From: Octopus sinensis | Lineage: Eukaryota | Assembly (NCBI RefSeq): GCF_006345805.1 | Contig: NC_043010.1 | Coordinates: forward strand, 66,092,001-66,156,000 | DNA length: 64,000 nucleotides | Direction of reading: 5' to 3' | Part shown: piece by piece, positions 1 to 64,000 of the stretch | Layout: every line of letters begins with the position of its first letter | Numbering within the stretch: position 1 is the first letter of the stretch | Position numbers and translations under genes: made by a program | Notes under the pieces: model-generated | The model's database searches: none | What the model saw: only the letters and a program-made list of their open reading frames with translations | Told to the model about the DNA's origin: nothing

Positions 1-332
1 CTGGCACTTGTGCCAGTGGCACGTGAAAAAACATTCAAGCGAGGGCATTGCCAGTGCCGCTGGACTGGCTCCTGTGCAGGTGGCACATAAAAACCACCGT
101 TTGAGTGTAGCCGTTGCCAGTACCATCTGACTGGCCTACATGCCGGTGGCATGTAAAAGCACCCACTACACTCTCGGAGTGGTTGGCATTAGGAAGGGCA
201 TCCAGCTGTAGAAACTCTGCCAGATCAGATTGGAGCCTGGTGCAGCCATCTGGTTCGCCAGTCCTCAGACAAATCGTCCAACCCATGCTAGCATGGAAAG
301 CAGATGTTAAGCGATGATGATGATGATGATGA
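1..332 (+). mobile_element. (GAT)n-tailed retroposon family B (3' part)
   Basis: gtggttggcattaggaagggcatccagctgtagaaa...aacccatgctagcatggaaag...gttaa(GAT)n, preceded by gtgccggtggcac subrepeats. Confidence 0.85.
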
Positions 333-770
333 TAAACTGTATGAATTTCAAAAATCAACTTACAGTAATTTATAATCTTTTAATCCATATTGTAGGTTTC
401 ATTATTAATCCTTTTTATTATCATATTTTTATTAAAATACACATTTTTCTTTTCACTTAATTCCAAAAATAATGAAGAATACAGAGAAATAATTTTCTCA
501 TTATCAAGCTGATTATTATTTCATTATTAATGAAATTTTGATGGGAGGTTTTAATTTAGACTTCAAAACAGAGTTTGTATCATAGAACCAGGAGCAGTTT
601 CAAGCAGGTTGGTATCAAAAGGGTTCAATACATGGCAGAATAAGCTATGGATATTGTGGTACCTTGGGAGTATCATTATGCCAATAATAATAAACACAAA
701 CACTGGTTCAATATCACTTCCTTATTGTTAGTCAATTGGTTAAATATTTAATTGACTAATTAGTCAATTA

Positions 771-1087
771 CTCTTTTACTCTTTTACTGGTTTCAGTCAT
801 CTGACTGCGGCCATGCTGGAGCACCGCCTTTAATCGAGCAACTCGACCCTGGGACCTATTCTTTTGTAAGCCCAGTACTTATTCTATCAGTCTCTTTTGC
901 CGAACCGCTAAGTAACGGGGACATAAACACACCAGCATCGGTTGTCAAGCAATGCTAGGGGGACAAACACAGACACAAAGACACACACATACATATATAT
1001 ATATATACATATATACGACAGGCTTCTTTCAGTTTCCGTCTGAAACAAGTAAGTAAACAAGCTACTTACCACACAGCCACTCCTGCG
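771..1087 (-). mobile_element. tRNA-derived SINE family A (internally deleted)
   Basis: Family consensus: ggagtggctgtgtggtaag (A box) ..gggttcagtccc (B box) ..(TA)n(TG)n.. gactgaaacaagtaaaagag tail. Confidence 0.85.
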
Positions 1088-1297
1088 TTTGTTTAATGTG
1101 TGGCTCATGCAATCAGTCATTTGTTTGTCAAAATTCTTTTGTCATTATTCTTGACCCCATCAATGACATGTCTCCTCTCTTCAAGATATGACTTTTTCTC
1201 TTAATCTTTAATCATTAATAATTCACTCATTTGATAACTATATTTTTTTTTAATTATTGGTACGTGATAATGACTGTAATTTTTTGCTTTATTTCAG

Positions 1298-1313
1298 ATG
1301 AAAAAAAAACAAT
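1298..1313 (+). CDS. Candidate 16-nt microexon (ATG AAA AAA AAA CAA T)
   Basis: tttttgctttatttcag|ATGAAAAAAAAACAAT|gtaagta; strong splice sites, phase fits the next exon. Confidence 0.55.
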
Positions 1314-1368
1314 GTAAGTACGGAACTTTTAAAAATAAGTGATATATATCTCTGTGTGTGTGCATGTT

Positions 1369-1407
<39 letters not shown>

Positions 1408-2930
1408 GTTTATTTGTTTCAGTCATTTGACTGTGGCCATGCTGGAGTACCGCCTTTTTAGTTGAACAAATCAACCCTGGGACTTATTTTTTGTAAACCT
1501 AGTGCTTATTCTATCGGTCTCTTTTGCCAAACCACTAGGTTACGGGGACATAAACACACCAACATCAGTCATCAAGTGATGGTGGGGGGACAAACACAGA
1601 CACACAAACACAAACACACACACAAATACAACAGGCTTCTTTCAGTTTCTTTTTTTCCATATATATAGATATATATATATATATATATATATGATCGCTC
1701 AATCCACAAGTTTTTTTATTCTCTCTCTGTTTATTTTCTCTTATTCCTTTCTGTTGAAGAGCATAGGCTCGAAACATAAAAGACTTTCTCACTTTGCTGG
1801 GCATCAGACTAATGCACCCGCTTGTTGTTTATCCACCTGTCTTCGTCTTTTGTTTTCCTGTAAATTTCAACTATATATCTATATCTATATATATATATAT
1901 ATATATATACAGATAAAGGGTGAAATATAATTAATTTAATAAAATCAATAAATTTCACCTAGTAGTATTTCAGTATGTGAGTTACAAATACTGTTGTTTG
2001 TGGAGACTTATTTTTGTAGTAAAAGAAATAGTAGCCCTTTGACTGCTATTTCTAATATTTTCGGTATGTGGTTTAAGCAACTTGTTGCAAAAAACCCTTA
2101 TTATTATAATTATATATATATATTGTATAAAGGATCGTGGGTAAGGCTAGAACAGTGTGAAGTAAATGCAAGGCAAATCACAAGAAAGGAAATATGTGAA
2201 TTAATGCAGACTTACCTTGTATTCAATATTTCGGGGTTATGACCCCGTTTTCATGAAATTAATGAGTGTTGCTGATGTGCGTGTGTGTGAGTATGTGTGG
2301 AGTGGACATGTGCGGAAAGGTGTTGCTATAGCAACCAGCTAGCTTCCTGTAACTCTCTTCTATTGTTGATCTTAGGTTGATCACACATATTTGTGATTGT
2401 GTATGCACCTGAGGGTCTGAATGTACAGATGCATTTCCTGTGTATACGTCTCATCTAAAATACTCATAAAACAGTAAAGCTTCTATGTTGACTACTTTGC
2501 AGTTGAGCCCTTCACAAAGAAGTTCTTTGGAATCCCTTACCATTATCCACCAATGCTGAAGCTCTGTGAAAGTGAACTGACCAATGCACGGAAATGCCTT
2601 AAGAAAGTGTTTTTGGGTGACAGTGAAGTAAGTTTCAAATCCACAAAAGCAGAGGAAGGCCCACCCCCAAGGCAAAGTGAGTACCCACTATATTAAGCTT
2701 GTTTTCACATCTATGTGTATCTATGAGTGTGCACGTGCGTGCGTGCATTTGTGTGTGTGTGTGTATATAAGTGTGTGTGTGTGTGTGTGTCTGTGTATAA
2801 GTGTGTGTGTGTATATATAAGTGTGTGTGTGTGTATATAAGTGTGTGTGTGTATATAAGTGTGTGTGTGTGTGTATATATAAGTGTGTGTGTATATAAGT
2901 GTGTGTGTATATAAGTGTGTGTGTATATAA

Positions 2931-2961
<31 letters not shown>

Positions 2962-5900
2962 AGTGTGTATACACAAACCACTGCATCGTGTATACTCAGT
3001 TTTTCTCTCAACTCATTTCAGCTCTGACATTCATTATCATCATTATCATCATTGTCATCATCGTCATCATCATCATCACCACTTCACATCCATCTTCCAT
3101 GCAGACATGGGTCGAACAGCTTGACAGGAGGAGCCAGCAAGCCAGAGGGACTGTACCAAGCTCTACTATCTGCTTTGATATAGTTTCCTTGGCTGCGTGC
3201 CCTTCCTAACACCAACCACACTAACGTTACACATCCATCAGGGCAGGTCCCTTCATTTCCTCAGATTTTGCACATCTGCTGCACCCAGTATCCACGTTAT
3301 GCCACCAAGTAACATTACACTTCATACACAAGCATCATGCAATTTGCCCTTCAAGCAAAGAGAAAAATCTCTTTGTTGCTTGCAAAATACCCCATTCTTA
3401 TCCTGGCTACAATGCTTTCATAAGCATTGTAGGTGCAGGAGTGGCTGTGTGGTAAGTAGCTTGCTAACCAACCACATGGTTCCGGGTTCAGTCCCACTGC
3501 ATGGCATCTTGGGCAAGTGTCTTCTGCTATAGCCCCGGTGGGCCGACCAATGCCTTGTGAGTGGATTTGGTAGACGGAAACTGAAAGAAGCCTGTCGTAT
3601 ATATATATATATATGTGTGTGTGTTTGTGTGTCTGTGTTTGTACCCCTAGCATTGCTTGACAACCGATGCTGGTGTGTTTACGTCCCCGTAACTTAGCGG
3701 TTCGGCAAAAGAGACCGATAGAATAAGTACTGGGCTTACAAAGAATAAGTGCTGGGGTCGATTTGCTCGACTAAAGGCAGCGCTCCAGCATGGCCGCAGT
3801 CAAATGACTGAAACAAGTAAAAGAGTAAAGAGAGAGCAAAGAGTATAACACACACCTCCACTGCTGTTTAAGTCAGCAAAATAACAGAAGCTCTCAGCTA
3901 TATCCCTCAAGGTGCCTTCTGAGCATTTGGAAGAATTTATGTCTTGGCTACTTGTTTTTATGGAAACTTATAAAAAGTTTGTAAAAAAAAAAAATGAAAA
4001 AACGAGAAATGCCAGAAATGGATGTGTAAACTCGACTGTGGCTGTTTTTGAAATTATATGTTTGGGACAAATTTACTCCTTGCACTCTGAAAAAGACAAA
4101 TTGGGTGAAGACGAGTCAACTCGTCTTTTCCGGGTAAGGGCTTAAAAACCACTTTCTCTATCCCAACCATGGGGTGGTCACAGTTCCGGAACACCCTTTG
4201 ATTATAGTCTTTCTTCTTGGTCAAGGCTGACCAGGGCTAAACAACATCAACAACAACAGCAAGAAACACCACCGCCACCACCACCACCACCACTGCCAGC
4301 ACCTCCACCGCCACCGCCACCACCTCCACCACTACCACCACCTCTTCCTCCTCCACCACCAGCACCACCAGCACCACCAGCACCATTTCAACCATGTAAC
4401 CGCACAGGTGTGCTTCTCCTGGACTTTCTCCTTCTTGGTGCTTTTCCTTTCTCTTCTTTCCAACAAAGAGCTATGCTCGAAACATAACCCCCCCCCCCGC
4501 CTACACTGATCATCAAGCTAATACATTCCTATGTATATTCTTTTGTTATTTTATTTGTTATTTTTAATGTTCAGATTTTAATGTTTCATTTGACTACCTA
4601 GGGATAGGAGGGTGTAAGGGGAACTGGTTGCTTCTTTACACTTTTGGGGTGCAACTTGGGTGCAACACAATTTCCTTTCTTTTTGTTTCTAGTAACTACC
4701 AGTCAGGAACGAAACGCAAGTTTAGAAATATATACAATTCTTTATTCTCTTATTCAACAATGAAACACGATGGTATACTGGTATCCATTCTTACAACAAT
4801 TCAGCATTAATAGAACAGGTTAAATCCCAAGCGTCTGGGACAGGAGTATAAGCTGATCACACGTATGAAAATACGTCCTTTCTCTTCTATCGCCGTGTCT
4901 CAAGTTCCCGACGCTATTAAGGAACGCTATAGAATTTATTCTTCAGTCTCTAGCGCATGTGCATGAGGGAACTTCCTTATGCCTTTCCAGAAGGTTCCAG
5001 AAGGTTCCAACCCCGCACACGCACACTGAAGAAGGACGTCCGCACACGCACACTGAAGAATGACGTTGCATGTGTGCACACTGGAATATGACGTCACTAC
5101 AAGGGTATTAATGAGATGAAGGGCAAAAATCTCAAACCGTAAATGGACATCTAAAAGATTTCAAATGAACCCACCTCGAATGCACCTTGCTTGAGATTGA
5201 AAACTCACTCAAACTTTCCCATGAAAAGGAAAGGACAGAAAAGGAAGCCAGGGCTGTCAAAAACATTAAAGCATACCCTAAGGCCTTCTATAGATACGCG
5301 AAAAAATCTGCTTCAGTGCGTTACAAAATAGGACCACTACTATAGGAAAATGGCTCACCAACTGCGGACCCCCAGGGGATTAGTGAATTACTGAATGCAC
5401 AATACAAGAGTGCTCTCAGCATACCATTGGGGAAGCTACGAGTGAATGTGCTGGATAGGTTCTTTGACCCCAAAGACATGCATTGTGAAATGGCAACTAT
5501 TGATAACATCAACATAGAGGAAACTGATGTGATACCAGCCATTGAAGAGCTGAGCTTGAACTTGGAGATGGGCCCTGATGGATTCCCTGCAATCCTTCTA
5601 AAGAAATGTAAAAGAGCTCTAGCTAGACTGCTTCAAATCCTTTTCCAGGAGGCCCTCAGGATGGGCAAACTCCCCAAAAAACTAAAAGAGGTAATAATAT
5701 GCCCTATCCACAAAGGAGGAAGCAGGGCAGAGGCTAGGAATTATAGACCTGTCTCCCCGACCTCTCACGTCAGTAAAGTCATGGAGCACATTGTCAAGAA
5801 AAGACTGATTGAGTTCCTTGAGGACAATGACCTGCTTTCTGACACCTGACATGGCTTTCGCCTGGGAAGGAGCTGTCTTACACAGCTTCTGTGACACTAT

Positions 5901-7302
5901 GACTGGGTACTGAAGTAATTAATGAACTGCTCAAAGGTGGATGTGGTATAACTCGACTTTGCGAAGGCAGTTGACAAGGTCAGCCATGGAATGATATGCC
6001 ACAGAATACGGGGACTCAGCCAGAGAGTGGTTGCATGATTTCCTAAAGGACAGGAGCCAAACTGTAGCAGCCAAAGAAGCTCTCTCCACAGAGACACCAA
6101 TAGTGAGTGGAGTGCCCCAGGGCACTGTGCTGGGGCCACTGCTTTTCATGGTAGCCCTATTGGATATGCCATCAGTGACAGAGGCAACCATGCTGACCAG
6201 CTATGCCAATGACACAAAAGTCGCACAGTCAGTCAAGGAAACCTCTTATGCTTCGCTCTTACAGAAAGATCTAGATACCATCTATACATGGGCTGAGGAT
6301 AACAACATGCAATTTAATGCAAGTAAATTCCAGGCCCTCCACTACCAGTTAAGCACTACACAGGAATCATGACATCAGTATGTTGGACCAAGTGGAGAAA
6401 TGATCCCAGAATCAAATACGGTGCGTGATCTTGGAATAGAAATGAGCAACAATGCCTCATTTCACACACAAATCAACAAAATGGTAGCAGTATCCAGAAG
6501 ACTGGCCGGTTGGATTCTGAGAACCTTCCGGATAAGGGACCAAGACACTATGATGACACAATGGAAGTCCTTTATCCTCAGCCGACTGGAGTACTGCTCT
6601 CAGTTGCATGTAAACACTCTTTGGGATGGTGTGATCCATAACAGTTCACCTTGCTGTTGATTGTCGACCAATGTAGAGGATCTGTTGACTAAGTCACCTC
6701 CAGTTATCGGAGCAGACATAGCCTGGGTCTAAAGTGGGTTCTGGAGATATACTTTAAGAAAATCTGATGGGTGCCACATTCTCAGTGGCCTTCCAGCATG
6801 TCAGACACCAACCTGGAATTTCTAAGGAAACATTTTATTGCTAAATAGTGGTTAAACCTATACTAAAGTTCACTCACCCTTTTGACAGGTTTTTCAGTCC
6901 TGCTGGGTTTCTAGCAATCCTCCTCACCAGGCAAGCCTAGTGCAGGTACCAGTTTAGTCGCTGACAACCCAACCATGCAACAGGTTGTACTGGATTCTAT
7001 GTTACCAATTGAACTTCTGAGAAACCTCACAAGTGACCTGACACACAGTCATACCTGTGGGTAATTCCATTTTCACATTTACCCACTTCTTCCCTTCAGT
7101 CTTCTGATATTTTCATTGTATTTCGAAAGCTTATCCATCTTCATCTGTTTCAAATTTACAGGAAATAGTCGGCGGTTTTCTGATGGTTCCGTGAATGTCG
7201 AATTTAAACAGAACTTCTACAAAGAACTTGACAAACGGCTTAAGGATATGAACTTTGCGGTATGGGTTACATCTGCTGTTTGTATTTTAGCATTGTGTTT
7301 AT

Positions 7303-7345
<43 letters not shown>

Positions 7346-8300
7346 ACAAGCAGATACACACATGGACACAGACACAATGACACTGACACAGCCACACACA
7401 CTCACACATATACACACACATACTCACAATCACACACACACACATCCACACATGGACACAGACACAATGACACTGACACACACACTCACACATATACACA
7501 CACATACTCACAATCACACACACACACATCCACACATGGACACAATGACACTGACACAGCCACACACACTCACACACACACACATACTCACAATCACACA
7601 CACACACATCCACACATGGACACAATGACACTGACACAGCCACACACACTCACACTCACACACACACATACTCACAATCACACACACACACATCCACACA
7701 TGGACACAATGACACTGACACAGCCACACACACTCACACACACACACATACTCACAATCACACACACACACATCCACACATGGACACAATGACACTGACA
7801 CAGCCACACACACTCCACTCACACACACCATACTCACAATCACACACACACACATCCACACATGACACAATGACACTGACACAGCCACACACACTCACAC
7901 ACACACACATACTCACAATCACACACACACACATCCACACATGGACACAATGACACTAACACAGCCACACACACTCACACTCACACACACACATACTCAC
8001 AATCACACACACACACATCCACACATGGACACAATGACACTGACACAGCCACACACACTCACACATATACACACACATACTCACAATCACACACACACAC
8101 ATCCACACATGGACACAATGACACTGACACAGCCACCACACACTCACACACACACACACACACACACATACTCACAATCACACACACACACATCCACACA
8201 TGGACACAATGGCACTGACACAGCCACACACACTCACACATATACACACACATACTCTCAATCACACACGCACACATGCACATGCAAACTCACACATATG

Positions 8301-8331
<31 letters not shown>

Positions 8332-8768
8332 ACATACTCACTCACATAAACACACACACATACATCCACAGTCCAGTTGCCAGTCCAGAATCTCTTTAAC
8401 CTTTGACCCAGTCACATGATATGTCCCCCCCCCCTTCCCTACCCCCCTCATTCAGCTATTACCTAACTTTTCTTCAACGTGTAGATAGTCTGCTACCATC
8501 ATTTAATTTACTTGCTCTATTTGTTTCCTCCTCCTCCTCCTCCCGTACCTCTCACTGTAACTTTCCTCCCCCTCCTACTGTCACCTTCATTGTGATTCCC
8601 TTCCTACTGTCAACCTCACTGTGTCTGTGTGTGTGTGTGTGTCTGTGTGTGTGTCTGTGTGTGTGTGTGTGTGTGTCTGTGTGTCTGTGTGTCTGTGTGT
8701 GTCTGTGTGTGTGTGTGTCTGTGTCTGTGTGTGTCTGTGTCTGTGTGTGTTTGTGTGTGTGTGTGTGT

Positions 8769-8814
<46 letters not shown>

Positions 8815-11800
8815 TCTGTGTGTGCATGTGTGTGTATGTGTATACACAAAAGGGTGCTGAAAAGTTTGTGAAGGCCTGGTTGGAGGCCCACCCTTCCAAA
8901 TTCTTTTTATAGGGCTTAGAAAAACTGAAGGGCCACTGCAATAAGTGTGTGAACCTGAGAGGTGAATCTGTTGAATGGAATCATAATGAACTGATCCTCC
9001 TGCATTTTCTTTTACCCACAACCAGGAACCTTTCAGCACCCCCTAGTAGAGCCCCTAATGGGTCTTAATCTAGACTTACTGCAAATAAAGTATACAAAAT
9101 AGCATTGAGAGATGTTTTGTTATTCAAATGTAGCTTGTTGTCTTGTTTTCAGGATTCCCATACGCCATCACCAGAGTCCATCCACAACAACAACAACACA
9201 AATAACGATTTAGAGGTGTACGCCGATGTCGTTGATGTCCAGGTAGGTGGAATGGGTGGACTCCATCTGAGCTGATCAAGTTTTTTTGGAGTCTACCATT
9301 TTTTACTCTATACCTATTTCTTTACTACCCACAAGGGGCTAAACACAGAGGGGACAAACAAGGACAGACATAGGTATTAAGTCGATTACATCGACCCCAG
9401 TGTGTAATTGGTACTTAATTAATCGACCCCGAAAGGATGAAAGGCAAAGTCGACCTCAGCGGAATTTGAACTCAGAACGTAGCGACAGACGAAATACGGC
9501 TACGCATTTCGCCCGGCGTGCTAACATTTCTGCCAGCTCGCCACCCTTATTACTCTATACCACTGCCATCATCATCACTGCCACCACCACCACTACCATG
9601 ACCGATACCATTATCACTACTGCTACCATTTCCATCATTACTAACACCATCAACATCACCACTACCACCATCATTATTCAGAGACCCCCTTCGGTCATGA
9701 ATGACCATAGTATTGCACCTAGAAAGTTACCCTGCCAGGCATAAGTCTGGCAAGGTTGTTTATGGAAGACCAGCCATCGTCCATGCATGCCAGCCTCCTC
9801 TCTCCTCGCCACCAGTGTTATCCAAGGGAAAGGCAAAGGGGCCGATACAGCTTGGCACCTGTCACGTCGCAACTCATTTCTACAGCTGAGTAAACTGAAG
9901 CAACGTGAAATAAAATGTCTTGATCTGACAGAGGGGAGAAAATCAGGTGTAGTGTTGGCAAATCTCAGGAAGCATGGAAATTTTGAAGGATGCAGTGCTC
10001 CGACAACTAAAAACTGATGCCGGCAGTTTGTTCCATGCTTCAGCGACTCTCAACGTGAAAAAAATGTTTCTGAAAGTCATGGGATCTGTGCTGTTTTCTG
10101 ACTTTGTAGATATGTCCACGGGTGTTAGACAGGTGGAGTTTGGAAAGGTGCTCAGAGTTATTGTTAGTAAGATGGTTAATAATTTTATGGGTTTCTGCCA
10201 AGTCAGCTGCCAGACGTCGGAGTTTCAATGTGTCCATGCCCAGGGAAGTAAGGTGTTCAGAATATGGCAAATGCCTGATGGAGGGTATTCTTTTGGTTGC
10301 ATGTTGCTGAACGGCTTCCAGACGATTAATATCCTGGGCAAGATAGGGGTTCCAGACCAGTGATGCAAATTCCAGGTGAGGTCTTACCATAGCTATATAA
10401 AGCCACAGATAGATAGCTGGGGAGCAGCTCACAAAGATGAATGGCAGAATCAAAAGAAAAGGATGACCCTACTTTGATGTGTTCCTTAATGAGCCATGAA
10501 CTAATTTAGGATTTCCTTTCAGAAATGGAAGCCACACGAGCCATGGTATTTTCATACAGTTGACAAATCGAAAGAAGAACGGCTGCTGCGTAAAATCAGT
10601 CAGGTAAGTTGGCTAAATTAATTGTTTTAATGGGAAATCACAGCACAGCACAGCCATTACTTCCAAAACCACCATGAACAAATGAACTCATGAGCATGTT
10701 CACACACATGCACACACACACACACACACACACACTCATGTACATGTGCAAACACACATGCACATATTCACACATGTATGCATGCATATGTGCACACGTA
10801 CACACACACACTCACGTGCAAACACACACACATGTGCACGCATGCACACGTGCAAACACACACGTGCATATACACACACACACATATGCATGCACATGTG
10901 CACACATACACTTACACACACAGACATTCACGTGCAAACACACTTGCACACACACACACGTACACATAATGAACATGTGCACACACACACACACACTCAC
11001 ATATATTATCTTTTCTATTTTACTTGTTTTCAGTCATCACACTCTGGCCATGCTGGGGCACTGCCTGGAAAAGTTTTGGTCAGCTGAATCGACCCCAGTA
11101 CCTATGTTTTGTTAAGGCCTCATACTTATTCTGTTAGTCTCTTTTTGCCGAACTGCTAAGTTACAGACATACAAACACCAACACTGGTTGTCAAGCAGTG
11201 GTGGGGAGAGAAACACACACATATATGCACATAAGCGAGCGGGCCAACAGAAGAAAGAGTGAGAGAAAGTTGGGGCGAAAGAGTACAACAGGGGTCGCCA
11301 CCACCCCCTGCCAGAACCTCATGGAGCTTTTGGTGTTTTCACTCAATAAACGCACACAACGCCCGGTCTGGGAATTGAAACTGCGATCCTACGACTGCGA
11401 GTCTGCTGCCCTAACCACTGGGCTATTGCGCCTCCGCGCTTCTATACTACAATGCTTCAAGCAAACTTCAGCACTCTTCTTTAGTTTTGTTAATCCTACT
11501 TCCTACTTATTTTATATTCTATCTTATTCCAACAGGACGGAGCATTCCTCGTTCGGGACAGCAGGAGTTACAAACCTGACCAGCCGTTCACTCTGACCGT
11601 CTTTTATCATAATCGCCTGTTTTCCGTCAAGATTCGTCAGCTGCCCTCAGGACAGTTTGTATTAGGCGAGGAAAAACATGATCAAGTGGTAATTACAGGA
11701 AAATATTTTCATAATATTTCATTTTTGGATTTGGTTTGCAAGATTCTTGATATGAGTTCGTGTGTTGAAGCATATTCTGTTGTGTCTGGGGAGAGTCATT

Positions 11801-13362
11801 TTCTTTTTGTGCCTTATAATGTAACACAATGATAAATCTCAGAGCGAGTTATAAACAGTAGCAGCAACACATTGTGACGTATATTTGCCATTTGAATATG
11901 GCTAACCCCTAAGGGTGGATGCTACTGTAGTTTGTAGCCCCAGGAGGACACCTCCTCCAGCTGGCTATAGACACTTTCTGTGCCCTATCAGTATTTGCAA
12001 AGGGCACAGAAAGTGTGTCTATAGCCAGCTGGAGGAGGTGTCCTCCTGGGGCTACAAACTACAGTAGCATCCACCCTTAGGGGTTAGCCATATTCAAATG
12101 GCAAATATACGTCACGAAATGTAACACACTCACCGGTAAAATTTCCACTTATTTCTTATTTTTAATATTTCTTATTTTTAATAAGATTGTAAATAACGGA
12201 CTGAGTCAAGACTATTGAAAAGGTTGCAAGACGCAACGAAAATTTTAAGAAAATAAGAAATAAGTGGAAATTTTACCGGTGAGTGTATTACATAATAAGG
12301 CACAAAAAGAAAGTGACTCTCCTCAGACACAACAGAATTTTTATAATGTATTTGAACAGTTGATGTTAGATATTACATGTTCTGATTTGAGAGAGGTTAG
12401 AAAAATAGGCTGAGTAATAGGGGGTTGATGAGACATGTATTTATCAATTACTAGGGAACTTGTGGTGACTGTAGGTATGGATGTGTGACTAAAAAATTCA
12501 CCTTGTGAACTCATGGTTCCTGGTTTCAATCCTACAGCACAATGTTTTGTGCAAGTGCCTGCACAAGGTGTCATGTAACAGAACCAAACTGAAAACCGCT
12601 TGGCTGCAAAGCGGGTTTCTTAACCCCCGCAGCCTTACTCTCTTTTACTCTTTTACTTGTTTCAGTCATTTGACTGCGGCCATGATGGAGCACTGCCTTT
12701 AGTCCAGCAAATCGACCCCAGGACTTATTCTTTGTAAGCCCAGTACTTATTCTATCGGTCTCTTTTGCCGAACCGCTAAGTGACGGGGACGTAAACACAC
12801 CAGTATCGGTTGTCAAGCAATGCTAGTGGGACAAACACACACACACATACACATATATATATACATATATACGACAGGCTTCTTTCAGTTTCCGTCTACC
12901 AAATCCACTCACAAGGCATTGGTCGGCCCGGGGCTATAGCAGAAGACACTTGCCCAAGATGCCACGCAGTGGGACTGAACCCGGAACCATGTGGTTGATA
13001 AGCAAGCTACTTACCACACAGCCACTCCTACGCCTTGACTGTCTCTATTAATTCTTATATTGTTATATAAATGTGATTCAGCATTAACTTACTTTTGTTC
13101 ATTAAAACATTCTTAAAATATTTTACACGTGCAAAAAAAAATAAATAAATAGAATAAAAAAAAAAAAAAAAAAAAAAAAATAAAATAAAATAAAATACAA
13201 TAAACCAGTTGATGAATGATTGTTCCAAAAATCTCGTTTTTTCTATTGCAGAAATTTGAAACTGTGGAGAAACTCATCTCGCACTACCGGAAAAGTACAT
13301 TGTTACTCCTTGGAAAAGGTGGCGGACGTATTACACTGACCCAGTACCCATCCAGTTATTAA
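1298..13362 (+). CDS. SH2-domain adaptor protein (SLP-76/BLNK/CLNK-like or SH3BP2-like), multi-exon; 5' exons tentative
   Basis: Phase-consistent chain 1298-1313, 2503-2627, 3912-4133, 4260-4407, 7162-7259, 9153-9242, 10523-10603, 11536-11688, 13252-13362 (TAA). The C-terminal SH2 reads [65 protein letters not shown], compare SLP-76 LRKINQDGTFLVRDS. The last five exons are well supported; the first four are inferred. Confidence 0.8.
1411..1648 (-). mobile_element. SINE family A (3' half)
   Basis: Family consensus. Confidence 0.8.
2503..2627 (+). CDS. Candidate upstream exon of SH2 adaptor
   Basis: actttgcag|(F)[41 protein letters not shown]|gtaagt; only the phase-1 frame is open. Confidence 0.6.
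3431..3830 (+). mobile_element. SINE family A (full)
   Basis: Family consensus. Confidence 0.9.
3912..4133 (+). CDS. Candidate upstream exon of SH2 adaptor
   Basis: ccctcaag|[16 protein letters not shown]...DESTRLFR|gtaagg; open, phase 0-0; no family motif recognised. Confidence 0.5.
4260..4407 (+). CDS. SH2 adaptor proline-rich exon (acceptor uncertain: 4226, 4235 or 4260)
   Basis: [49 protein letters not shown](G)|gtgtgc; phase-1 end matches the 7162 exon. Confidence 0.6.
5110..6610 (+). mobile_element. Decayed CR1/L2-like LINE ORF2 (reverse transcriptase) in SH2 gene intron
   Basis: [59 protein letters not shown] (YADD decayed), VRDLGI; several stops and frameshifts. Confidence 0.9.
7162..7259 (+). 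CDS. SH2 adaptor exon
   Basis: atttacag|(G)[32 protein letters not shown]|gtatgg; phase 1-0. Confidence 0.75.
7306..8360. repeat. CA-rich minisatellite (~70-80-bp unit, ~13 copies)
   Basis: cacacatggacacaatgacactgacacagccacacacactcacac..atactcacaatcacacacacacacatc. Confidence 0.93.
8843..9048 (+). mobile_element. Internally deleted mariner element (MITE)
   Basis: Inverted ends gggtgctgaaaagtt / aacctttcagcaccc with TA flanks; retains transposase C-terminus [18 protein letters not shown]...[11 protein letters not shown]. Confidence 0.75.
9153..9242 (+). CDS. SH2 adaptor exon (Asn run, VYADV Tyr motif)
   Basis: gttttcag|[30 protein letters not shown]|gtaggt; phase 0-0. Confidence 0.8.
9315..9545 (-). 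mobile_element. tRNA-headed SINE family C
   Basis: Reverse strand ggcgagctggcaga..gttctgagttcaaattcc..gcctttcatcctttcggggtcg..ccccttgtgggtagtaaagaaa; other copies at 23480-23710 and 57610-57840, partial at 43050-43200 and 59530-59720. Confidence 0.85.
9940..10400 (-). mobile_element. CR1-like LINE 3' fragment
   Basis: [20 protein letters not shown]...[13 protein letters not shown]...[16 protein letters not shown]. Confidence 0.85.
10523..10603 (+). CDS. SH2 adaptor exon (SH2 start)
   Basis: cctttcag|[27 protein letters not shown]|gtaagt. Confidence 0.9.
11011..11200 (-). mobile_element. SINE family A (3' half, diverged)
   Basis: Family consensus. Confidence 0.7.
11536..11688 (+). CDS. SH2 adaptor exon (FLVRDS core)
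   Basis: ttccaacag|[51 protein letters not shown]|gtaatt. Confidence 0.93.
11774..12338. mobile_element. Long-TIR MITE with a nested foldback insertion
   Basis: Outer TIR 11774-11817 / 12295-12338 continues as 12119-12162 / 12249-12293; inner hairpin arms 11874-11986 / 12001-12115. Confidence 0.8.
12636..13034 (-). mobile_element. SINE family A (full)
   Basis: Family consensus. Confidence 0.9.
13252..13362 (+). CDS. SH2 adaptor terminal coding exon
   Basis: ctattgcag|[36 protein letters not shown]; AATAAA at 13745-13750 downstream. Confidence 0.9.
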
Positions 13363-13400
13363 TATTCGTTGAACAACGTGTGTCTGTGTCTGTGTGTGCA

Positions 13401-13444
<44 letters not shown>

Positions 13445-13650
13445 AGCAGGTATAAATGAATATATATATAAGATATATATATATATATATATATATATAA
13501 GTATGTATGTATGTATATGTATATATATATACATACATACATACTTATATATATATACATATAATATATACATATATATATGTATATATATATATATATA
13601 AATATATATATATATATTTATTTTCATATACATATATATATGTATATATA

Positions 13651-13701
<51 letters not shown>

Positions 13702-13744
13702 TGTTATCAAACAGTGAGAATGAGTACTCAACACTGTATTGGTG

Positions 13745-13750
13745 AATAAA
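13745..13750 (+). terminator. Candidate polyadenylation signal of the SH2 adaptor
   Basis: First AATAAA after the (TA)n tract that follows the stop at 13362. Confidence 0.4.
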
Positions 13751-14659
13751 TATTTCTTATTTGTGAGTTAACAAGGCTGCTAATGGTTTCATGTAAAGAG
13801 GAATCTTTTAACAAGTATCAAGCCCACTAAATGGGAATGTTTGTAGTTGTCTCCAAAATGGCAGGATTGATAATTGTTAAGGTTCCTCTTTACATGAAAG
13901 TATTGGTATCCTTCTGAAGCCACCAAACGAAAAAAGTATATATTTATATGCATAGAATAAAGGTAATATCACATCCAATAACATATATAAAGTAATAGGT
14001 ATATACAATCAGTGCTCAAGGTTGACTTGCTGCCTGGAATTCCACCTAAAAGCGGGAATGTTATAGCAGCCTAAGGACAAATGGCTATAGGCAGTTTATC
14101 AGTTGAGCAGGTACATGTATAAGAGAATAACATTTATAAAAAGGCAAACACCTGGTCTCTGCCTTTTTTCCTTTAAACTTTTTCTGTCAAATGTAATGTT
14201 TATTTATTTACATTGTTTTCAATTAATCGTGCATTATCTCCTAGCTTTGAAATTTTGATGATGTATATGTTAATTTTTTCAGAATGACATTGTAGGTTAA
14301 ATGTGAGAAACCATACCTGGCCTGTTTGAACATAAAACAGGTAAAATATATTTTGACTGGGTACGGCTAGTTTGGATGCTAAAGGGTTAAACTCTCTCCC
14401 TGTATATCACACAAGTAGGAGCCCAAAGCTTTCTGCTAGGACTCTACTTCATTCTCCATTTGGTGATGGAATAGATGGCTGCTATATGGGCAGCTACCAT
14501 TCATTTTGCTGGGAAATACAACACCTGTACGTCTATTCTCGAAACAGCTGTAAGAGACTTTCTGCATACCACCTTACTTCCTTCCTTCTTATGATCTATA
14601 CTCATGTAAAAACTCAACCCTCATGTTTTCAGCTCCATTTTTGCTGTTTGCTTTACCAA

Positions 14660-14776
14660 ACACGCATGCGCACACACACACACACACACATATACATATA
14701 TATATATATATATAATATATATATATATACATATGTGTGTGTGTGTGTATGTATATATATATATATATATACATAC

Positions 14777-14819
<43 letters not shown>

Positions 14820-14828
14820 ATATATATT

Positions 14829-14874
<46 letters not shown>

Positions 14875-15088
14875 CACATACACATATACATATACATATA
14901 TATATATACATATACATATATATACACATATATACATATATATATATATTCATACATTTATATATATAAATATATATATATACACGCACACACATATGTA
15001 TATAGACACATATACATATACATATATATATATACATATATACATATATATTATACACATATACATATACATATACATATATATACAT

Positions 15089-15128
<40 letters not shown>

Positions 15129-15275
15129 TACATATATACATATATACATATATACATATACATATATATATATATACACATATATACATACATATATATA
15201 TATACATATACATATACATATATATATATATACATATGTGTGTGTGTGTGTGTGTGTATGTATATATATATATAA
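14660..15275. repeat. (TA)n/(CA)n compound microsatellite
   Basis: Visible directly; similar tracts at 2735-2970, 8620-8840, 10700-11000, 13380-13700, 17635-17850, 21330-21620, 36960-37350. Confidence 0.95.
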
Positions 15276-15502
15276 AATAAGAGAACAAACTTAGCTCCCT
15301 GTTCATCCTCAGAGTTTCCTCCTTCCTGCTCCTCGAGATTCTAATTCGTTCCATGCACAGTAATAAAAGTAAAACTCTGAGTAATAGCAATGTAACCTCA
15401 GGTCTATAATAAAATGTATTATTCTCTAACGAGTGCTCTTTTCTTTTTCGTTTGAAAAAATCCTGCAATAATTATGCATCCACCCAATATATATATATAT
15501 AT

Positions 15503-15718
15503 CCTCTTTTACTTGTTTCAGGCATTTGACTGCGGCCATGCTGGAGCACCACATTTGGTCGAACGAATCGACCCCAGGACTTATTCTTTCTAAGCCTAGT
15601 ACTTATTCTATCACTCCTTTTTGCCAAACCGCTAAGTTGCTGGGACATACACACACCAGCATCGGTTGTCAAGCAATGGTGGGGGGACAAAAACAGACAC
15701 ACAAGCATACAAACACAC
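15503..15718 (-). mobile_element. SINE family A (3' half)
   Basis: Family consensus. Confidence 0.8.
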
Positions 15719-15721
15719 ACA

Positions 15722-16165
15722 CATCATCATCATCATTATCATCGTTTAACGTCCGCTTTCCATGCTAGCATGGGTTGGACGGTTCAACTGGGGTCTGGGA
15801 AGCCCGAAGGCTGCACCAGGCCAGTCAGATCTGGCAGTGTTTCTACAGCTGGATGCCCTTCCTAACGCCAACCACTCCGTGAGTGTAGTGGGTGCTTTTT
15901 ATGTGCCACCGATACAGGTGCCAGACGAAGCTGACGAACGGCCACGCTCGGATGGTGTTTTTTTTTTTCTGTGCCACGGACACAGGTGCCAGACGAGCTT
16001 GGCGAACGGCCACGATCGGATGGTGTTTGTTATGTGCCCACAGCATGGAGGCCAGTCGATGCGGTACTGGCTATGGCCACGTTCAGATGGTTTTCTTATG
16101 GGCCACCGGCACTGGTACCACAAAAATACAAATTCCATTGATGTTCATCAATTTTGATTTGATTT
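15722..16165 (-). mobile_element. Retroposon family B (near full, 5' (AAATC)n)
   Basis: Family consensus. Confidence 0.85.
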
Positions 16166-16359
16166 GATTTTCACTTGCCTCAACAGATCTTCACAAGTGT
16201 CCCAAGAAGGAAGGTATGCACAGGTGGACTGACTACGTCCCAGGTAGGGGCCATGGGTTATGGCCTCACGTGTCCTGCCGGGTCTTCTCGCGCACAGCAT
16301 ACTTCCAAAGTATATATATATATACACATAAACATACATATATATATATATATATATAT

Positions 16360-16745
16360 ACTCTTTACTTGTTTCAGTCATTTGACTGCGGCCATGCAGG
16401 AGCACCGCCTTTAATCGAGCAACTCGACCCCGGGACTTATTCTTTTGTAAGCCGAGTACTTATTTTATCGGTCTTTTTTGCCGAACCACTAAGTAATGGG
16501 GACATAAACACATCAGCATCGGTTTTCAAGCAATGCTAGGGGGACAAACACAGACACACAAACAAACACATGCATATATATACACATATACGACGGGCTT
16601 CTTTCAGTTTCCGTCTACCAAATCCACTCACAAGGCTTTGGTCGGCCTTAGGCTCTAGTACAAGACACTTGCCCAAGGTGCCACTGAACCAGTAACTATG
16701 AGATTCATAAGCAAGCTACTTACCACACAGCCACTCCTGTGCCTA
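16360..16745 (-). mobile_element. SINE family A (full)
   Basis: Family consensus. Confidence 0.88.
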
Positions 16746-16851
16746 GGGACCACAACAAGTAGTTTCGCTTACAGAAATAATAATAGATAAATGGAAATTG
16801 AGCTGGTGAATGTGTTATATTAGGGCACTATGACTCTCCCAAAACAAAACA

Positions 16852-16896
<45 letters not shown>

Positions 16897-16898
<2 letters not shown>

Positions 16899-17308
16899 CA
16901 TAGGAGTGGCTGTGTGGTAAGTAGCTTGCTTGCCAACCACATGGTTCTAGGTTCAGTCCCACTGCTTGCCACCTTGGGCAAGTGCCTTCTGCTATAGCTT
17001 CAGGCCAACCTGAATGTATATATATGTATATGTATGTATGTGTGTGTGTATATGTATGTTTGCTTGTATGTATGTATGCATGCATGCATGCATGTATGTA
17101 CGTGTTTGTCTCCCAACATCGCTTGACAACTGATGCTGGTATCTTGACATCACCCTGCAAGTTAACATTTTCAGCAAAAGAGACCGATAGAATAAGTACC
17201 AGGCTTACAATAAATAAGTCCTGGGGTCAATTTTCTTGACTAAAGGCATTGCTCCAGCATGACCACAGTCAAATGACTGAAACAAATACGAGAATAAAAG
17301 TAAAAGAA
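16897..17308 (+). mobile_element. SINE family A (full, diverged)
   Basis: Family consensus. Confidence 0.85.
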
Positions 17309-17312
17309 TATA

Positions 17313-17539
17313 TATAAGGAAAGTGTGTATAATTATGAACAAATCACAATTATAATGGAGAAAGTTTCAGAAACCCTTACATGTCTAGAAATAGCAGTCA
17401 AAACCGCTAGAAAGCCACTATAACCACCCATATTTTATCTCTCTACAATAAAGCTGTCAGCAGACAACATGATATAAAATTGAAAGCTTAAATAAAAGGT
17501 TAATTGTGATTTGTTCATAATTATACACACTTCCTTTAT
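17313..17539. mobile_element. MITE with ~35-bp TIRs
   Basis: aagtgtgtataattatgaacaaatcacaatta / taattgtgatttgttcataattatacacactt. Confidence 0.65.
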
Positions 17540-17710
17540 GAAACTTTTTGATTGCATGTTTGTCCACTGATATATTTGTAAATAATTATGAATTGTTTAC
17601 GATATATCCTTCATAATATTTTTTTACATTCCTCTTTATATATATATATATACATACATATATATATAATATATATATATAATATACATACATATATATT
17701 ATATATATAT

Positions 17711-17741
<31 letters not shown>

Positions 17742-17808
17742 CATACATATATATATATATATATATACATACATATATATATATATTATATATACATACA
17801 TATATATA

Positions 17809-17854
<46 letters not shown>

Positions 17855-18330
17855 AAAATACAAAATGGGACAAGAACGCAAAACATCCGGACAGCTAGGT
17901 GATACAAAAAGGGACGACAAAATATCCAAATAGATGATACAAAGAAAACAAGGGTGGGTCATTCGAAGTTTTCTTTCCTCAGTCGAGTTCCAGACTCTCC
18001 TCACAATATTGGCTGATTATTCTTGAGATTGCTCCAGTCTGGCCAGCCCCATGGAAAAACTAAGCTAAGAGCATTAGATTCATTGGAAGAAAGTGAATGT
18101 ATACAAAAACGGACAAAGTTACACAAATATAAGTACAATAAAAATAATAACAGGACATAACAACAGGTGTCTTTCGACTAAGGACGAATTGAATGAAGCT
18201 GGAGTGTGTGGAAATGAAGCCTTACAGCAGAGATACAAATGTTTCACAAATACAGGGAAGAATATCGATGTTGCACAGACAACGGTCAGACCAAGAAAGA
18301 AAGAACAGGCTAGACTGACCGGCGATATAT

Positions 18331-19078
18331 ATATATAATCAAAAAAGGGTAATAACATAGATTACTACCAGTGGCCCAGCACAAAAGACGAATTAGTCAT
18401 TAGACAAAATATTATTCATATAGAAAAATATTATTCATATAGAAATATAATTAAGGGCTCTTAAATAAGGATGCCAAGTGCTAGGGACACAAAAAAGGGA
18501 TAAATTTATCGAGAGTGAAAATCAAAAACATTTACCATTAACGATACATCCCGGACTGATCAGTTTCTACCTCTTTCTAGCAAAACAGACAGAATATGTT
18601 TGCTAAGGCCGGTTTCATCAGCGAGACGCCTATGTTAAATCGAGATGCACAGAGCGTTAGACCATGTGTTGATCTAAACAACTTGTACATCTTAACTTTT
18701 CAGACCTCTGAGCAGACGCAAAATCTACCCGGAGATATAGGGCATGCCGGGAAAAAATTTTACGAATAAATCTATCAAGTAATATGTGAATATAATCAAA
18801 AAAGGGTAATAACATAGATAACTACTAGTGGCCCAGCACAAAAGACGTATTAGTCATTAGACAAAATATTATTCATATAGAAATATAATTAAGGGCTCTT
18901 AAATAAGGATGCCAAGTGCTAGGGACACAAGAAAGGGATAAATTTATCGAGAGTGAAAATCAAAAACATTTACCATTAACGATACATCCCGGACTGATCA
19001 GTTTCTACCTCTCGATAAATTTATCCCTTTTTTGTGTCCCTAGCACTTGGCATCCTTATTTAGGAGCCCTTAATTATA
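18331..19078. repeat. Direct repeat pair plus terminal inverted copy (Penelope-like terminus arrangement)
   Basis: 18331-18573 matches 18791-19013; 19010-19078 is the reverse complement of ~18884-18952. Confidence 0.75.
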
Positions 19079-19093
19079 TATATATATATATAT

Positions 19094-19468
19094 AGTGGCT
19101 GTGTGGTAAGTAGCTTGCTAACCAACCACATGGTTCCGGGTTCAGTCCCACTGCGTGGCATCTTGGGCAAGTGTCTTCTGCTATAGCCCCGGGCCGACCA
19201 ATGCCTTGTGAGTGGATTTGGTAGATGGAAACTGAAAGAAGCCTGTCGTATGTATGTGTGTCTGTGTTTGTCCCCCTAGCATTTCTTGACAACCAATGCT
19301 GGTGTGTTTACGTCCCCGTAACTTAGCGGTTCGGCAAAAGAGACCGATAGAATAAGTACTGGGCTTACCAAGAATAAGTCCCGGGGTCGATTTGCTCGAC
19401 TAAAGGCGGTGCTCCAGCATGGCCGCAGTCAAATGACTGAAACAAGTAAAAGAGTAAAGAGAGTAAGA
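19094..19468 (+). mobile_element. SINE family A (full)
   Basis: Family consensus. Confidence 0.9.
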
Positions 19469-20341
19469 GTATATATATATACATACACACACACACACAG
19501 ACAAACACACATATACATGTATATTGCATGTGTGTGTGTGTATGTATGTGTGTAAGTGTGTTTGTTGTGCATTATCTCAACATCATTTGGTATGTGATAC
19601 AAAAGCATGTTGTTCATCTCCAGCTTTCTGTGAAAAAGAAACCCCATCATGTAAAAAAAAAACATTACTTTGCTTCAAAACGAAGGTTGGTGACAGAAAG
19701 AGCATCCAGCCGTAAAAGAAAAAAAAAATCTGTCTGAAGAAATTTCCATCCGACTCATGCAACCATTGAAATGTGGACGTTACATGATTAAGATGATGTA
19801 TAAGCTACCAATAAACTGTGAGAATGAATATTGAACAATGCATTATTAGATAATTCTAGCACATGCAGAAGACAGAAGCGAGAAGGATGAATAAGACGTG
19901 TGTGTGTGAGTTTTTAGACGCAACAAATAATTTCAGCTCAAATGCTGGGATTTCATTGGTTAAAATTCGAAGAATTAAACTACGTTAAACTTACAAATTA
20001 CAATTTTGTTTTCAATTTTGTTTACAATAATGTTTTCTTTTGACACATTCTACAAGTATACGAAGTTTCAAATTGTTTAGTTAACTAGAAAATTCCGTCA
20101 ATCAAAAAGAGAAGATCCATAAATATTAATATTTTCTTTATTTGTGGATTGGCGGAATTCTGTTTTAAGCCCAGCCCCCCACCCTCCATAACCCCCTCAT
20201 AAATTTTATAGTTTTTTGGAATTTTCAGAAAACTTTTGTGAATTTGTGTTCTACACACAGGAATTCATACGACTGTGAAAAAAAAACTTTTTATTTAATT
20301 TTTCGAATTAAAGAATTTTTTAAAAATCACAATTTACAATA

Positions 20342-20770
20342 TGCCGTAGGAGTAGCTGTGTGGTAAGTAGCTTGTTTACCAACCACATGGTTCCGGGTTC
20401 AGTCCCACTGCGTGACACCTTGGGCAATTGTCTTCTACTATAGCCACCAAGGTTCAACCAAAGCCTTGCGAGTGGATTTGGTAGACGGAAACTGAAAGAA
20501 GCCCGTCGTATATATATATATATATATATATATACATAAATATATGTGAGTGTGTATATGTTTGTGTGTCTGTGTTTGTCCCCCCAACATCGCTTGACAA
20601 CCGATGGTTGTGTGTTTACGTCCCCGTAACTTAGCGGTTCGGCAAAAGAGACTGATAGAATAAGTACTAGGCTTACAAAGAATAAGTGCTGGGGTCGATT
20701 TGCTGGACTAAAGGCGGTGCTCCAGCATGGCCGCAGTCAAATGACTGAAACAAGTAAAAGAGTAAGGAGT
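20342..20770 (+). mobile_element. SINE family A (full)
   Basis: Family consensus. Confidence 0.9.
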
Positions 20771-21574
20771 AATACAGTCATAATGTTTGGCTTCAGTCTC
20801 AGCAATGGGCCATTAAAGATATTGAAAAATATCAATATGTCAGAGTAGCATACAAACGAGGAAGGTATCAGGTGGTCGTGGGATGTTCTAAAAATAACAG
20901 CTAAATAGCCCTTAAGTCACACAAAATATATTTTGCAAAACTTTTCTGAAAATTCAAAAAAAATTTTTAATGTTATGATGGGTTATATGGGGTACTTAAA
21001 GCAAAATTCTGCCTGTTGGTTTTTGCTATTAGCTTATTTTTCAGGCCTTACAGTTCGAAATTTTCTAGTGTTAAAAAAGTTGATGGTAAGCGGTGTCCAT
21101 TTGAGGACTTGTCCATTTGAGATTTCACAAGATTTTAAACGTTGTTGGTATCCAATGCCACAAAAAAAAAATAAATGAAATAAGAAATACACAGATAAAG
21201 GGAGATAAATATTATGACTTTTGCAGTTGTTACTTCCCTTACATTATATTGATCTTAAAAGGGATGGAAAAAAAAATGTTCGCGCATTTCCTGTTATTGG
21301 CGCAGTTTATTTTGCATATGACAGACACACACACATTTATGTCTGTCATGACACACACATTTATCTCCACGCACACACATATCTATGACTGTCCCCAGAC
21401 ACGCATACACACACACATTTATGACTGTCTCCACACATGCACACACACACACATTTATGTCTGACTCCACACACACACACACACACACACACCACATATC
21501 TGTATCTGTCTCCACACACACACAAACATACACATTTACTTCTGTCTCTCCACACACACACATATTTTCGTCTG

Positions 21575-21608
<34 letters not shown>

Positions 21609-21642
21609 TGTCTACACACACTTCCAGCATTAATATTTTACA

Positions 21643-22035
21643 CTTTACTCTTTTACTTGTTTCAGTCATTTGACTGCGGCCACGCTGGAGCACCGCGTTT
21701 AATCGAGCAACTCGACCCCGGGACTTATTCTTTGCAAGCCTAGTACTTATTCTATCGGTCTCTTTTTGCCGAACTGCTAAGTGACGGGGACATAAACACA
21801 CCAGCATCGGTTGTCAAGCAATGCTAGGGGGACACACAAACACACACACACACATACACATATATATATATACATATATACGACGGGCTTCTTTCAGTTT
21901 CCGTCTACCAAATCCAATCACAAGGCTTTGGTGGGCCCGAGGCTATAGTAGAAGACACTTGCCCAAGGTGCCACGCAGTGGAACTGAACCGGGAACCATG
22001 TGGTTGGTAAACAAGCTACTTACCACACAGCCACT
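21643..22035 (-). mobile_element. SINE family A (full)
   Basis: Family consensus. Confidence 0.9.
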
Positions 22036-22492
22036 CAACCAAAAATGTACAAAATTTGTTTGTGTGTGTGTGTGTGTTTTATTTGCTGTATCTGAAGGAC
22101 CTAGCCATGACCATCACCTTTGTAGACTCGTGGCTAAGTGGTAAGGGCGTTCAACTTGCGATTTTCAGGTTATGAGTTCGATACTAAGTTATACATTGTG
22201 TCCTTGAGCAAGACTCTTTATCTCACCTTGCTCCAGTCCACTCAGCTGGCAAAATTGAGTAGTACTTGTATTTCAAAGGGCCAGCCTTGTCACATTCTGT
22301 GTCATACTGAATCTCCCTGAGAACTACTTTAAGGATTTGCATGTCTGGGGGCTACTCAGCCACTTTCACCTTAATTTCACAAGCAGGTTGTCCCATTGAT
22401 TGGATCAAATGGAACCCTCGTTGTTGTAACTGACGGAGTGCCATTCCATTATGAAGGAACAAGCAGCAACCAGGACCTTTGTAGGCCCTTAA

Positions 22493-22713
22493 CCTTTTCG
22501 TTACCAACCCGGATGAAACCACCTCTGGCTCTGTAGTACAAATGTCTTGTTTTCATAAGTTTTGAATTAAAATCCTCCACCAAACCTTAACCACAATTTA
22601 TGTTCCTAACACTAGCTTAATGATAACTAAGTTATTTTACTAAATTTTTTGTTATATTTAAAGTAATTGAAAGGAACACAGAGCATCTCAAAATAAATGC
22701 AGTAACGAAAGGG
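22493..22713 (+). mobile_element. piggyBac-type MITE (~220 bp)
   Basis: TTAA-ccttttcgttac ... gtaacgaaaggg-TTAA; followed by a second partial copy from 22745. Confidence 0.85.
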
Positions 22714-23299
22714 TTAAAATATATAATAGAGAAACAATTCTTAACCCTTTTGATACCAACCTGGCTGAAACCGCCTCTGGCTCTGAGTACAAATGTCTTG
22801 TCTTCATAAGTTTTGAATTAAAATCTTCCACCAAATAGTGCTTTTTATGTGCCACCTGCACAGGAGCCAGTCCAGCGGCACTGGCAACGACCTCGCTCGA
22901 ATGTTTTTTTCCCCGTGCCACCAGCACACAAGTGCCAGTAAGGCGATGCAGGTAACAATCATTTAATAGAAAGTCAGGTGAAGATCACACAAGTACATTC
23001 AGTAAGCTAAAGGTATGATAAGATTCACCTGACGAAAACGGTTTCTTTATAATTATGTAATATTTTTTCATTAATCAATTAAAGGAGTCGTTAGAAACGG
23101 ACGTAATGGATTGACACCTGTGTAAGCGTATTGCCCCCCCCCCCCGCCGCTTCACAGGTGTAAACAAGCTGACAACACAGAGATGAGGTCGCGTGTCTGA
23201 ACCTCAATGTTGTGTACGGCGCCCCTTTCTCTCTCTGTAGCCAGCTTGTTTACCCCTGTCAAGGGGATAGGGTAATACGCCTACACCCGTACCTCGACT

Positions 23300-23405
23300 T
23301 TTACTCAACCTTTGGCAGACTCTCTTCCTCGCATTCATTCTCCACGTTCAGCAGTCCTTCATAATGGCATTTCCAAGTCTCTTTCTTTGCAGAATCATTA
23401 AAAGA
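23300..23405 (-). mobile_element. Short RTE-like LINE fragment
   Basis: Translates DSAKKETWKCHYEGLLNVENECEEESLP, resembling the W..YF..LLN.EN pre-RT segment. Confidence 0.5.
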
Positions 23406-25375
23406 AAATACAAATGCTCTACATACGCTCCATGAGTATCATTCGACCGGTACTTATGTACCAAGTTTGAAATTTACTATTTCTTTACTACCCACAAGGG
23501 GCTAAACACAGAGGGGACAAACAAGGACAGACAAACGGATTAAGCCGATTATATCGACCCCAGTGCTTAACGGGTACTTATTTAATCGACCCCGAAAGGA
23601 CGAAAGGCAAAGTCGACCTCGGCGGAATTTGAACTCAGAACGTAACCGCAGACGAAATACGGCTAAGCATTTCGCCCGGCGTGTGCTAACAATTCTACCA
23701 GCTCGCCGCCTATAAGTTTGATATTTACGTAATATTGTTGTGTGTATGTTATCCCGACCTAACAAGAGGCTTCGATATAAGTACTTAATACAACTGAATC
23801 TTACTTATATTTTTATTTACATGTATTGTCATTTCATTTCTTTTCGACTTCCGCATTTCGTAATGAGCAAAAATAAAGAAAGAAAAAGAGAAACAAGCAA
23901 AATAGAAACACAGAAAAAAGCATTAGAGGCGAACCAGGTACATTTTGCCGCTTTCGTTTGACATTTTACATCTTTAATCGTTTCTAAATGTTAGTATAAT
24001 AGGAAACAACCATCATACTTCATTCTATTCCCCAATTAATATTTTACTTCCTTGAATCCGAAAGTAGGAAAAGTCAAGTTGACTTTATAGACATTTAAAC
24101 TTAGTCCTCCGCTCTTGCGATTTTGCCAGTACCCACCCCTTTTTGAAAGAAGCAATTAATTTAATTTAGAGATGATTAAAAGTACTTTCTCATATTTAAA
24201 TTTTGACAATTCTTTGCTTATAATTTACGATTGTTAGTTTAGGAAATATGTATTAGCTTCGTATTACAATAGTTTCACTTTAATTTTTCCGTGTAACGGT
24301 GGCAAGGAACTGTTTCAATTGGAACCGTCACTGATTCTATTAAACCACATCGTTTGCCCCAAAGATCGGGAATTAATTATTTCCTCTTGAAATTACAGTT
24401 TGGTAAATAGAAACTTTTAATGTTTCCGATAAATACATTTTCAATAATTGTGAACTGGTTATGAACTGGGCGGAAGTCCGAAATAGGTCGCGCACATAAG
24501 TTGGATTTTCGGCGGAATTCTACTTTAAGTACCCCATAACTTTTATTATTATTTTTTTTTTTTTGAATCTTCAGAAAATGTTTGTGAATTTGTGTTCTAC
24601 ACATGGGGATTCATACGATGCTGAAAGAAAAACTTTTGTGTGTGATTTAAGGTCTATTTAGCTGTTATTTTTAGCACTTTTCACGACCTCCTCATACCCT
24701 CTTCGTTTTGTTACTGATGTATTGATTTTTTTTTCAGTATCTTTATCCTCGTAAACACACTTAATGGTCTGTTGCCGGGCTTAAAGCCAAGATTTCGAAT
24801 TCTTTTTCTTTTCATAGTTGTGTGAACTTCCGTTTCGACAAGGATCGCCCAAATTCGCAAAAATTCTCTGAAAATTCCAAAGCATTAAAAAAGTTATAAG
24901 GGGTTATATGGAGTCCTTAAAGCAGAATTCGGAAAGACTTTCGCCCGTCCTCCCCTCCGCATTTTCTCTCAAATTTGTTTATTTAAAAAAAAAATTTTGC
25001 CCAAAATCGGCAATTTCTTCAATTTTGACTTTTTTCCGCAACACTAACCCTAAAACCGTAACCGTAAGCGTACAGAAATGTTTTGAAATTTTTGTCCGAA
25101 TCCTGATGTCCATATTTTTCCGCATATTTAGAAAAGAAAAAATTCTTTAAAAAAAAATTTACAAAGATTTCTAGAAATTTTTTTCAGTATCACGTAATCT
25201 CCGTATTTTTCCGCATTTTTTTTTTTTTCAGAAAAAGAAATTCTGAAAAAAGTTGAAAATGAAGGAAATGGGGGTGAGTGGGGTGTGGTAATTTAGAAGT
25301 GTCGTTTTTTGCCAATTTTTTTGCCGATTCTTATTCCCTGTAGCCGAAAAGCGGGGTTTGTGTCGAAAAAAAAAA

Positions 25376-26179
25376 TTGGCGATGTTTCGCATGTCGTAGC
25401 ACAAGTTTCCGTCGATTTCCGTAAAAAACTTTTATTTTTTTACATAAGTAATGAGAGCGAAAGAGACTAAGAGGAAGCGATTTTATGACGAGGAAGTTTC
25501 TCTTTGAAGTGCGCGTGTGTGTGTTTGATGGGGTGTAGGAGACAGACAGTATGTTGTGTAAGTGAAGTGCTTCTGTTAGTGTGTGTGAAGAGACAGAGAG
25601 AGTAATGTGTGAAAGAGAGAGATAACTGATTTTTTACTCGGTGTATGTGTATATGTATGTATGCATGTATGTGTGTGTGTGTGTGTGTGTATGTATGTGT
25701 GTATGTATGTATGTATCTATGTATGTGTGTGTGTGTATGTATGTATGTATGGCCGATTCATCGTAATTACGATGAATCGGCCATACATACATACTTACAC
25801 ACACACACATACATAGATACATACATACATACACACATACATAGATACATACACACACACATACATAGATACATACACACACACATACATGCAGACATAC
25901 ATATACACATACACCGAGTAAAAAATCAGTTATCTCTCTCTTTCACACATTACTCTCTCTGTGTCTTCACACACACTAACAGAAGCACTTCACTTACACA
26001 ACATACTGTCTGTTTCCCACACCCCATCAAACACACACACGCACACTTCAAAGAGAAACTTCCTCGTCATAAAATCGCTTCCTCTTAGTCTCTTTCGCTC
26101 TCATTACTTATGTAAAAAAATAAAAGTTTTTTACGGAAATCGATGGAAACTTGTGCTACGACAACCGAAACGTTGCCAA
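25376..26179. repeat. ~800-bp foldback with loopless palindromic centre
   Basis: Centre ggccgattcatcgtaa|ttacgatgaatcggcc at 25766/25767; arms ~390-410 bp, nearly identical outside the internal microsatellite. Confidence 0.95.
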
Positions 26180-26599
26180 AAAGGCAGCAGACTTCAACTT
26201 CACTTGTTACTCTGGAAACATGCACCAAGATGGCATTGGTTTTTGATTGGTTAAAATTACTCAAAATTTGTAAACTTTAAAAGCTATTAACTTGTTATTT
26301 CTTAATTTATGGCAAAAATGAATTTCATTTTTGTAATTAGCATACAAAACTAAATTAGTATACCATATTTGGAAGGAAATTTATAAAAAAAATAGAAAAC
26401 TGTGATTTGTGGTTAACTGTAATATTGTTTTTTGCTTTTTTTTCCCCCAGGTTCTTTATTTAAAATTGGAATTATAGTAAGAGAAAACAAAAAAACAAGA
26501 CCAACTTGAAAAATAATTTTAATAGCTACAGAAACAGCATTAAAACCAAAAGGTAATATTTTTCCTCACTGGAAAGCAGATGTGTTAGATTGGGAAACA

Positions 26600-27562
26600 A
26601 TGGCAGAAAGGAAAGGTCAATATCCTGAATATTCTTTCGAATCTGGCCAACGTTATTGCATTTTTTTTTGTAATGAGTTTTCAGGCCAGTCAAAAGAGCG
26701 AAAAGGAGTAGGTGATGAAATTAAAAAAATAAACAAAATTTTCAAAGACAGATTGGGTTTTCACATAGTATATAAGAAGAACAAAAGTTTGAAGGAAACC
26801 AAAAAGATTCTGGAAAATATTTCAGAGGAATACAAAGAGGAAATGAAATGCGTAGAGAATGAAATGGAAATGATAGAGGAAAAAATGGCAGAGAATAATT
26901 CCATGGAAGAAAAACTAAATGGAATTAAAAAGAGGGTGAAAGAAATGGAAAGTGGAAAGACAGGGGTAAGGAAAATAATCGCAGACGAAATAAAGGAAAT
27001 GCAAAAAGTGAAAGAGGAAAATGAAAAGGAGGAAAACAAAAAGAAAGGAATCATAGAGGAAATGGAAAAGGATAACAAAGACAGACCACTCAGTTGTTTT
27101 GTTTTAATCTTCTCTTCTCATGGTAGTGAGGGTATGATTCAAGCTAGCGATGGTCAGTCTGTAACTTACAAAGAAATTAATGATTACTTAAATATTCCGC
27201 TTTTGAAAGATGTGCCCAAAGTACTTTACCTCAGTGCTTGTCGCAATAAAATAAAAGGTGTTAATAAATGTGATTTATTTCAATCTTTTGATATTCCTGA
27301 CATGCTTGTAATGCTAGCTGTGCCTTCTGGGGATTCTGGTAAGAGAACTGACTATACTGGTAGTCGTTTCTTAAACTCAGTATATGAAATTTATTCAAAG
27401 AACGAAGACATCGATGTCATGTCACTGGCTGTTGATATTAATGATCATCTTTACATATATAAACAGAAGACTGATGTTGAACAAAAGGCTGTATGCTTTA
27501 GTACTTTGAAGAAAAGACTGATTATTAAAAAAAAAGAACAATCAGAAAAGCAAAAGGAGTGA
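26600..27562 (+). CDS. Caspase-family (clan CD) cysteine protease, single coding exon, 320 aa, with internal coiled-coil-like insertion
   Basis: ATG in acaATGG context with in-frame TGA upstream at 26507-26509. Motifs: YCIFFCNEF (beta1), ERKGVGDE (RxGTxxD), CFVLIFSSHG (His at 27119-27121), PKVLYLSACRN (Cys at 27239-27241), p10-like DMLVMLA..GKR...GSRFLNSV and QKAVCFSTLKKRL. A candidate splice acceptor ttttcccccag at 26450 suggests a non-coding upstream exon. Confidence 0.9.
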   Translation: MAERKGQYPEYSFESGQRYCIFFCNEFSGQSKERKGVGDEIKKINKIFKDRLGFHIVYKKNKSLKETKKILENISEEYKEEMKCVENEMEMIEEKMAENNSMEEKLNGIKKRVKEMESGKTGVRKIIADEIKEMQKVKEENEKEENKKKGIIEEMEKDNKDRPLSCFVLIFSSHGSEGMIQASDGQSVTYKEINDYLNIPLLKDVPKVLYLSACRNKIKGVNKCDLFQSFDIPDMLVMLAVPSGDSGKRTDYTGSRFLNSVYEIYSKNEDIDVMSLAVDINDHLYIYKQKTDVEQKAVCFSTLKKRLIIKKKEQSEKQKE

Positions 27563-27808
27563 CAATTCTCCTCCTGCCCTCATCTTGTCTATCATGTATA
27601 TATGTATGTGTGTGTGTGTATGTATGTGTGTGTGTATGTATCTATGTATGTGTGTGTGTTTAACTGAATACCCAAGTGCTGGGGTAGACTTGGCAACCTT
27701 TTGGGGGAAAAAATCACAATCTGAATGAAAATAATTGTACTTTAATTACAACTACATTTCACTGAAGAACCATTTAATAATTCACAGTGTTGTTCAAATT
27801 CAATTTAA

Positions 27809-28019
27809 CCCTTTCGTTACCAAACTGGCTCTGGCTCTTTAGTATAAATGTCTTGTTTCCATAAGTTTTGAATTAAAATCTGCCACCAAACCTTAGTCAC
27901 AATTTATGTTCCTAACACAAGCTCAATGATAATGATGTTATTTTTCTAAATTCTTTGTTATATTTAAAATAATTGGAAGAAAAACAGGGAATCTCAAAAT
28001 AAATACAGTAACGAAAGGG
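27809..28019 (+). mobile_element. piggyBac-type MITE downstream of caspase stop
   Basis: TTAA-ccctttcgttac ... gtaacgaaaggg-TTAA. Confidence 0.85.
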
Positions 28020-29336
28020 TTAACAAACACACACACATTTCATCCCATTCAATAAATTTCTGTTATTGTATAGAATCAGCCTCATCTGTATAACTGACTT
28101 CTAATTCAAAGGGGACTGGATCATAGAAACGACATGCTACATTGGCACAATTTACAAATAAATCCTTTCACATAAGGGGCCGTTAACCTTTTTGATACCG
28201 ACCCAGCTGAAACTGCCTCTGGAGTACAAATGTCTTGTTTTCGAAAGTTCTGAATTAAAATCTTCTACCAAACGCATACACATACTGCCCAGACATTTAA
28301 AAGATACACACAGACACTCACACATCACCTTAACCAATGCAACACATGCACACTCACAGGTATACATGCGCCCTAACAAATACAACTCACACACATGCAC
28401 TCCACTCCGACAAACATAACACTCTCAGCACTCTGACATATAACACACACACATACACACACTTCCCTGATAAATATAACACACATACACACTTAAATTC
28501 GCTATTTGCATTTCCCAGAAAAACAACACACATACACACCATTCTTTACTTCTGAGTCATACAGTCCCAGACCGGGCATTGTGTGTGTTTATTGAGCGAA
28601 AACACCTAAAGCTCCACAGGATTCCGGCAGGGGGTGGTGGCGACCCCTGTTGTACTCTTTCGCCCCAATTTTCTCTCACTCTTTCTTCCTGTTTCTTGTC
28701 CCCGACTTCCTACGCAACCGCTGAGCCTGGATGTGCATTCATCCAGCCGTCGAAGCTCTCGGTGTCGGTGGTTGACCTGCTTTCTCTTCTGCGGGTCTTA
28801 CAAATAGCAAAGGACCACGTTTTGGACCGTCAACAGCAACACACACACAAACACTTGTCACATGCACTCAGACACTCCACTCTGCTAGCACCCACACACG
28901 CTCTTATTGTACACATTCTGTAAATGAAGTCTTTCTTCTCTCAAACAGTAGAACGGTTGTGTTTTTCTTGTTACACTTTACTGGCATTCTTATTCTTTTA
29001 TACCATTTATTTGGCTTTCTTCTTTGTAAGGGTGACCATGCGGCATTCAAAAGGAGACATTTCATTACATGTTCAACACGAATCATTCAGTGTGGCTTTA
29101 CCATTTGACCTTTACCCATATTATGTCTGGTTATATTTTGATGAAAATTCACTTTCTTACTTATTGCCAAAATGAGAGGGTCAACACTCATTTTTTCTGA
29201 ACTTTATTTTTAATCTGAATTCACCTGAAGAAAACTTTTTTTTCATGATGTAATCCTTTTATCAATAAAAGACACGTCTCAAACAACTGTAGTGAGCCTC
29301 AACTAATCTGTGTTGTTTTTTCATATATATATATAT

Positions 29337-29732
29337 AGGCATAGGAGTGGCTGTGTGGTAAGTAGCTTGCTTACTGACCATATCGTTCAGGGTTCAGTCC
29401 GACAACGTGGCACCTTGGGCAAGTGTCTTCTACTATAGCCTTGGGCCGACCAAAGCCTTGTGAGTGGATTTGGTAGACGGAAACTGAAAGAAGCCTGTCG
29501 TATATATGTACATATATGTGTGTGTATGTGTTTGTGTGTCTGTCCTCCCAACATCGCTTGACAACCGATGCTGGTGTGTTTACATCCCCGTAACTTAGCT
29601 GTTCAGCAAAAGAGACCAATAGAATAAGTACTAGGCTTACAAAGAATAAGTCCTGGGGTCAATTTGCTCGACTAAAGGTGGTGCTCCAGCATGGTCACAG
29701 TCAAATGACTGAAACAAGTAAAAGAAAAAGAG
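29337..29732 (+). mobile_element. SINE family A (full)
   Basis: Family consensus. Confidence 0.88.
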
Positions 29733-29744
29733 TATATATATATA

Positions 29745-30208
29745 ACCGGCTTCCGTGCCAGCGGAACATAAAAGGAGCCATTTGAGTGTGATCGTTACCA
29801 GTGTCGCCTTACTGGCACTTGAGCCCCGTGCTAGTAGGGTGCTAAGAGTACCATCCGAATGTGATCGTTGCCAGAGTGGCTATCTGGCCTCCATGCCGGT
29901 GGCACATAAAAGACACCATTCGAGCGTGATCATTACCAGTATCGCCATACTGGCACCTGTGCCGGTGGCATGTGTAAAAGATTCAAGCGAGGTTGTTGCC
30001 AGCACTGCTTGACTGGCCCAGTGCCGGTGGCACGTAAAAGCACCCACTACACTCTCGGAATGGTTGGCGTTAGGAAGGGCATCCAGCTGTAGAAACTCTG
30101 CCAGATCAAGATTGAAGCCTGGTGCAGCCATCTGGTTTGCCAGCCCTCAGTCAAAATCGTCCAACCCATGCTAGTATGGAAAGCGGACATTAAACGATGA
30201 TGATGATA
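29745..30208 (+). mobile_element. Retroposon family B
   Basis: Family consensus. Confidence 0.85.
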
Positions 30209-30249
30209 TTATGGAGTCTCTTGTCATGAACAACAAATGAGGGTTTAGT

Positions 30250-30650
30250 AAAATATAAAGTGCTAATCGTGTTCTATGGACACAAATGTGTCTCTTGGGG
30301 CCTTCTGGTGCCTTGCAAGCGTTTTGGTAAATGGAACAAGTTGAGGACTCGATTTGCTTGAGTGCTTGTGGATCATTTACAATGTGTTTTCTTGAGTGAA
30401 CAGCATGACCTGCTTTGTTTCGTTGCTACAAAACCACAACAACAGATAAAGGTTTCCATTTAGAGGAGCAGCGTTTTACCAGGGGGCATTCATGCTTGCA
30501 TGAAGTTGGTCCTGATGCTGGAATCGACTTTGCTGAAATCTTTGAACTGAGGAGAGGCAGGACTGGTGCCAGGTCCTGCGGTCTAATGCTTTGATTTCCC
30601 AGGAAGAAAAGGGAACGTTGCATCATTTCAGATTGTTTTTTTTAGTTTGT
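30250..30650 (-). mobile_element. Possible decayed LINE C-terminal fragment
   Basis: WEIKALDRRTWHQ (W..A.DR..W motif) followed by a decayed CxxC..H segment. Confidence 0.35.
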
Positions 30651-30949
30651 CTTTGAAGCACAAGAATGGCTTTTAAGTTTGTTTATGGGAAATATTTTTG
30701 ACTAGGCATATAAAAGCTCCTATTTTATTATGTTAGTTATGGCCTCATAATTCCAACCTGCAACAGCAGTTCTATAGGATTGTACTGAACTGTATCAACA
30801 TAGCAGAGGATAAATATAGTAGAAATATTAATCATCCTAGGTACGCTGACCATTCTCACAAATGACATGCGATCTGTGGAAACATGCATTGCAATGCATT
30901 AAAATATTTATAAATTCCATCCTTGGATTATTATTATTATTATTATTAT

Positions 30950-32110
30950 ATTGAGGGACCAGCTATCCGAATTGACAGTATCCAGGTAGATAGATCAATT
31001 AAGGATATGAAAAGAGGGAAAGCACCCAGCCAGTTAGGAATCACTGTTGGGATGCTTAAAATATCAGGCAGTGTGGATTAAGGTCTTGTCGTCCACATCG
31101 TAAATCAGGTAGTTAATGGAGTTATACCCAATGATTGGTGTAGTAGCACCATAGTCAACTACTACAAAGGTAAAGGTGATGATTTAGATAGAAATAACTA
31201 CTGGGGTATCAAATTATTGGATCAGGTGATGAAAGTTACACAGAGGGTCATAGCCTAACTAATTGGGGAGAGAGTTAGCCTAGATGAGATGGAGTTCAGT
31301 TTTATGCCAGGCAGAAGCACCAGTGGTGCTATATTTCTGGTAAGGCAACTGCAGGAGAAATACCTAGCCAAAGACAAACCGCTGTACTTGGTTTTTGTTG
31401 ATTTGGAGAAAGCTTATGACAGGGTCCTCCGATCCTTTATCTGGTGGTCAATGTGGAAACTGGGGATAGACAAGTGGCTGGTAAGAGCTGTACAAGCCCT
31501 GTACAGAGATGCTGTCAGTAAGGTAAGGGTTGGCAGCAAGTATAGTGAAGAATTCCGAGTAGAAGTAGGGATTCACCAAGGATCAGTCCTCAGACCCCTC
31601 ATTCATTATAGTCCTCCAGGCAATAACAGAAGAATTCAAAACAGGCTGCTCCTGGGAGCTCCTCTATGCTGATGACCTTGCTCTAATAGCCGAGTCACTG
31701 CCAGAACTAGAGACAAAGTTTAGGGTGTGGATGCAAGGCCTAGAATCCAAGGGCCTTAGGGTTAACCTAGCAAAAACCAAAGTCTTAGTAAGTAGGATGG
31801 CTGTCAAATCACAAACCCCTTCAGGTAAATGGCCCTGCTTGATCTGTAGAAAAGGTGTGGGTAGAAACTCCATACGATGTAGCCAGTGTAATCTGTGGAC
31901 ACATAAAAGGTGCCGCAATATCAAAGGAAGTTAACCGGGAAAATAGTCTTTGTGTGTGTCATGCAAAGGGGCAATAAATACTGAAGATGTAGAGGAAACA
32001 GATTCCATCACATGCCAGGGTGAGCAAGTAGAAGTAGTTAATAGCTTCCGCTACCTAAACAGCCAAGTCTGTAGTGGGGGTGGTTGCTCTGAGAGTGTAG
32101 TGGCTAGAAT
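30950..32110 (+). mobile_element. Decayed RTE-clade LINE (RT plus Cys/His-rich finger)
   Basis: KGKGD..NNYWGIKLL, FMPGRSTSGAIFLVRQLQEKY, FVDLEKAYDRV, HQGSVL, YADDLAL, GLRVNLAKTKV, CLICRKGVGRNSIRCSQCNLWTHKRC; frameshifted. Confidence 0.9.
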
Positions 32111-32254
32111 ATTAAGAATTAATAATAACAATTATTATTATTAAATAATGTGATATTGGGAAATTGCAGGGATTTTTTTCTGGATCCAGGTAAAGCTGTT
32201 CTGGACTGATATTCAGATCATTGAGAAGATTGCTGGTTTTGTGTCTTATATATA

Positions 32255-32487
32255 CGTAAAAAGCACCATCTGAAGCCAGTGCCGCCTCGACTGGCTTCCG
32301 TGCAGGTGGCACGTAAAAAGCACCCACTACACTCACAGAGTGGTTGGCGTTAGGAAGGGCATCCAGCTGTAGAAACACTGCCAGATAAGACCGGAGCCTG
32401 GTGCAGCCTTCTGGCTTCCCAGATCCCCGGTCGAACCGTCCAACCCATGCTAGCATGGAGAACGGACGTTAAACGATGATGATGATA
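32255..32487 (+). mobile_element. Retroposon family B 3' part, immediately after the RTE fragment in the same orientation
   Basis: Family consensus. Confidence 0.85.
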
Positions 32488-32592
32488 TATAGGGTGTTCT
32501 GACTAATTTATTTTTGTTTTAGTCTCCTTGTTTTCAGGAAGAGCTTGATGTATTGGTGAATAGTCGATGATATTGGAGAGCATAAAGATTAA

Positions 32593-32813
32593 CCCTTTAG
32601 TGTTCGCATTATTCTGCCAAAATTAATCCTTTTTTATCCACATTGTTTTGAACTAATCATGCATTATCTTGTATCTTTGAGATTTTGATGAGGTAGCTGT
32701 TAATTTTTAAAGCAATATTGTAGGGTTGGTGTGAGAGACCAGATCTGGCCAGTTTGAACATAAAACAGTCAGAATACTTTTGGCCGGATATGGCCGGTTT
32801 AAATGCTAAAGGG
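32593..32813 (+). mobile_element. Second piggyBac-type MITE family
   Basis: TTAA-ccctttag ... gctaaaggg-TTAA; related partial copies near 14170-14388, 49290-49480, 52110-52335 and 59870-60424. Confidence 0.75.
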
Positions 32814-32829
32814 TTAAAGTTGTACTTGA

Positions 32830-32926
32830 GAAAAAGTTACCTGACATGGAGGACTGGGAAAAAGTTACCTGACATGGAGGACTGGGAAAAAGTTACCTGA
32901 CATGGAGGACTGGGAAAAAGTTACCT
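32830..32926. repeat. 28-bp tandem repeat, three and a half copies
   Basis: gaaaaagttacctgacatggaggactgg. Confidence 0.95.
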
Positions 32927-33510
32927 GTTTCAGGAAGGTTCATGCCAGGCATTAAAATGCTGACATGATTCCTGCTCAGTGCTCTGTGAACACTGTAAAG
33001 GCTATAAGACATGATATGGACATGATTATAAAACCAAGTTTCCCCCCCAACTGTAATGGTCTTTAAATGCGCCTCCAGTAAGGGAGACGTCATCATTGAA
33101 TAAGGCCTTAGGCTTAATTCAGACGATTATGTGAAGCTGTTGGAGCCTGTGGTCAGTCCTTGGCTTGAGGGTGTTTGCTAGTGGAAGACCACATGTGTTG
33201 CAGCAGGATTCGGTTCCTTGTCATATTTCCAGAGTCAGAAGCAGTTGTCAGAGAATTTCTATGACTTTGCCAGCCACAATTTCTCGTCTTCTAATTCCTG
33301 TGACTGTAATCCCATGGATTACCATGAGTGGGGATGCAGTTGAGAAAGACACCAACTGCTCTGCTTACATAATCAAGGCTGAACTGGTGGCCAAGATCAA
33401 GGAGGTATTTGAAGACCTTCCCACGCGCACATTGAAGAACGCATGCACCAAGTTCCAGATCCATTTAAAGGCCATGGTTGAAGCTGAGGGTGGCTATGCT
33501 GAGTAAACTA
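32900..33510 (+). pseudogene. Tc1/mariner transposase remnant (DD37D-like)
   Basis: FPPTVMVF.C.SSKGDV, GLRLNSDDYVKLL, RPHVLQQDSVPCHISR, VEKDTN...KAELVAKIKEVF...LKAMVEAEGGY; stops and frameshifts. Confidence 0.85.
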
Positions 33511-34004
33511 CTCCAATTTGATGGGAATTTTCCCCATTTTTTTAATTTCACCACAGCCTTCGAACTGAAAATAAGTTTCGAAAAGTTTTGAAATTCCTCA
33601 CCATCCCACTCTGGATGGATTTTGGCAAATTTTGTTTTTTAAAGTTAAAAACTATAGAAGGAGCCTTTCCAGTAGGAAAAAAAAATGTAAATATTTTCAG
33701 TGGAAAAGGTGTACAATTCAAGGGAGATTTGACTGCTGTTTCTAGCACATCCCAAACCACCCTCCATTTTCACTCTCACATGTATAAGTGTTTTCTCAAT
33801 ATTTTTCTCCCATTAAACATATTTTATGAATTGATAATGCCGAAATAACATGCGTGGTCCATTGGTGGAATATAAGCAACAAAAAAAAAATTGTAATCTA
33901 AATTTTTACCCCCACCTCAATCAAACGAAGCCGTGTGTGCATGTAAAGAAAAGGACATTTTCTAAGAGATGAGCATGTTATTAAAATGAATTATCATTTA
34001 CATA

Positions 34005-34410
34005 CCTATTTCTTTACTACCCACAAGGGGCTAAACATAGAGGGGACAAACAAGGACAGACAAACGGATTAAGTCGATTATATCGACTCCGGTGCGTAAC
34101 TGGTACTTATTTAATCGACCCCGAAAGGGACTCCAGTGCGTAACTGGTACTTATTTAATCGACCCCGAAAGGGACTCCAGTGCATAACTGGTACTTATTT
34201 AATCGACCCCGAAAGGGACTCCATTGCATAACTGGTACTTATTTAATCGACCCCGAAAGGGACTCCAGTGCGTAACTGGTACTTATTTAATCGACCCCGA
34301 AAGGATGAAAGGCAAAGTCGATCTCGGCGGAATTTGAACTCAGAACGTAGCGGCAGACGAAATACCGCTAAGCATTGCGCCCGGCGTGCTAACGGTTCTG
34401 CCAGCTCGTT
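34005..34410 (-). mobile_element. SINE family C with internal 44-bp x5 tandem duplication
   Basis: gactcc unit starts at 34085, 34129, 34173, 34217, 34261. Confidence 0.9.
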
Positions 34411-34669
34411 GCCTTTATCATTTACATACCACTGTGGATAAATGGCAGCAATGAGCTTCTCAGACTCTCCAATATTTTAATTTATAAACAGAAAAACAAT
34501 CAGGAAGGTAGATAGTGGGATTGCAAAAAAAAATCATAATTCTTCAGATTTTTTTTATAGCAAATAAGTGTATTTATTAGGAAAAAAATATTGAAAAACA
34601 TCAATACATTAGAGAGTGAGAAAGAAACAAGGAGGGTTGTGCTGGAAACAACTGCCAAATCTCCCTTAA

Positions 34670-35125
34670 CTCTTTCGATACCAACCTGGCTGAAACCGGC
34701 TCTGGCTCTGAGTACAAATGTTTTGTTTTCATAAGTTTTTAATTAAAATCTTCCACCAAACCTTAGTCACAATTTATGTTGCTAACACTAGCTGAATGAT
34801 AACGAAGTTATTTTACTAAATTCTTTGTTATATTTAAAACTAATTGAAAGAAACACAGAGCATCTCCACAGAAATATGGTAACAAAAGGGTTAAAATATA
34901 TAATAGAGAAACAATTCTTAACCCTTTTGATACCAACCTGGCTGAAACTGGCTCTGGCTCTGAGTACAAATGTCTTGTTTTCATAAGTTTTTAATTAAAA
35001 TCTTCCACCAAACCTTAGTCACAATTTATGTTCCTAACACTAGCTTAATGATAACGAAGTTATTTTACTAAATTCTTTGTTATATTTAAAATTAATTGAA
35101 AGAAACACAGAGCATCTCAACAGAA
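34670..35125 (+). mobile_element. Two head-to-tail piggyBac-type MITE copies
   Basis: Copy 1 34670-34890, 23-nt spacer between TTAAs, copy 2 from 34922 (3' end truncated). Confidence 0.85.
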
Positions 35126-35773
35126 ACACAGTAATCACTCACTTTTTCCTCTTAAAATATTAACAATTTTTTCAATATTTTCTCTTTTTTTTTACCTATG
35201 GTTTTGAAGTGCAAAAAATTTGGCCCAAATCAGTCTGGAGTGTGATGATGACGGGGGTGTAGTTGTACAAAAAAAATTTTTTTCAAACTTTTTTTCATAA
35301 AAAGATGTTCCTCGCCCACATCATTTTGAAGGCTATGGTTTAAAAAGAAAAAGGAGGAAATCCCCATCAAAACAGAGTAGTCCCAACAAATTTGGCTTTC
35401 CTGATGTGAAACTTTGTTTTTTGAAAATCCTCTCCCGACCACCTCAGAAAAAAGTTTCCCCAGAAATTTCTTATTAATTGTAATCTATGCCATCTGATAT
35501 TCGTATAAAATTTCATTAAAAGATATCCGTTTTCCCAAAAGTTATGAAGGAAAAATTGGATCATGTGAATTTTCCAACACTCCTCTCCCTAGCCCTTCAA
35601 AAAAAAACTCTTTTCCATAAATACCTATATATTCTGAATCCACAGCACCTAAGCGATATCTGTTGAAAATTTTGTTACAAGTTATTCATTTTTCTGGAAG
35701 TTATGAGGCAACAAAGTCGGTGGGGGAGGGAGGTACACATTTGTAGTGTTGCCAGTTTTGTTTGTGGTTAGCT

Positions 35774-36265
35774 CAGTGTTTCTCAACCTTTTATGTAACC
35801 CTTAAAATAAATTATAAGTCTCAAGGAACCCCTGCACAAAAGAAAATTATATACCATATCTTTCTCATATTTTCTTTCATCATAGTTCACGTGGTAAATA
35901 TATGGATATTTGTGTTATATTTTTTTGATAACATAAGTTAGATAGGATGAGATCTATCATCATCATCATCATTGTTCAACCATGGTCAAGACAATGGAAT
36001 TTACGGTCCATCATAGCATTACGGAGGTCCTGTTGCTTGATGCCTGTATCCCTGGAGATTACATCAGGGTAGGAGAGTGTCCGCCTTCTGGTATCGCGAG
36101 CAGATGTCTATATAACAATATTACAACAACCAATGCATGTTGTGCATGTCTAGTAATATTACAATCATGAAATTAGCATTAGCTTATCTCACTCTTTCTC
36201 ACAGAACCACTAGGAACCTTTTGCAGAACCCTAGGGTTCAAGGAAACCCTGGTTGAGAAACCCTG
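35774..36265. mobile_element. hAT-like MITE
   Basis: TIRs cagtgtttctcaacc / ggttgagaaaccctg. Confidence 0.65.
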
Positions 36266-37357
36266 GGTTAACTGAATCATCATAAAAATTCACTTTCGTT
36301 TCAATGCAATGTTGAAATCAGCTTCATTTTATAATCAGAACCACCAGCAACCCAGCAGATCACAGGCTGTTATTGTTGTCTTTAAGCAACAAGACGGGTA
36401 AGGGTGATTAGATGATGGTCTAGGGCTTAGGGGTGGGAGCCCCCAGACCTTGGAAAAAAAAAAAACTTTGGTTGTGTTGTAGTCGAGGGCTCTTCGTTGA
36501 TGCCCGACACCACTGGAAGGTGGCCCTCGAAGTCACTGGAAATGGAGATCTCCAGGTCCAAATTCTTGAACGGCAGATCACAGGCAGTCTGGTATATGTA
36601 TAAAAATAAGTCTTTCCTGAAGAAGCTCACAAGAATCACTTCTCTCTCAACAAATCCTTTTACATTTTTCAATAAAAAGGAACCAGAATAATTTCGTTTT
36701 ATTTTGTTTTGTCTTTTTTTTTTTTTAATAGTAAATTTATGTTTTTACTACCAGTTCCTGCAAATTCAAATTCAAAGTGAAAGAGAGAGGAGAAAGAGCA
36801 GACAGGAGGAGAGCGAGAGAGAGAGAGGGAGAGGATGGAAAAGAAGAAGAGACAAAATAAAACTGAAATGTGAGGATGTCTAGAGTGAGAAAGAGAATGT
36901 AAGACAGAGAGAGGACAGGTTCATGTTTGTCCATAACGGATGTTTACTGCAAATGTGTGTACATCAATGTATATGTGTAAAGCTAGGATACATATACACA
37001 CACACACACACACATACATATAAGTGTATATATACATAAGTATATACATATATGTAAATATATATACTACATAAATATGAATATATGTTATATATGTATA
37101 AATATATATAAAGATATATAAATGTATAATATATATATAAATGTCTATATTATATACATTTATATATGTACATATATAATATACATATAAATGCATATAT
37201 TACATATATATATATATAGATAGATATATATATATATAGATATAGATATATATGCATGAAGACATACATGCACACACACACAGATACACTTGCGCACGCA
37301 CACACTGCCATACATACACACGTACATATACATATATATATATATTTACACACACTG

Positions 37358-37550
37358 CTAAGAGTTTGTACCACAACATGACAGCAGCTCCTGGTAGGGG
37401 CTATCTGGTTGAGCAACATACTGGAATGTAGAGTGAAAAGCGCGCTCCTGGTTTTCGTCCAGCTGCCGGCGGAAGTCCAATGCAGCTAGGCAGAAAAGTT
37501 TACAGTCCATCGTCTCCATTTTTCCCATTCGTCCAAGAACGTGTGGAAAT
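37358..37550 (-). CDS. HTT: HTT terminal coding exon P (193 nt to stop)
   Basis: taaactag|; (L)[63 protein letters not shown], compare human LPHVISRMGKLE...PGSPYHRLLTC. Confidence 0.93.
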
Positions 37551-38629
37551 CTAGTTTAGGGTAAAGGAAAACAAACAACAACAACAAAAAAAAAGAAGAG
37601 AAACATACAAAAAATATGCAAATAAATAAATAAGACTTCACAGGTACAGGTACAGGTGTGGTAAGAAGCTTGGTTTCCAACAAAATGGTTCCGGGTTCAG
37701 TCCTACTGCATGGCACTTTGGACTGCATGGACAAAAATAAAGCTACTAAGTTGGCTAGCTACGTATGGACTTTAAAATATAACGAAACACCGCATGTGAT
37801 TAAATGGACAGTAATTGAGAAATTCATACCTTATGTGAATGGATCAAATAAATGCAGACTTAGTTTGGCTGAAAGAGTACAGATCCTCTTCCGATCTAAG
37901 ATCCCTAACTCTCTATTGAACTCCAGGTCAGAAATTTTCAATGGTTGCCCGCATATCCCTCTCTCTCTTTCGGAGAGGCACAAGCACCTACACGCACACA
38001 TACACACATGGCAGTAACTTCCGCCTACCGAATTCAATCACAAAGCTTCGGTCGGCTCGGGGCTATAGTGAAAGACACCAACCCAAAGTGCCATGCAGTG
38101 GGACTGAACCCGAAACCATGTAGCTAGGAAGCAAGCTCCCTAATCACACAGCCATGCCCGCGCCTACAGCCATGCTCGCGCCTACATGTATAAATATATT
38201 CTGAAGAACTGGAAAATTCAATCTATTCCTGATTGGCATGATATCTTTCCAGCCTCATCTTTTAAGGTCTAAGGAGGAGAGGTCTTTGACCTTTCTACTT
38301 TTTGTTTTTGACATTTTAGTTTCTCTTTTTTGTTTACCGTTGTTTACTTTCTGCATTTTCTCTATGCTGTCTTCTCAGATTTTTGCATTTCTTCTATTAT
38401 TCAGTTTCTTTAATTCGTTATGAGATGTGGTTTGTGCCTGAAAAATATGTTTGTGTTCTCTCAACAGGCGCAGGGGTGGCTGTGTGGTAAGTAGCTTGCT
38501 AACCAACCACATAGTTCCGGATTCAGTCCCACTGCGTGGCATCTTGGGCAAGTGTCTTCTGCTATAGCCCCGGGCCGACCAATGCCTTGTGAGTGGATTT
38601 GGTAGACGGAAACTGAAAAGAAGCCTGTC

Positions 38630-38712
<83 letters not shown>

Positions 38713-40289
38713 TGTGTCTTTGGTTGTCCCCCTAGCATTGCTTGACAACCGATGCTGGTGTGTTTATGTCCCCGTTACTTAGTGGTTCGGCAAAAGAGAC
38801 CGATAGAATAAGTACTGGGCTTACAAAGAATAAGTCCTGGGGTCGATTTGCTCGACTAAAGGCGGTGCTCCAGCATGGCCGCAGTCAAATGACTGAAACA
38901 AGTAAAAGAGTAAAGAGTATATGAAACTATTAGTAGAGCTTTAATATCATGGCACTCCATCGGTTCCAACGACGAGGGTTCCAGTTGATCCGAATCAACG
39001 GAACAGCCTGCTTGTGAAATTAACGTGCAAGCGGCTGAGCACGCTTCAGACACGTGTGCTCCTGGATCTTTCCACCACCCCCACGGGGTCAGTACTGCCC
39101 ACTTTGGGAACCACTGGACTAAAACAACAATGGCAATAGATTCAACAACGGCAACAACAATGCATAAGGACGCACAGACAAAATGAAGGATACAGAGCTT
39201 TTAGCCAATGGTTTGTAGAGGCACTGATGAAAAAACAGGTGAGGCTCCACACTGCCATGGCAACAGGAGTCCTTTGAGTGAAATTCGACAGAGACAACAT
39301 AACCCAATCCCGGACAAGGACTTGTTGATTCTGTTGGTGTAAATGATAAAATACCTGAAATTGGAACAGAAACATTATTATTATTATTATTATTATTATC
39401 ATCATAATCATTATTTTTATTATCATCATCGTTATCATAATCATTATTATTATCATCATCATTATCATTATTATTATTATCATCATCATTATTATCATTA
39501 TTAATATTATCATCATCATTATTATCATTATCATCATCATCATAATCATTATTATCATCATCATCATAATCATTATTATCATCATCATCATAATCATTAT
39601 TATCATCATCATCATAATCATTATTATCATCATCATCATAATCATTATTATCATCATCATCATAATCATTATTATCATCATCATCATAATCATTATTATT
39701 ATCATCATCATCATAATCATTATTATTATCATCATCATCATCATAATCATTATTATTACCATCATCATCATCATAATCATTATTATCATCATCATCATCA
39801 TCATCATCATCATAATCATTATTATCATCATCATCATCATCATAATCATTATTATCATCATCATCATCATAATCATTATTATTATCATCATCATCATCAT
39901 CATCATCATTATTATCATCATCATCATCATCATTATTATCATCATCATCATTATCATCATTATTATCATCATCATCATCATCATTATCATCATCATCATC
40001 ATTATCATCATTATTATCATCATCATCATCATTATCATCATTATTATCATCATCATTATCATCATTATTATCATCATCATTATCATCATTATTATCATCA
40101 TCATCATCATTATCATCATCATCATCATCATTATTTTTTATTATCATCATCATCATTATCATCATTATTTTTATTATCATCATCATTATCATTATTTTTA
40201 TCGTCGTCGTCGTCGTCGTCATCTTCGTCGTCATTATTATTATTATTATTATCATCATTATCATCATCATTATTATTATTATTATCATC

Positions 40290-40321
<32 letters not shown>

Positions 40322-40495
40322 TAGGTTGGTGCATAATTATTGCGGCTTCATCATCATCATCATCATCACCATCATCGTTTAACGCCCGCTTTCCATGCTA
40401 GCATGGGTTGGACGATTTGACTGAGGTCTGGCGAACCAGATGGCTGCACCAGACTCCAATCTGAACAATGATTGTAGTGGTTATGGTGAAAGAGC

Positions 40496-40527
<32 letters not shown>

Positions 40528-41495
40528 CCAGCAATGGCTGGCTAGAGTAGGGTTAACATACCCGAAAGACTACTTTTGCTATGAGCAGTGGGTGAGGCTG
40601 CTGGCTGGAAATGAACTCGCCAATCACTTTGTTCATGATGTCTTGAGGTGGGAAGAAATCGGCCAGAAACTCGGGCAGGATACGGGTCACAATGCTTGCC
40701 TCATATGGAAAACCTTTACGAATTCTGCAACAAGATCAAAAAAATAAAGATTAGGTTTCTTTTACTTGCATTCATTTATTTTTAACAGACAAACAGACAG
40801 ACAGTGGCTGTGTGGTAAGTAGTTTGTTTACCAACCACATGATTCCAGGTTCAGTCCCACTGCGTGGCATCTTGGGCAAGTGTCTTCTACTATAGCCTCA
40901 GGCCGACCAAAGCCTTGTGAGTGGATTTGGTAGATGGAAACTGGAAGAAGCCCGTCGTATATATGTATATGTGTTTGTGTTTGTCCCCCTAGCATTGCTT
41001 GACAACCGATGCTGGTGTGTTTATGTCCCCGTTACTTAGCGGTTCGGCAAAAGAGACCGATAGAATAAGTACTGGGCTTACAAAAGAATAAGTCCTGGGG
41101 TCGAGTTGCTCAATTAAAAAGGCGGTGCCCCAGCATGGCCGCAGTCAAATGACTGAAACAAGTAAAAGAGTAAAGAGTAGACAGTGGGTGTAATTTGTTG
41201 ATGATTGTGTAAAGCAATTCACCGCAACCGATATGCCATGGCACACTGACGTACCACAGTGTAACTTGCATATAATTTTTTCCCCTATACTTTTAGTTAT
41301 ATATTTAGCTCAGATGTGCCACCGAATTTTGAAAAGCGTATAAGTGTATTAGGCGCAGGAGTGGCTGTGTGGTAAGTAGCTTGCTAACCAACCACGTGGT
41401 TCCGGGTTCAGTCCCACTGCGTGGCATCTTGGGCAAGTGTCTTCTGCTATAGCCTTGTGATTGGATTTGGTAGACGGAAACTGAAAGAAGCCTGT

Positions 41496-41530
<35 letters not shown>

Positions 41531-44500
41531 ATATGTGTTTGTGTGTCTGTGTTTGTCCCCCTAGCATTGCTTGACAACTGATGCTGGTGTGTTTACGTCC
41601 CCGTCACTTAGTGGTTCGGCAAAAGAGACCGATAGAATAAGTACTGGGCTTGCAAAGAATAAGTCCCGGGGTCGATTTGCTCGACTAAAGGCGGTGCTCC
41701 AGCATGGCCGCAGTCAAATGACTGAAACAAGTAAAAGAGTAAAAGAGTAAGTGTGCCACAAGTGGAAAAAAGGTCGCAGAGCTCTGGCGTGGAGGGTAGA
41801 AACAAAATAATTATGCAAAGCCTTTCACTGAAATGGATACGTGAGGTCTGTAAGTTATGCTGTTTAGCACCCTCCCCTCGATCAAGCAGGCCTACTTCAG
41901 ACGAAAGGCATTCCAGCCATGACCAACCCATTTTTTTTGTATATCTAGAACTACATTCTGTAATGTGTCCTCCCGTTTTCAAGATGACTGTGTGTGAACC
42001 TAACTTACACACGTATGTGCCTTCACTTTAAAAACAATTTTTTTGTATTTACTTCGACCTAACCAGATTCCCCATCATCTACATATGCCATCTCTTCCAC
42101 AGAGTGTCGGGGTGGAGGATGCTTGGTAAGGGTTAATATTTTGGGTGCATGGGAAAGCTGCAAATCTCGACTCACCGATCAAACAGCACAGTGATTCTTT
42201 CCATTGCCAGTATAAGGGTCTCAGGATCCTGGTAGACAACAACATAGTCCGGATCGGAGTTGGAGGAGTTGAACACAGTATCACGTGGAGTAGGGCTAAA
42301 TTGTTCAAACTGCTTGCCTTTAGGGGACGAAAGACAAAAAGAAAAGGTGAAAGTTATAACAAGTGATAAATCAAAACAAAAGGGAGTGGGAAGCCTGTAA
42401 ACTTAAAGCTGTGTGGGAGATATTAGGGTACTTGGGGCTTTATGTGGGATATTAGAGTACTAAGGGTTATGTGTCAGATATTAGAGTGTCTGGGGTAACA
42501 TGGAATGTAAGAGTACTTGAGGCAATATGAGGGATATTAGAGTATGTGGGGTAACATGTGGAATATAAAGTACTTAAGGCTACATGTGGGTCATTAGAGT
42601 AACAGAGGTTACATGTGGGGTATTAGAGTACTTGGGGCTACATGTGGGTGTTAAAGTACTTGGGGCTATGTGTAGGATATCAGAGTACTTGCATGTGGGA
42701 TATTAGAGTACTAAGGGTTTCAAGTGGATTATTAGAGTACTTTAGGCTACAGGTGGTTGTCGTCGTCGTAGAAGTAGTAGTAGGAGGAGTTAAAGATACA
42801 GAAGGAGAAGAGAAGCTATGAAAAGAAGTTTGGCTACTTGGCAGGAGAATGTAGCTTTATAACACTCACTTGCTGTAAAAGCACTTACAAATGTTTCCAT
42901 GTGAGGGTAAAGCTGAAAGGGTGAGTTCATTTAAACTCGGGTCACATGGTTGCAAAATGCACATCTTAATCAGGTGACCAAGCAACAATAAGGGTGGAGA
43001 AATAATCAACAAATTTTGGTACAAGACAGCTATTTCAGGGGAGGGAGCTAGCCAATTACATCAACCCCCAACTCTGTGCTCAACTGGTACTTAATTTATC
43101 GACCATGAAAGGATGAAAGGCAGGGTTTGGACACAGTGGCGGTCAGAATGCTGCTAAGCATTTTGGTTGGCATGCTAACGGTTCTACCGGCCGACCACTT
43201 TGTATCAAGAACATTGGTTTCAAATCTTAGCACAAAGCTGGCAATTTGGGGGCGGAAAAGCTAGTCGATTACATCGACCCCAAAACTCATCATCATCATC
43301 ATTTAACGTCCGCTTTCCATGCTGGCATGGGTTGGACGATTTGACTGAGGACTGGTGAACCAGATGGCTGCACCAGTCTCCAATTTGACCTGGCAGAGTT
43401 TCTACAGCTTGATGCCCTTCCTAACACCAACCACTTGCCCCTAGGTGCTTTTATGTGCCACTGGCACAAGGACCAGTCAGGCAGTACTGGCAATGGCCAT
43501 GCTCAAATGGTGCTTTTTATGTGCCACCTGCACAGGAGCCAGTCCAGCGGCACTGGCAATGGCCTCGCTCAAATGATTTTTGACGTGCCACCAGCACAAG
43601 TGCCAGTAGGGTGACGCAGGTAATGATCACACTCAAATGGTGATTTTACGTGCCACCGATCATGCTTGTATGGTACTCTTAGTGCTCCACTAGTACAGAT
43701 GCCAGTCATCGCATTTGATTTCAATTTCGATCTGGTACTTATTTTAAAGATCCCCAAAGGATAAAAGGCAAAGTTGACCTTGACAGAAATTGAACTTAGA
43801 ATGTAAGGACAGATGAAATGCCCCTAAACATTTTGCCAGGCGTGCTAGCAATTCTACCAGTATGCTGCATTATATCTACAATAATATTGAATTCTAACAT
43901 CAGTTGAAGGTCACAAGTTTTTGAAAGGAATTTATCAGTCAATGATATCAAAATTGGAGCCTGACAAGAACTCGTTTTATTAACCTTTTAAGAATGAAAG
44001 ACAAAGGTGACCTGAACATGAATCAGGAACTTAAAAAGCAGAAAAGGGTTCACAACAGGAGAATTGAAAAAACACTCAATATTTACCTGAGTACATGCAT
44101 GTAAGCATTAGTCCTAATGCAGGCAGTGCCCTCTGAGGACTTGGTAAGCATAACCTAAAAACAAAAATAAAAAACAGATTAAAGAGAAATAAAGGGAAAT
44201 AATTCACAAAGGAATTTTCGAATATGTTAGGATTGTGGTTCTCAACCATGTTTCACCTATGGACCCCTATTGATTCCTATATTACTCAAGAGCAGGGAGG
44301 GGCTCATAGTCATTCAATGCCTAAAAATCTGATTGTATTTTTATGATTAATTTTAGTATTTATATAAAAAGACTGTTTAAAGATTTTGTGCATTGTAGAA
44401 GAATAAGCATAAATTTTGTAAACAGTATCTCATATGGAACCCCAAGGGCCATATGGAACCCCAAGCGCCATATGGAACCCCAAGAGCCATATGGAACCCT

Positions 44501-47500
44501 AAGGGCCATATGGAACCAGGTTGACCACCACTGTGCTAAGGGAACAATTTGATCTTAATTTTATTGTTCAGACCTTATGGAAAATAAAGGGAAATAAATT
44601 TGGGTTTTAGGGAACTCCTGGTGACTGCTAACCTCAAACTAAAGTTTTAAGGGTTTAAGTTAGATTATCTTAGTGTCACAAAAAAAAAGGTACCCAATGT
44701 GTAAAGTGGTTGGTGTTAGGAAGGACATCAAGCAATGGACCATCATACCAAAGCTGACATTAATGAAGACAATGATACAAAAATGTCCAAGAAACTGGAT
44801 CCAAAATTTTGTCAGTTAAATGTTGAACATTTGTTTTTGTCTCATTTGTTCCTTCAAGAATTGAGGTACACACAAACTGTTTTCAGGGTTTTTGCAATCT
44901 GATGTCTATTTTCCCATCAAGTGCCCTTGACGTAGCAGACACCAATTCTGAAAACTTAAAGGCCATTTAAACTACTGAATATATTTATATCATTTTCACA
45001 TGCAAGAAACAGTCTAATTACATTCTAAGAGAACATCTCTGCTATTAGAACTCATCATCATCATTGTTGTTTAATGTCTGCTTTCCATGCTGGTATGGGT
45101 TGGACGGTTTGACTGAGTGCTGGCAAGCCAGAAGGCTGCACCAGGCTCCAATCTGATCTGGCAATGTTTCTACAGTTGGATGCCCTTCCTAATGCCAACC
45201 ACTCAGAGTGTAGTGGATGCTTTTTACGTTCCACCAACATGGGAGCCAGTCAGGCTGCACTAGCATCTTCCACGCTCAAATGGTACTTTTTACATGCCAC
45301 CAGCACATGTGCCAGTTAAGGCTCCACTAGCATCTTCCATGCTTGAACAGTACTTTTTACATTCCACCAGCACGTGTGCCAGTCAGGCTGCCCTGGTGTC
45401 AACCACACTCGAATGGTGCTTTTTACGTGCCACCTGCATGTGTGCCAGTCAGGCTGCACTGGCATCAACCACACTCGAATGGTGCTTTTTACGTGCCACC
45501 TGCATGTGTGCCAGTCAGGCTGCCCTGGTGTCAACCACACTCGAATGGTGCTTTTTACGTGCCACCTGCATGTGTGCCAGTCAGGCTGCCCTGGTGTCAA
45601 CCACACTCAAATGGTGCTTTTTACGTGCCACCTGCATGTGTGCCAGTCAGGCTGCCCTGGTGTCAACCACACTCGAATGGTGCTTTTTACGTGCCACCTG
45701 CATGTGTGCCAGTCAGGCTGCACTGGCATCAACCACACTCAAATGGTGCTTTTTACGTGCCACCTGCATGTGTGCCAGTCAGGCTGCACTGGCATCAACC
45801 ACACTCAAATGGTGCTTTTTACGTGCCACCTGCATGTGTGCCAGTCAGGCTGCACTGGCATCAACCACACTCAAATGGTGCTTTTTACGTGCACCTGCAT
45901 GTGTGCCAGTCAGGCTGCACTGGCATCAACCCACTCAAATGGTGCTTTTTACGTGCCACCTGCATGTGTGCCAGTCAGGCTGCACTGGCATCAACCACAC
46001 TCAAATGGTGCTTTTTACGTGCCACCTGCATGTGTACCAGTCAGGCTGCACTGGCATCAACCACACTCAAATGGTGCTTTTTACGTGCCACCTGCATGTG
46101 TGCCAGTCAGGCTGCACTGGCATCTTCCATGCTTGAACAGTACTTTTTACATTCCACCAGCACGTGTGCCAGTCAGGCTGCCCTGGTGTCAACCACACTC
46201 AAATGGTGCTTTTTACGTGCCACCTGCATGTGTGCCAGTCAGGCTGCACTGGCATCAACCACACTCAAATGGTGCTTTTTACGTGCCACCTGCATGTGTG
46301 CCAGTCAGGCTGCACTGGCATCTTCCATGCTTGAACAGTACTTTTTACATTCCACCAGCACGTGTGCCAGTCAGGCTGCCCTGGTGTCAACCACACTCAA
46401 ATGGTGCTTTTTACGTGCCACCAGCATGTGTGCCAGTCAGGCGGCACTGGCATCAACCACACTCGAATGGTGCTTTTTACATGCCACCAGCATGTGAACC
46501 AGTCAGGCGGCACTGGCATCTTCCATGCTTGAATGATGCTTTTTACATGCCGCCAGCACAAACTAGTCAGGCGGCACTGGCATCAACCACACTCGAATGG
46601 TGCTTTTTACGTGCCACCGGCACACAAGCCATTCATGCGGCACTGGCATTGACCATGCGAGAACTATAGAATATAATAAATGTTCAGTTGTGCTAGTATA
46701 CAAGTATGGCCTAATTCTTCTTCCAAAATATTTATTAAAAAAAATAAAGTTGCTTGAAGCTTCATCATGGTTTTAATGTCCATTTTTTTTATGGGTTGGG
46801 CAAAATTAGTTGAGGTTGATTTTCTACAGCTGGATACTCTTCCTGATCCCAACCTTCACCTGTTTCCAAGTGATGCAATGTTTACCTTGCCCAGGCATAT
46901 TTTTCACAGAATATTGGAAATAAACAGCCTCGTTTATATGACAATGATGCTCATTTACAACCATCGCATGATGTCTAGACAAGGACACACATATATACGT
47001 ACACAAATACATACATACACTACCGTCAGAAATTAATTAGCACCCTTGATTTGCTCTTCACTCAAGGTATGTGCTGTCACCTAGTGGCCATATCTCGAAC
47101 TATTGCTTTGTTGCGAGTTCACTGTTGCGCAGAACGATGACGTAACTTTGTTTGCAGAGCAGTTTGAGAGTCTACAGCCTTATGATGTTGACATAGCAGT
47201 GCAACAACAACTTGGAGTGCGGATGCAGACAAATTCCTTTGTTTAATAGATATAGGTAGCGCCTCGCAAGGACCGAAATCACACCATACTAAGTTTTCTC
47301 ATCACGTAAGACGTTTTGAACAGCTCATAGGTTAATTGATTTAACCTATTTAATGTAGAAATTTGAGAAGTGCTAATTAATTTCTGACGCAAGTGTATAT
47401 ACATACACACTCATCCAGACATACATACATACATACATACACACACACAAAACTATATATGTTCTTGTAGGAAATTTAATGAACTAATACAAACTTCTTC

Positions 47501-48708
47501 ATCATTCGACTTTTCGGCCAATAGATCAGTCCTGTCGTCTCCTAAGGGTCAAAGTCCCAATCAACATGAATTGTAGAATAAAAATATCATAAGACAGAAA
47601 CTAAGCGAAATTAATAATTAAGAGAAGGAAAAAGATACTTACCTATCCATGCTTAATTTTATAATGGTTTCTGCATCTGGTTTTGAGAGCGTGGCGGTCA
47701 ACAACAGCCTCTCCAGTCCCCGAAGGATGGCCAGATACACAGATACACAAGTACTTTCTTCATTACTTGAGGCAGCATTGACGGCCAACTGTAACACACA
47801 GGAGAGGGAGCAAATACAGAGATGAGGATTATTAACAGTAAGATGACCCCTGTTAGATGAGGATTTGTTCAAGGGATGTGAAATCATGAGATGCAGAATG
47901 GGGGATGTGAATTATTTCAGAAAATGAACTTATTGAGTCAATGGTGAATGTCACTAGATCAGCAGTTCCCAACATTTTTGCACTCGCGACCCCTTAGCCA
48001 AAAGCTTGAACCCCACGCGACCCTCTACTATCAGCAGCTTGATTTACATTTTATGAAAATAACATCATCCCCAGTCACTTCTAACAAGGCCACGCGACCC
48101 CCCTTGCTAAGGCTTCATGACCCCCACCAGGAGGTCAGGCACCACTGGTTGGGAACCCCTGCACGAGATGCTGAGTGGATGAACAGAGAACTGTCAATGG
48201 CCAGGATCAACCAGTTCATCATCATCATTGTTTAACGTCCGTTTTCCATGCTGGCATGGGTTGGACAGTTTGACTGAGGTCTGGCGAGCCAGAAAGGTGC
48301 ACCAGGCTCCAATCTGATCTGGCAATGTTTCTACAACTTGATGCCCTTCCTAATGCCAACCACTCCAAGAGTGCAGTGGATGCTTCTTATGTGCCACCGG
48401 CACAGGTGCCAATCAGACAGGCTTGGCATCGATCCCGTTTGGATTGTGCTTTTTACATGCCACTGGCACGGGGGCCAGTCAGTGGGTACTGGCATCGGCC
48501 ACGATTGGTAAACTATTGCTGTCATCTGTAGTTGTGGCAGGCGCAGATGAACATTCAGCTATCAAGAGACCAATATAACTTATTGACCTGGGTAAGTCTC
48601 ACCTGACCAGATGAAGATGATGAAGTAAGAGAAAGAGATTTGCTTTTAACCCTTTCATTACAAACCCAGCTGAAACCAGCCCTGGCTCTGAGTACAAATG
48701 TCTTTTAA

Positions 48709-48747
<39 letters not shown>

Positions 48748-51700
48748 CAACAATAATAATCCTTTCTACTAAAGGCACAAGGCCTGAAATTTGGGGGGAG
48801 GGGGCCAGTTGATTAGATTGACCCCAGTACGCAACTGGTACTTAGTTTATCGACCCCCATGGGCTCTATGATAAAAAGTATTTCATCATAGTTCTTTTGT
48901 TTATCAAGCACTACATTGGCCGATGTACCCTTCTTTACTTAAAACAATAAGGTGTGATTTGAGAGTGATTTCACTGGTATCTCTAGCAGGCCAAGTTATG
49001 ACCTAGAAGCTCCCTTGAGGTTTATAATTTCTAAAACTTTATTCCTTCACAAACCTTAACCCTTTCATTACTGTATTTATTTTGATATGTTCACTGTTTC
49101 TTTCAATTACTTTTGAATATAAAAAGGATTTAGTAAAATAACTTAGTTATCATTAAGCTAGTGTTAGGAACCTAAATTGTGACTTAGGTTTGGTGGAAGA
49201 ATTTAATTCAAAACATATGTAAACAAGATATTTGTACTCAGAGCCAGAGCTGGTTTCAGCCGGGTTGGTATTAAAAGGTTTAAACCAACTATATCCAACT
49301 AAAATATTCTGATTTATGTTCAAACTGGCTATATCCAGCCTCTCACACCTATCCTTCAATGTCATTTCAAGAAATAAACAATCATTTCATTGAAATCTCA
49401 AAGCCACAAGATAATGCAGGATTAATTCAAAACAGTGTGAATAATTAAGTATTAGATTTGACAGAGAAATCTGAATGCTAACGAGTTGTAAAAAAAAAAA
49501 AAAAAAAAAGCAGAAATAATAATGAACAAAAATTACCTGATCCCTGAAAACAGGTGACTGGAAGAAGAAGAAGAAAAGAAAACCATTTACCTGAAGGATT
49601 TTGATGGGGATGTCAGTATCATGCAGCTCTTCTTGGTAGTTCTCTAATATATAGAAAGCAGTCGCCCACAGAGTTAATACGAATTGCTGGCTGGTGATAC
49701 TTGCTCTGGGGAAAAAACAACAACAACATACAAATCATCATCATCATCATCATCATCGTTTAACGTCCGTTTTCCATGCTAGCATGGGTTTGACGGTTTG
49801 ACTGGGGTCTGGGAAGCCAGAAGGCTGCACCAGGCACAAGTCTGATCTGACAGTGTTTCTACAGCTGGATGCCCTTCCTAACGGTTTGACAGTTTGACTG
49901 GGGTCTGGGAAGCCAGAAGGCTGCACCAGGCTCCAGTCTGATCTGACAGTGTTTCTACAACTGGATGCCCTTCCTAACGGTTTGACGGTTTGACTGGGGT
50001 CTGGGAAGCCAGAAGGCTGCACCAGGCTCCAGTCTGATCTGGCAGTGTTTCTACAGCTGGATGCCCTTCCTAACGGTTTGACAGTTTGACTGGGGTCTGG
50101 GAAGCCAGAAGGCTGCACCAGGCTCCAGTCTGATCTGGCAGTGTTTCTACAGCTGGATGCCCTTCCTAACGGTTTGACGGTTTGACTGGGGTCTGGGAAG
50201 CCAGAAGGCTGCACCAGGCTCCAGTCTGATCTGACAGTGTTTCTACAGCTGGATGCCCTTCCTAACGGTTTGACGGTTTGACTGGGGTCTGGGAAGCCAG
50301 AAGGCTGCACCAGGCTCCAGTCTGATCTGGCAGTGTTTCTACAGCTGGATGCCCTTCCTAACGGTTTGACTGTTTGACTGGGGTCTGAGAAGCCAGACTG
50401 CACCAGGCTCAAGTCTGATCTGGCAGTGTTTCTACAGCTGGATGCCCTTCCTAACGCCAACCACTCCGTGAGTGTAGTGGGTGCTTTTTACGTGCCACCG
50501 GCACAGGGGCCAGGCAAGGCTGTCAACAGCCACGATCGGTTGGTGCTTTTTATGTGCCACCGGCACGGAAGCCAGTCAAGGTAGCGCTGGCATCAGCCAC
50601 GTTCGGACGGTGCTTTTTATGTGCCACCAGCACGGAAGCCAGTCAAGGCGGCGCTGGCATCAGCCACATTCGGATGGTGCTTTTTACGTGCCAGTGGCAC
50701 GGAAGCCAGTCAAGGCGGCGCTGGCATCAGCCACGTTCAGATGGTGCTTTTTATGTGCCACCGGCACGGAAGCCAGTCAAGGCGGCGCTGGCATCAGCCA
50801 CATTCGGATGGTGCTTTTTACGTGCCAGTGGCACGGAAGCCAGTCAAGGCAGCGCTGGCATCAGCCACGTTCGGACGGTGCTTTTTATGTGCCACCGGCA
50901 CGGAAGCCAGTCAAGGCGGCGCTGGCATCAGCCACATTCGGATGGTGCTTTTTACATGCCAGTGGCACGGAAGCCAGTCAAGGCGGCGCTGGCATCAGCC
51001 ACGTTCAGATGGTGCTTTTTATGTGCCACCGGCACGGAAGCCAGTCAAGGCAGCGCTGGCATCAGCCACGTTCAGATGGTGCTTTTTATGTGCCACCGGC
51101 ACAGGTATCACAACTACAATTTCCATTTGATTTTTTTGATGTTGATGTACTTGACTCAATAGGCCTCCTCAAGCACAGCAGGTCACCCTACAATCCAAGG
51201 ATGAGTACAAAGAAATACAACAACACAGAAAAAAAACTTGCTATCTGTCCTCCTCCAGATTCTTCTGACTCAACCATATCTTACGTTTTACTTATTTCAG
51301 TCATCGGAGCATGGCCATGCTGGGGCACTACCTTGAAAGGTTTAGTTCAGTGGTTCTCAACCAGGGTCCATATGGCCCCTGAAGGTCCATTTAAGACTTT
51401 TAAGGGTCCACACAACAAAATAGTAAATTGGGGATCCACAATGGACTGGAGCATCACAAAATGAAGTGTTTTGCTCAAGAACACAATGCCTCATCACCCA
51501 GTCCAGGAATCAAGAGTACAGTTTTATGCTCACAAGTGCAACACCCTAACCGCTGAGCCACACGCCTCCACCAGGTACTATACAAGTTGTTATATTATTA
51601 CATTAGTTGATATATAACTTATTATGCATATATTACATTAGTTACTATCTAAGTTACTATGTATAAGACATTAGTTACAGCATAAAGCAACAAATTGGCA

Positions 51701-52578
51701 GAGTCACAACAGCATCAGAAAGAATGCTTTATGATAGTCATTCATTCTGGCTCTCTGTTTACTGAGTTCAAATCCTGCCAAGGTCAACTTAGCCATTTAT
51801 CCTTTCAGAAGGATAAATGGCAGCACCAGAAGGAATACCAGCCCAATACTGAGGTCGAGTTTATCTCTCCTTCTCCACCCACCCGTGAAAGAAATCAGCA
51901 GGGGTTAAATCTGTAGAGAAATGGGTTCCACTAGGTTCCAGAGGGGCTTTCTCCGTCTTGCGGATCCGTGGAATAAGCTGCCGGATGAGATGGTGAAGAT
52001 GCCGCCCTTGACCACAAGTGGCCTGAACACCACCCTGTAAATAACTCCATGTCCCCCTACATGGCCTTGCTTTTTTGCTTTTTGAGCCCAAAAATTAACT
52101 AACTAACTAACACTTTAGCAGTTCAACCAGCCATATCTAACTCAATTATTCTACTTGTTTTGATGTTCAAACTGGCTAGGGCTGGCCTCTCACACCTACC
52201 TTACAATGTCATTGTAAAAATAAAAACAAAAATGTCATCAAAATCTCAAAGCTACAAGATACGGCATGATTAATTCAAAGCAAAGTGAATGAACAATTTT
52301 ACATTTAACAGAATACATTATTTACATTTGACAGATATTTGTGCTCATCTTGTTTGTTAACAACAAACAAAATGAGGACAAATATCCGTCATATGTAAAT
52401 GTAAATGTAAATAGGCGCAGGAGTGGCTGTGTGGTAAGTAGCTTGCTAACCAACCACATGGTTCCGGGTTCAGTCCCACTGCGTGGCATCTTGGGCAAGT
52501 GTCTTCTGCTATAGCCCTGGGCCGACTAATGCCTTGTGAGTGGATTTGGTAGACGGAAACTGAAAGAAGCCTGTCGTA

Positions 52579-52651
<73 letters not shown>

Positions 52652-55600
52652 TTGTGTGTCTGTGTTTGTCCCCCTAGCATTGCTTGACAACTGATGCTGG
52701 TGTGTTTACGTCCCCGTCACTTAGCAGTTCAGCAAAAGAGACCGATAGAATAAGTACTGGGCTTACAAAGAATAAGTCCCAGGGTCGATTTGCTCAACTA
52801 AAGGCGGTGCTCCAGCATGGCCGCAGTCAAAATGACTGAAACAAGTAAAAGAGTAATGCAAATAATATAAATAATGTACATAATTCCTCATCTCTTAAAT
52901 ATAGAACTGTATTTAACAGAGTAATCTGAATGCTAAAAGGGTTAATTACCAGAACATATTGTATGCCACAACAGCAGCCCTACAACTCCCCCTGGAGCTG
53001 ACAGCCCTCCCCCCCAAAAAGGAAGGATTAGTTACTATCAGTTAGTATTAAAAAGAATTTTTTAAAATCTTTTTTAACGTACTGTGAAATTACTGCAAGG
53101 TGTCGCAGGAGGAAGTCTGTGACCATTGGAATAATCTGCTTAGTAAGATCTATAATCCCAGCTTCTAAAATGTATAGGATGCCGTGGAGTGCATGTGTCT
53201 TACTCGGTAGATGAGTACTCTTCAGGCCAGCATCAAGCATTTTAAACAGTCTGTCAGCTGCTTGGCATTCCTGCAAACAGTAGAAAGGAAGATAGATAAG
53301 AACAAGTGCAAGCTAAAACAGAAAAGGCAACCAAACATCTAACTCTTTAGAAATTCACCTCTTGACATACACATTTTCTTTTTTTCAATTTCCATAAAAA
53401 ATATATCTAGCGTCCATTTTATTCAAGTAGGTCTTAGGCTTTCAGTGGTCTAAGGACCTTGTAACGAGCGAATGCTTTCATAGAGAAAAAGAGAAAAGAG
53501 AAGAAAGGAAAGAGAATCTGTATATAAGGAAGAATAAGTACATAAATTATTATTTTGGATTATCATCATCATCATCATCGTTCAACGTCCGTTTTCCATG
53601 CTGGCATGGGTTGGACGGTTTGACTGGGGTACAGTGCAGCCTTTGACTGAAGTGCAAAGAGAAAGGCGACTTCAACAACAACTGAAGCTGATATCAGACA
53701 AGTGATTGGGGGGGGGGGTGCAAGAGAAAGACAAATTTTTAAAAAATAAATAAAATTTCAAAATTAAAAAAAAATTTTTTTTTTAAATTAAAAGTCAAAG
53801 AAAACAAGTGAAGAAAGAAATGAACGTACAACTCCGACAAGACCGGCAGATTTGCAAATACCAACATTCAAGTATTGCAATACCAGTTCATCTTCTGCAG
53901 GGTGCACCTTCTGCACGTCTAATAGAGTTTCCAACATCCATTCAAACTGGAAGCGTTCAGTGAAGAGATCAGACAAACATACAATCTGTTGGCAGAAAAA
54001 TGAGAAGACATGGAATAGAGGGACAATAATTCATTCTACAATAGGCACAAGGCCTGACATTTTAGGGGAAGGATTTAGTCGATTACATTGGCCCCAGTAT
54101 TCAACTGGTACTTATTTTATTCACTAAAAGGATGCATGATAAAGTGGGATGGAAGCACTCCGTCGGTTTCGACGACGAGGGTTCCGGTTGATCCGAATCA
54201 ATGGAACAGCCTGCTCGTGAAATTAACGTGTAAGTGGCTGAGCACTCCACAGACACGTGTACCCTTAACGTAGTTCTCGGGGATATTCAGCGTGACACAG
54301 AGAGTGACAAGGCCGGCCCTTTGAAATACAGGTACAACAGAAACAGGAAGTAAGAGTGAGAGAAAGTTGTGGTGAAAGAGTACAGCAGAGATCACCACCA
54401 TCCCCTGCCGGAGCCTCGTGGTGCTTTAGGTGTTTTTTCGCTCAATGAACACTCACAACGCCCGGTCTGGGAATCGAAACCGCGATCCTATGACTGCGAG
54501 TCCGCTGCCCTAACCACTGGGCCATTGCGCCTCCACGCATGATAAAGTAGACCTCAGCAGAATAATAACAATTGTAACTGTTTTCACTACAAGTTCAAGG
54601 CCTTTCATTTTGGGGGAGGGTCTTAGTGGATTACAGGGGAAATCCCAATGCTCAACTGGTACTTGTTTTATCAACTCTGAAAGGATTAACCCTTTCGTTA
54701 CCAACCTGGCTGCAGCTGGCCAAAAAATTTTGGGGCTCAAACGACTAACCCTGCCTAAGCCAGCCAAGTGAACCCATTGATATTTAAATGTGAATTTCAG
54801 TACAAATCTTGTTAGTAAATTCGTGAAAACACTTCATTTCACTTTGTAAATAGTTGAGTCACAGTATCTGACACTGGTGTGTTTACGTCCCCCGTAACTT
54901 AGCGGTTCGGCAAAAGAGACCGATAGAATAAGTACTAGGCTTCCAAAGAATAAGTCCTGGGGGTCGATTTGCTCGACTAAATGCAGTGCTCCAGCATGGC
55001 CGCACTCAAATGACTGAAACGTGTAAAAGAGTAAAAGAGTTAGCATTTTGGAGGAAGAGGGGATGGGTGGCGAGTGGCAGAAGAAGAAGAATGTGAGTTC
55101 TAGAGCAGGTGGTGGTGGTGGTGGTGGTGGTGGTGGTGTTGGCGGAGCGTGTGAATATAAACAATACTTACTGATTTGACCACAGCATTGACCAACATCG
55201 GAGGAGGCTTTGGTTTTGCAGTTGGAGAAAGCCACTGACCATAGAGCTCCAACAAAAACTGAAGGCAGGAATGGATGTCAAGGCCACTGACTGAAATTGA
55301 CCTTTCCCGGCCTCCGTCTGTCGTCGATGGTGTCTGCTTCTTACGTTGGATAGGCGGACTCTCCATAGACTCCGGACTGTCCGATTCGGACAGACTCATC
55401 TCTAGCATTCCCACTATGGTCCATATTGAATCGATGGAGATCTGGTTTTGTGAACAGGAAAGAAACGTGACAGGAATCGTTTATAACAAAAGTAAAAGTT
55501 AAAAAAAAAAAAATTAAATTAAAAGATAAAAATGTAAAAGAGCTCAAGAGAGGGAGAGAGTGGTATGGAAACTAAACAAAAGGGTAAGGGATGTGTGTGA

Positions 55601-55704
55601 AGAGACAGAGAGAGAAAGAGAAGAGAGAGGGAAAGACGGAGAGAGAGAAAAGAGAAGAATTAAAAATTAAAGGAGGGAAATGTATAGGAAAAGAAAGTGA
55701 AAAA

Positions 55705-55742
<38 letters not shown>

Positions 55743-55992
55743 CAATTAAGGACTGAACACGAAAAGTGGACAGTCAACATGCTAGATATAGACGTCAAAT
55801 TGCCATTCTCCACAAAAGATTTGAGAACATAATCTTTTGTGGAGAATGGCGATTTGACGTCTATATCTAGCATGTTGACTGTCCACTTTTCATGTTCAGT
55901 CCTTAATTGGTATATATAAATATTTTAATCTTCGGATTCTTTTTTAATATGCTGGACCACTGGTTTTAATTGATAAAGGATTTCTACCCTTA

Positions 55993-56055
<63 letters not shown>

Positions 56056-59000
56056 GTGGCAAGTCATACAAAAGGAGAGAGAAAGAAAGAGAAAAGGAAA
56101 AACAAAGAGGCAGAAACTAACAGAACGTGTGTGTTTTGCTGTAGTACTGACCTGGCCAAGCATCAGTTCTTCTTCTCCGATTTCTCTCTCAAGATTTACC
56201 TCAAGCATCTGAAGGAAGGATGAATCAGGGTGGCCATTTCTGGAACTGGAATTACTGCTCACAGGACTAGAGGGCAAAAAAAAAAAAAGATAATGTAGGT
56301 GCAGGTGTGGTTGCGTGGTAAGAAGACGTTTGCTTCCCAACCACATGATTGAGGGTTCAGTCCCACTATGTGTGTGTGTGTGACACCTTGGGCAAGTGCC
56401 TTCTACTATAGCCCCATGCCAACCAAAGCTTTGTGAGTGGATTTGGTAGACAAAAACTGAAAGAAGCCTCTCTGTGTGTTTGTGTCTGTTTATCCCCCAT
56501 CACCACTTGCCAACAGATGTTGGTATGTTTAAATCTCTGTTACTTAGCAGTTCGGCAAAAGACACCAATAGAATAAGTACTAGAGTTGATTCATTCGACT
56601 AAAAATGCTTCACGCTGGAGCCCCAGCATGGCCACAGTCCAAGTGAGTCATTGGTAATGGCTGTTAGAGCAAAAGGCCTCCCAGCAATCTATAGGCACCA
56701 GGTTAGTAGTAAGTGACACCTAGCTACATCATCATCATCATCAACCAGCATGGGTAACATCATGCTTGCATGGATCAGATGAGACTTCGCTGAGACAACC
56801 TTTTCTACAGCCAGATGCCTTCCTGACACCAAAACCTCGCTTGAGTCTAAGCAAAGAAATAATCCTTTGGTTTACTGAACAACAAGCTTTCACAGAGGAT
56901 TGCGAATAACACTGTTGGAGCGAACAGTGAAAATTTTAGAAAATTACTATTTTTAAATTTCACAACGTGAGATATTCAGCAACAGTACTTTGTAGTAAAG
57001 ATTGTTTGCCAACATAACATGGTAGTCCTGGTTTAGGACTAAGCCCCAGGAGACATTGTCTCCAGCTGGCTATACAACACAATCTATGTCCTTATATTTG
57101 CAAACAAGGGAATCTAGCAACCCCGCTCAGCTCAAAACAATATCTGTGTATCACTATTTCCAGGTTATTTCCCTTCATCAGCACGGAATAATTGCTCGGC
57201 TAGAGGTGGTGCTGCCGAATTCTCGTTTGAAATATATAGTTTTCAAAGTGACAACTAGTCAACTGATCTATAAATTAGAAAATTACTATTTTTAAATCTC
57301 ACAATGAGAGATATTCAGCAACAGTACTTTGGAGTAAAGATTGTTTGCCAACTTAACATGGCAGTCCTGTAATTTAGCCCCAGGAGACATTGTCTCCAGC
57401 TGGCTATACAACATGATCTGTGTCCCTTGTTCGAAAATATAAAGACACAGATCGTGTCGTACAGCCAGCTGGAGACGATGTCTCCTGGGAGTGAATTACA
57501 GTAACATTAGTCCAAAACCAGGACTGCCATATTATGTTGGCAAACAATCTTTACTAGTGAAAATGTTGTTCACAAGCAGTGCACACATATCAAGATAAGT
57601 AAGAATATATATTTCTTTACTGCCCATAAGGGGCTAAACACAGAGGAGACAAACAAGGACAGACAAACGGATTAAGTCGATTACATCGACCCAGTGCGTA
57701 ACTGGTACTTAATTTATCGACCTCGGAAGGATGAAAAGCAAAGTCGACCTCGGCGGAATTTGAACTCGGAACGTAACAGCAGACGAAATACGGCAACGCA
57801 TTTCGCCCGGCGTGCTAACTTTTCTGCCAGCTCGCCGCCTTCATAAGTAAGAATATAGAGTCAGCCACACACAAAATTTGGTTAAAAAATAAAAGAATTC
57901 TCTCTTACTTTGAGCTGCATATACGCTGTATGTGTTGTTCAATGAAGCCACGGAGTGTGGCAAGCTTCTTCCCACATCTGAAATGAGATTGGTTTTATAT
58001 AAAAGTTTTAAAAGGTTTGATTGTGGAGAACTGGGACACGAAATGTAAACATTAATAAACCTTTCTACTATAAGCACAAGGCCTGGAATTTGGTGGGAGG
58101 GGACTAGTCGATTACTTTGATCCCTGTGCTCAACTGGTACTTAATTTATAGACCCCAAAAGGATGAAAAGTAGAGCTGGTTTCAGCTGGGTTGGTATCAA
58201 AAGGGTTAAGAATTGTTTCTCTATATATTTTAACCCTTTTGTTACCATATTTCTGTTGAAATGCTCTGTGTTTCTTTCACTTAATTTTAAATATAACAAA
58301 GAATTAAGTAAAATGTTTACATCTCTGTTACTTAGCAGTTCGGCAAAAGACACCAATAGAATAAGTACTAGAGTTGATTTATTCGACTAAAAATGCTTCA
58401 CGCTGGAGCCCCAGCATGGCCACAGTCCAAGTGAGTCATTGGTAATGGCTGTTAGAGCAAAAGGCCTCCCAGCAATCTATAGGCACCAGGTTAGTAGTAA
58501 GTGACACCTAGCTACATCATCATCATCATCAACCAGCATGGGTAACATCAATTTAATATCTACTTTTCCATGCTTGCATGGATCAGATGAGACTTCGCTT
58601 AGTTATCATTAAGCTAGTGTTAGGAACATAAATTGCGACTAAAGTTTGGTGGAAGATTTTAATTCAAAACTTATGAAGACAAGACATTTGTACTCAGAGC
58701 CAGAGGCGGTTTCAGCTGGGTTGGTAACGAAAAGGTTAAGAATTGTTTCTCTATTATATATTTTAACCCTTTCATTACTGTATTTATTTTGAGATGCTCT
58801 GTGTTTCTTTCAATTAATTTTAAATATAACAAAGAATTTAGTAAAGTAACTTGGTTATCATTAAGCTAGTGTTAGGGACATAAATTGTGACTTAGGTTTG
58901 GTGGAAGATTTTAATTCAAAACTTATGCAAACAAGACATTTGTACTCAGAGCCAGGTTGGTAACGAAAGGATTAAGGGACTTGTCAATTGTCAACTGGGG

Positions 59001-59454
59001 GCTTCATGTGGCACCAGCACCACTGCTTTTTATGTGCCAAGAAAAGAACATAGGTATAAAATTAAAAAAGAAAACAAGGAAAACTTTTCAAAACAATAAA
59101 TAATAATAATTATTATTATTCAACACTTACTTTGTATGGAGAAATGCTAAAGGTTTATCCCGTGGGGCCATTTCATAGCGACTGTTAGAAGGATTGCCAG
59201 GAGAAGGTGTCAACATAGATTGTACTAATAAGGATGTTATAGCTTTCACAGCCAAAACCATTGCTTGCGATCTTTCCATTTCTTCCTGAAATGAAAAAGA
59301 GAAAGATAAATAATAAACATGAACCAGCTTTTTGATAGTCTTAAATATAAAAAGATGGGTGGTTTGGCATTAGCAATAGAGCATCAGATAAAATGTAGTA
59401 GTAGTAGTAGTACAGCAGTAGTAGTAGCTAGCAGCAGCAGTAGTAGTAGTAGTA

Positions 59455-59496
<42 letters not shown>

Positions 59497-62400
59497 CAGC
59501 AGCAGCAGCAGCTATAATAATGGCAATTTCAAATTATGGTGCAAGGCCAGCAATTTCAGGTCGAGGGTAGGTCGAACCCAATACACAACTGGTACTTATG
59601 TTATAGACCCCGAAAGGATGAAAGGCAAGTTCAACCTCAGTGCTATTTGAACTCAGAACACAAAGACAGATGAAATGCCATTCAGCATTTTGTCCAGCAT
59701 CCTAATGATTCTGCCAGCACACCACTTTAAAACTGTTATAATCATATTATCATTGGTAATAGTAACAGCAGTAATGGCAGTAGTACTCAATACTCTGGCT
59801 GTGATGCTTAAAATACTAAACGACCCTCGAATTTTAAATTCAAAATGTTCAGTTTTCTTTTACATTTAACCTTTCGGCATTTAAACTGGCTTTATCCAGT
59901 CTCTCACACCTACCCTACAATGTCATGCTAAAAGTAAATAATCCCATAATCGAAATCTCAAAGCTATGAGACAATGCATGATTAAGTGAAAACAAGATGA
60001 ACAAAAGCACTCAGAGGACACAAACCTCCGCCAAGGCAACACCGACGTCCTCTCAACGATTAGCCAGAGAGGATTTTTAAAATGAGAATATCTGAAATAA
60101 ACTCGACTGCTCTCACAAATGGGAATACTAAAAATGAAACCAACTGCTCTCAAAAATTAAGTAACAAAAAAAATAGCAGGAAAAATAATCCAGAATCCTC
60201 ATCCAGTACCGGATCGATCCCAAAATCTAATCAGTTTGTGCCAGTCACAAGGCCAAACATCTCTGAAAGTTTCATCCGAATCCATTCAGGGCTTCTTGAG
60301 ATATCTTGTCCACAGACCAACAAACAAACATGATTAAAAACAATACCTCTGCCTTCGCTAAGGCGGAGGTAATAAATAAGTATTACACTTGAAAAAAAAC
60401 TCATCTGAATGCTAAAGGGTTTAACAAGTCAAAAATTCTTGGAGACATATTAAAAAAAAAAAAAGGACCCACCTCAGGAGAAAGATGTTCCTCTTCCATG
60501 GAGGGTGCAGAACTAACCACACCCAACAAACTCATCCAGGTTTCTTCAAACTGTTGTCGACTAATCCAACCTATAAGAGACGAAGAGTATTCATCAAAAA
60601 CACAAACAGCAAAATACCAGCTTGCCACCTTAATAATAATAATAATAATAATAAAACAATTCCTGTTGTCATAGGTGCCCTAGAAATGGTAGCAAAAGGG
60701 GCTGATTCCTGCCTAGCTCGGATACCAAGAAACCCCAAAATGGCAGAAATTCAAAAGATAGTGCACATGGGAACTGCCCATATCCTACGTAAAATACTGT
60801 CTATGTAATCTCAAATTTTAAAACAAACATAATTTTCTTATGGTTTCTTAACCCTTTCGTTACTATATTTCTGACCAAAATACACCCCTTATGTGTTTCA
60901 ATTAATTTCTAACATAATCATAAATTTAGTCTGGTTTCATTAAACAACTATAACTTTTTTATTTATCAATATATTAACGTGAATTTTGGAAGATAATTTA
61001 ATGAAATGTTCTCAACCAATTCTATACTATAATTTTTGTCACAAAGTGACTCTAATTGCAGGTAGATACAGGTAAATTCAACAACATATAAAATTATTAA
61101 AATTTTGTTCAAACATCACTATAGAAAATGGGTTATTAGCTAATATTCAATTAGGTATACAACAAAATTTTATGATAGAATTTGTTATTCTGGGTAACTT
61201 TCTGATACCCATAATAATATTTATGGCAAAATAGTCTTAATTTCATTTAAGGTTATGGGAAACCACTAACTATCCTTTCTTTCATTTTGTTTACATTTAG
61301 CATAACGGTTCGTTTCCGCCGTAATGATTTCAAATAGGCTCATTCGAAAAAGTAAAAAGAAATAGTCTAAAGCTTTACTCTTTTGGGAAAGTCTGTGGCT
61401 TGGTCCAGTTTCTTCAGAAAAATCACCGAAAGAAACAGTTTTTAAATTTTCACTCCATTCAGGTGCCAATTCATTTTCTTTATTGCTGTCGGAGCTCTCG
61501 GATTCACTGTTTTCATTTTTGGAAAATGAAACATCAGATTCATTATCAAATACCACATGCTTTTTTTTTCCAGTCATAGAGTTAGATTTATGAAGGTCTT
61601 CAGAAGAAAATCCTTCGAATTCTGACTTGCTGCTTGATATAATGAAATTCGTATCCATTTTTTGTCAGAATTACAAATTTTGAAAACACAATAGGAACAA
61701 ATTTCGGAAAAAAATCTCCCAAAATTCACGGAATTAAAATTACACTTCGATTTTTGTACAAAACTGTAGTTGAACTCTTTACAAAGTATAATACGTATTT
61801 TCACGAATGTACTAAAGAGATTTGCTCTGATATTCTCATTTAAATATGAATAGGTAAATTCGGGCGGTTTTGGGCAGTTTGGTCACATTAACCAAAATTT
61901 TTTTCGGGCGGTTTGGTAACGGAAGGGTTAAACATTCTCTAGAACAGCACTATGTACAAAACCAAATATATGGCACCCTAGGCATAACACCAACAGGAAC
62001 TTCTAACTTGTTGTCTCTTGAGGTCTCTGGGTGAGACTTGGAGCCAACTTGTACAAATGCAAAGCAAAAGTCAAAGATAAAATAATAATAATAATAATAA
62101 TATGTTAACAAACCTAAAGAATTGACTCTGAAGACAAACTCTTTCAGGACTTCCTTGTCCAGCAGATAGTCTAACGGTAATGGAGGTAACTTGGTCCGCA
62201 TCTCCCCACTTGGTGAGGGCATCCAGCCCATCTTCCAGACAAGGGGTGGTGTTCGAGCATAACTGTTCAACAAAGGTAGCCGGGCAAGACCTGACAAAGT
62301 TTGTAGGGTTCACAAAGAATTGAAAAGAAAAAGTGGAAATGAATAAGAAACAGTTTGGCACCCAGAATGGTAATCTAAAGAAAAACACAGAAGAGAGGAA

Positions 62401-63951
62401 AAAACATCATTGTCATCATCATCATTGTTATTATTAATATTATTATTGTGAAAATCAAATCAAATCAAATCAAAATAGATGAACATCAACGGAATTTGTA
62501 TCTTTGTGGTACCAGTGCCGGTGGCACACAAGAAAACCATCCGAACGTGGCCGTAGCCAGTACCGCATCGACTGGCCTCCGTGCTGTGGGCACGTAACAA
62601 ACACCATCCGATCGTGGCCGTTCGCCAGCCTCATCTGGCACCTGTGTCGGTGGCACATAAAAACACCATCCGAGCGTGGCCGTCTGCCAGCCTCGTCTGG
62701 CACCTGTGTCGGTGGCACATAAAATCACCCACTACACTCTCGGAGTGGTTGGCATTAGGAAGGGCATCCAGCTGTAGAAACACTGCCAGATCTGACTGGC
62801 CTGGTGCAGCCTTCGGGCTCCCCAGACCCCAGTTGAACCGTCTAACCCATGCTAGCATGGAAAGCGGACGTTAAATGATGATGATGATGATGAAAGTATG
62901 TGAAGCAGGATTAAAGGATTAACTGAGAGAATTACAAGTTGTTTCAGATGATCACACAAGATGCATACACAATGTGCACAAAGTTAGATTAGTTTAGAGA
63001 TTTGAAGAGAAGAATTTAAGAGACAGAGAGATAGATACATCATCATCACCGTTTAACGTCCGCTTTCCATGCTAGCATGGGTTGGACGATTTTGACTGAG
63101 GGCTGGCGAACCAGATGGCTGCACCAGGCTCCAATCTTGATCTGGCAGAGTTTCTACAGCTGGATGCCCTTCCTAACACCAACCACTCCGAGAGTGTAGT
63201 GGGTGCTTTTACATGCCACTAGCACGGGGGCCGGTAAGGCAATACTGGCAACGACCTTGCTTGAATCTTTTTATACATGCCACCACGCTCGCATGGTGCC
63301 TTTCATGTGCCACCGGCACGGAAGCCAGTTAGCCGCTCTGGCAACGATCACGTTCAGATGGTGCTCTTAGCACCCTACTAATATGGGGCTCGAGTGCCAG
63401 TAAGGTGATGCTGGTAACGATCACACTCGAATGATGCTTTTTACGTGCTACTGGCATGGAAGGCGATTAGCCGCTCTGTCAATGATCACACTCGTATGGT
63501 GCTCTTTGCACCTTGCTAGCACGGATGCCAGTCATCGAATTGGTCATAGAAGGAAAAAGAAAGGCAGAGAGTTGGATAGAAAAAAAGAGAAATGCTGAGA
63601 AAGATGAAAAGAGAAACGAGAGAGAGAGAGAGAGAGAGGAAGATAGAGAAACAGATAAAGAAGAGAGAGAGAAAGGAATCTAGAGATAAAGTGGGGAGAA
63701 GGGTGAAAAGTGGGAGTGAGAGAGAGAGGAGAGTGAGATAATGTTAAAGGGAAGGAAAGAAAAAAAGAAAGACAGAGTAATGAGAGAGAAAGAGAGAAAA
63801 ATCTGTACGTTACCAACGATGATTTTACGAATGGGAGCAATCAAAAAGAGTGGCAGATGTTGATCCATTTGGCAACTGAGGCTGAGATGAGAGCGCAGAC
63901 AATGCACCAGTTCAGATATATGATCACAGGACACAACCACGTGGTGGTAAT
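37358..63951 (-). CDS. HTT: Huntingtin, 3' portion: 16 coding exons (A-P), ~783 codons, 5' end outside window
   Basis: Exon translations follow the C-terminal part of human huntingtin in order ([99 protein letters not shown]). All 15 introns are GT-AG and phases chain without frameshift. Summed exon length is 2354 nt, ending in TAG at 37358-37360. Confidence 0.97.
37725..37950 (+). mobile_element. Penelope-like element GIY-YIG endonuclease C-terminal fragment, in last HTT intron
   Basis: [12 protein letters not shown]...IKWTVI...[19 protein letters not shown]...[14 protein letters not shown]. Confidence 0.7.
38466..38918 (+). mobile_element. SINE family A (full), antisense in last HTT intron
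   Basis: Family consensus. Confidence 0.9.
39194..39354 (-). CDS. HTT: HTT exon O (161 nt)
   Basis: aatttcag|; [53 protein letters not shown](L); donor gtatcc. Confidence 0.96.
39374..40375. repeat. ~1-kb (ATC/ATT)n trinucleotide array next to the HTT exon O acceptor
   Basis: Visible directly; interrupted at ~40319-40346 by ttaggttggtgcataattattgcgg (mariner TIR-like) and ending in a family B tail. Confidence 0.97.
40562..40724 (-). CDS. HTT: HTT exon N (163 nt)
   Basis: tgttgcag|; (R)[54 protein letters not shown]; donor gtatgt. Confidence 0.96.
40803..41178 (+). mobile_element. SINE family A (full)
   Basis: Family consensus. Confidence 0.9.
41351..41749 (+). mobile_element. SINE family A (full)
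   Basis: Family consensus. Confidence 0.9.
42176..42317 (-). CDS. HTT: HTT exon M (142 nt)
   Basis: ccctaaag|; (G)[46 protein letters not shown](R); donor gtgagt. Confidence 0.92.
42412..42755. repeat. Degenerate ~29-bp minisatellite (~12 copies)
   Basis: atgtgggatattagagtacttggggctac-like units. Confidence 0.8.
43288..43730 (-). mobile_element. Retroposon family B
   Basis: Family consensus. Confidence 0.8.
44087..44154 (-). CDS. HTT: HTT exon L (68 nt)
   Basis: gtttttag|; (R)[22 protein letters not shown](G); donor gtaaat. Confidence 0.93.
44233..44533. mobile_element. hAT-like MITE with internal ~20-bp tandem repeat (ccatatggaaccc..)
   Basis: TIRs gtggttctcaacc / ggttgaccaccac. Confidence 0.55.
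45250..46640. repeat. 66-bp minisatellite (~21 copies) inside a family B element (45053-46660)
   Basis: Unit tgcatgtgtgccagtcaggctgcactggcatcaaccacactcaaatggtgctttttacgtgccacc; period read from 45431/45497. Confidence 0.95.
47018..47395. mobile_element. Tc1/mariner-like MITE
   Basis: TA-cactaccgtcagaaattaattagcac ... gtgctaattaatttctgacgcaagtg-TA. Confidence 0.7.
47643..47788 (-). CDS. HTT: HTT exon K (146 nt)
   Basis: tgttacag|; [48 protein letters not shown](R); donor gtaagt. Confidence 0.95.
47960..48161. mobile_element. hAT-like MITE
   Basis: TIRs cagcagttcccaac / gttgggaacccctg. Confidence 0.6.
48215..48520 (-). mobile_element. Retroposon family B
   Basis: Family consensus. Confidence 0.8.
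49056..49285 (-). mobile_element. piggyBac-type MITE
   Basis: ttaaccctttcattactg ... gggttggtattaaaaggtttaa; same family. Confidence 0.7.
49591..49705 (-). CDS. HTT: HTT exon J (115 nt)
   Basis: ttccccag|; (Q)[38 protein letters not shown]; donor gtaaat. Confidence 0.93.
49790..50460. repeat. 96-bp tandem repeat (~7 copies) from the family B 3' region
   Basis: ttcctaacgg recurs at 49875, 49971 and onward. Confidence 0.95.
50490..51105. repeat. 67-bp tandem repeat (~9 copies) from the family B internal subrepeat
   Basis: Units start at 50554, 50621, 50688, 50755, 50822, 50889, 50956, 51023. Confidence 0.95.
52412..52855 (+). mobile_element. SINE family A (full)
   Basis: Family consensus. 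Confidence 0.9.
53083..53270 (-). CDS. HTT: HTT exon I (188 nt)
   Basis: gtttgcag|; [62 protein letters not shown](Q); donor gtacgt. Confidence 0.95.
53830..53985 (-). CDS. HTT: HTT exon H (156 nt)
   Basis: gccaacag|; [52 protein letters not shown]; donor gtacgt. Confidence 0.95.
54130..54536 (-). mobile_element. tRNA-derived SINE family D
   Basis: Head ggcgcaatggcccagtggttagggcagcggactcgcagtc..ggtttcgattcccagacc; other copies at 11258-11437 (-) and 28565-28800 (+); shared tail at 22290-22445 and 38945-39060. Confidence 0.85.
54865..55040 (+). mobile_element. SINE family A (3' half)
   Basis: Family consensus. Confidence 0.8.
55172..55441 (-). CDS. HTT: HTT exon G (270 nt)
   Basis: aaaaccag|; ISIDSIW...[38 protein letters not shown]; donor gtaagt. 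Confidence 0.95.
55741..55911. repeat. Hairpin, 81-bp arms and 9-nt loop, flanked by TA runs
   Basis: accaattaaggactgaacac...cacaaaagatt / aatcttttgtg...gttcagtccttaattggt. Confidence 0.9.
56152..56266 (-). CDS. HTT: HTT exon F (115 nt)
   Basis: ccctctag|; (N)[38 protein letters not shown], compare human INPERELG...LGQ; donor gtcagt. Confidence 0.9.
56298..56645 (+). mobile_element. SINE family A (diverged)
   Basis: Family consensus. Confidence 0.75.
56931..57556. repeat. Direct repeat pair plus inverted copy in HTT intron E-F
   Basis: 56931-57080 matches 57272-57425; 57443-57556 is inverted. Confidence 0.75.
57909..57977 (-). CDS. HTT: HTT exon E (69 nt)
   Basis: catttcag|; (K)[22 protein letters not shown](N), compare human FGRKLSIIRGIVEQEIQ; donor gtaaga. 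Confidence 0.9.
58170..58975 (-). mobile_element. Multimeric piggyBac-type MITE cluster interrupted by a duplicated segment
   Basis: Same ~220-bp family in reverse; junctions at 58206-58233 and 58736-58766. Confidence 0.75.
59131..59285 (-). CDS. HTT: HTT exon D (155 nt)
   Basis: catttcag|; [51 protein letters not shown](K); donor gtaagt. Confidence 0.93.
59395..59513. repeat. (AGT)n/(AGC)n microsatellite in HTT intron C-D
   Basis: Visible directly. Confidence 0.95.
60473..60570 (-). CDS. HTT: HTT exon C (98 nt)
   Basis: cttatag|; (G)[32 protein letters not shown]; donor gtgggt. Confidence 0.95.
60852..61927 (-). mobile_element. piggyBac deletion derivative with TIRs, TTAA TSD and transposase N-terminal fragment, in HTT intron B-C
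   Basis: TTAA-ccctttcgttac ... gtaacggaaggg-TTAA; ORF 61266-61658 has FSEETGP...ALDYFFLLF...[10 protein letters not shown], typical of the piggyBac/PGBD N-terminus. Confidence 0.85.
62114..62290 (-). CDS. HTT: HTT exon B (177 nt)
   Basis: tttgtcag|; (G)[58 protein letters not shown](G); donor gtttgt. Confidence 0.95.
62452..62893 (+). mobile_element. Retroposon family B (near full)
   Basis: Family consensus; close relative of the 15722-16165 copy. Confidence 0.85.
63038..63545 (-). mobile_element. Retroposon family B
   Basis: Family consensus. Confidence 0.85.
63814..63951 (-). CDS. HTT: HTT exon A (138 nt, phase 1-1)
   Basis: tttccctag|AT TAC..; (D)[45 protein letters not shown](G); donor gtaacg. 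Confidence 0.85.
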
Positions 63952-64000
63952 CTAGGGAAAGACAACAAAGTGGAAGAGAGAGAGAATAAGGATAATACAT

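What the first reader, a model, noticed from the sequence alone, without database searches (positions are those of the whole stretch)
26831..27070. Caspase with an ~80-residue coiled-coil hairpin inserted inside the p20 catalytic domain
Seen: between the helix KSLKETKKILENISEE and the strand leading to the catalytic His (RPLSCFVLIFSSHG) lie ~80 Glu/Lys/Met-rich residues. They show heptad-spaced hydrophobics (M88,V91,M95,I98,M102; L112,I115,V119,M122), a GKTG turn, then a second amphipathic run (V129,I133,I137,M140...I157,M161). Known: in caspase-3/7/8 this link is only about 6-8 residues (DHSKRSS in caspase-3), and caspases normally recruit or oligomerise through N-terminal CARD/DED prodomains. 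Inference: this prodomain-less caspase carries an antiparallel coiled-coil stalk projecting from the protease core, which could replace a prodomain for dimerisation, adaptor binding or localisation. I know of no described caspase with this architecture.
Basis: partly seen in the sequence, partly recalled or inferred. Interest (0 to 1): 0.88.

Follow-up and report, generated by a model that had tools for sequence, protein, structure and literature searches.

The report
Octopus caspase with inserted helical hairpin
A fast-evolving octopus caspase really does carry about 80 extra residues inside its catalytic domain. They are predicted to fold into a long two-helix arm pointing away from the active site, which is an unusual but so far function-less variant of a well-known protease.

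Summary
Window 26600-27562 (+) is one open frame of 320 codons encoding a Peptidase_C14 caspase, already in NCBI as 'caspase-14-like' of Octopus vulgaris/sinensis. The link between helix alpha2 and strand beta3 is 0-7 residues in 62 of 65 aligned relatives. Here it is about 85 residues.

- **Coding status.** The insert is 82% purine, in frame and unique in the genome. No plausible splice acceptor lies inside it. It is identical in the sister species, whereas the flanks differ by 2%.
- **Fold.** AlphaFold2 with an alignment gives a caspase core plus helix 74-116, a turn and helix 124-156 (mean pLDDT 87.8). Hydrophobic periodicity modestly exceeds shuffled controls.
- **Rarity.** The reciprocal-best relative in Argonauta hians lacks the insert. 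So do 31 other single-exon octopus caspases, 92 remote relatives and all PDB caspases.
- **Active site.** The catalytic His/Cys and both S1 arginines are kept. The Gln of QACRG is Ser.

Function is untested. In a canonical head-to-tail caspase dimer the two arms would point in opposite directions. I therefore favour a docking or higher-order assembly handle over a dimerisation device. A tolerated passenger insertion is not excluded. Low-complexity inserts occur in this same loop in two other caspases. I rate it a new variant of a known kind, of moderate interest.

The parts
26600..27562 (+). Complete single-exon coding sequence of the caspase (320 codons plus TGA stop)
   Evidence: Open frame. 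Pfam Peptidase_C14, 67.5 bits against a cut-off of 21.4. 98% identical to XP_029644994.1 / CAI9733267.1 'caspase-14-like'.
26600..26830 (+). Residues 1-77: beta1, alpha1, beta2 and the native part of alpha2, including S1-pocket Arg34 (26699-26701)
   Evidence: AF2 secondary structure E17-24, H37-51, E55-60, H64-72. R34 aligns with R in 55 of 65 homologues. Caspase-7 alignment.
26834..27088 (+). Inserted segment by comparison with the Argonauta orthologue: residues 79-163 stand where Argonauta has three residues (TNE) between the shared Tyr and Leu-Ser-Cys.
   Evidence: Alignments and codon comparison. 82% purine against 56% in the rest of the CDS. Unique in the genome at DNA and protein level.
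26819..26947 (+). Arm 1: predicted helix, residues 74-116, continuous with alpha2
   Evidence: AF2 with 65-sequence alignment, block pLDDT 78-93. Heptad and moment statistics.
26948..26968 (+). Turn, residues 117-123 (ESGKTGV)
   Evidence: Non-helical in both AF2 runs.
26969..27067 (+). Arm 2: predicted return helix, residues 124-156. Its last third (EENEKEENKKKG) is very polar and less confident.
   Evidence: AF2 block pLDDT 76-85, falling to 58 for residues 151-160. Moment P about 0.02.
27119..27121 (+). Catalytic His174 (CAT) in FSSHG
   Evidence: Invariant in 65 of 65 aligned homologues. Sequence read.
27239..27241 (+). Catalytic Cys214 (TGT) in SACRN, the variant of QACRG
   Evidence: C in 64 of 65. 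The preceding Gln is Ser here (Q in 49 of 65, S in 4).
27344..27346 (+). S1-pocket Arg249 (AGA) of the small-subunit part
   Evidence: R in 51 of 65. Aligned with the caspase-7 Arg.
26449..26509 (+). Strong splice acceptor (ttttttttcccccAG|G) and a short stretch ending in TGA 26507-26509, in the same frame as the caspase ORF. Probably the start of the caspase exon (5' UTR).
   Evidence: Sequence. Pyrimidine fraction 0.95 before the AG. The O. vulgaris annotation ends the upstream SH2 gene at exactly this TGA. The 160 nt before the ATG are identical in the sister species apart from one extra T in the pyrimidine run before the acceptor AG.

Best explanation
This is a genuine, translated, lineage-specific insertion of about 82 codons in the alpha2-beta3 link of a prodomain-less, single-exon cephalopod caspase.

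Structure (predicted): the insert prolongs helix alpha2 by about 39 residues, turns at ESGKTG and returns as a second helix. The result is an antiparallel two-helix arm about 55-60 A long. It leaves the protease core at the end opposite the active site, so the catalytic machinery is not disturbed: His174, Cys214, Arg34 and Arg249 are all kept.

Origin (inferred): it arose within the exon, on the Octopus branch after the split from Argonauta, from purine-rich sequence. It was not copied from another gene or from a repeat.

Function (inferred, not shown): because the two arms of a canonical head-to-tail caspase dimer would point in opposite directions, the arm most likely serves as a docking or exosite surface. 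Alternatively it could serve as a handle for assembly beyond the dimer, giving a caspase that lacks CARD or DED a means of recruitment. It is unlikely to drive the core dimerisation itself.
For: - **Caspase identity and insert position:**
- **Coding:** the frame is open while the two other forward frames have 10 and 4 stops. No in-frame GT..AG pair has a pyrimidine tract: 0.15-0.35 against 0.75-0.95 at real acceptors nearby.
- **Conservation between the two Octopus genomes:** no indel in the CDS and 0 of 240 substitutions in the insert, against 2.0% in 4.4 kb of flanks (P=0.014).
- **Structure:** AF2 with 65 sequences gives pLDDT 87.8 and pTM 0.80, with H74-116 and H124-156. The core matches caspase-7/-8/-3 with TM 0.75-0.85 normalised to the target. 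No PDB chain covers the insert.
- **Periodicity:** amphipathic periodicity exceeds shuffles, and the E-to-K i/i+4 pattern of single alpha-helices is not enriched.
- **Origin:** insert DNA and peptide have no other copy in the 2.7 Gb genome. Internal repeats are no stronger than in codon shuffles.
- **Timing:** Argonauta hians GAB1604245.1 is the reciprocal best hit, is sister in the tree (96/74) and has TNE in place of the insert.
- **Rarity:** the distance from the S1 Arg motif to the catalytic His is 140 residues here and 56-63 in the octopus paralogues in which that motif was found.
Against: - No expression, splicing or protein evidence could be obtained. There was no hit in an O. vulgaris mucus proteome supplement and no transcript-derived copy in the protein collections.
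- The insert is low-complexity, and the gene is the most divergent of the octopus caspases, with a long branch.
- Between the two Octopus species there are 6 nonsynonymous changes to 1 synonymous, plus a premature stop three codons from the end. Protein-level constraint is therefore not demonstrated.
- The proximal third of arm 2 is highly polar and of low confidence.
- Packing of the two helices against each other was not inspected.
- The functional part is inference only.
Confidence: 0.5

Rival explanations
1. Tolerated passenger. A purine-rich low-complexity expansion landed in a structurally permissive surface loop of a redundant, fast-evolving paralogue. It may be helical but has no specific function.
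For: - The insert is 82% purine and E/K-rich.
- The same loop carries unrelated low-complexity inserts in two other caspases, P0036 and P0068.
- Another octopus paralogue has about 45 extra residues in the intersubunit linker.
- The genome holds about 35 intact single-frame caspase domains, so redundancy is plausible.
- pN/pS is about 1.35 with no power.
- No orthologue was found in other annotated octopods.
Against: - Hydrophobic periodicity is above composition-matched shuffles (P 0.005-0.02).
- AF2 predicts long helices with confidence.
- There is no substitution or length change in a tract that should be slippage-prone, while the flanks differ by 2% and carry many indels.
- There is no residual repeat structure.
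Confidence: 0.33
2. The segment is not part of the mature protein. It could be an unrecognised intron, or the gene could be a decaying, untranscribed copy.
For: Several GT and many AG dinucleotides lie inside the segment, including GGGGTAAGG at 26966. There is no transcript or peptide evidence. The sister species has a nonsense change at codon 318.
Against: - No candidate acceptor has a pyrimidine tract, and no in-frame pair removes the whole insert.
- The frame stays open through 80 codons, where composition predicts about 6 stops.
- CDS divergence (0.83%) is lower than in the flanks (2.0%, P=0.010), with no indels.
- Both independent annotations keep the segment as coding.
- The catalytic residues are intact.
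Confidence: 0.07
3. Regulatory arm. In the dimer the arm lies on the side of the partner's active site and acts as a steric gate, an autoinhibitor or a substrate-selecting exosite.
For: Geometry inferred from the head-to-tail caspase dimer: the N-terminal end of beta3 of one protomer faces the same side as the partner's active site (established caspase structures; core fold confirmed). In oysters, long lineage-specific inserts in the intersubunit linker were shown to inhibit activation (PMC11543851).
Against: By strand order, the base of the arm is about 30 A lateral to the partner's catalytic centre, and the arm is predicted to point outward. No dimer model could be made.
Confidence: 0.1

Closest known systems
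Effector-type caspases (caspase-7, -3, -8 protease domains; e.g. PDB 4jr2, 1f1j, 4ps1)
   Same: Same fold (Foldseek E about 1e-15, TM 0.75-0.85 on the target). His-Cys dyad and both S1 arginines present. Pfam PF00656.
   Different: About 82 extra residues sit between alpha2 and beta3, where these enzymes have only a short link. SACRN replaces QACRG. The intersubunit linker is short (about 20 residues from Cys214 to beta5). There is no prodomain, and sequence identity is only 14-17%.
Argonauta hians 'caspase-14-like' GAB1604245.1 (P0003, 225 aa)
   Same: Reciprocal best hit and sister in the tree. Also a single-exon CDS with no prodomain. Shares the anchors ...Y and LSC...SSHG on either side of the loop.
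   Different: The loop is three residues (TNE). Identity is only 36-38%. The downstream neighbour differs: succinyl-CoA ligase rather than huntingtin.
CARD-bearing single-exon cephalopod caspases (octopus cluster on contig C26; Argonauta 'caspase-7-like' GAB1602177.1)
   Same: Sister clade (96/96). The CDS is also encoded in one open frame.
   Different: They carry an N-terminal CARD-like domain (Pfam CARD E 1e-4 to 7e-4, just under the cut-off) and a normal short alpha2-beta3 link.
Bivalve and gastropod caspase-3/6/7 with a long intersubunit linker (Wang et al. 2024, PMC11543851)
   Same: A lineage-specific intra-exonic insertion in a surface loop of an expanded molluscan caspase family. In oysters the insertion regulates activation.
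   Different: That insertion lies between the large and small subunits, not inside the large-subunit fold, and is not described as a helical hairpin.
Caspase P0036 (UniParc UPI000224A744) and P0068
   Same: Both have extra sequence in exactly the same alpha2-beta3 loop.
   Different: P0036 has five tandem KPVVVSKEV units (49 residues). P0068 has about 22 D/S/N-rich residues. Neither resembles the insert here in sequence.
Separase (clan CD, family C50) helical insert in its caspase-like pseudo-protease domain
   Same: A caspase-fold domain bearing a long helical, coiled-coil-like insertion used for inter-domain contacts. This is recalled from the separase structures of 2016-2017 and was not tested here.
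   Different: It is a different family, a different insertion point and part of a giant multidomain protein. No homology is implied.

Membership tests
Caspase (MEROPS C14A / Pfam Peptidase_C14) | Profile match above the curated threshold | tested here: met
   PF00656 at 67.5 bits against a cut-off of 21.4, in two stretches.
Caspase (MEROPS C14A / Pfam Peptidase_C14) | Catalytic His (SHG) and Cys (QACxG) dyad | tested here: met
   H174 aligns with His in 65 of 65 sequences and C214 with Cys in 64 of 65. The pentapeptide reads SACRN, so the Gln is replaced by Ser.
Caspase (MEROPS C14A / Pfam Peptidase_C14) | S1 pocket for Asp: two Arg plus the Gln of QACxG | tested here: inconclusive
   R34 and R249 are present. 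The Gln position is Ser, as in 4 of 65 relatives. The consequence for P1 specificity is unknown.
Caspase (MEROPS C14A / Pfam Peptidase_C14) | Caspase/haemoglobinase fold | tested here: met
   AF2 pLDDT 87.8. Foldseek top 50 hits are all caspases or CED-3, with TM on the target 0.73-0.85.
Caspase (MEROPS C14A / Pfam Peptidase_C14) | Asp-directed proteolytic activity and activation by dimerisation or cleavage | not testable with these tools
   Needs recombinant enzyme.
Vertebrate caspase-14 (the name given by the annotation) | Orthology to caspase-14 | tested here: inconclusive
   The gene falls in a clade with the Argonauta copy, an unidentified sequence (P0047) and the CARD-bearing cephalopod caspases. 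No vertebrate caspase-14 was placed in the tree. The name is an automatic one.
Antiparallel two-helix coiled-coil hairpin | Two long helices joined by a short turn | tested here: met
   H74-116, turn 117-123, H124-156. Also seen in the single-sequence run.
Antiparallel two-helix coiled-coil hairpin | Heptad (a/d) hydrophobic periodicity above chance | tested here: met
   Arm 1: 7 of 8 a/d positions in the best 28-residue window, P about 0.02; moment at 102.9 degrees P=0.005. Arm 2: a/d occupancy not significant (P=0.65), but moment P=0.022. The support is modest.
Antiparallel two-helix coiled-coil hairpin | Knobs-into-holes packing between the two arms | not testable with these tools
Needs inspection or an experimental structure.
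Single alpha-helix (SAH / ER-K) domain | Enrichment of E(i)-K/R(i+4) pairs and lack of a hydrophobic seam | tested here: not met
   The i/i+4 score is 0.081 against a shuffle mean of 0.100 (P=0.81), and a hydrophobic seam is present.
Spliceosomal intron | GT donor, AG acceptor with a pyrimidine tract, and removal restoring a normal loop | tested here: not met
   The 12 best-scoring of 38 in-frame GT..AG pairs have acceptor pyrimidine fractions of 0.15-0.35, against 0.75-0.95 at real acceptors. None of these 12 removes the whole insert.
Repeat- or transposon-derived or duplicated exon sequence | Other copies in the genome, or an internal tandem structure | tested here: not met
   The only other DNA match is a 67-nt, 80% low-complexity hit. 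The peptide has no match at E of 0.01 or better. Self-similarity is no greater than in codon shuffles (P=0.67), and arm 1 against arm 2 gives P=0.08.

The most novel reading that the evidence does not exclude
The helical arm is a functional recruitment or assembly module that substitutes for a death-fold prodomain. It would let a CARD/DED-less caspase be concentrated and activated (or targeted to a structure or substrate) through a coiled-coil contact. That would be a mode of caspase control not described so far, evolved de novo from purine-rich exon sequence within the octopus lineage.
Probability: 0.2. Interest if true: 0.7.

Novelty: new variant of a known kind. Interest (0 to 1): 0.42.

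Why it matters
Caspases are thought to be recruited and activated through N-terminal death-fold prodomains or by cleavage of the intersubunit linker. The large-subunit fold itself is very uniform in length.

A structured 80-residue arm inside that fold, born recently from low-complexity sequence, would matter in two ways. It would be a clean natural example of de novo gain of a structural module in an enzyme core. If functional, it would also be a new handle for caspase regulation.

It also adds to the picture of molluscan caspase families diversifying by intra-exonic loop insertions. If it is only a passenger, it still marks the alpha2-beta3 loop as a permissive site, which is useful for engineering tags or sensors into caspases.

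Tried and rejected
- **Intron reading.** Rejected on splice-signal grounds.
- **Copy of another gene, repeat or transposon.** Rejected: the insert is unique at DNA and protein level in the 2.7 Gb genome.
- **Recent tandem duplication or microsatellite expansion.** The repeat families listed by the repeat finder and TRF are no stronger than in codon-shuffled controls.
- **Single alpha-helix domain.** Not supported.
- **Upstream coding exons supplying a prodomain.** Both annotations and the Argonauta orthologue start at the same Met. The only upstream + strand gene is an SH2 adaptor with its own stop. A chimeric transcript is not excluded.
- **Single-sequence AF2.** Useless for the core (pLDDT 38.7).
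- **Profile search of the 5.8-billion-protein set.** Swamped by low-complexity words and returned only 3 proteins.
- **Searches for orthologues in other octopods.** The full-length search and the region 158-320 search both found only the sister-species copy.
- **MAFFT alignment of octopus paralogues.** It mis-aligned their N-terminal halves to the insert. I replaced it with a motif-distance measure.
- **Proteome supplement and literature searches.** These gave nothing on this protein or on coiled-coil inserts in caspases.
- **pN/pS between the two species.** No power, with only 7 changes.

Full report
**What is there.**
- The window lies on contig C14 of a 2.72 Gb octopus genome.
- Between a stop at 26507-26509 and a stop at 27560-27562, the + strand is open for 350 codons. 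From ATG 26600 it encodes 320 residues.
- Pfam assigns Peptidase_C14 (67.5 bits, cut-off 21.4) in two stretches.
- phmmer against PDB aligns caspase-7 on both sides of a gap. Its helix '...LLKKASEE' matches residues 34-77, and 'DH..ACFACILLSHG' matches residue 158 onward.
- The protein is already public. It is 98% identical to XP_029644994.1 / CAI9733267.1 / A0AA36FD74, 'caspase-14-like' of Octopus vulgaris, and the exact window protein is itself in NCBI.

**Is the insert coding?**
- It is 82% purine, against 56% for the rest of the CDS. Its reading frame is open, while the two other forward frames contain 10 and 4 stops. From its base composition I expect about 6 stops in 80 codons, so an open frame has a chance of roughly 0.002. 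This figure is my own calculation from the composition.
- Of 38 in-frame GT..AG pairs of 60 nt or more, the 12 best-scoring have pyrimidine fractions of 0.15-0.35 before the AG. The two real acceptors nearby have 0.75 and 0.95. None of those 12 removes the whole insert.
- In the sister-species genome (GCA_951406725.2, locus L010) the CDS has 8 substitutions in 963 nt and no indel. The 4.4 kb of aligned flanks have 2.0% substitutions and hundreds of gap columns (Fisher P=0.010).
- The insert itself has 0 of 240 substitutions (P=0.014 against the flanks; not different from the rest of the CDS).
- Of the 8 changes, 6 are nonsynonymous, 1 is synonymous and 1 is a stop at codon 318. pN/pS of 1.35 has no power.
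- I could obtain no transcript or peptide evidence.

**Structure.**
- A single-sequence AlphaFold2 run was poor (pLDDT 38.7) but already drew two long helices.
- With a 65-sequence alignment of remote caspases, the model reaches pLDDT 87.8 and pTM 0.80. The order of elements is beta1 17-24, alpha1 37-51, beta2 55-60, alpha2 64-72 running on as helix 74-116, a break at 117-123 (ESGKTGV), helix 124-156, then beta3 164-172 leading to His174.
- Block pLDDT over the insert is 76-93, dropping to 58 at residues 151-160.
- Foldseek against PDB returns only caspases and CED-3 (E about 1e-15). TM is 0.73-0.85 normalised to the target but about 0.58 normalised to the query, because no solved chain covers the insert.
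- Composition-preserving shuffles give the following:
  - Arm 1 a/d hydrophobic occupancy of 7 of 8, P about 0.02.
  - Hydrophobic moment at the coiled-coil angle, P=0.005 for arm 1 and P=0.022 for arm 2.
  - Arm 2 a/d occupancy not significant.
  - The E-to-K i/i+4 signature of single alpha-helices not enriched.
- Both arms are about 39 residues beyond the core, so the arm would be about 55-60 A long (inference). I could not inspect the packing of the helices, because coordinates are not exposed.

**Catalytic competence.** In the 65-sequence alignment, His174 is invariant and Cys214 is shared by 64 of 65. Arg34 (55 of 65) and Arg249 (51 of 65), the two S1 arginines, are present. The Gln of QACRG is Ser, so the motif reads SACRN. 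The stretch from Cys214 to beta5 is only about 20 residues.

**How unusual is it?**
- HMMER against 1.84 billion representatives found 94 relatives. Apart from the sister-species copy, the best is at 38% identity.
- Projecting the N- and C-terminal halves separately onto each relative showed the normal short link in essentially all of them.
- In the alignment, 62 of 65 sequences have 0-7 residues between the anchors.
- Two exceptions show that the loop is permissive. P0036 has five KPVVVSKEV repeats there, and P0068 has about 22 D/S/N-rich residues.
- Within the same genome, the Pfam model finds 53 matches and about 35 loci with the whole domain in one uninterrupted frame of 203-248 residues. 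The window gene is one of a minority matched only in part (positions 53-232), and its open frame continues upstream across the insert.
- The distance from the S1 Arg motif to the catalytic His is 140 residues here and 56-63 in the 24 paralogues where the regex found the true motif. In the other 8, where it caught a neighbouring or spurious motif, the listed values are 44-45 and 133.
- I found no paper describing such an insert.

**Origin and age.**
- The Argonauta hians protein GAB1604245.1 (225 aa, also a single-exon CDS) is the best non-Octopus hit of the window protein. The window gene is in turn its best hit in the octopus genome.
- In a maximum-likelihood tree the two are sisters (96/74). 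Together with P0047 they form the sister group of the CARD-bearing cephalopod caspases (96/96). The Octopus branch is long.
- Codon comparison shows shared anchors...TAC(Y) then TNE then LSC... in Argonauta, against ...TAC(Y) then 85 residues then LSC... in Octopus. The insert was therefore gained on the Octopus side (or, less simply, lost in Argonauta).
- Its DNA and its peptide have no other copy in the genome, and it keeps no repeat structure beyond its composition.
- I therefore infer growth in place from purine-rich sequence. It is old enough to have lost any repeat trace, or it was shaped by selection for helical periodicity.
- No orthologue turned up in other annotated octopods. This may mean loss, lack of annotation or a restricted distribution.

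**How it may work.**
- Shown or predicted: an intact caspase core with a two-helix arm leaving from the N-terminal end of beta3, the end of the sheet opposite the active site.
- From established caspase structures, protomers pair head to tail through beta6, with the active sites at opposite ends. The two arms of such a dimer would point in opposite directions and cannot zip together. Each would lie on the side of the partner's active site but about 30 A to the side of it. This is inference.
- I therefore rank the readings as follows:
  - A docking, exosite or higher-order assembly handle, 0.5.
  - A tolerated passenger, 0.33.
  - A regulatory gate, 0.1.
  - Not part of the mature protein, 0.07.
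- The oyster caspases with long inhibitory intersubunit linkers, which arose by intra-exonic insertion (PMC11543851), are the nearest documented precedent for loop insertions with a regulatory role in molluscan caspases.

**Verdict.** The functional half is open, and the dimerisation idea is geometrically unlikely in its simplest form. I rate this a new variant of a known kind, of moderate interest.

Noticed in passing
window 26449-26600 and 13252-13361 (+): The O. vulgaris annotation ends the upstream SH2-adaptor gene at the TGA at window 26507-26509. That fits a donor inside the SH2 gene's last exon (AAAAG|GTGGCG, 13318|13319) spliced to the strong acceptor at 26450|26451. This TGA is in the same frame as the caspase ORF, 30 codons before its ATG. 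The SH2 exon also has its own TAA at 13359-13361. This could reflect a read-through or chimeric transcript that carries the caspase exon, or an annotation artefact.
   Followed up: partly
G000 contigs C5 (16.04-16.19 Mb), C19 (12.34-12.41 Mb), C30 (9.96 and 13.11-13.15 Mb), C26 (15.12-15.16 Mb), C2731, C6349, C11409 and others: The octopus genome has a large expansion of caspase genes whose whole catalytic domain sits in one uninterrupted open frame. There are 53 Pfam matches and about 35 full-length loci, mostly in tandem clusters.
   Followed up: partly
L008/L009 = G000:C26:15128990-15129745 (-): One CARD-bearing paralogue (365-aa open frame) carries about 45 extra residues in the intersubunit linker (...NTCQFKHEKDNVPKGTDASSTKENTCRSETQVKVDAECSSAVESNSEKEYIGQYF...). 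This is another loop insertion in the family.
   Followed up: no
window 11494-11829 and 13252-13361 (+); window from about 37400 to at least 55500 (-): Neighbouring genes are an upstream SH2-domain gene on the + strand (Pfam SH2; by my reading BLNK/SLP-76-like) and the 3' part of huntingtin on the - strand. The Argonauta orthologue has a different downstream neighbour, succinyl-CoA ligase alpha.
   Followed up: partly
window 5346-6657 (+): Open frames that look like reverse transcriptase (...[20 protein letters not shown]...). This is probably a fragment of a non-LTR retrotransposon. The identification is by eye only.
   Followed up: no
window 45300-46700 and 49750-51500: Long minisatellite-like arrays give repetitive open frames of 240-440 codons on both strands (for example ...[22 protein letters not shown]... 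repeated). Related units are scattered through the window.
   Followed up: no
window 25376-26179: An inverted duplication rich in TG/CA microsatellite lies just upstream of the caspase exon. It matches itself in reverse at about 88%.
   Followed up: no
window 27551-27553 (codon 318): CAA (Gln) in the window genome is TAA (stop) in the O. vulgaris assembly, which shortens the E/K-rich C-terminal tail by three residues.
   Followed up: yes
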